Source: a virus
Lineage: Duplodnaviria; Heunggongvirae; Uroviricota; Caudoviricetes
Length of the DNA stretch: 36,019 nt
Reading direction: 5' to 3' (one strand)
IMG/VR virus record: IMGVR_UViG_2537561980_000006
Positions 1-36,019 of this stretch are shown one piece after another (position 1 is the first letter of the stretch; every line of letters begins with the position of its first letter). The translations under genes were made by a program, and so were the position numbers. The notes under the pieces were generated by a model. The model ran no database searches. It was not told the origin of the DNA and saw nothing but the letters and a program-made list of their open reading frames with translations.

Positions 1-901
1 AGCAAAAACGACTTATGGTATTGCGAGCTTCAGTCGCACTACACGGTCGTTCTGTTACTCTTTATGAGAAAGCGTTCCCGCTTTCAGAGCAATGTTCAAA
101 GAAAGCTCATGACCAATTTCTAGCCGACCTTGCGAGCATTCTACCGAGTAACACCACACCGCTCATTGTCAGTGATGCTGGCTTTAAAGTGCCATGGTAT
201 AAATCCGTTGAGAAGCTGGGTTGGTACTGGTTAAGTCGAGTAAGAGGAAAAGTACAATATGCAGACCTAGGAGCGGAAAACTGGAAACCTATCAGCAACT
301 TACATGATATGTCATCTAGTCACTCAAAGCTTTAGGCTATAAGAGGCTGACTAAAAGCAATCCAATCTCATGCCAAATTCTATTGTATAAATCTCGCTCT
401 AAAGGCCGAAAAAATCAGCGCTCGACACGGACTCATTGTCACCACCCGTCACCTAAAATCTACTCAGCGTCGGCAAAGGAGCCATGGGTTCTAGCAACTA
501 ACTTACCTGTTGAAATTCGAACACCCAAACAACTTGTTAATATCTATTCGAAGCGAATGCAGATTGAAGAAACCTTCCGAGACTTGAAAAGTCCTGCCTA
601 CGGACTAGGCCTACGCCATAGCCGAACGAGCAGCTCAGAGCGTTTTGATATCATGCTGCTAATCGCCCTGATGCTTCAACTAACATGTTGGCTTGCGGGC
701 GTTCATGCTCAGAAACAAGGTTGGGACAAGCACTTCCAGGCTAACACAGTCAGAAATCGAAACGTACTCTCAACAGTTCGCTTAGGCATGGAAGTTTTGC
801 GGCATTCTGGCTACACAATAACAAGGGAAGACTTACTCGTGGCTGCAACCCTACTAGCTCAAAATTTATTCACACATGGTTACGCTTTGGGGAAATTATG
901 A
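1..901 (+). pseudogene. tnp: IS10 transposase, C-terminal ~300 codons, reading frame broken near 329-335
   Basis: Frame from nt 3 (..EQKRLMVLRAS..) hits TAG at 333-335; transposase sequence resumes in a different frame from 383 to stop 899-901. Segment lengths fit a 402-codon ORF missing one nucleotide. Confidence 0.75.
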
Positions 902-914
902 GGGGATCTCTCAG
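1..914 (+). mobile_element. IS10 (IS4 family) copy, left part cut by window edge; inside end at 914
   Basis: Transposase C-terminal coding sequence with DDE-type motifs (LIVSDAGF; YSKRMQIEETFRDLK = Y-2-R-3-E-6-K), then 13 nt ending GGGGATCTCTCAG, which matches the IS10 inside end as I remember it. Confidence 0.85.
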
Positions 915-1169
915 GATAAAGCTAGCATGCCAACGGTATACAGCGAGTCGCTCTTTGTGGAGGTGACGATTACCTAACAATCGGTCGATTCGTTTGATGT
1001 TATGTTTTGTTCTCGCTTTGGTTGGCAGGTTACGGCCAAGTTCGGTAAGAGTGAGAGTTTTACAGTCAAGTAATGCGTGGCAAGCCAACGTTAAGCTGTT
1101 GAGTCGTTTTAAGTGTAATTCGGGGCAGAATTGGTAAAGAGAGTCGTGTAAAATATCGAGTTCGCACAT
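915..1169 (-). pseudogene. tnp: IS10 transposase N-terminal fragment (85 codons), truncated at the IS junction
   Basis: ATG at 1169 (minus) encodes MCELDILHDSLYQFCPELHLKRLNSLTLACHALLDCK..WHASFI, then diverges where the other IS copy's end begins. Confidence 0.8.
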
Positions 1170-1230
1170 CTTGTTGTCTGATTATTGATTTTTCGCGAAA
1201 CCATTTGATCATATGACAAGATGTGTATCC
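1162..1230 (+). ncRNA. Predicted RNA-OUT antisense RNA of IS10 (position inferred from IS10 coordinates)
   Basis: Established IS10 biology: pOUT transcript starts ~nt 115 and runs toward the outside end, overlapping the transposase 5' end; mapped onto window coordinates, not independently detected. Confidence 0.4.
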
Positions 1231-1814
1231 ACCTTAACTTAATGATTTTTACCAAAATCATTAGGGGATTCATCAGTGCGGTGCCTGGTGCCTCCAGGTG
1301 ACGTTAACCAGTTAACAATTAACGCCGGATACAGAGAATCCACCCATAACACTGTTTTTGGTTTTAACTGTTCCGCGTGCGCTTAGCCGCATTCACCGCA
1401 TCACAAAATTCACTTTAAAAAGGGCGGCAGAGCAGTCACGGAGTAAAACTGATACCGCCAAACGTCACCAGAAAATTGATAACAGAGGGCGTTGCAGCGG
1501 GGTTGTCACTTAAGCGTATGGTCAACCTGACAACCAGGTGTCCTCAACGGGGAAGGAATAACCCCGCCATACTTACCGCCGCGCCATTTCGCGGAGTGCC
1601 ACAACCGGAAGCGCACGGCCGACGAAAATTTAACGACAGGCTATCTATGAACCAGCTACCTCGCCGTGCGCTTTCGCGTTATGGTCTGACTTTTCATGGA
1701 AATATCCTTTCAGTAAACTGTCAGTGCCGGATGCTCACCCGTGTCCGGCGCACGCACTCCACCTCACCCGTGGAGAACTCCTTAATTACCAACCTTAGCT
1801 TCGTTGGTTAGCTA

Positions 1815-2033
1815 TTAACGCGGGTATGTAATCATTCTGGCAATGCTTAATGCCGCTGCTTTTTCCAGCCTGGTGATATCCTGCTCCAGAGCGGACAGAT
1901 TTTCAGCCTGCTTAGCCCTGGCTTCATTGGCCCATTTCAGATCCTGCGCTGCATTAATTTTCTGGCGCATCCACTCATAAAGTTCATCATCGGTATAATC
2001 TGGCGCGATGATGACGGGTTCTCGTTTCTGCAT
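1815..2033 (-). CDS. Hypothetical small early-left protein (72 aa)
   Basis: ORF with GAGGA RBS upstream of ATG at 2033; co-oriented with the repressor-side leftward operon. Confidence 0.5.
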   Translation of the reverse strand: MQKREPVIIAPDYTDDELYEWMRQKINAAQDLKWANEARAKQAENLSALEQDITRLEKAAALSIARMITYPR

Positions 2034-2062
2034 ACTGATTCCTCGCGGTGTTGCTTCGCTTA

Positions 2063-2191
2063 TCAGCCGTTAGATTTTGCCGAGCTGGAAAGCGCCTGTT
2101 TAAACTCACTGAAGCTGAGAGCTTCTTCGCCTTCGGCAAGGCCTTCGAAGTATTCTTCGTAAGCCTTTTCCATGATTGTGTCGAAATCCAT
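2063..2191 (-). CDS. Hypothetical small acidic protein (42 aa)
   Basis: ATG at 2191 preceded by AGGTGGGTGAT RBS; start overlaps the stop of the upstream gene. Confidence 0.4.
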   Translation of the reverse strand: MDFDTIMEKAYEEYFEGLAEGEEALSFSEFKQALSSSAKSNG

Positions 2192-2192
2192 A

Positions 2193-2348
2193 TCACCCAC
2201 CTGAATTTCTTTCCAGCCAGCGACGCGCTCCAGATTCGGTTTTAAACGTTTTGCTTTTGGTATACGTCATTGCGGTGAACGTACCGTCCTGGTTGGGGAA
2301 CACGCCACATACCAGAGATTCGCTGTTGCCAAGATTGATAGTATCCAT
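2193..2348 (-). CDS. Hypothetical small protein (51 aa; alternative start at 2429)
   Basis: ATG at 2348 preceded by TGAGGT RBS; ORF MDTINLGNSESLVCGVFPNQDG.. Confidence 0.45.
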   Translation of the reverse strand: MDTINLGNSESLVCGVFPNQDGTFTAMTYTKSKTFKTESGARRWLERNSGG

Positions 2349-2519
2349 GCTGACCTCATTTCCCCTTAACGCCGGGGTAGCGGAACAAAAACCTGCTGCA
2401 TAGTTATTAAAGTTGAACCCTGCCGTCATGTTCTTACGCCTCGGGCTGGCTACTTAACCCCTGACCACTGCCTGGTAACTCGAAGTATTGCCCTGCATTC
2501 TGTGGGGCGGGGTGGGTGG

Positions 2520-2575
2520 CAGGTATATAATGTACTTTGCGTTCATTGTTGTAAAGTACTTTTAGTACATTCTGT
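2520..2575. promoter_or_regulatory. Leftward operator/promoter region (OL-like) with ATGTACT / AGTACAT motifs
   Basis: ATGTACT at 2530-2536, AGTACT at 2555-2560, AGTACAT at 2564-2570; the same heptamer recurs on the other side of the repressor gene. Confidence 0.4.
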
Positions 2576-2645
2576 GTGTAAAAAAATGAGATGGGATAAA
2601 GTGAAGCACAAACCCGGAGGAAGGCGCTACCGGATTTATGCTGGT

Positions 2646-3065
2646 TTAAGAGGCTTTTTGTTTTTTCTTTCGTGCTAACTCTTCGTAAATTGCATTGTAC
2701 TTCTGTTTTTTCTCTTCAAGAGTTTTTAAAAGTTCATCTGTCTCACTGTCAGGGAGCTCGTCCAGAAGGTCAATGATGATTTTTTGTCTTGGATTTAACT
2801 CCTGATAGAAACGTACCTGTCCACTTTCTTCTGTATCCTCTCCCAAAAGATAGGTTGGTGTTGTTCCTATTAGTGTTGCTAATTCCCTTAATTTCTCCCG
2901 GCGAGGAATTGTTTCGCCATTAAACCATTTGCTAACCGCTTTTGGTGTTAATTTCATTCGACGGGCAATTTCTGCCTGCCTTCCATGTTGTTCATAACCA
3001 GCGTTTTCACAGGCTAGCGCAAGCCTACTGGCGAACTCTTTACGCGCTTTATCTTCATGAACCAT
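2646..3065 (-). CDS. Prophage repressor, HTH (XRE/RacR-like)
   Basis: 139-aa ORF with N-terminal HTH region (..GRQAEIARRMKLTPKAVSKWFNGE..), divergently arranged against a cro-like gene. Confidence 0.75.
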   Translation of the reverse strand: MVHEDKARKEFASRLALACENAGYEQHGRQAEIARRMKLTPKAVSKWFNGETIPRREKLRELATLIGTTPTYLLGEDTEESGQVRFYQELNPRQKIIIDLLDELPDSETDELLKTLEEKKQKYNAIYEELARKKKQKAS

Positions 3066-3070
3066 AAGTT

Positions 3071-3125
3071 CAATGATATTCGCTCTTGAATGTACTGTCA
3101 GTTCTGTTATAGCATGTACTCAAAG
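3071..3125. promoter_or_regulatory. Divergent promoter/operator region (OR-like)
   Basis: Inverted repeat TTCAA-N12-TTGAA at 3069-3090 and direct repeats of ATGTACT at 3090-3096 and 3114-3120, between the divergent repressor and cro-like genes. Confidence 0.45.
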
Positions 3126-3144
3126 TTCACATTATGAGGGTGAT

Positions 3145-3399
3145 ATGAACCAGAAAACACTTGAAGATGTAATCAAAACTGTTCGCGTTGCTGTTGTGGC
3201 CGACGTTTGTGGTGTCAGCCAAAGAGCAATCTATAAATGGATGGATAACGGAAAATTGCCTCGCACAGAATATACCGGCGAAACAAATTACGCTGAAAAA
3301 ATCGCTCTTGCATCAAACGGATTATTTTCTGCCGATGCAATTTTAACTATTGGCAGGAATAAAACTACTACGAAAAAGCTGATGGGAGTTGATTCATGA
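3145..3399 (+). CDS. Cro-like HTH regulator (YdaS-like)
   Basis: ATG at 3145 after GAGGG RBS; contains HTH-like VADVCGVSQRAIYKWMDNGKLP. Confidence 0.65.
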   Translation: MNQKTLEDVIKTVRVAVVADVCGVSQRAIYKWMDNGKLPRTEYTGETNYAEKIALASNGLFSADAILTIGRNKTTTKKLMGVDS

Positions 3400-3821
3400 A
3401 AATCAAGCATGAACACATCCGCATGGCGATGAATGCCTGGGCGCATCCGGACGGCGAAAAAGTACCGGCTGCGAAAATTACCAAAGCGTATTTCGAGCTG
3501 GGAATGACGTTCCCGGAACTGTATGACGACAGCCATCCGGAAGCCTTGGCTCGCAATACCCAGAAAATTTTCCGCTGGGTAGAGAAAGACACCCCTGATG
3601 CAGTTGAAAAAATTCAGGCGTTGTTACCAGCGATCGAAAAGGCAATGCCACCTTTGCTGGTGGCCAGAATGCGCAGCCACAGTTCAGCTTATTTTCGGGA
3701 GCTGGTGGAGACGCGGGAGCGATTGGTGAGAGACGCTGATGATTTTGTCGCAGTGGCAATCGCCGGTTTCAATCAGATGAACCGTGGTGGCCCGGCAGGA
3801 AATGCTGTGGCAGTACATTGA
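3396..3821 (+). CDS. CII-like regulator (YdaT-like)
   Basis: 141-aa ORF starting MKIKHEHI.., start overlaps the cro-like stop; position and N-terminus resemble Rac-type YdaT as I recall it. Confidence 0.55.
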   Translation: MKIKHEHIRMAMNAWAHPDGEKVPAAKITKAYFELGMTFPELYDDSHPEALARNTQKIFRWVEKDTPDAVEKIQALLPAIEKAMPPLLVARMRSHSSAYFRELVETRERLVRDADDFVAVAIAGFNQMNRGGPAGNAVAVH

Positions 3822-3886
3822 CTGACAATAGCCATATCGAATCGCTTCCGGCAACTCGTGAGTAAAAAGATTCGGTATCAGAAGAG

Positions 3887-4969
3887 GTGAGTATGGCTAA
3901 CGCCTGGCTCAGATTATGGCATGACATGCCAAATGACCCTAAGTGGCGAACAATTGCCAGGGTGTCAGGGCAGCCAATTGCAACAGTGATGGCAGTGTAT
4001 ATCCACCTCCTGGTGAGCGCGTCACGAAATGTCACGCGAGGTCACATTGATGTCACGACAGAAGATTTGGCAAGTGCGCTCGACGTGACAGAAGAGGTAA
4101 TTGATTCAATTTTGCAGACGATGCAGGGGCGGGTACTTGATGGTGATTTAATCACTGGATGGGAAAAACGCCAGGTGCTTAAAGAGGACAACGGCAATAT
4201 TTCGCAAACCGCAAAATCTCCTGCAGAGCGCAAGAGGGCGCAGCGAGAGAGGGAAAGAAAGCGGGAACAAAATGGCGATTGTCACGGCGCGTCACGAAAT
4301 GTCACGCACATGTCACGACGAGTCACGACAGATAAAGATACAGATAAAGATACAGATACAGATCAAGAAGATCAAAACACTATGGTCCATGGCGTAAAAA
4401 ACGCCACGAACCAGGCAGGGGATGTTCAGACCGTCAATCTTGGTCAGCCAGCAGGCACGACACCGGAAGCCGATTCAGCGTATGCGCTGAAAGCCGATTC
4501 GGGCGCTGTGCAGCAGGTGATGACCGCAAGGCCGGAGCAATCACACCAACTGCAGCAGCCTGAAGCCGATTCCGCCATTCAGCGGGAAGCCGATCGGGTA
4601 GTCCCGGAAAACACCGGGCAGCCTGTGGGACGAGTGGATTATCCGGATGTGTTCGAACAGGTCTGGCGGGAATACCCGTTGCGTGCTGGGGCAAACCCGA
4701 AGAAATCCGCTTTCAGTGCTTGGAAGGCCAGATTACGCGAGGGGGTGTCACCAGAGGCCATGCTGGATGGCGTGAGGCGTTACGCAAGATACCTTGCGGC
4801 TACCGGGAAAACGGGAACGGAATTTGTTCAGCGAGCGACGACGTTTTTTGGACCGGACCGGAATTTTGAAAACCCCTGGCTGCTCCCGGTAAGCGGCACG
4901 AACAACCAGCGTTGTGTGAATCATATTTCTGAACCGGATACCGAAATTCCACCGGGCTTCAGGGGGTAA
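3887..4969 (+). CDS. Replication initiator (phage replisome organizer, O-like) containing the origin iterons
   Basis: 360-aa ORF with GAGGTGAGT RBS; internal GTCACG iteron arrays as in lambda O/ori. Confidence 0.65.
   Translation: MSMANAWLRLWHDMPNDPKWRTIARVSGQPIATVMAVYIHLLVSASRNVTRGHIDVTTEDLASALDVTEEVIDSILQTMQGRVLDGDLITGWEKRQVLKEDNGNISQTAKSPAERKRAQRERERKREQNGDCHGASRNVTHMSRRVTTDKDTDKDTDTDQEDQNTMVHGVKNATNQAGDVQTVNLGQPAGTTPEADSAYALKADSGAVQQVMTARPEQSHQLQQPEADSAIQREADRVVPENTGQPVGRVDYPDVFEQVWREYPLRAGANPKKSAFSAWKARLREGVSPEAMLDGVRRYARYLAATGKTGTEFVQRATTFFGPDRNFENPWLLPVSGTNNQRCVNHISEPDTEIPPGFRG
4021..4380. repeat. Iteron array plus AT-rich repeat (putative origin of replication)
   Basis: GTCAC(G/A) repeated at ~10-11 bp spacing (4021, 4031, 4041, 4052 and 4281, 4291, 4301, 4312, 4322), followed by GATAAAGATACAGATAAAGATACAGATACAGAT and two GATC sites. 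Confidence 0.55.
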
Positions 4970-5009
4970 GTGTTAATTTCTGGTCATGAGGTAATTTTCA
5001 GGAGGACTT

Positions 5010-5420
5010 GTGGCAAAAGTTTTTACACAAGAAGAGCGAGAAAAAATTAAAGGGCAGGTTGTTGAACTCGTACGCCAGAGTGGGCGTGAGACGTTACGGC
5101 AACTGGAAGTCAAAACAGGTGCGACAAGATATCTGATGAGCGTTCTTGCCAGAGAGCTGGTTGCTAGTGGCGATGTATACAACTCTGGTTACGGGTTATT
5201 TCCGTCTGAACAGGCTCGTAAGGACTGGCAAAATGCCCGCAAAAAATTATCGAGGGCAAAGCTGAAGAAACCGGTTGTGGTTGATCCGGACCTTATCTGG
5301 TCATTACCTGACGGAGAAATACGTCGCTACGACAGTCGCCTAAACATAATCTGTCGCGAGTGCCGGAAGAGCGAAGTTATGCAGCGCATATTGTCGTTTT
5401 ATCAGGGGAATTTTCAGTAG
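5010..5420 (+). CDS. Hypothetical protein (136 aa)
   Basis: GTG start at 5010 with AGGAGGA RBS. Confidence 0.55.
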   Translation: MAKVFTQEEREKIKGQVVELVRQSGRETLRQLEVKTGATRYLMSVLARELVASGDVYNSGYGLFPSEQARKDWQNARKKLSRAKLKKPVVVDPDLIWSLPDGEIRRYDSRLNIICRECRKSEVMQRILSFYQGNFQ

Positions 5421-5489
5421 GTGGTGCTGTGAGTGAAATTAGCTATCAGGCTTCAATTGCCGCTGGCATTCGCATCAAAGGAGAGGAGC

Positions 5490-5846
5490 ATGGAAATAAA
5501 ACCAGAAGATGAGTTAAGTAATATTGTTTTATTTCCGGTAAAAGAGGATGACCCACGTAATCAGGTTAATTTTCTTTATGAGCCATCGGAAAGACCATAC
5601 TGCCATCACGCCTCTGTCCGGGTTGACGAAAAAGAGCGCCAGGTCCGCTGTAAAATCTGCGGTGCAGTTGTGGAGCCATTTGACTGGATGCTCTCTGTGG
5701 CGAAAAGAGAAACCAGGCTGGCAGATGATGTAAAGCTATTGCGCCAGGAGGAACAGGAAAGGCGGAAAAATATAGAAAAGTTAATTCAGATTGAGCGTAA
5801 CGCGAAAGCGCGGATACGCAGGGCGACAAAATCCATAACTGAATAA
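5490..5846 (+). CDS. Hypothetical protein with Cys/His cluster (possible zinc ribbon)
   Basis: ATG at 5490 after GGAGAGGAG RBS; CHH..C-x2-C motif (PYCHHASV..RCKICG). Confidence 0.5.
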   Translation: MEIKPEDELSNIVLFPVKEDDPRNQVNFLYEPSERPYCHHASVRVDEKERQVRCKICGAVVEPFDWMLSVAKRETRLADDVKLLRQEEQERRKNIEKLIQIERNAKARIRRATKSITE

Positions 5847-5970
5847 TTAAATTTAGCACTGTAAATAAAATCAAATCCTTAACCGGAGGGATTTCTGCAC
5901 CCTCAAATCATCCGGAGGCCGCCCGAAAGGGCGGTAATAAAAATGGCTGAACTAATCGGAGAATAAAACG

Positions 5971-6153
5971 ATGAAAAACCGTAAAGCAAAGATTCTGTTA
6001 GTTCGTAGAAACGCTCCTGGCGTCTGGCAGTGGGTGAGACTCAGCAACCGACGGATGGGGTTAATGAAACATTACGGGATGATGGATTGTGGTTTTTGCA
6101 AAAAGCCTACCGCGGCACAGAACAGGCGGAAGAAAGGGTACGCAGTACGATGA
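5971..6153 (+). CDS. Small basic protein, paralog A (60 aa)
   Basis: MKNRKAK.. ORF; its stop overlaps the start of paralog B (ATGA); shares SNRR and AAQNR motifs with B. Confidence 0.45.
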   Translation: MKNRKAKILLVRRNAPGVWQWVRLSNRRMGLMKHYGMMDCGFCKKPTAAQNRRKKGYAVR

Positions 6154-6341
6154 AAAACCGTAAAGCAAAGATGCTTATTTCCCGTGTATACAGACGTTGC
6201 CATCCCAGCCAGTGGTTGAGAGTTAGCAATCGCCGTGTGGTGTTGTACTTATATTCTGGAATTGCCAGAGAGGGAGTCAAAGATAAGCGCAGCGCGGCGC
6301 AAAACCGCTGGAAAAACCACTTGCGTACTAAAGGAGAGTGA
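6150..6341 (+). CDS. Small basic protein, paralog B (63 aa)
   Basis: Second MKNRKAK.. ORF; codon changes relative to A in the W-x-R-x-SNRR block are partly synonymous. Confidence 0.45.
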   Translation: MKNRKAKMLISRVYRRCHPSQWLRVSNRRVVLYLYSGIAREGVKDKRSAAQNRWKNHLRTKGE

Positions 6342-6342
6342 T

Positions 6343-6558
6343 ATGGCTATCGCTGCAAGTTACACCATGCATCTCTATTGTGATTGCCTCCAGTGTACAA
6401 ATGGCAAATATAAGTCGCCAGATTTTGGTGAGTATATCGGTACGTCATGGGCTGGCTGTGCAAAAGAGGCACGTAAAGATGGGTGGCGAATAAGCGCCGA
6501 CAAAACGCGTGCTTTTGCGCCAGGGCATAAAATTTTGAGGAGCAACAAAGGAGAGTGA
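6343..6558 (+). CDS. Hypothetical Cys-rich small protein (71 aa)
   Basis: ATG at 6343 after AAAGGAGAGTGAT RBS; C-x-C-x2-C cluster (YCDCLQC); the same RBS string recurs before the next gene. Confidence 0.5.
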   Translation: MAIAASYTMHLYCDCLQCTNGKYKSPDFGEYIGTSWAGCAKEARKDGWRISADKTRAFAPGHKILRSNKGE

Positions 6559-6559
6559 T

Positions 6560-6778
6560 ATGCCTACATTATTCAGAAAAGAATATCCGCGAAAAAGTAG
6601 AGCGACAGAATTTTTGTTTCTCATTCTGTTTATCGTGTTGATGATACCGATATCCCCGCTATTACTGGCCTGGATAATCGGAAAAGTAATTGAGCCCGTT
6701 ATTGAATTGTATAACGACGTTGTATGGGCCCCGTTCAACACACTGCACAATAAAATTAATCCGTATAAGGAAAACTGA
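6560..6778 (+). CDS. Hypothetical small membrane protein (72 aa)
   Basis: AAAGGAGAGTGAT RBS; long hydrophobic stretch FLFLILFIVLMIPISPLLLAWIIG. Confidence 0.5.
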   Translation: MPTLFRKEYPRKSRATEFLFLILFIVLMIPISPLLLAWIIGKVIEPVIELYNDVVWAPFNTLHNKINPYKEN

Positions 6779-6779
6779 T

Positions 6780-7043
6780 ATGGCAACTTTGACAAAAAAA
6801 GAACAGGCATGGTTGAACGAATTACAGGACGTCATTGATCGCTGTCCATCACCGAAAAAAATTGGCTTTTACACCATTGGCGATAAAAACATTTACCTGT
6901 ATGACCTACGCCGCATGGATGAAATCATGGAGGCTCTTGATAATCGTTCGTCGGTGGATTGGTGTGTTGCTGTTCATGATATGAATGCAGGGTTTGATGA
7001 AAAGATTTTGTTCCCCTCATCAGTTGAAAGCACTGCGGGTTAA
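6780..7043 (+). CDS. Hypothetical protein (87 aa)
   Basis: ATG at 6780 with AAGGA RBS, immediately after the upstream stop. Confidence 0.5.
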   Translation: MATLTKKEQAWLNELQDVIDRCPSPKKIGFYTIGDKNIYLYDLRRMDEIMEALDNRSSVDWCVAVHDMNAGFDEKILFPSSVESTAG

Positions 7044-7053
7044 GGAGTAACAC

Positions 7054-7398
7054 ATGACCACTTTTACCAGAGAGCAGTTAATAACTCACGCAGAGGAGAC
7101 TATTGAAGCACAGAGACTGTGCATACCAGGCACAATCGACCATGACATCATCCGCACATATAAAATGGATATTGCTGTTTTGGAAATCGCATTGGCATCG
7201 CTGGCAGCAGAGCCAGCCGGTAAATTGCATGAATACAAACCAGTGGGATATCAGCGTCTGGTCGACGAGTTAACCATGCTGGTAAAGCAGTTAACCTGGC
7301 AACTGAGGAAAGTGAAGCCGGACTGTAAATTGCCGGATAAGGCGATGGACTACCTGAAGCGGAACGAACTGATAAGCGCGGAGGATGTTTTGCGATGA
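7054..7398 (+). CDS. Hypothetical protein (114 aa)
   Basis: ORF with AAGGAG RBS (7043-7048). Confidence 0.55.
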
Positions 7399-7481
7399 CC
7401 TGGCCTGAAGCATTCACAACGGTAGGAATTGCAATGGCGGTGGCGCTGGTGGTGTATTCGATTTGCCGCTGGGGTTGACGA
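7395..7481 (+). CDS. Possible small hydrophobic peptide (28 aa)
   Basis: ATG overlapping the upstream stop; [27 protein letters not shown]; below the ORF-track size cutoff. Confidence 0.25.
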
Positions 7482-7504
7482 AAACGGAGGCACAAAGTTA
7501 TATT
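7475..7504 (+). promoter_or_regulatory. Candidate sigma70 promoter at the AT-rich island boundary
   Basis: TTGACG (7475-7480), 18-nt spacer, TATATT (7499-7504). Confidence 0.35.
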
Positions 7505-7508
7505 TTCT

Positions 7509-7543
7509 CTGTGTGGTCGGTAACTCGCCCACACAGTTTGTGT
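7509..7543 (+). promoter_or_regulatory. Inverted repeat / attenuator-like hairpin just downstream of the candidate promoter
   Basis: CTGTGTGG (7509-7516) and CCACACAG (7529-7536), 12-nt spacer, followed by TTTGTGTT. Confidence 0.35.
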
Positions 7544-7594
7544 TCGTAAAAATACCATGTTGTTAGAATGTCGTATGCGGATTCATAAGGATAA

Positions 7595-7888
7595 ATGATG
7601 AAATTCACAGGGCTACAGTCGTCAGCGTTACCTGATACTTCTGATTCAGTAAAAGAGTGTGTGAATCTCGGGCAGTGGATGCTGTTCAAATCTTATGCGC
7701 ATGAAGTAACCACAACATTTGAAGTGGTGTTTTTTCTGAAAACTGGCGATGAAATATTTGGTTTGAATGAAAGAGGGCAAATAACGTCCACCCAAATTAC
7801 TGAACATTTAAGCATCGATGAGCTTTTTTACTTTATTGATATACCAAAGCCACCATCTTTCAGTAATGCAATGCCTCCTAAATATTAA
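7595..7888 (+). CDS. Hypothetical protein (97 aa), first gene of AT-rich island operon
   Basis: ATG at 7595 after AAGGA; low GC; 40-nt gap to the next gene. Confidence 0.5.
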   Translation: MMKFTGLQSSALPDTSDSVKECVNLGQWMLFKSYAHEVTTTFEVVFFLKTGDEIFGLNERGQITSTQITEHLSIDELFYFIDIPKPPSFSNAMPPKY

Positions 7889-7928
7889 CAAAATTTTAAC
7901 TTAAAACATTCGAATCATAAGGATATGT

Positions 7929-8631
7929 ATGAGCCTTAGGTCTGAGCGTACGAAATGGGTTATGTTTTTGCCTTGTTCTAAAGAAGAAGTTGAATCGCGC
8001 CACGTTTTGGATATTGTTTTTGGCGTGCTATGTCTTGAGAAGGCCGGTATAAATCCACGAGACATATCAATATATATTGACAGCCCTAACAGGAATTTTG
8101 ATGATTTTTTTTTCATCAGCCTCGAAGTATCCTTATGCGTCAAAAGCATCAGCAGATTTCTTTAATGACTTGCGTGATAATAACTACAATAACATAGTAA
8201 TGTTTGTTACTGGTCATGGTTGCCCACAAGGACTGGATGCAAAAAATCCTATTACTCCTCATCAACTTCTCAAGGCTTTAAAAGGAGCACCTAATTTAAA
8301 CAATGCTATTGTTTATTTTGGACAGTGTTATGCAGGTACGTTCAATTTTGTTGGGGCGGGTAAAAGAAAGGATGGCGAGCCTGAGGTTGTTTTAATTGGG
8401 GCGACTAATCTTACTGAGAGTCTGAGTATAGCGACTACTGAAACGTTTCTTGATGGAGATGAATTTCCTTGGACGGCCAATATTTTTCTCCTTCATGTTT
8501 TTAAATGGATGTCAAAACCTTCTGATATAGATGGTGATGGCCGTTATACTGTAATGGATTCTTATAAGCATGCTGGTATTTTTACTAACTTTGTGAATAA
8601 AAAACAAAAACAGATATGTTTGGTGAGATAA
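7929..8631 (+). CDS. Putative clan CD (caspase-like) cysteine peptidase, reading frame interrupted at a T9 tract (8105-8113)
   Basis: Hydrophobic strand + His-Gly (NNIVMFVTGHG) and hydrophobic strand + Gln-Cys (NAIVYFGQCYAG) 37 residues apart; N-terminal strands lie in ORF 7929-8165 and the catalytic core in ORF 8077/8101-8631; losing one T fuses them. Confidence 0.45.
8105..8113. repeat. Homopolymeric T9 tract at the frame break of the caspase-like gene
   Basis: Nine consecutive T at the junction of the two overlapping ORFs. Confidence 0.9.
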
Positions 8632-8825
8632 TTAATATGCATGCAGAGTGTAATAAACTCATGGCACTGGCTTCTTCGGGGACAGGGAATTGGATAATTG
8701 ATACGACAAATGAGTTAAATTATAAAGCCAAAAAAACACAACTACAAAATTTATTGATTGCGCACCACACTCATCAAGAATGTTGGATATTAAATGCAAG
8801 ACCAGCGCAAAAAATTGAGTTTTGA
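8616..8825 (+). CDS. Hypothetical protein (62-69 aa), or frame-shifted C-terminal continuation of the caspase-like gene
   Basis: ORF in the frame of 7929; upstream frame ends at 8629-8631 just after an A6 tract (8599-8604); alternative start ATG 8637 with GGTGAG RBS. Confidence 0.35.
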   Translation: MFGEIINMHAECNKLMALASSGTGNWIIDTTNELNYKAKKTQLQNLLIAHHTHQECWILNARPAQKIEF

Positions 8826-9085
8826 CTAATCGTTATGTCAATTAATTACAATAACGACTTATCATGGTGAGCAAAAACGGTTTGCGGGAAAAGGAGAGTT
8901 AAGTAGAATTGCTGCGGGTGCTTGAGGCTATCTGCCTCGGGCATGAACACCAAAAGGCAGATAGAGAAAAGCCCCAGTTAACATTACGCGTCCTGCAAGA
9001 CGCTTAACATTAATCTGAGGCCCAATCTATGTCTCACAAATGTAGGTTAGCCTCTTACGTGCCGAAAGGCAAGGAGAAGCAGGCT

Positions 9086-9241
9086 ATGAAGCAGCAAAAG
9101 GCGATGTTAATCGCCCTGATCGTCATCTGTTTAACCGTCATAGTGACGGTACTGGTAACGAGGAAAGACCTCTGCGAGGTACGAATCCGAACCGGCCAGA
9201 CGGAGGTCGCTGTCTTCACAGCTTACGAACCTGAGGAGTAA
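9086..9241 (+). CDS. Hok/Gef-family type I toxin (51 aa)
   Basis: MKQQKAMLIALIVICLTVIVTVLVTRKDLCEVRIRTGQTEVAVFTAYEPEE: single TM helix and the conserved Hok C-terminal region; in-frame upstream extension from 9029. Confidence 0.8.
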   Translation: MKQQKAMLIALIVICLTVIVTVLVTRKDLCEVRIRTGQTEVAVFTAYEPEE

Positions 9242-9311
9242 GAGACCTGGCGGGGGAGAAATCCCTCGCCACCTCTGATGTGTCAGGCATCCTCAACGCA
9301 CCCGCACTTAA

Positions 9312-9330
9312 CCCGCTTCGGCGTTTTTTC
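9312..9330 (+). terminator. Weak intrinsic terminator downstream of hok
   Basis: CGC-TTCG-GCG short stem with UUCG tetraloop, then T6. Confidence 0.3.
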
Positions 9331-9384
9331 CGTTGATTAACTCTAGTTATTAGAGAACCGAACTTTTATTGATGGGGCAGGGAG

Positions 9385-9777
9385 ATGAAGAAACTTGTTT
9401 TAGTCGCAGGTGTAATGATTGCAACAGTAATGTTGGGAGGGTGTGCAGCAAAGGTCGATCCAGCGTTGAAAGCAGAAGCAATGAAGCCACTAACATGTAA
9501 TGATGAAAAGCAATGTGACTTTTATTGGAAACGAGCGCAATTCTGGTTGGCTAATAATTCCTCATGGAAAATTCAAACGGCGACAGACACGCTAATTTCC
9601 ACTTATAATCCCTCTCCAAATAGTCCATTCCTCGCTTATCAAGTGAGTAAAATGCCAAATGAAGATGGATCCTCAAGAATTTTCATCAAGCCTTTTTGCG
9701 ATAATATGTTTGGCTGTCAACCAAACCCCTATCAGGCAGTTGTTTCCTTTAAAAACTTCGTTAAAACAGGGCAGTAG
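9385..9777 (+). CDS. Lipoprotein (130 aa), AT-rich cargo gene
   Basis: Signal peptide with lipobox MLGG-C (Cys20); RBS GGGAG; five further Cys residues. Confidence 0.65.
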   Translation: MKKLVLVAGVMIATVMLGGCAAKVDPALKAEAMKPLTCNDEKQCDFYWKRAQFWLANNSSWKIQTATDTLISTYNPSPNSPFLAYQVSKMPNEDGSSRIFIKPFCDNMFGCQPNPYQAVVSFKNFVKTGQ

Positions 9778-9975
9778 TGTATAGCTTGGACGATAAATTA
9801 TTAGTGAAAACGCCGTAAACCCTCACCCAATGTGGACTAAGTCTATCAAACATGACTGTGATGATTAGTCCGTAGTTGTTGTCTATGAAATCTGGATTGA
9901 GTCAGGGTTTAATCCAATAATTATTCTATCGTTCCTTTACAAGTCCGGTATATTACTTTCAGTTTGTTTTAGCAT

Positions 9976-10001
9976 ACCCGCTTCGGCGGGTTTTGTTTTT
10001 T
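9976..10001 (+). terminator. Intrinsic terminator
   Basis: CCCGC-TTCG-GCGGG stem-loop followed by TTTTGTTTTTT. Confidence 0.6.
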
Positions 10002-10073
10002 CCTGGCATTCTGGTTTACAATTCGCACGCCAGCCTGAACAACTGGCACCTGCTGCGCCAGCAGAGACAACCG

Positions 10074-10352
10074 ATGGCGCACGATACCAAATTACACAAT
10101 TCTGATGATTCTGCCGTCTTTGCCAGCAGGCACGGGCGGCGTTCCCGCACTTTCAAATCTGACTGGTTCCAGCATGACCCATGTACTGAAGAACAGGCCG
10201 AATGGCTAATTCATAACTATCGCAGACGCGGATACGAGATTAAGAAAGCCCTCAGCCTCGATTATCGTCACTGGATAATCTATGTCAGGCTCCCTTATTC
10301 CGAACGCCCACCGCACCCATCCCGCACATACCAGCAACGGATCTGGAGGTAA
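10074..10352 (+). CDS. Hypothetical protein (92 aa)
   Basis: ATG at 10074 in the ORF directly upstream of the DUF968-like gene; weak RBS. Confidence 0.4.
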   Translation: MAHDTKLHNSDDSAVFASRHGRRSRTFKSDWFQHDPCTEEQAEWLIHNYRRRGYEIKKALSLDYRHWIIYVRLPYSERPPHPSRTYQQRIWR

Positions 10353-10353
10353 C

Positions 10354-11403
10354 GTGCGGATATTACTTCGACCTGTTCTGGTACCGGAACTCGGGCTGGT
10401 GGTCCTTAGGCCGGGCCGTGAATCCATGCAAGTATTTCATAACCCTCGAGTGCTGGTGGAGCCTGAACCGAAAAGCATGCGCGGTCTGCCGTCCGGAGTC
10501 GTCCCTGCCGTTCGCCAGCCGCTGGCGGAGGATAAATCATTACTGCCATTTTTCAGCGATGAGCGGGTGATTCGTGCTGCTGGCGGCGCTGGGGCACTGT
10601 CTGACTGGCTGTTGCGTCATGTCAAATCCTGCCAGTGGCCTCATGGTGACTATCATCACAGTGAAATCGTCATACATCGTTACGGTACCAGCGCGATGGT
10701 GTTGTGCTGGCACTGCGACAACCAGTTGCGTGACCAGACATCCGAATCACTCGGGCAACTTGCTCATCAAAACCTGTCAGCATGGATGATTGACGTCATA
10801 CGCCATGCAATGAATGGCACGCAGGAGCGGGAATTGTCGCTGGCTGAATTATCTTGGTGGGCGGTCTGCAATCAGGTGGCGGACGCGCTTCCGGAGGCAG
10901 TATTACGTCGTTCTCTGGGGGTACGTGCGGAAAAAATCCGCTCCTTGTACCGCGAAAGCGACATCGTACCGGGAGAGCAGACCGCCACCAGCATACTGAA
11001 GCAGCGCACAAAAAATCTTGCGCCGTTGCCTCATGCCCACCAGCAACAGAACCCACCACAGGAAAAGACGGTGGTATGCATCACCGTTGATCCGGAGTCT
11101 CCGGAATCTTTCATGAGGCGACCTAAACGTCGCCGTTGGGTAAATGAGAAATATACGCGCTGGGTGAAGACACAGCCGTGTGCGTGTTGTGGTCAGCCAG
11201 CCGACGATCCCCATCACCTGATTGGTCACGGTCAGGGAGGGATGGGAACAAAGGCCCACGATATTTTCACGCTACCGTTGTGCCGGGAACATCACAACGA
11301 ACTTCATGCGGATCCGCTGGCGTTCGAAGAAAAGCATGGTTCCCAGGTTGATTTAATTTTTCGTTTTCTTGATCACGCCTTTGCAACCGGCGTGCTCGGG
11401 TAA
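10354..11403 (+). CDS. Phage protein with C-terminal Cys/His nuclease-like motif (DUF968/YdfU-like)
   Basis: GTG at 10354 after GGAGG; C-terminus CACCGQPADDPHHLIGHG..LCREHHNELH; location upstream of rusA and Q as in Qin-type prophages. Confidence 0.55.
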   Translation: MRILLRPVLVPELGLVVLRPGRESMQVFHNPRVLVEPEPKSMRGLPSGVVPAVRQPLAEDKSLLPFFSDERVIRAAGGAGALSDWLLRHVKSCQWPHGDYHHSEIVIHRYGTSAMVLCWHCDNQLRDQTSESLGQLAHQNLSAWMIDVIRHAMNGTQERELSLAELSWWAVCNQVADALPEAVLRRSLGVRAEKIRSLYRESDIVPGEQTATSILKQRTKNLAPLPHAHQQQNPPQEKTVVCITVDPESPESFMRRPKRRRWVNEKYTRWVKTQPCACCGQPADDPHHLIGHGQGGMGTKAHDIFTLPLCREHHNELHADPLAFEEKHGSQVDLIFRFLDHAFATGVLG

Positions 11404-11415
11404 AAGAGGTTACTG

Positions 11416-11775
11416 ATGCGTATAGAGTTTGTTTTGCCTTATCCGCCGACGGTGAATACTTACTGGCGACGTCGTGGCAACACATATTTTGTATCAAAAG
11501 TCGGTGAGCGTTATCGCCGTGATGTGGCACTAATTGTTCGCCAGCAGCGGTTGAAATTAAACCTGTCCGGAAGGCTGGCAATAAAAATTATTGCAGAGCC
11601 ACCGGATAAGCGCCGCCGCGACCTGGACAATATCCTGAAGGCACCACTGGATGCGCTGACGCATGCCGGACTTCTCATAGACGACGAGCAGTTTGATGAA
11701 ATCAATATTGTGCGCGGACTGCCTGTTCCTGGTGGTCGGCTGGGGATAAAAATCACAGAACTGGAGTGCGCATGA
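11416..11775 (+). CDS. rusA: Holliday junction resolvase RusA
   Basis: 119 aa with RusA-family features (TVNTYWRRRG.., DKRRRDLDNILKAPLDALTHAGLLIDDEQ). Confidence 0.8.
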   Translation: MRIEFVLPYPPTVNTYWRRRGNTYFVSKVGERYRRDVALIVRQQRLKLNLSGRLAIKIIAEPPDKRRRDLDNILKAPLDALTHAGLLIDDEQFDEINIVRGLPVPGGRLGIKITELECA

Positions 11776-12461
11776 ATAACCAGTATTTACAGTTTGTGCG
11801 TGAGCAGCTCATTATCGCTACCGCTGATTTGAGTGGGGCAACAAAAGGTCAGCTTGAAGCCTGGCAGGAGAATGCCATGTTTGATACAGGGCGTTACAGG
11901 CGTAAAAAAATCCGGTACCGCGATGAAGTGACTGGAAGAATGATAACGCGGGATAGTCCACCGATACCGGGAAAACAATCACTGGCGAAAGGCTCATCAA
12001 TTGCTCTGGTAAGTCAGGTTGAGTTTTCGACATCATCATGGCGACGGGCAGTTCTGTCTCTTGAAGAACATCATAAAGCCTGGTTGTTGTGGTGTTACAG
12101 CGGGAGTATTTGTTGGGAATATCAGATCGCGATAACACAGTGGGCGTGGAATGAATTTAATACTCAATCCGGTACCAGAAAAATTGCAGGGAAAACGCAG
12201 GAACGCCTGAAAAAATTAATCTGGCTGGCGGCGCAGGCATTAAAAGCAGAACTTTTTGGTGGGGAAGGTTATGAATACCAGGAGCTGGCATTACTGGCGG
12301 GAGTGACAACTAAAAACTGGTCCAAAACATTTACTCGTCACTGGGTTGCAATGAAACACATTTTTCACCGACTTGATAGTGAGGCTTTATTGTTTGTAAT
12401 GAGAACACGTTCAAAACAAAAGGCGGCATTTTCAAAGCAAAGTGTTGCAAAAGTAGATTGA
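11772..12461 (+). CDS. Late-gene antiterminator, Q-type (QuuQ-like)
   Basis: 229 aa directly upstream of a promoter / short transcript / terminator and the lysis and morphogenesis genes; family assignment by position and size. Confidence 0.55.
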   Translation: MNNQYLQFVREQLIIATADLSGATKGQLEAWQENAMFDTGRYRRKKIRYRDEVTGRMITRDSPPIPGKQSLAKGSSIALVSQVEFSTSSWRRAVLSLEEHHKAWLLWCYSGSICWEYQIAITQWAWNEFNTQSGTRKIAGKTQERLKKLIWLAAQALKAELFGGEGYEYQELALLAGVTTKNWSKTFTRHWVAMKHIFHRLDSEALLFVMRTRSKQKAAFSKQSVAKVD

Positions 12462-12473
12462 AAGGCATATATT
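12445..12473 (+). promoter_or_regulatory. Candidate late promoter (pR'-like)
   Basis: TTGCAA (12445-12450), 17-nt spacer, TATATT (12468-12473), at the 3' end of Q. Confidence 0.4.
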
Positions 12474-12524
12474 TCATGCAAATCTGATATTTTGCCGATT
12501 TTGTACGTGATGGCAAAAGCAAAC

Positions 12525-12551
12525 AAAACCCGCCCACAAGCGGGTTTTTTG
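12525..12551 (+). terminator. Intrinsic terminator (tR'-like)
   Basis: CCCGC-CCACAA-GCGGG flanked by A4 upstream and T6 downstream. Confidence 0.6.
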
Positions 12552-12617
12552 TGCCACTTATCTCGGATAGACATGGTGAATGCGCTGGTGGAGGAGATAA
12601 GGGTGATTTTTGAATGC

Positions 12618-12646
12618 TTGCAACATTGATTTCGTAACGTTATTAT
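12618..12646 (+). promoter_or_regulatory. Candidate promoter for the tRNA cluster
   Basis: TTGCAA (12618-12623), 17-nt spacer, TATTAT (12641-12646), ~9 nt before the first tRNA. Confidence 0.4.
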
Positions 12647-12655
12647 CCTGCGCCC

Positions 12656-12731
12656 GGCCCTTTAGCTCAGTGGTGAGAGCGAGCGACTCATAATCGCCAG
12701 GTCGCTGGTTCAAATCCAGCAAGGGCCACCA
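12656..12731 (+). tRNA. tRNA with CAU anticodon (Ile2-lysidine type or Met)
   Basis: Cloverleaf folded by hand: acceptor GGCCCTT/AAGGGCC, loop CUCAUAA, T-loop TTCAAAT, 3' CCA; close to E. coli ileX-type sequence as I recall it. Confidence 0.8.
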
Positions 12732-12732
12732 G

Positions 12733-12809
12733 CCGCCACTAGCTCATCAGGAAAGAGCGTCAACCCTTTAAGTTGAGTGTGCGAGGTTCGAGTCCCCGGT
12801 GGCGGTCCA
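12733..12809 (+). tRNA. tRNA with UUU anticodon (Lys-like) and unusual C at position 33
   Basis: Acceptor CCGCCAC/GTGGCGG, anticodon stem TCAAC/GTTGA, loop CCTTTAA, T-loop TTCGAGT, 3' CCA. Confidence 0.6.
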
Positions 12810-12811
12810 GT

Positions 12812-12887
<76 letters not shown>

Positions 12888-12890
12888 TAT

Positions 12891-12965
<75 letters not shown>

Positions 12966-13232
12966 GCAGAGGACGATTGATACTAGGTTGTGTTAGGCAC
13001 TGACACATTTTATGTGGGGCGTTTTTCCTGACTCCTTACCTCGCCCTGTACTGTAAGGAGTGATATCGCTTGCAGCACCAGTGCCATTTTTTACGTCACC
13101 GGAATGGTGCATTATTGGTAGAGATTTGCAATGTTTCTGGCAGGGGCCGATGATGCATCATTCTGGTGTTGTAAATAACACCATGACATTGAGATTAATC
13201 ATATATTAAGCAAAACCTGGAAATGCATCCTT

Positions 13233-13258
13233 AACCGCCTCTATCGGGCGGTTTTTTT
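13233..13258 (+). terminator. Intrinsic terminator
   Basis: AACCGCC-TCTATC-GGGCGGTT then T7. Confidence 0.6.
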
Positions 13259-13581
13259 ATTCTGAACTCAGAAAAGAATACACGGGCATTGATATTACCC
13301 GTGTGGCAAGGCCATGAAAGCTAATAATGAACTGAGCGCAAAAAAAGCGCGGCTGTCGGATTAACGCCGCGGGACAAAGTCCGTGAAGAAGAATAAGCAT
13401 CAGTCTCCTCCAGGAGACGATTTGATATTACTAAGCTTTAAAAATGGTTTAAATCCCCGGATTAACCTTAATTTCAGATAAGCTTTATTTCATTTTCTCC
13501 GAGCCACGTCAGGCGCACATCACATCAGATAACACCACATAAAAGGCATCTGCGGGTGTCTTTGATGGGGTGTTTTTTTAC

Positions 13582-13606
13582 GGGCCGCTGGTGGCCCTTT
13601 TTTATT
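13582..13606 (+). terminator. Intrinsic terminator upstream of the lysis genes
   Basis: GGGCC-GCTGGT-GGCCC then TTTTTTATTT. Confidence 0.55.
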
Positions 13607-13621
13607 TACAGGAGAAAAAGT

Positions 13622-14014
13622 ATGTCTGAACCCTTATCCGGTTCCGGCACGGCTGCGGCGCTCGGCGGGGCGACGGTGTACGGGTTGTTTACCGGAACGG
13701 ATTTCGGGATTGTGTTTGGTGCGTTCGCCGGGGCGTTATTTGTGGCAACGATGCCGCAGGCGCTTTCAGCCTGGCGTGTGGCGGCGCATTTTCTGGTGTC
13801 GTTCATTATCGGTGTGCTGGGCGCAGAGGTTCTGGCATCCTGGCTGGTAAAGCATACAGGGTTTGACGGAGCGCCTGTCGACGCATTGTGTGCAGTGCTG
13901 GTGTCAGTGGTGTCGGTGAAGATTCTGTCGTTCATCCACCAGCAGGATATTGCATCGCTGGTGTCCGGCCTGTTCTCCCGCCTGCGGGGTGGAGGAGGCG
14001 GCAATGTTAAGTAA
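13622..14014 (+). CDS. Putative holin (multi-TM membrane protein, 130 aa)
   Basis: ATG at 13622 after GGAGAAAAAG; several hydrophobic segments; first gene of the lysis cassette. Confidence 0.5.
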   Translation: MSEPLSGSGTAAALGGATVYGLFTGTDFGIVFGAFAGALFVATMPQALSAWRVAAHFLVSFIIGVLGAEVLASWLVKHTGFDGAPVDALCAVLVSVVSVKILSFIHQQDIASLVSGLFSRLRGGGGGNVK

Positions 14015-14279
14015 CCTTCCCGGATTGCTGAATGTGGCGTTATGCACGGTTATCGTGCTGACGCTCTTTTTTTATCGTCGCCGTGATTCCAGACATAAAC
14101 CGCTGATGTCATGGCTGGCCTGGCTGCTGATGCTGCTGTATGCCTTTGCGCCCCTCAGCTATCTGTGTGGTCGCCCATTAGCAACGGGCTGGCTGGAAGT
14201 GTTTTTTAATCTGCTGTTCTGCGTGCTGGTAATACGCGCACGCGGGAACGTCGCAAGAATTTTTCCATTGTTGAGGTGA
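14004..14279 (+). CDS. Putative lysis-associated membrane protein (91 aa; holin/antiholin-like)
   Basis: ATG at 14004 after GGAGGAGG; 2-3 hydrophobic segments; overlaps the upstream gene end. Confidence 0.45.
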   Translation: MLSNLPGLLNVALCTVIVLTLFFYRRRDSRHKPLMSWLAWLLMLLYAFAPLSYLCGRPLATGWLEVFFNLLFCVLVIRARGNVARIFPLLR

Positions 14280-14281
14280 GT

Positions 14282-14659
14282 ATGTCGGGTAAATTCAGAT
14301 TTAGTCGTCGCAGCGAAAAGAATCTGGAGGGCGTCAAACCACAGCTGGTTGCTGTCGTTCGCCGTGCGCTGGAACTGACGGAGGTTGATTTCGGTATTAC
14401 GGAAGGCCTGCGCAGTAAGTATCGCCAGAAACAGCTGGTCGCGGAAGGGAAAAGCCAGACCATGAACAGCCGCCACCTGACCGGTGATGCGGTGGATGTT
14501 GTGGCCTACATTGGCAGCCAGGTGTCATGGGACTGGCCTCTGTACGAGAAAATCGCGCAGGCATTTAAGCAGGCTGCCGCAGAGCTGGGAACTGCCATCG
14601 AATGGGGCGGGGACTGGAAAACACTGAAAGACGGGCCTCACTTTCAGTTGAAACGCTGA
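14282..14659 (+). CDS. Endolysin, L-alanyl-D-glutamate peptidase (peptidase M15 family)
   Basis: GVKPQLVAVVRRALELTEVDFGITEGLRS..HLTGDAVDVVAY..GDW resembles the T5-type M15 endolysin as I recall it; RBS GAGGTGAG. Confidence 0.8.
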   Translation: MSGKFRFSRRSEKNLEGVKPQLVAVVRRALELTEVDFGITEGLRSKYRQKQLVAEGKSQTMNSRHLTGDAVDVVAYIGSQVSWDWPLYEKIAQAFKQAAAELGTAIEWGGDWKTLKDGPHFQLKR

Positions 14660-14673
14660 TAACCAGGTGTGTT

Positions 14674-14853
14674 ATGAGCAGAAAACACTGGACACACAGA
14701 ATGCCGCGAACGGCGGCGAAATGGGCACTGGTAGCGATACTGGTGCCTTTTTTATTGGCGGGATGCGTTAGCCTGGATAAGGCGCGCCAGTTTTTTGACG
14801 CTGCTTCTCAGGCCTGCCAACTGATTGATGGCATCCGGCAGTGTATGCAGTGA
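14674..14853 (+). CDS. Small lipoprotein (59 aa), possible spanin-like lysis component
   Basis: Signal peptide with lipobox LLAG-C; located directly after the endolysin gene. Confidence 0.45.
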   Translation: MSRKHWTHRMPRTAAKWALVAILVPFLLAGCVSLDKARQFFDAASQACQLIDGIRQCMQ

Positions 14854-14905
14854 GGTTAGATAAAGTGAACTCAATTCATCCTCGCATATTTATTCAGGAG
14901 GAAAT

Positions 14906-15040
14906 ATGTTTCTTTTCCCAAAGATTTTTAATATTGCTATGAAGTCAAAATTATTAAAAATTCTCAATAAAAAACCTGAGGGCGCATTTGATAATACGGG
15001 AGCGTTTTACTTAAAAGGAAATATTACATACACCAAATAA
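14906..15040 (+). CDS. Small ORF (44 aa) in AT-rich islet
   Basis: Strong RBS CAGGAGG 5 nt before ATG; MFLFPKIFNIAMKSKLLKILNKK..; below ORF-track cutoff. Confidence 0.35.
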   Translation: MFLFPKIFNIAMKSKLLKILNKKPEGAFDNTGAFYLKGNITYTK

Positions 15041-15046
15041 AGAAAA

Positions 15047-15068
15047 GGGGGGAGGTGCTCCCTCCCCG
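15047..15068. terminator. GC hairpin between convergent small ORFs (terminator for the minus-strand gene)
   Basis: GGGGAGG-TGCT-CCTCCCC; on the minus strand it is followed by a T-rich run (TTTTCT). Confidence 0.4.
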
Positions 15069-15091
15069 CTCCTGTAAACGATGGATTCAGA

Positions 15092-15301
15092 TTATATCTT
15101 TGGGTTGAAATTACTATATAAGCTGGCCTCTTCATTAAGCCCGACGCCTTTTAGATCTGCAATGAATGAATCACGCTGTTCTGGAGGTAGTTTAGCCAAT
15201 AATATTCCAATCGTAACTTTTAAACGGGAAATTTCTAAAGCTACGTCAGAAATGGTTTCAACCTTTGTTGTTACATTTAAATTTATATTAAAGCTTGTCA
15301 T
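15092..15301 (-). CDS. Small ORF (69 aa from internal ATG; 79 aa from TTG) in AT-rich islet
   Basis: Minus-strand ORF MTSFNINLNVTTKVETISDVALEISRLK.. with AAGGA RBS before the second ATG; convergent with 14906-15040. Confidence 0.35.
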   Translation of the reverse strand: MTSFNINLNVTTKVETISDVALEISRLKVTIGILLAKLPPEQRDSFIADLKGVGLNEEASLYSNFNPKI

Positions 15302-15722
15302 TGTCATTCCTTTTGCGGAGCCGTCAGCCAAGGCTCTTATTCATTGTTCACACAGTGTCCGAACACTGGAGGGCTGAGGTTGTATTTTAACAATGGATAA
15401 AGCGCATAAAAACCAGGATATTCAACCAGTAAGCGACAAAAGGAGTATTGTCCACAGCATTACAGCAGCCCTTCCGTTGAACTGACCCCATAAAATCGGA
15501 AATTGTTTCTGCTGACTCTCCATTTTTATTGGATGGGCGGTTGTGTGGGGGTCATTCACTGGTGCTGAGCATCGAAACGAATGCAAATCGCTGTCGTGAA
15601 TTGCTTGATGAAACAATGCAGCTTGTCAATGAACATAATCAGCACGCTGTGGCGGCGGGACTGAATGCAATACATGTTATCCCCGAGAGAGAAACGTTTT
15701 AATCGCTGGAGAACGAAGTTCC

Positions 15723-16073
15723 ATGCCATCACGAATCCCCCGCGCATGTCGTAAGCGAGGCTGCGCAGGCACAACAACAGACAGTTCGGGCTACTGCGAT
15801 AAACATTGGGGTGAAGGCTGGGTGCAGCACCAGCGCGGACTGAGCCGCCACCAGCGTGGCTATGGCTCGAAATGGGATGCCATACGTGCGCGCATACTGA
15901 AGCGTGATAATCATCTGTGTCAGAACTGCCTGCGCAATGGGAGAGCTGTTGAAGCCAGAACTGTGGACCACATCATTCCGAAAGCTCATGGTGGCACGGA
16001 TGCAGACAGTAACCTGCAGAGTCTGTGCTGGCCCTGCCATAAAGCAAAAACAGCGCGCGAACGCATCAATTGA
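15723..16073 (+). CDS. HNH endonuclease (phage packaging-associated)
   Basis: Cys-rich N-terminus and HNH core (..RDNHLCQNC..VDHIIPKAHGGTD..NLQSLCWPCH), directly upstream of terminase genes. Confidence 0.8.
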   Translation: MPSRIPRACRKRGCAGTTTDSSGYCDKHWGEGWVQHQRGLSRHQRGYGSKWDAIRARILKRDNHLCQNCLRNGRAVEARTVDHIIPKAHGGTDADSNLQSLCWPCHKAKTARERIN

Positions 16074-16220
16074 TAACAGTTCTCATCTGTAGGGGAGGGG
16101 CGGGGCAAATCTCTGCCGCCCTGGCTGCTCAGTACCGCCGCCTGACCCTTCCTCACATCGCCGCAGGTTCGAAAACTTTTTTTGGAAATGTGAACAAACG
16201 ATTGATAGGTAAGACCGATT

Positions 16221-16703
16221 ATGTCAGGACCTCCGAAAACCCCGCCACGCCTGCATTTGATTCGAGGCAACCCCTCAAAGCGCCCCGTTAAAGACCACAA
16301 AAAAACCGCTAAAAAGGATGAAAAAGGTCTTCCTAAAATTCCGCAGCATTTAGGGGCTCAGGGGAAGTACTGGTTCAGGCGAATGGCGGAAGAGCTGAAT
16401 GCGGAAGGGATCATTTCTCAGCTTGATGCGCGTGCGCTCGAGTTGCTGGTGGAAGCCTACACCGAATATCGGCATCACTGCGAAACACTCGATGTTGAGG
16501 GGTATACCTACCGCACGGAAACGCAGAGCGGTGATGTACTGATTAAGGCGCACCCCGCGGCGGCAATGAAAGCGGATGCCTGGAAGCGGATCCGGGCAAT
16601 GCTTGCAGAGTTTGGTATGTCACCGGCAAGCCGGGCTAAAGTAAATATCGCCGGACCGGATGATGTTGATCCGCTGGCGGAGCTTTTAAAAGCGAGAGAC
16701 TGA
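16221..16703 (+). CDS. Terminase small subunit
   Basis: 160-aa ORF immediately upstream of, and overlapping by 1 nt with, the large terminase gene; RBS AGGTAAG. Confidence 0.7.
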   Translation: MSGPPKTPPRLHLIRGNPSKRPVKDHKKTAKKDEKGLPKIPQHLGAQGKYWFRRMAEELNAEGIISQLDARALELLVEAYTEYRHHCETLDVEGYTYRTETQSGDVLIKAHPAAAMKADAWKRIRAMLAEFGMSPASRAKVNIAGPDDVDPLAELLKARD

Positions 16704-18460
16704 TGGCAAAAGTGGCTGACGGGATCCGCTACGCCGAACGTGTTGTTGCAGGAGAAATTGTTGCTGGCGAATTTGTCCGCTTGGCCTGCCAGCGTTTTCT
16801 TGATGATCTGAAGTACGGCGAAGAGCGGGGGATTTATTTCAGTGAACCCCGTGCGCAGCACATCCTGAATTTCTACAAATTTGTGCCTCATGTAAAAGGG
16901 GCGCTGGCAGGCCAGCCCATTGAACTGATGGACTGGCATGTATTTATCCTCATTAATATTTTTGGTTTTGTCATTCCGCTGGTGAATGAAGAGACCGGGG
17001 AAGTTGTCATGCGCAGCGATGGCAGCGGACGTCCGGTGATGGTGCGCCGGTTCCGGACGGCGTACAACGAAGTCGCCCGTAAAAACGCAAAATCAACTCT
17101 GTCATCGGGTATCGGCCTGTATATGACGGGGGCAGATGGTGAAGGCGGTGCTGAGGTGTATTCAGCCGCCACCACGCGTGACCAGGCCAGAATTGTGTTT
17201 GAAGACGCCAAAAATATGGTCAGAAAAGCCCGGTCGACACTCGGGCGGTTGTTTGATTTCAACAAGCTGGCGATTTACCAGGAGCAGAGCGCATCAAAAT
17301 TTGAACCGCTTTCCTCGGATGCAAACAACCTGGATGGTCTGAACATCCACTGCGCCATTATTGATGAGCTGCATGCACATAAAACCCGCGACGTGTGGGA
17401 CGTTCTGGAAACGGCAACCGGTGCCCGCCTGCAGTCCCTGTTATTTGGTATCACCACGGCAGGGTTTAACAAGGAAGGGATTTGTTACGAGCAGCGTGAT
17501 TACGCCATCAAGGTATTGCGTGGCTATAACAGCGATGTGGAGGGCGCTGTAAAAGACGACTCCTACTTTGCGATTATTTACACCCTCGATGAGGGAGATG
17601 ATCCGTTTGATGAAACGGTCTGGCAGAAAGCGAATCCCGGCCTGGGCATCTGTAAACGCTGGGATGATCTGCGTCGCCTGGCGAAAAAAGCGAAAGAACA
17701 GGTCTCTGCGCGGGTGAATTTTTTTACCAAACACATGAATGTGTGGGTAACAGCAGAGTCTGCCTGGATGGACATGATTAAGTGGGAGAAGTGCGAATAC
17801 ATTGCCCCACGACATGAGCTGAAAACGTATCCCATGTGGGTCGGCGTTGACCTTGCTCATAAGATTGATATCTGTGCGGCGGCAAAACTCTGGCGAACGG
17901 ATAACGGGCATGTTCATGCCGATTTTAAATTCTGGCTTCCGGAAGGACGGCTGGAACGATGCTCGCGGCAGCAGGCAGAACTTTACCGGAAGTGGGCGGA
18001 GATGGATAAGCTGATTCTGACGGATGGTGATGTTATCGATCATGCTCAGATAAAAAGTGACTTACTGGAATGGATTGGTGGTGAAAACCTCAGGGAACTG
18101 GGATTTGACCCGTGGAGCGCGATGCAGTTCAGCCTGGCACTGGCTGAAGAAGGGATACCGCTGGTGGAGGTTCCGCAGACGGTTCGCAATCTGTCAGAGG
18201 CCATGAAGGAAACGGAATCACTGGTCTATGCCGGGCGTTTCCATCACAGCAATCATCCGGTCATGAACTGGATGATGTCTAACGTTACGGTAAAACCGGA
18301 CAAAAACGACAATATCTTCCCGAATAAATCCACGCTGGAAGCCAAAATCGACGGCCCTGTTGCGATGTTTACAGCAATGAGCCGGATGCTGGTCAATGGT
18401 GGTGAACCGGAGCTGGATCTGTCTGAACATCTGGTCAGCGTGGGCATCCGTTCGCTTTAA
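16703..18460 (+). CDS. Terminase large subunit (HK97-like)
   Basis: 585-aa ORF with ATPase and nuclease regions typical of large terminases; followed by portal gene. Confidence 0.85.
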
Positions 18461-18471
18461 CCGAGGTCATT

Positions 18472-18654
18472 ATGTTTCTGATAATTCTCGCGCCACTGGT
18501 GGGCGTGCTGGGTGCGCTTTTGCTGGCGTATGGTGCCTGGCTGATTTATCCCCCGGCGGGTTTTGTTGTTGCCGGGGTGCTGTGCCTGTTCTGGTCGTGG
18601 CTGGTGGCGCGATATCTCGACCGTACACAGCCGTCTGTCGGCGGAGGTAAATAG
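18472..18654 (+). CDS. Small membrane protein (60 aa)
   Basis: ATG after GAGG RBS; two hydrophobic segments ([38 protein letters not shown]). Confidence 0.4.
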
Positions 18655-19895
18655 TGTTCTTTTCGGGATTATTTCAACGAAAAAGTGACGCGCCGGTGAC
18701 CACGCCAGCAGAGCTGGCGGATGCCATCGGGTTGTCTTACGACACCTATACCGGAAAGCAGATCAGCAGTCAGCGGGCCATGCGACTGACGGCGGTTTTT
18801 TCCTGCGTCAGAGTGCTAGCAGAGTCGGTCGGGATGTTGCCCTGCAATCTGTATCACCTGAACGGCAGCCTGAAACAGAGAGCCACCGGCGAACGTCTGC
18901 ATAAGCTGATCTCCACGCATCCCAATGGCTATATGACGCCGCAGGAGTTCTGGGAGCTGGTGGTCACCTGTCTGTGCCTGAGGGGAAACTTTTACGCCTA
19001 CAAAGTGAAAGCATTTGGCGAAGTGGCTGAACTGCTGCCCGTCGATCCCGGTTGTGTGGTACCGAAGCTTAACAGTCGCTGGGAGCCGGTCTATCAGGTC
19101 ACATTCCCGGACGGTTCCACGGATGTACTGAGCCAGGAAGATATCTGGCATGTGCGCACGCTGACGCTGGACGGTCTGGTGGGACTGAATCCCATCGCCT
19201 ATGCCCGCGAGGCAATATCGCTGGCAGCAGCGACCGAAGAGCACGGGGCCAGACTGTTCAGCAATGGTGCGGTGACGTCCGGTGTGTTGCGTACAGAACA
19301 GACGCTGTCGGATCAGGCTTATGAGCGCCTGAAGAAAGATTTTGAGGAGCGTCACACCGGGCTTGGCAATGCTCACCGCCCGATGATCCTTGAGATGGGG
19401 CTGGACTGGAAGTCGATGGCGCTGAACGCCGAGGACAGCCAGTTCCTGGAAACCCGCAAGTTTCAGCTTGAAGAAATCTGTCGTCTGTTCCGGGTGCCGT
19501 TGCACATGGTGCAGAACACCGATCGCGCCACCTTCAACAATATCGAAGAGCTGGGGCTGGGATTTATCAACTATTCACTGGTGCCGTATCTGACCCGCAT
19601 CGAACAGCGGATCAACACCGGACTGGTACGAAAAAGTAAGCAGGGCGTTTATTACGCCAAATTTAACGCCGGGGCGTTACTGCGCGGGGATATGAAGTCC
19701 CGTTTTGAAGCCTACGCCACCGGGATCAACTGGGGAATTTACTCTCCCAATGACTGCCGCGACCTGGAAGATATGAATCCGCGTCCCGGTGGGGATGTCT
19801 ATCTCACACCGATGAACATGACCACGAAACCATCCGATGGCAGTAAAGCCGGTAAGCAGAAGGATAACGCCAATGCAGACGAAACAACGTCTTGA
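18654..19895 (+). CDS. Portal protein (HK97 family)
   Basis: 413-aa ORF, GTG start after GGAGG, between terminase and prohead protease. Confidence 0.8.
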   Translation: MFFSGLFQRKSDAPVTTPAELADAIGLSYDTYTGKQISSQRAMRLTAVFSCVRVLAESVGMLPCNLYHLNGSLKQRATGERLHKLISTHPNGYMTPQEFWELVVTCLCLRGNFYAYKVKAFGEVAELLPVDPGCVVPKLNSRWEPVYQVTFPDGSTDVLSQEDIWHVRTLTLDGLVGLNPIAYAREAISLAAATEEHGARLFSNGAVTSGVLRTEQTLSDQAYERLKKDFEERHTGLGNAHRPMILEMGLDWKSMALNAEDSQFLETRKFQLEEICRLFRVPLHMVQNTDRATFNNIEELGLGFINYSLVPYLTRIEQRINTGLVRKSKQGVYYAKFNAGALLRGDMKSRFEAYATGINWGIYSPNDCRDLEDMNPRPGGDVYLTPMNMTTKPSDGSKAGKQKDNANADETTS

Positions 19896-20523
19896 TGTAC
19901 CGCTGAGTCTGAAATCTGTCAGTGACTCCGGTGAGTTTGAAGGGTATGGCTCCGTCTTTGGTGTAAAGGACAGCCACGATGATGTGGTGATGTCCGGGGC
20001 ATTTGCTGCTTCACTGCGGGCGTGGAGTGACAGAAAAGCGTTACCTGCGCTGCTCTGGCAGCACCGCATGGATGAACCCATCGGTGTTTACACCGAAATG
20101 AAGGAAGACGATGTCGGGCTTTACGTCAGGGGACGGTTGCTTATTGATGATGATCCCCTCGCAAAACGCGCACATGCACACATGAAGGCCGGTTCGTTAA
20201 CCGGCCTTTCTATTGGGTACGTCCTGAAAGACTGGGAATACGACCGGAGCAAAGAAGCCTTTCTGCTGAAAGAAATCGACCTCTGGGAAGTCAGCCTGGT
20301 GACGTTCCCGTCTAACGACGAGGCGCGGATCAGCGACGTCAAGAACGCACTGGCCCGCGGGGAAATCCCCGAACAGAAAAAAATCGAAAGAGTCCTGCGT
20401 GATGTCGGACTCTCCCGTACCCAGGCCAAAGCATTCATGGCCGGGGGCTATGGCGCACTGTCCCTGCGCGACGCTGAGGATGTGGGCTCTGCACTGAATG
20501 CACTGAAAAATCTAAACTTCTAA
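19873..20523 (+). CDS. Prohead protease (HK97 family); alternative start at 19837
   Basis: Protease-family region ..FEGYGSVFGVKDSHDDVV..; gene order portal-protease-capsid. Confidence 0.75.
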   Translation: MQTKQRLDVPLSLKSVSDSGEFEGYGSVFGVKDSHDDVVMSGAFAASLRAWSDRKALPALLWQHRMDEPIGVYTEMKEDDVGLYVRGRLLIDDDPLAKRAHAHMKAGSLTGLSIGYVLKDWEYDRSKEAFLLKEIDLWEVSLVTFPSNDEARISDVKNALARGEIPEQKKIERVLRDVGLSRTQAKAFMAGGYGALSLRDAEDVGSALNALKNLNF

Positions 20524-20537
20524 TCAGGAGAAATACG

Positions 20538-21743
20538 ATGGCGGTTGATATTAAAGATGTCGAACAGGTCGCGCAGGAGCTGCAGCAGAAGTTTGACGAC
20601 TTCAAAGCAAAGAACGACAAGCGCGTGGATGCGATTGAGCAGGAAAAAGGCAAACTTGCCGGGCAGGTGGAAACCCTGAACGGGAAACTCAGCGAGCTGG
20701 AAAACCTCAAAAGCGATCTTGAAAAAGAGCTGCTTGAGCTGAAACGTCCGGCAGGTGGTGCGCAAAATAAACTGGCCACCGAGCATAAAGAAGCGTTTGT
20801 GGGCTTCCTGCGTAAAGGCCGTGAAGATGGTCTGCGCGATCTGGAGCGCAAGGCATTACAGGTGGGCACCGATGAAGACGGCGGCTATGCCGTGCCGGAA
20901 GCACTGGATCGCAACATTCTCACCCTGCTGAAAGATGAAGTGGTGATGCGCCAGGAAGCCACGGTGATCAGCGTTGGTGGTTCCGACTACAAAAAACTGG
21001 TGAATCTGGGCGGCACGGCTTCCGGATGGGTTGGCGAGACTGACGCGCGCTCCCAGACTGCCACCTCAAAACTGGGCCTGATTGAACCTTTCATGGGGGA
21101 AATCTACGGTAACCCGCAGGCCACCCAGAAAATGCTGGATGATGCCTTTTTCAACGTGGAAGCATGGATCAACAGCGAGCTGGCAACCGAATTTGCCGAA
21201 CAGGAAGAAATTGCCTTTACCACCGGCGATGGTACCAAGAAGCCGAAAGGGTTCCTGGCGTATGAGTCCACGGATGAAACAGACAAGGTCCGGGCGTTCG
21301 GCAAACTTCAGCATATTGTATCCGGCGAAGCGACGGCGGTGACCGCAGATGCCATTATCAAACTGATTTACACGCTGCGTAAGGCACACCGCACTGGCGC
21401 GAAGTTCATGATGAACAACAACAGTCTGTTTGCCATCCGTCTGCTGAAAGACAGTGAGGGTAACTATCTGTGGCGTCCGGGGCTGGAGCTGGGGCAGCCG
21501 TCCTCTCTGGCGGGTTACGCTATCGCTGAAAACGAACAGATGCCGGATATTGCCGCTGATGCGAAAGCCATTGCATTTGGTAACTTCAAACGGGGTTACA
21601 CCATCGTTGACCGTATCGGTACCCGCATTCTGCGTGACCCGTACACCAATAAACCGTTTGTCGGTTTTTATACCACCAAGCGCACCGGCGGCATGCTGGT
21701 CGATTCGCAGGCCATCAAACTGCTGAAGATTGCAGCGGCGTAA
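20538..21743 (+). CDS. Major capsid protein (HK97 fold) with N-terminal scaffolding-like coiled coil
   Basis: 401 aa; N-terminal ~100 aa coiled-coil-rich (delta-domain-like), remainder capsid-like; strong terminator follows. Confidence 0.85.
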   Translation: MAVDIKDVEQVAQELQQKFDDFKAKNDKRVDAIEQEKGKLAGQVETLNGKLSELENLKSDLEKELLELKRPAGGAQNKLATEHKEAFVGFLRKGREDGLRDLERKALQVGTDEDGGYAVPEALDRNILTLLKDEVVMRQEATVISVGGSDYKKLVNLGGTASGWVGETDARSQTATSKLGLIEPFMGEIYGNPQATQKMLDDAFFNVEAWINSELATEFAEQEEIAFTTGDGTKKPKGFLAYESTDETDKVRAFGKLQHIVSGEATAVTADAIIKLIYTLRKAHRTGAKFMMNNNSLFAIRLLKDSEGNYLWRPGLELGQPSSLAGYAIAENEQMPDIAADAKAIAFGNFKRGYTIVDRIGTRILRDPYTNKPFVGFYTTKRTGGMLVDSQAIKLLKIAAA

Positions 21744-21751
21744 TCATTCAG

Positions 21752-21780
21752 GGGGCGCAGAAGTGCGCCCCCTGTTCTGA
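21752..21780 (+). terminator. Intrinsic terminator after the capsid gene
   Basis: GGGGGCGCA-GAAG-TGCGCCCCC (9-bp stem) followed by TGTTCTG. Confidence 0.6.
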
Positions 21781-21794
21781 CAGGTGAAAGAATC

Positions 21795-21983
21795 ATGATC
21801 CTGAAACAAGATCTGAAATGGTCACCGGACGGTATGCGTGTTGAGATTATTCGGGCCGGTGAGTATGAAGATAAAGAATTACCCGAACGGGTACGCGAAA
21901 TTGCCACTGCAGCTGGGATTGTCTCTGATAAGAGAACACCTGTTGCGCGGGGGGCTGATAAGTCTAAAAAACAGCATTCATAG
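21795..21983 (+). CDS. Hypothetical small protein (62 aa)
   Basis: ORF with AGGTGA RBS between the capsid and connector genes. Confidence 0.4.
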   Translation: MILKQDLKWSPDGMRVEIIRAGEYEDKELPERVREIATAAGIVSDKRTPVARGADKSKKQHS

Positions 21984-21994
21984 AGGTTGCCCAA

Positions 21995-22300
21995 ATGATG
22001 CCCACTCTGGAAGAGCTTCGTGTTCAGTGCCGGATTGATGATGACAATGAACAGGAGAATTCTCTTCTTATGATGTATCTGGCTGCTGCCAGGGAAGAGG
22101 CTGAAAAGTTTTTAAACCGGACGCTTTACGATGAAACTGTTTCTGAGCAGGATACGACCGGGCTTGTAATAACACCTCTGATAAAACTGCGTCTTATGCA
22201 ACTGGTTGGCTACTGGTACGAGAACAGGGAAATGCAGGATGCAGTGCCTGATTTTTTCTATACCGGACTGCGGATGTATCGATTTCATCCCGGAACATAG
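21995..22300 (+). CDS. Head-tail connector (gp6-like DNA packaging protein)
   Basis: 101 aa, position and size typical of HK97-like head completion genes. Confidence 0.55.
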   Translation: MMPTLEELRVQCRIDDDNEQENSLLMMYLAAAREEAEKFLNRTLYDETVSEQDTTGLVITPLIKLRLMQLVGYWYENREMQDAVPDFFYTGLRMYRFHPGT

Positions 22301-22308
22301 GAGGATTC

Positions 22309-22647
22309 ATGCAGGCAGGAAGATTACGTGATCGTGTGGTTATTCTGAATGCCACCACCGTTCGGTCTCCGTCAGGGCACCCTGTGGAAACAATGACGGA
22401 GGGGGCAACCATATGGGCAGAAGTTAAGGGGATCAGTGGCAGGGAGAGAATATCCGGAGGCGCAGAAACTGCTCAGGCTACAGTGAGGGTCTGGATGAGA
22501 TTCCGGCGAGATGTAACAGCAACTTCATGTCTGAAAGTGCTGACTGGTGCATTCAAAGGCGCGATTCTGAGTATAGACGGTCCGCCGATACCGGATGCTC
22601 GTGCCACACGGCTTGAGATACTCTGTTCTCAGAAGGGGAATGTGTGA
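22309..22647 (+). CDS. Head closure / head-tail adaptor protein
   Basis: 112 aa, RBS GGAGGA; gene order. Confidence 0.55.
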   Translation: MQAGRLRDRVVILNATTVRSPSGHPVETMTEGATIWAEVKGISGRERISGGAETAQATVRVWMRFRRDVTATSCLKVLTGAFKGAILSIDGPPIPDARATRLEILCSQKGNV

Positions 22648-23093
22648 TGGATTTCAGTCTTGATTTTTCAGGTCTGGCGGATATTGCACGGGATCTGGAG
22701 ACGCTCAGCAGGGCAGAAAACAATAAGGTACTGCGCGATGCCACCCGTGCCGGTGCTGAAGTTATGCGGGATGCAGTTGTTGAACGTGCGCCGGAGCGAA
22801 CCGGGAAACTGAAGAAAAATGTGGTTGTTCTCACTCAGCGTTCAAAGCGTCGGGGGGAAATTATCTCGGGTGTCCACATTCGTGGACGGAACCTGCGAAC
22901 CGGAAACAGTGATAACAGCATGAAAGCCAGTGATCCCCGAAATGCGTTTTACTGGCGCTTTGTGGAGCTGGGAACGATAAACATGCCCGCGCATCCGTTC
23001 ATTCGCCCGGCTTTCGATACGACAGAGGAACTGGCAGCACAGATTGCCATACAGCGAATGAATCAGGCTATTGATGAGGTCTTAAGTAAATGA
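22644..23093 (+). CDS. Tail component (HK97 gp10-like)
   Basis: 149 aa, overlapping starts and stops with neighbours. Confidence 0.55.
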   Translation: MMDFSLDFSGLADIARDLETLSRAENNKVLRDATRAGAEVMRDAVVERAPERTGKLKKNVVVLTQRSKRRGEIISGVHIRGRNLRTGNSDNSMKASDPRNAFYWRFVELGTINMPAHPFIRPAFDTTEELAAQIAIQRMNQAIDEVLSK

Positions 23094-23434
23094 GAGAGAC
23101 CACACTGTATTCCCTGCTGTCTCAACTGGCCGGAGGACAGGTTTATCCTTATGTGGTCCCGCTGACGGAGGGAAAGCCTGCGGTATCTCCGCCATGGCTG
23201 GTATTTTCTGTGGTGTCTGACACTGCGTCTGATGTGCTTGATGGTCAGGCTGAATCCAGAATTACCGTGCAGATCGATGTCTGGGCAACAGTACCTGATG
23301 ACGCAGATGATATCCGTGAGCAGGCGCTTGATGCGGTAAGGCAACTTGCACCCTCCGTTATTTCTAAAACTCAGGGTTATGATCCTGATTCCCGTCTGAG
23401 CAGAGCCACGCTTGAATTTCAGGTAATAGCCTGA
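23090..23434 (+). CDS. Tail completion / terminator protein
   Basis: 114 aa directly upstream of the major tail gene. Confidence 0.5.
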   Translation: MRETTLYSLLSQLAGGQVYPYVVPLTEGKPAVSPPWLVFSVVSDTASDVLDGQAESRITVQIDVWATVPDDADDIREQALDAVRQLAPSVISKTQGYDPDSRLSRATLEFQVIA

Positions 23435-23454
23435 GGTCGTTAATGATTTTACCC

Positions 23455-23477
23455 ACCCGCCGCTGGCGGGTTTTTTA
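23455..23477 (+). terminator. Intrinsic terminator upstream of the major tail gene
   Basis: CCCGC-CGCTG-GCGGG then T6. Confidence 0.55.
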
Positions 23478-23493
23478 TTTTCAGGAGACGAGT

Positions 23494-24198
23494 ATGTCCT
23501 CTAATTTTGAGCGTTCGCAACTGACGAAAATTATGATTTCGTCTGCACCGGTAACAGCAGAAACCCTGGATTCTGCCAGCTATCTTGGCCTGAGCTGTAC
23601 AATCAAAGAGGTGCAGTTTACCGCAGGACAAAAGCAGGATATTGATGTCACCACGCTGTGTTCTGTTGAGCAGGAAAATATTAACGGCCTTGGTGCCGCG
23701 TCAGAGATTTCCATGTCAGGCAACTTTTACCTCAATGCTGCCCAGAACGCGTTGCGCAGTGCCTATGACAATGACACCACGTATGGCTTTAAAGTTATTT
23801 TTCCGTCAGGCAACGGATTTACCTTTATGGCAGAGGTGCGTCAGCATACCTGGTCTGCAGGAACTAATGGTGTTGTGGCTGCAACGTTTTCCCTGCGCCT
23901 GAAAGGTAAACCTGTGCTGACGACAGAGCCGCTGAAAGTGAAGGTCGATTTAAACAGCACGCTGCAGGTTTCTGCCGGAGCGAAACTCGAAATGGTGGTT
24001 GAGGCTGCCGGTGGTGTGCCGCCTTATTCTTATGTCTGGAAGAAAGGTAGTTCTCCTGTTTCCGGACAGACGGCGGCAACATTCAGTAAGGCATCAGCAG
24101 CATCAGGTGATGCCGGTGCGTATACCTGCGAGATTTCTGATTCAGCAAGCCCTGTTAACAAGGTGACCTCCACTTCCTGCACTGTTACCGTCAGTTAA
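23494..24198 (+). CDS. Major tail protein with C-terminal Ig-like domain
   Basis: ATG after CAGGAGACG; C-terminal ~80 aa has Ig-like signature (..GGVPPYSYVWKKGSSPVSG..AGAYTCEISDSASP..). Confidence 0.75.
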   Translation: MSSNFERSQLTKIMISSAPVTAETLDSASYLGLSCTIKEVQFTAGQKQDIDVTTLCSVEQENINGLGAASEISMSGNFYLNAAQNALRSAYDNDTTYGFKVIFPSGNGFTFMAEVRQHTWSAGTNGVVAATFSLRLKGKPVLTTEPLKVKVDLNSTLQVSAGAKLEMVVEAAGGVPPYSYVWKKGSSPVSGQTAATFSKASAASGDAGAYTCEISDSASPVNKVTSTSCTVTVS

Positions 24199-24212
24199 TG
24201 AGGATAGATGTG

Positions 24213-24584
24213 ATGACTAAAAATATCCGCAATCTGGCACTGGCAACGATGTCGGGGTTTCGCCATAAAACTGTTGATGTGCCTGAATGGGAAGGGGCAA
24301 CGGTTGTATTACGGGAACCTTCTGCAGAAGCCTGGTTGCGCTGGCAGGAGATCGTTAAAGCAAAAGATGATGAGACACCGTTATCCGTTGCGGAGCGCGC
24401 CCGCCGAAATCTGGAGGCAGATGTTGAACTATTCATTGATGTTCTGTGTGATACCGGACTGCAACCTGTATTTTCAGAGGATGATCGTGAACAGGTGATT
24501 GCCGTGTATGGCCCGGTGCATGCGCGGCTTCTTCGGCAGTCTCTGGAACTGATCAGTGATGCCGGCGAGGTTAAAAAAAAGTAG
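24213..24584 (+). CDS. Tail assembly chaperone G
   Basis: ORF ending ..GEVKKK at the slippery site; RBS GAGGA; ORF is open from 24198. Confidence 0.7.
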   Translation: MTKNIRNLALATMSGFRHKTVDVPEWEGATVVLREPSAEAWLRWQEIVKAKDDETPLSVAERARRNLEADVELFIDVLCDTGLQPVFSEDDREQVIAVYGPVHARLLRQSLELISDAGEVKKK

Positions 24585-24886
24585 CGCTTCCGGGGATGCG
24601 TTTTCTGATGATGCTGGCGCTCAGGATGGGGCGCACATTGTCAGAGTTACGCCGGGAAATGTCCGCATCAGAAATCATGATGTGGGCAGAATTTGACAGG
24701 TTCAGCCCGCTGGGTGACGAGCGGGCTGATATCCGGGCTGCCCAGATAGTTTCTGCGGTTTACGGTGCGCAGGGTGTCAAAGTCCCACTGAATGATGCGC
24801 TTCTTCAGTGGGAACAAGAGCAGACAGAAGGCGTCTCAGATCCATTTGCCGGACTGGAAAACGCGCTTTTAATAGTGTCTCAGTGA
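24213..24886 (+). CDS. Tail assembly chaperone GT (product of -1 programmed frameshift)
   Basis: Downstream ORF (to 24886) lies in the -1 frame relative to G and resembles lambda T; slippery A_AAA_AAG at the G terminus. Confidence 0.6.
24575..24581 (+). promoter_or_regulatory. Slippery heptamer A_AAA_AAG for -1 ribosomal frameshift
   Basis: In the G frame, codons AAA AAG precede TAG; a -1 shift enters the T frame. Confidence 0.6.
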
Positions 24887-24894
24887 GTCAACAT

Positions 24895-24916
24895 AACCGC
24901 TTCGGCGGTTTTTTTC
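24895..24916 (+). terminator. Intrinsic terminator-like hairpin between GT and tape measure genes
   Basis: AACCGC-TTCG-GCGGTT then T7. Confidence 0.5.
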
Positions 24917-24925
24917 GTCCGGAGA

Positions 24926-34671: not shown

Positions 34672-36019
34672 ATGGCAGTAAAAATTTCAGGTGTACTGAA
34701 AGACGGTGCAGGTAAACCGGTACAGAACTGCACAATCCAGCTGAAAGCAAAACGTAACAGCACCACGGTGGTGGTGAACACGGTGGCATCTGAAAATCCG
34801 GATGAAGCCGGGCGTTACAGCATGGACGTTGAGTACGGTCAGTACAGCGTTATTCTGTTGGTGGAAGGCTTCCCGCCATCGCATGCCGGGATCATCACCG
34901 TGTATGAAGACTCACAACCGGGTACGCTGAATGATTTTCTCGGTGCCATGACGGAGGATGATGCCCGTCCGGAGGCTCTGCGCCGTTTTGAACTGATGGT
35001 GGAAGAGGTGGCGCGTAACGCGTCCGTGGTGGCACAGAACACGGCAGCCGCGAAGAAGTCAGCCAGTGATGCCAGCACATCAGCCCGTGAGGCGGCAACC
35101 CATGCGACTGATGCTGCAGGCTCAGCACGCGCAGCCAGCACGTCAGCCGGACAGGCCGCGTCGTCGGCTCAGTCAGCGTCTTCCAGCGCAGGAACGGCAT
35201 CAACAAAGGCCAGTGAAGCATCGAAAAGTGCTGCTGCTGCAGAGTCCTCAAAAAGCGCGGCAGCTACCAGTGCCAGTGCCGCGAAAACGTCAGAAACGAA
35301 TGCGGCAGCGTCACAAAAATCTGCAGCCACTTCTGCATCCGCAGCGACCACAAAGGCGTCAGAAGCTGCCACCTCAGCCCGGGATGCGTCGGCCTCAAAA
35401 GAGGCAGCGAAATCATCAGAAACGAACGCATCATCAAGTGCCAGTAGTGCAGCTTCCTCGGCAACGGCGGCAGGAAATTCCGCGAAGGCCGCAAAAACGT
35501 CTGAGACGAATGCAGATAACAGCGCACAGGCGGCAGCAGACTCACAAACTGCATCAGCAAACTCCGCGACAGCAGCCAAAAAATCAGAAACCAACGCGAA
35601 AAATAGCGAGGCAGCAGCAAAGAGCAGCGAAACCAACGCTAAAGCCAGCGAAACTAATGCTAAATCCAGTGAAACAAACGCGGCGAAATCGGCAGCGGAC
35701 GCACTTAATTATCGCAACCAGGCGCAAGGGATTGTAGGCACCAGCATCGGCCTCGGGGCATCACCGCGTGATTGTCCTGATATTTCCGGCAACCCATCAG
35801 GGTATATCGGATTTATGCGCATTATGAGTAATGCAAAAGGCTTTCCATCGATTGCATCCGGTGAAAGCAGTCTTACGGGGTTTATTAGTCAGGTAGATGG
35901 AACACCAGCGTATACAGGTGTATTTCAGGGATGGGCTACGCGCTCGCTTTATACTTATCGCTGGAATCCGACAATAGGCCCGCAGTGGACGCGTCACGCA
36001 AGAAAAGATGAAGTGGACA
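34672..36019 (+). CDS. stf: Side tail fiber protein Stf, N-terminal part (runs off window end)
   Basis: MAVKISGVLKDG.GKPVQNCTIQLKA.RNSTTVVVNTV.. then Ala/Ser/Thr-rich repeats (KTSETNA..); no stop before window end. Confidence 0.8.
   Translation, partial: MAVKISGVLKDGAGKPVQNCTIQLKAKRNSTTVVVNTVASENPDEAGRYSMDVEYGQYSVILLVEGFPPSHAGIITVYEDSQPGTLNDFLGAMTEDDARPEALRRFELMVEEVARNASVVAQNTAAAKKSASDASTSAREAATHATDAAGSARAASTSAGQAASSAQSASSSAGTASTKASEASKSAAAAESSKSAAATSASAAKTSETNAAASQKSAATSASAATTKASEAATSARDASASKEAAKSSETNASSSASSAASSATAAGNSAKAAKTSETNADNSAQAAADSQTASANSATAAKKSETNAKNSEAAAKSSETNAKASETNAKSSETNAAKSAADALNYRNQAQGIVGTSIGLGASPRDCPDISGNPSGYIGFMRIMSNAKGFPSIASGESSLTGFISQVDGTPAYTGVFQGWATRSLYTYRWNPTIGPQWTRHARKDEVD

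Follow-up and report, generated by a model that had tools for sequence, protein, structure and literature searches.

The window (the whole stretch of 36,019 nucleotides that was analysed) contained, within a phiP27-like E. coli prophage, a low-GC insert of ~610 bp that carried two small open reading frames and occupied a slot between the lysis and packaging genes. Its 5′ neighbours were two holins, an M15 endolysin and a 59-aa lipoprotein, and its 3′ neighbours were HNH, TerS and TerL. GC content was 0.35–0.37 over 14800–15400, as against 0.50–0.59 in both flanks. By comparison with the sister prophage STEC384, the insert ran from the stop codon of the lipoprotein gene (14853) to ~15465, and both ORFs, one of 44 aa on the plus strand (designated p44) and one of 69 aa on the minus strand (p69), lay within these bounds. 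The equivalent position in STEC384 and phiP27 held no insert. The islet was found in 18 of 5426 complete E. coli genomes; a flank query including the lipoprotein gene matched 317 E. coli genomes, just 18 of which had the islet. It was also carried by LT-II enterotoxin prophages, the window phage being a relative of the Stx2e phage phiP27. At the right-hand edge of the insert was a degenerate copy of a junction hairpin element (CAGCAGCCCTTC..., 15463–15490, no strand assigned), which was intact in WY517-2, Citrobacter, STEC384 and phiP27 and occurred once in the window. A scan of the genome contigs returned one locus only, irrelevant to the islet. Relative to STEC384, phiP27 and the 5426 genomes, the islet was extra DNA without a counterpart in related phages at this position, and its GC was unlike that of the neighbouring genes. 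The islet is foreign cargo of low GC, inserted in a moron slot at the lysis/packaging boundary; an earlier note on this DNA had described a low-GC islet foreign to its flanks there, and the GC drop and the insert limits bore this out.

p69 (15092–15301, minus strand; PGAP CDS WP_000200355) had alternative starts at ATG 15307 (71 aa) and TTG 15331 (79 aa). Its Shine–Dalgarno sequence (SD), AAGGA (15308–15312, minus strand), lay 6 nt 5′ of ATG 15301 and was conserved across the leader alignments described below. Against the Citrobacter copy, dN/dS was 0.12 and the differences at the three codon positions were 8/3/21 (Fisher p = 1e-7), and p69 is clearly coding, beyond chance. The protein matched phrog_6806 (E = 2.6e-31, residues 1–69 of 70), the only useful PHROG match for the two proteins, and when its family profile was aligned by hhalign with HK022 gp23, annotated in GenBank as “srb protein; moron gene product”, the probability was 96.6% and E = 4.9e-10. 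The family consisted of ~70-aa proteins with eight invariant residues across 10 members. On these profile matches p69 is a distant homologue of HK022 gp23 and a member of the phrog_6806 family. The AF2 model (pLDDT 86) predicted a three-helix protein, neither a signal peptide nor a transmembrane segment was present, and p69 is predicted to be cytoplasmic.

More distant p69 homologues stood alone in five or more other phage contexts, with no p44 partner, and no p44 homologue lay beside those at loci L005 and L014–L023, indicating that p69 does not need p44. Searches of Pfam, NCBIfam and PADLOC with p44 and p69 gave no significant family match, and PDB profiles returned repeat and coiled-coil noise only, plus an archaeal RelB antitoxin (1wmi_B) at a noise-level E of 0.21. 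The p69 segment “LAKLPPEQRDSF..GLNEEA” resembled the first half of ECF sigma region 4, with weak Pfam and NCBIfam matches. An hhalign comparison with RpoE (approximate sequence) aligned as expected, at a probability of just 0.57%, and this lead was therefore dropped.

p69 was followed by a hairpin (15067–15049; 7-bp stem with 6 GC pairs) and a T-run (15048–15039) overlapping the stop codon of p44. The T-run followed the hairpin on the minus strand only, indicating a one-way intrinsic terminator for p69 (15039–15067, minus strand). Scans and folds showed that its structure was kept, with differing stem sequences, in three lineages (the window, WY517-2 and Citrobacter). p69 thus had its own terminator, as a moron gene should. 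The 69-aa minus-strand ORF did face the 44-aa ORF across a GC hairpin, as the earlier note had said, and its stem was mapped to 15049–15067.

On the other side of p69, a structured 5′ leader, designated the reverse-moron leader (15293–15389, minus strand), was detected with a covariance model (55.3 bits, E = 2.5e-11), and this was the sole copy in the window. It sat directly 5′ of the SD and AUG of the reverse-oriented cargo gene. Three helices were assigned on the minus strand: P1 (15377–15372 with 15329–15324), P2 (15368–15363 with 15358–15353) and P3 (15336–15332 with 15322–15318). P1 and P3 crossed, giving a pseudoknot. The window lineage was the most divergent member, with P3 one register off. 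Both the motif and the covariance model were defined within the present analysis, and the search pattern itself accounted for much of the conservation seen among the 82 aligned leaders.

Paired cells made up 93.6% of the leader alignment, as against 28–49% when the partners were slid. In a diverse set of 24 leaders, eight pairs showed double changes, and compensatory double changes occurred in P1, P2 and P3 alike. P2 was rebuilt in diverged copies (UGAUG/CAUCA, GUCCAUG/CAUGGAC), and one P1 pair passed from C-G through U.G to U-A across separate lineages; the variants that support P1 were few: three lineages had U.G or G.U and two had U-A, and one pair was broken. G.U pairs were frequent (one P2 pair was U.G in 54 of 82 leaders), indicating a sense-strand RNA, because the other strand or duplex DNA would have A-C mismatches. 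The spacing from leader to SD and AUG was constant in the 82-leader alignment, and minimum free energy z-scores were modest (−1.2 to −1.8). Covariation thus strongly supports a conserved pseudoknot-like 5′ leader RNA for p69. A mini-ORF in the leader (AUG GCU GAU UAC CUC UGA, “MADYL”) had its AUG in 68 of 77 leaders, but its stop and length varied, so that it more likely belongs to the RNA motif than encodes a peptide. Rfam 15 gave no match for the window leader or five other loci, the motif carried no annotation in RefSeq, and a literature search found nothing on the leader sequence, “reverse moron” or HK022 srb.

An extended −10 element, TGTTAAAAT (15384–15392, minus strand), was identified by a consensus scan and the alignments as the predicted promoter of p69. 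A −10 hexamer TAnnnT fell in one alignment column of the 82 leaders, and TGTTAAAAT stood there in the window; a separate sigma-70 scan did not list this promoter, which is a prediction from the consensus match at 15392–15384. The conserved block continued 5′ of the predicted −10 with an inverted repeat and a box, CTTACTGGTTGAATATCCTGG (canonical TACTGTTTGAATATCAGGG; 15413–15433, minus strand), the box being kept in all lineages. Spacing judged by eye did not fit a LexA site (CTG-N9-CAG, not N10) and was also wrong for a sigma-54 or PhoP site.

This extension beyond the promoter would suit a reading in which the region 5′ of p69 is conserved as DNA, serving as a promoter/operator or as a linker through which cargo is swapped by recombination, and not as a folded RNA. 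The block was common to unrelated cargoes, as expected of a recombination junction, P1 hardly varied, and the z-scores were weak. Such a reading does not account for the compensatory double changes in all three helices, for the many positions with G.U pairs or for the constant distance to the SD and AUG, and we regard it as improbable.

The leader preceded at least 24 unrelated small cargo families on >120 phage contigs, in HK97-, HK022-, ES18- and lambda-like phages, and was found in HK97, HK022, ES18 and HK633 themselves. In this last set, the genes 3′ of the leader were annotated as “reverse moron product”, “srb protein; moron gene product” or “possible moron”, and each was faced by a small late-strand “moron” ORF. 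Both neighbours were antiparallel to the cassette in 74 of 118 cases, and just 13 of the 118 had any same-strand neighbour. A strict perfect-stem finder placed a terminator 3′ of just 14 of the 118 cargo genes, which was taken as a limit of the method. p69 is among at least 24 interchangeable cargoes that have this leader.

The 44-aa ORF, p44 (14906–15040, plus strand; ATG 14906, stop TAA 15038–15040), lay on the late-operon strand. Its SD, read from the sequence, was AGGAGG (14896–14901, plus strand) with a 4-nt spacer, confirming the near-perfect ribosome-binding site that had been reported for this ORF; AGGAGG was also present in WY517-2, and AGGAGT in Citrobacter. The predicted product was basic (net charge +6, GRAVY −0.04), with an N-terminal helix at residues 4–21 in an AF2 model of low confidence (pLDDT 60). 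No promoter-like site for p44 was found in a scan of the plus strand. p44 and p69 were linked in 20 of 20 places on three phage backbones, so that the two are co-inherited as the earlier note's pairing of them implied.

The coding signal of p44 was weak, and its status as a gene is suggestive. It was intact in three lineages (44, 44 and 41 aa), in which frame, ATG, stop position and strong SD were kept at ~20% DNA divergence; the sole indel was an in-frame 9-bp deletion in one lineage, and many substitutions were conservative (L/I, F/L, N/D, K/R). The earlier note had staked its reading on conservation of the frames in related prophages, and both frames held, p69 with the low dN/dS given above. 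Gene callers other than PGAP called p44 on >600 contigs, and the reverse morons of HK97, HK022 and ES18 are faced by comparable small ORFs on the late strand. All this counts against the possibility that only the p69 reverse moron is functional and that p44 is a chance frame in AT-rich DNA before the terminator, carried along by linkage. Consistent with a chance frame, however, PGAP did not call p44, dN/dS was 0.39 with codon-position differences of 9/6/11 (Fisher p = 0.059), 23% of neutral simulations left the ORF open, and identity between the window and Citrobacter was 81% over the p44 region, little more than the 75% over the adjoining spacer. A database search found no homologues other than near-identical copies (just P0010 and P0011, from E. 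coli), the structural model was of low confidence, and the distant p69 homologues examined had no p44 beside them. We give a chance frame a substantial, though less than even, likelihood. The homology searches and structure prediction that the earlier note had proposed were thus productive for p69 and gave no family for p44; its remark that neither protein could be recognised no longer holds for p69, a relative of HK022 gp23, but stands for p44.

If p44 is translated, it might belong to the lysis cassette and be produced together with the 59-aa lipoprotein, as a small cationic peptide that acts on membranes (of a disruptin-like or spanin-accessory type). On the late strand p44 came immediately 3′ of the holin, endolysin and lipoprotein genes, its SD was strong, its charge and predicted helix would suit such a peptide, no two-component spanin was evident in the cassette of the window, and in Citrobacter the lipoprotein ORF stopped 3 nt 5′ of the p44 start codon. 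But phiP27 and STEC384 had the lipoprotein without p44, as did most of the genomes matched by the flank query, the LT-II prophages kept p44 and p69 intact although their lipoprotein was frameshifted or uncalled, and p44 lay within the low-GC insert alongside p69. Amphipathicity of p44 was no higher than that of shuffled versions, 26% of which matched its hydrophobic moment, and a disruptin-like peptide was dropped as a candidate. A role in lysis is very improbable.

Still less probable, in our judgement, is the toxin–antitoxin module that the earlier note had suggested, whether of type II (protein neutralising protein) or type I (overlapping convergent transcripts acting in antisense). The pair resembled such modules in being two small genes co-inherited in a prophage cargo slot, at all 20 places examined. 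A convergent layout recalls some prophage type I systems. The RelB profile match, noise-level as it was, pointed the same way. Nevertheless, the two ORFs were not in one operon but convergent, with a one-way terminator between them, and no toxin or antitoxin family was matched in Pfam, NCBIfam or PADLOC, nor anything significant among PDB profiles. With the p69 transcript predicted to terminate over the stop codon of p44, antisense overlap in the lysogen would be almost nil; late-strand read-through would run antisense to p69 and not p44. p44 had no predicted promoter, no transmembrane segment (best 19-residue Kyte–Doolittle window 1.02) and no unusual amphipathicity, and was dropped as a hydrophobic type I toxin. 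p69 homologues were found alone, the partner being missing from the rest of the family, and one and the same leader serves p69 and the other interchangeable cargoes, at least 24 in all. The window pair thus differs from type I and II modules in lacking co-transcription, toxin–antitoxin domains, a hydrophobic toxin and a family-wide partner, and the suggestion was unsupported.

We propose instead that p69 is an autonomous unit set antiparallel in a Q-dependent late operon, with a phrog_6806-type product and a promoter-leader shared by at least 24 cargoes, and we consider this highly probable. The unit would read, in order, predicted extended −10, pseudoknot-like leader, SD, ORF and one-way terminator. 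Across HK97-, HK022-, ES18- and lambda-like phages, its promoter-leader module would drive no fewer than 24 small, unrelated cargo genes, in cassettes nearly always antiparallel to their neighbours. The islet as a whole is probably a two-part accessory cassette, a “moron plus reverse moron” or noncontiguous operon, although we hold this with less confidence. In the lysogen, the reverse moron would be transcribed up to the hairpin, its transcript ending right where the p44 stop codon lies. Once the prophage is induced, Q-modified late transcription would traverse the lipoprotein gene and p44, ignore the hairpin, which has no U-run on the late strand, and continue antisense over p69 and its leader, silencing p69. 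Expression of the two ORFs would therefore fall at opposite times; from the architecture and the phi80 precedent given below, we put such opposite-phase expression at slightly better than even. That p69 is a prophage-expressed effector (of exclusion, defence or host modulation) and p44, if translated, its late partner or counter-measure, is a doubtful further step.

Temperate phages hold in their morons a store of genes that change the host (toxins, exclusion, defence), and most moron genes are orphans. A broader reading, offered tentatively, is that the leader represents a new class of cis-regulatory RNA that, with its promoter, defines a swappable-cargo cassette, always set backwards in the late operon, silenced by late antisense transcription and carrying at least 24 orphan effector families, p69 among them. 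The phages concerned could be the HK97-, HK022-, ES18- and lambda-like temperate phages, and some effectors could be paired with late-strand counter-genes such as p44. If the leader is a functional RNA, it would provide a search handle for hundreds of small prophage-expressed genes in Escherichia and Salmonella phages, and a shared control point for expression in the repressed prophage and silencing in lytic growth. The “moron / reverse moron” pairs of HK97 and HK022, in the records since 2000, may then be effector/counter-effector pairs, which would resemble Tai/Ati and BstA-type systems with self-immunity. For the window, the toxin–antitoxin guess is replaced by a defined unit, a reverse moron with a small partner ORF.

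A moron in the Juhala/Hendrix sense is extra DNA of atypical GC with its own promoter, active in the repressed prophage, and its own terminator (PMC3594210). With the classical morons lambda bor and HK97 gp15, the islet shared atypical GC, a terminator, a predicted promoter and the lack of a counterpart in relatives at this position. Lambda bor is likewise reverse-oriented and follows the lysis genes. Unlike p69, in which neither a signal peptide nor a transmembrane segment was present, Bor and gp15 are envelope proteins, and a shared structured leader has not, to our knowledge, been described for morons of the bor/gp15 type.

HK97 and HK022 offered closer parallels. In both, as in the window, a small reverse gene (gp23) in the late operon faces a small late-strand ORF (gp22), and the leader motif was common to all three (98.5 bits in HK022, 62.2 bits in HK97). 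HK022 gp23 is the p69 homologue, whereas HK97 gp23 belongs to another cargo family. The slot in HK97 and HK022 is between tail genes I and J, not between lysis and packaging, their ORF pairs overlap by 80–120 nt where the window pair is kept apart by a terminator, and p44 had no evident resemblance to either gp22 on inspection. No functional data on gp22 and gp23 of these phages were found in the accessible literature; the genome records with the “moron”, “reverse moron” and “srb protein” labels are reportedly those of Juhala et al. 2000. The leader was also shared by ES18 gp24/gp25 (“possible morons”; 88.6 bits), where gp25 faces the late-strand gp24, and by HK633 gp65 (96.1 bits), which occupies the same slot as in the window, between Rz/KilA-N genes and an HNH gene; the cargo proteins gp25 and gp65 differ from p69. 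A late-strand terminator lies beyond the leader in ES18, so that late-strand transcripts must cross the reverse gene. The window lineage, unlike ES18, had no clean late-strand terminator there, only the degenerate junction hairpin (15463–15490). In GenBank terms p69 looks like a “reverse moron”, as HK97 gp23 and ES18 gp25 are.

In phage phi80, the reverse-oriented taiEcA lies 5′ of the packaging module, is expressed in the lysogen and provides defence by inhibition of tail assembly, and atiEcA, within the Q operon, provides counter-defence, the arrangement being termed a noncontiguous operon; Q expression lowers TaiEcA (PMC11364771). As in phi80, the reverse gene of the window broke the late operon just 5′ of the packaging module and had a small late-strand neighbour, so that the layout is that of a noncontiguous operon, though with a convergent pair: along the late strand, p44 comes before p69, with their 3′ ends converging, but ati comes after tai, with their 5′ ends diverging. 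Tai has 204 aa as against 69 aa in p69. Homology of p69 to TaiEcA was not found (hhalign probability 0.19%), p44 gave no BLASTP alignment with AtiEcA at E ≤ 100, and the covariance model did not find the leader motif in the phi80 region. The earlier note had also suggested a phage-exclusion module, and by analogy only the layout matches the defence/counter-defence arrangement of Tai/Ati. Taken purely as an analogy, phi80 Tai/Ati is the best functional parallel for the window pair.

The window prophage was a relative of the Stx2e phage phiP27, and a prophage of E. coli ETEC1731 was 100% identical to it. Its genes ran in the order Q, four tRNA genes, two holins (Phage_holin_8 and Phage_holin_3_7), M15 endolysin (14276–14659), a 59-aa lipoprotein (14674–14853, plus strand, phrog_7528), the p44/p69 islet, a 57-aa ORF (phrog_4827), HNH, P27-type TerS and TerL. 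The tRNA genes (Ile, Lys, Thr and Gly; ~12650–12960, L001 1056–1365) filled the slot that in phiP27 holds tRNA genes and stx2e. The lipoprotein had a LAGC lipobox and a mature part of ~29 aa with three further Cys; it matched an Rz-like spanin PHROG weakly (E = 0.03), and no i-spanin was recognisable beside it in the window. In phiP27 and STEC384 the lipoprotein gene lay ~470 bp further downstream, behind another minus-strand moron (phrog_36812).

Compared with STEC384, p44 and p69 were contained in one insert running from the lipoprotein stop to ~15465, and GC across it dropped to 0.35–0.37, in agreement with the low-GC islet described in the earlier note. STEC384 had an intact 98-aa phrog_4827 gene, and the 57-aa ORF (15476–15702, plus strand, TTG start) corresponded to its 3′ two-thirds; the RBS and first 27 codons were missing in the window at the point where homology resumed past the islet (~15488). 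A GC hairpin element, ACAGCAGCCCTTC(A/C)GTGAGGGGCTGCGATAAT, occurred at module junctions of phiP27, STEC384, WY517-2 and Citrobacter, with a degenerate copy in the window (15463–15490), and could mark a mosaic boundary or serve as a linker.

The islet was rare, with 18 carriers among 5426 complete E. coli genomes and none among the plasmids and deposited phages searched. It was found in three phage backbones. One is the P27-like type, to which the window belongs; the second comprises the LT-II enterotoxin prophages (WY517-2), which have ParB/TAGT and a different terminase type; and the third is that of a Citrobacter prophage whose terminase is of the lambda Nu1/A type. The exact p44 protein led to 20 places, and in every one p44 was followed by the 69-aa gene in convergent orientation, twice as a 92-aa frameshift variant. 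In the LT-II prophages the lipoprotein gene was frameshifted by a 10-bp deletion or uncalled, and p44 and p69 were still intact. In E. coli prophages (L003 1168–2305; L035–L044) the islet lay a few hundred bases 3′ of the A/B genes of the LT-II enterotoxin; the Citrobacter sp. S-77 prophage (L006 6164–7310), which also had the islet, had an LT-II-like toxin between holins and endolysin.

p69 (15301–15092, minus strand, 69 aa), annotated by PGAP as a hypothetical protein and facing p44 as first described, is, judged by its substitution pattern, certainly a genuine gene: against the Citrobacter copy, dN/dS was 0.12 and the codon positions differed 8/3/21 (Fisher p = 1e-7). The earlier note recognised neither protein, but p69 was matched over its full length by phrog_6806, and its profile matched HK022 gp23 with a probability of 96.6%. 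An exhaustive HMMER search gave a small family of 70–73-aa proteins, which formed 8 clusters when grouped at 50% identity and had eight residues invariant throughout. In the predicted model (pLDDT 86) three helices followed an extended N-terminus; p69 had no apparent signal peptide or membrane segment, and structural and profile searches yielded no informative relative. The start of p69 (15296–15312, minus strand; L006 4995–5012) had ATGACA units in tandem (E. coli two, Citrobacter three), so that the N-terminus varied by MT units and the start codon was ambiguous (15301 or 15307). The GC hairpin noticed between the ORFs was located at 15049–15067; its T-run was on the minus strand only, indicating that it was a one-way intrinsic terminator of p69. 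This T-run overlapped the stop codon of p44.

p44 (14906–15040, plus strand, 44 aa) had the strong RBS previously noted, AGGAGG 4 nt upstream of ATG. Start, stop and Shine-Dalgarno (SD) sequence were preserved in three lineages, and the sole indel across them was an in-frame 9-bp deletion. Against coding, dN/dS was 0.39 (Fisher p = 0.059), the frame survived in 23% of neutral simulations, and the database relatives were near-identical only. On balance coding is suggested for p44, and we lean towards its being translated. Structure prediction gave a low-confidence N-terminal helix in a basic protein (charge +6) with no membrane segment and unremarkable amphipathicity. That the two form a toxin-antitoxin pair, as was once proposed, is very improbable, no defence or toxin-antitoxin model having matched either protein; the other proposal, that the islet is an exclusion module, may be right.

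For distant p69 homologues (proteins 35–57% identical), the 200 nt preceding the gene were extracted and compared, and this DNA was more conserved than the genes themselves. A degenerate pattern derived from it was used to scan viral contigs and matched at least 120. Among the matches listed, the ORFs behind this leader (the cargo) formed at least 24 unrelated small-protein families. Only two had Pfam names (DUF1883 and an aspartyl-protease-like domain), PHROG matches were all of ‘unknown function’, and PADLOC matched no cargo family. Among 118 cassettes (leader plus cargo) in the matches listed, both neighbours were antiparallel in 74, any same-strand neighbour occurred in only 13, and 76 had a perfect late-strand hairpin with a T-run just past the promoter region (L014, L022, L023 and L167 1385–1406, among others), so that non-antiterminated late transcripts would traverse the entire reverse gene before stopping. 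Rfam 15 did not match the leader in the window or five other loci searched, and RefSeq had no annotation under it in 228 E. coli genomes carrying it.

The leader is predicted to be a pseudoknot-like structured RNA with three proposed helices: P1 (UCAGCC with GGCUGA), P2 (a hairpin with conserved loop GGUGGGA) and P3 (SD-like (A/G)GAGG with CCUCU). The P3 loop holds the P1 3′ strand, so P1 and P3 cross. The true SD, AAGGA, was 3–8 nt downstream of P3. In 82 distinct leaders 93.6% of cells were paired, versus 28–49% with the partners slid, and one P2 pair was U-A in 59, C-G in 15, U.G in 8 and unpaired in none. Since P1 and some of P2 had been dictated by the search pattern itself, copies escaping it were sought. 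A covariance model found diverged copies with P2 rebuilt (UGAUG/CAUCA and GUCCAUG/CAUGGAC). Three targeted scans for P1 variants found the C-G to U-A change (UCAGUC/GACUGA) in two separate lineages, besides intermediates with U.G or G.U and one broken pair. A diverse set of 24 leaders had double changes at 8 pairs, and 90.6% of cells paired (28–42% slid). Read on the opposite strand, the frequent G.U pairs would become A-C mismatches, so the structure belongs to the sense-strand mRNA. MFE folding alone recovered P1 and P2, with modest z-scores.

The window leader, a single copy (15389–15293, minus strand, 55.3 bits), was the most divergent family member, with GAGCC/GGCUC as P3 and a full predicted extended -10 element, TGTTAAAAT. 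Other copies were at L164 1549–1644, L165 1549–1645, L166 1334–1430, L167 1449–1543 and in loci L045–L175. The P1 3′ strand sat inside AUGGCUGA (window 15324–15331, minus strand; canonical e.g. L053 4292–4387), and the adjoining GAUUACCUCU resembles the 16S rRNA 3′ end. In 68 of 77 leaders an AUG right after the SD-like GGAGG opened a mini-ORF, ‘MADYL*’ in 22 of the 77; in the window UUG replaced AUG, and the frame was fused to p69 as a 79-aa TTG ORF. The leader could protect the mRNA 5′ end, regulate translation by means of P3, whose strands are SD-like and anti-SD-like, or sense a signal.

The anatomy of the unit having been shown, its operation may be sketched. In the lysogen, the reverse moron (the small self-contained gene set backwards in the late operon) would be transcribed up to the hairpin. 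Once the prophage is induced, late transcription modified by Q would run past p44 and the hairpin, which lacks a U-run on the late strand, and continue antisense across p69 and the leader, silencing p69. Phage phi80 is a direct experimental precedent: taiEcA is reverse-oriented just 5′ of the packaging module, expressed in the lysogen, and interrupts a Q operon bearing the counter-defence gene atiEcA; TaiEcA was lowered by Q expression, and the cognate pair AtiSalB/TaiSalB was shown to interact (PMC11364771). By analogy, and by analogy only, p69 may be an effector that the prophage expresses, with p44 as its late partner. Neither p69 nor p44 is related to Tai or Ati, the phi80 region has no leader, and its genes are divergent whereas p44 and p69 are convergent. 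The distant p69 homologues examined were without p44.

The canonical leader matched HK97, HK022, ES18, HK633, mEp043, mEp213, SPN3UB and others. In GenBank records, it precedes HK97 Gp23 (‘reverse moron product’), which overlaps the convergent Gp22 (‘moron product’), the pair lying between tail genes I and J; HK022 gp23 (‘srb protein; moron gene product’), which gp22 faces; ES18 gp25, facing gp24 (both ‘possible moron’), where the late-strand terminator past the leader is annotated to gene 24, the forward moron; and HK633 gp65, whose position between Rz/KilA-N and HNH matches the slot occupied in the window. A general moron definition is quoted in PMC3594210; no accessible functional work on gp23/Srb was found in the literature. 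In SW-37-like phages the p69 homologue had a late-strand partner (L015 4204–4515, minus strand; 103 aa, phrog_11851) that, judged by eye, had motifs in common with HK97 gp22 (L164 1777–2139, minus strand), suggesting homology; particular forward partners may thus recur with different reverse cargoes. Through the homology of p69 to HK022 gp23, the islet joins the ‘moron plus reverse moron’ arrangement of HK97 and HK022. The p44/p69 pair is one more noncontiguous operon of a kind already recorded, and the novel element is the conserved pseudoknot-like leader common to many cargo families.
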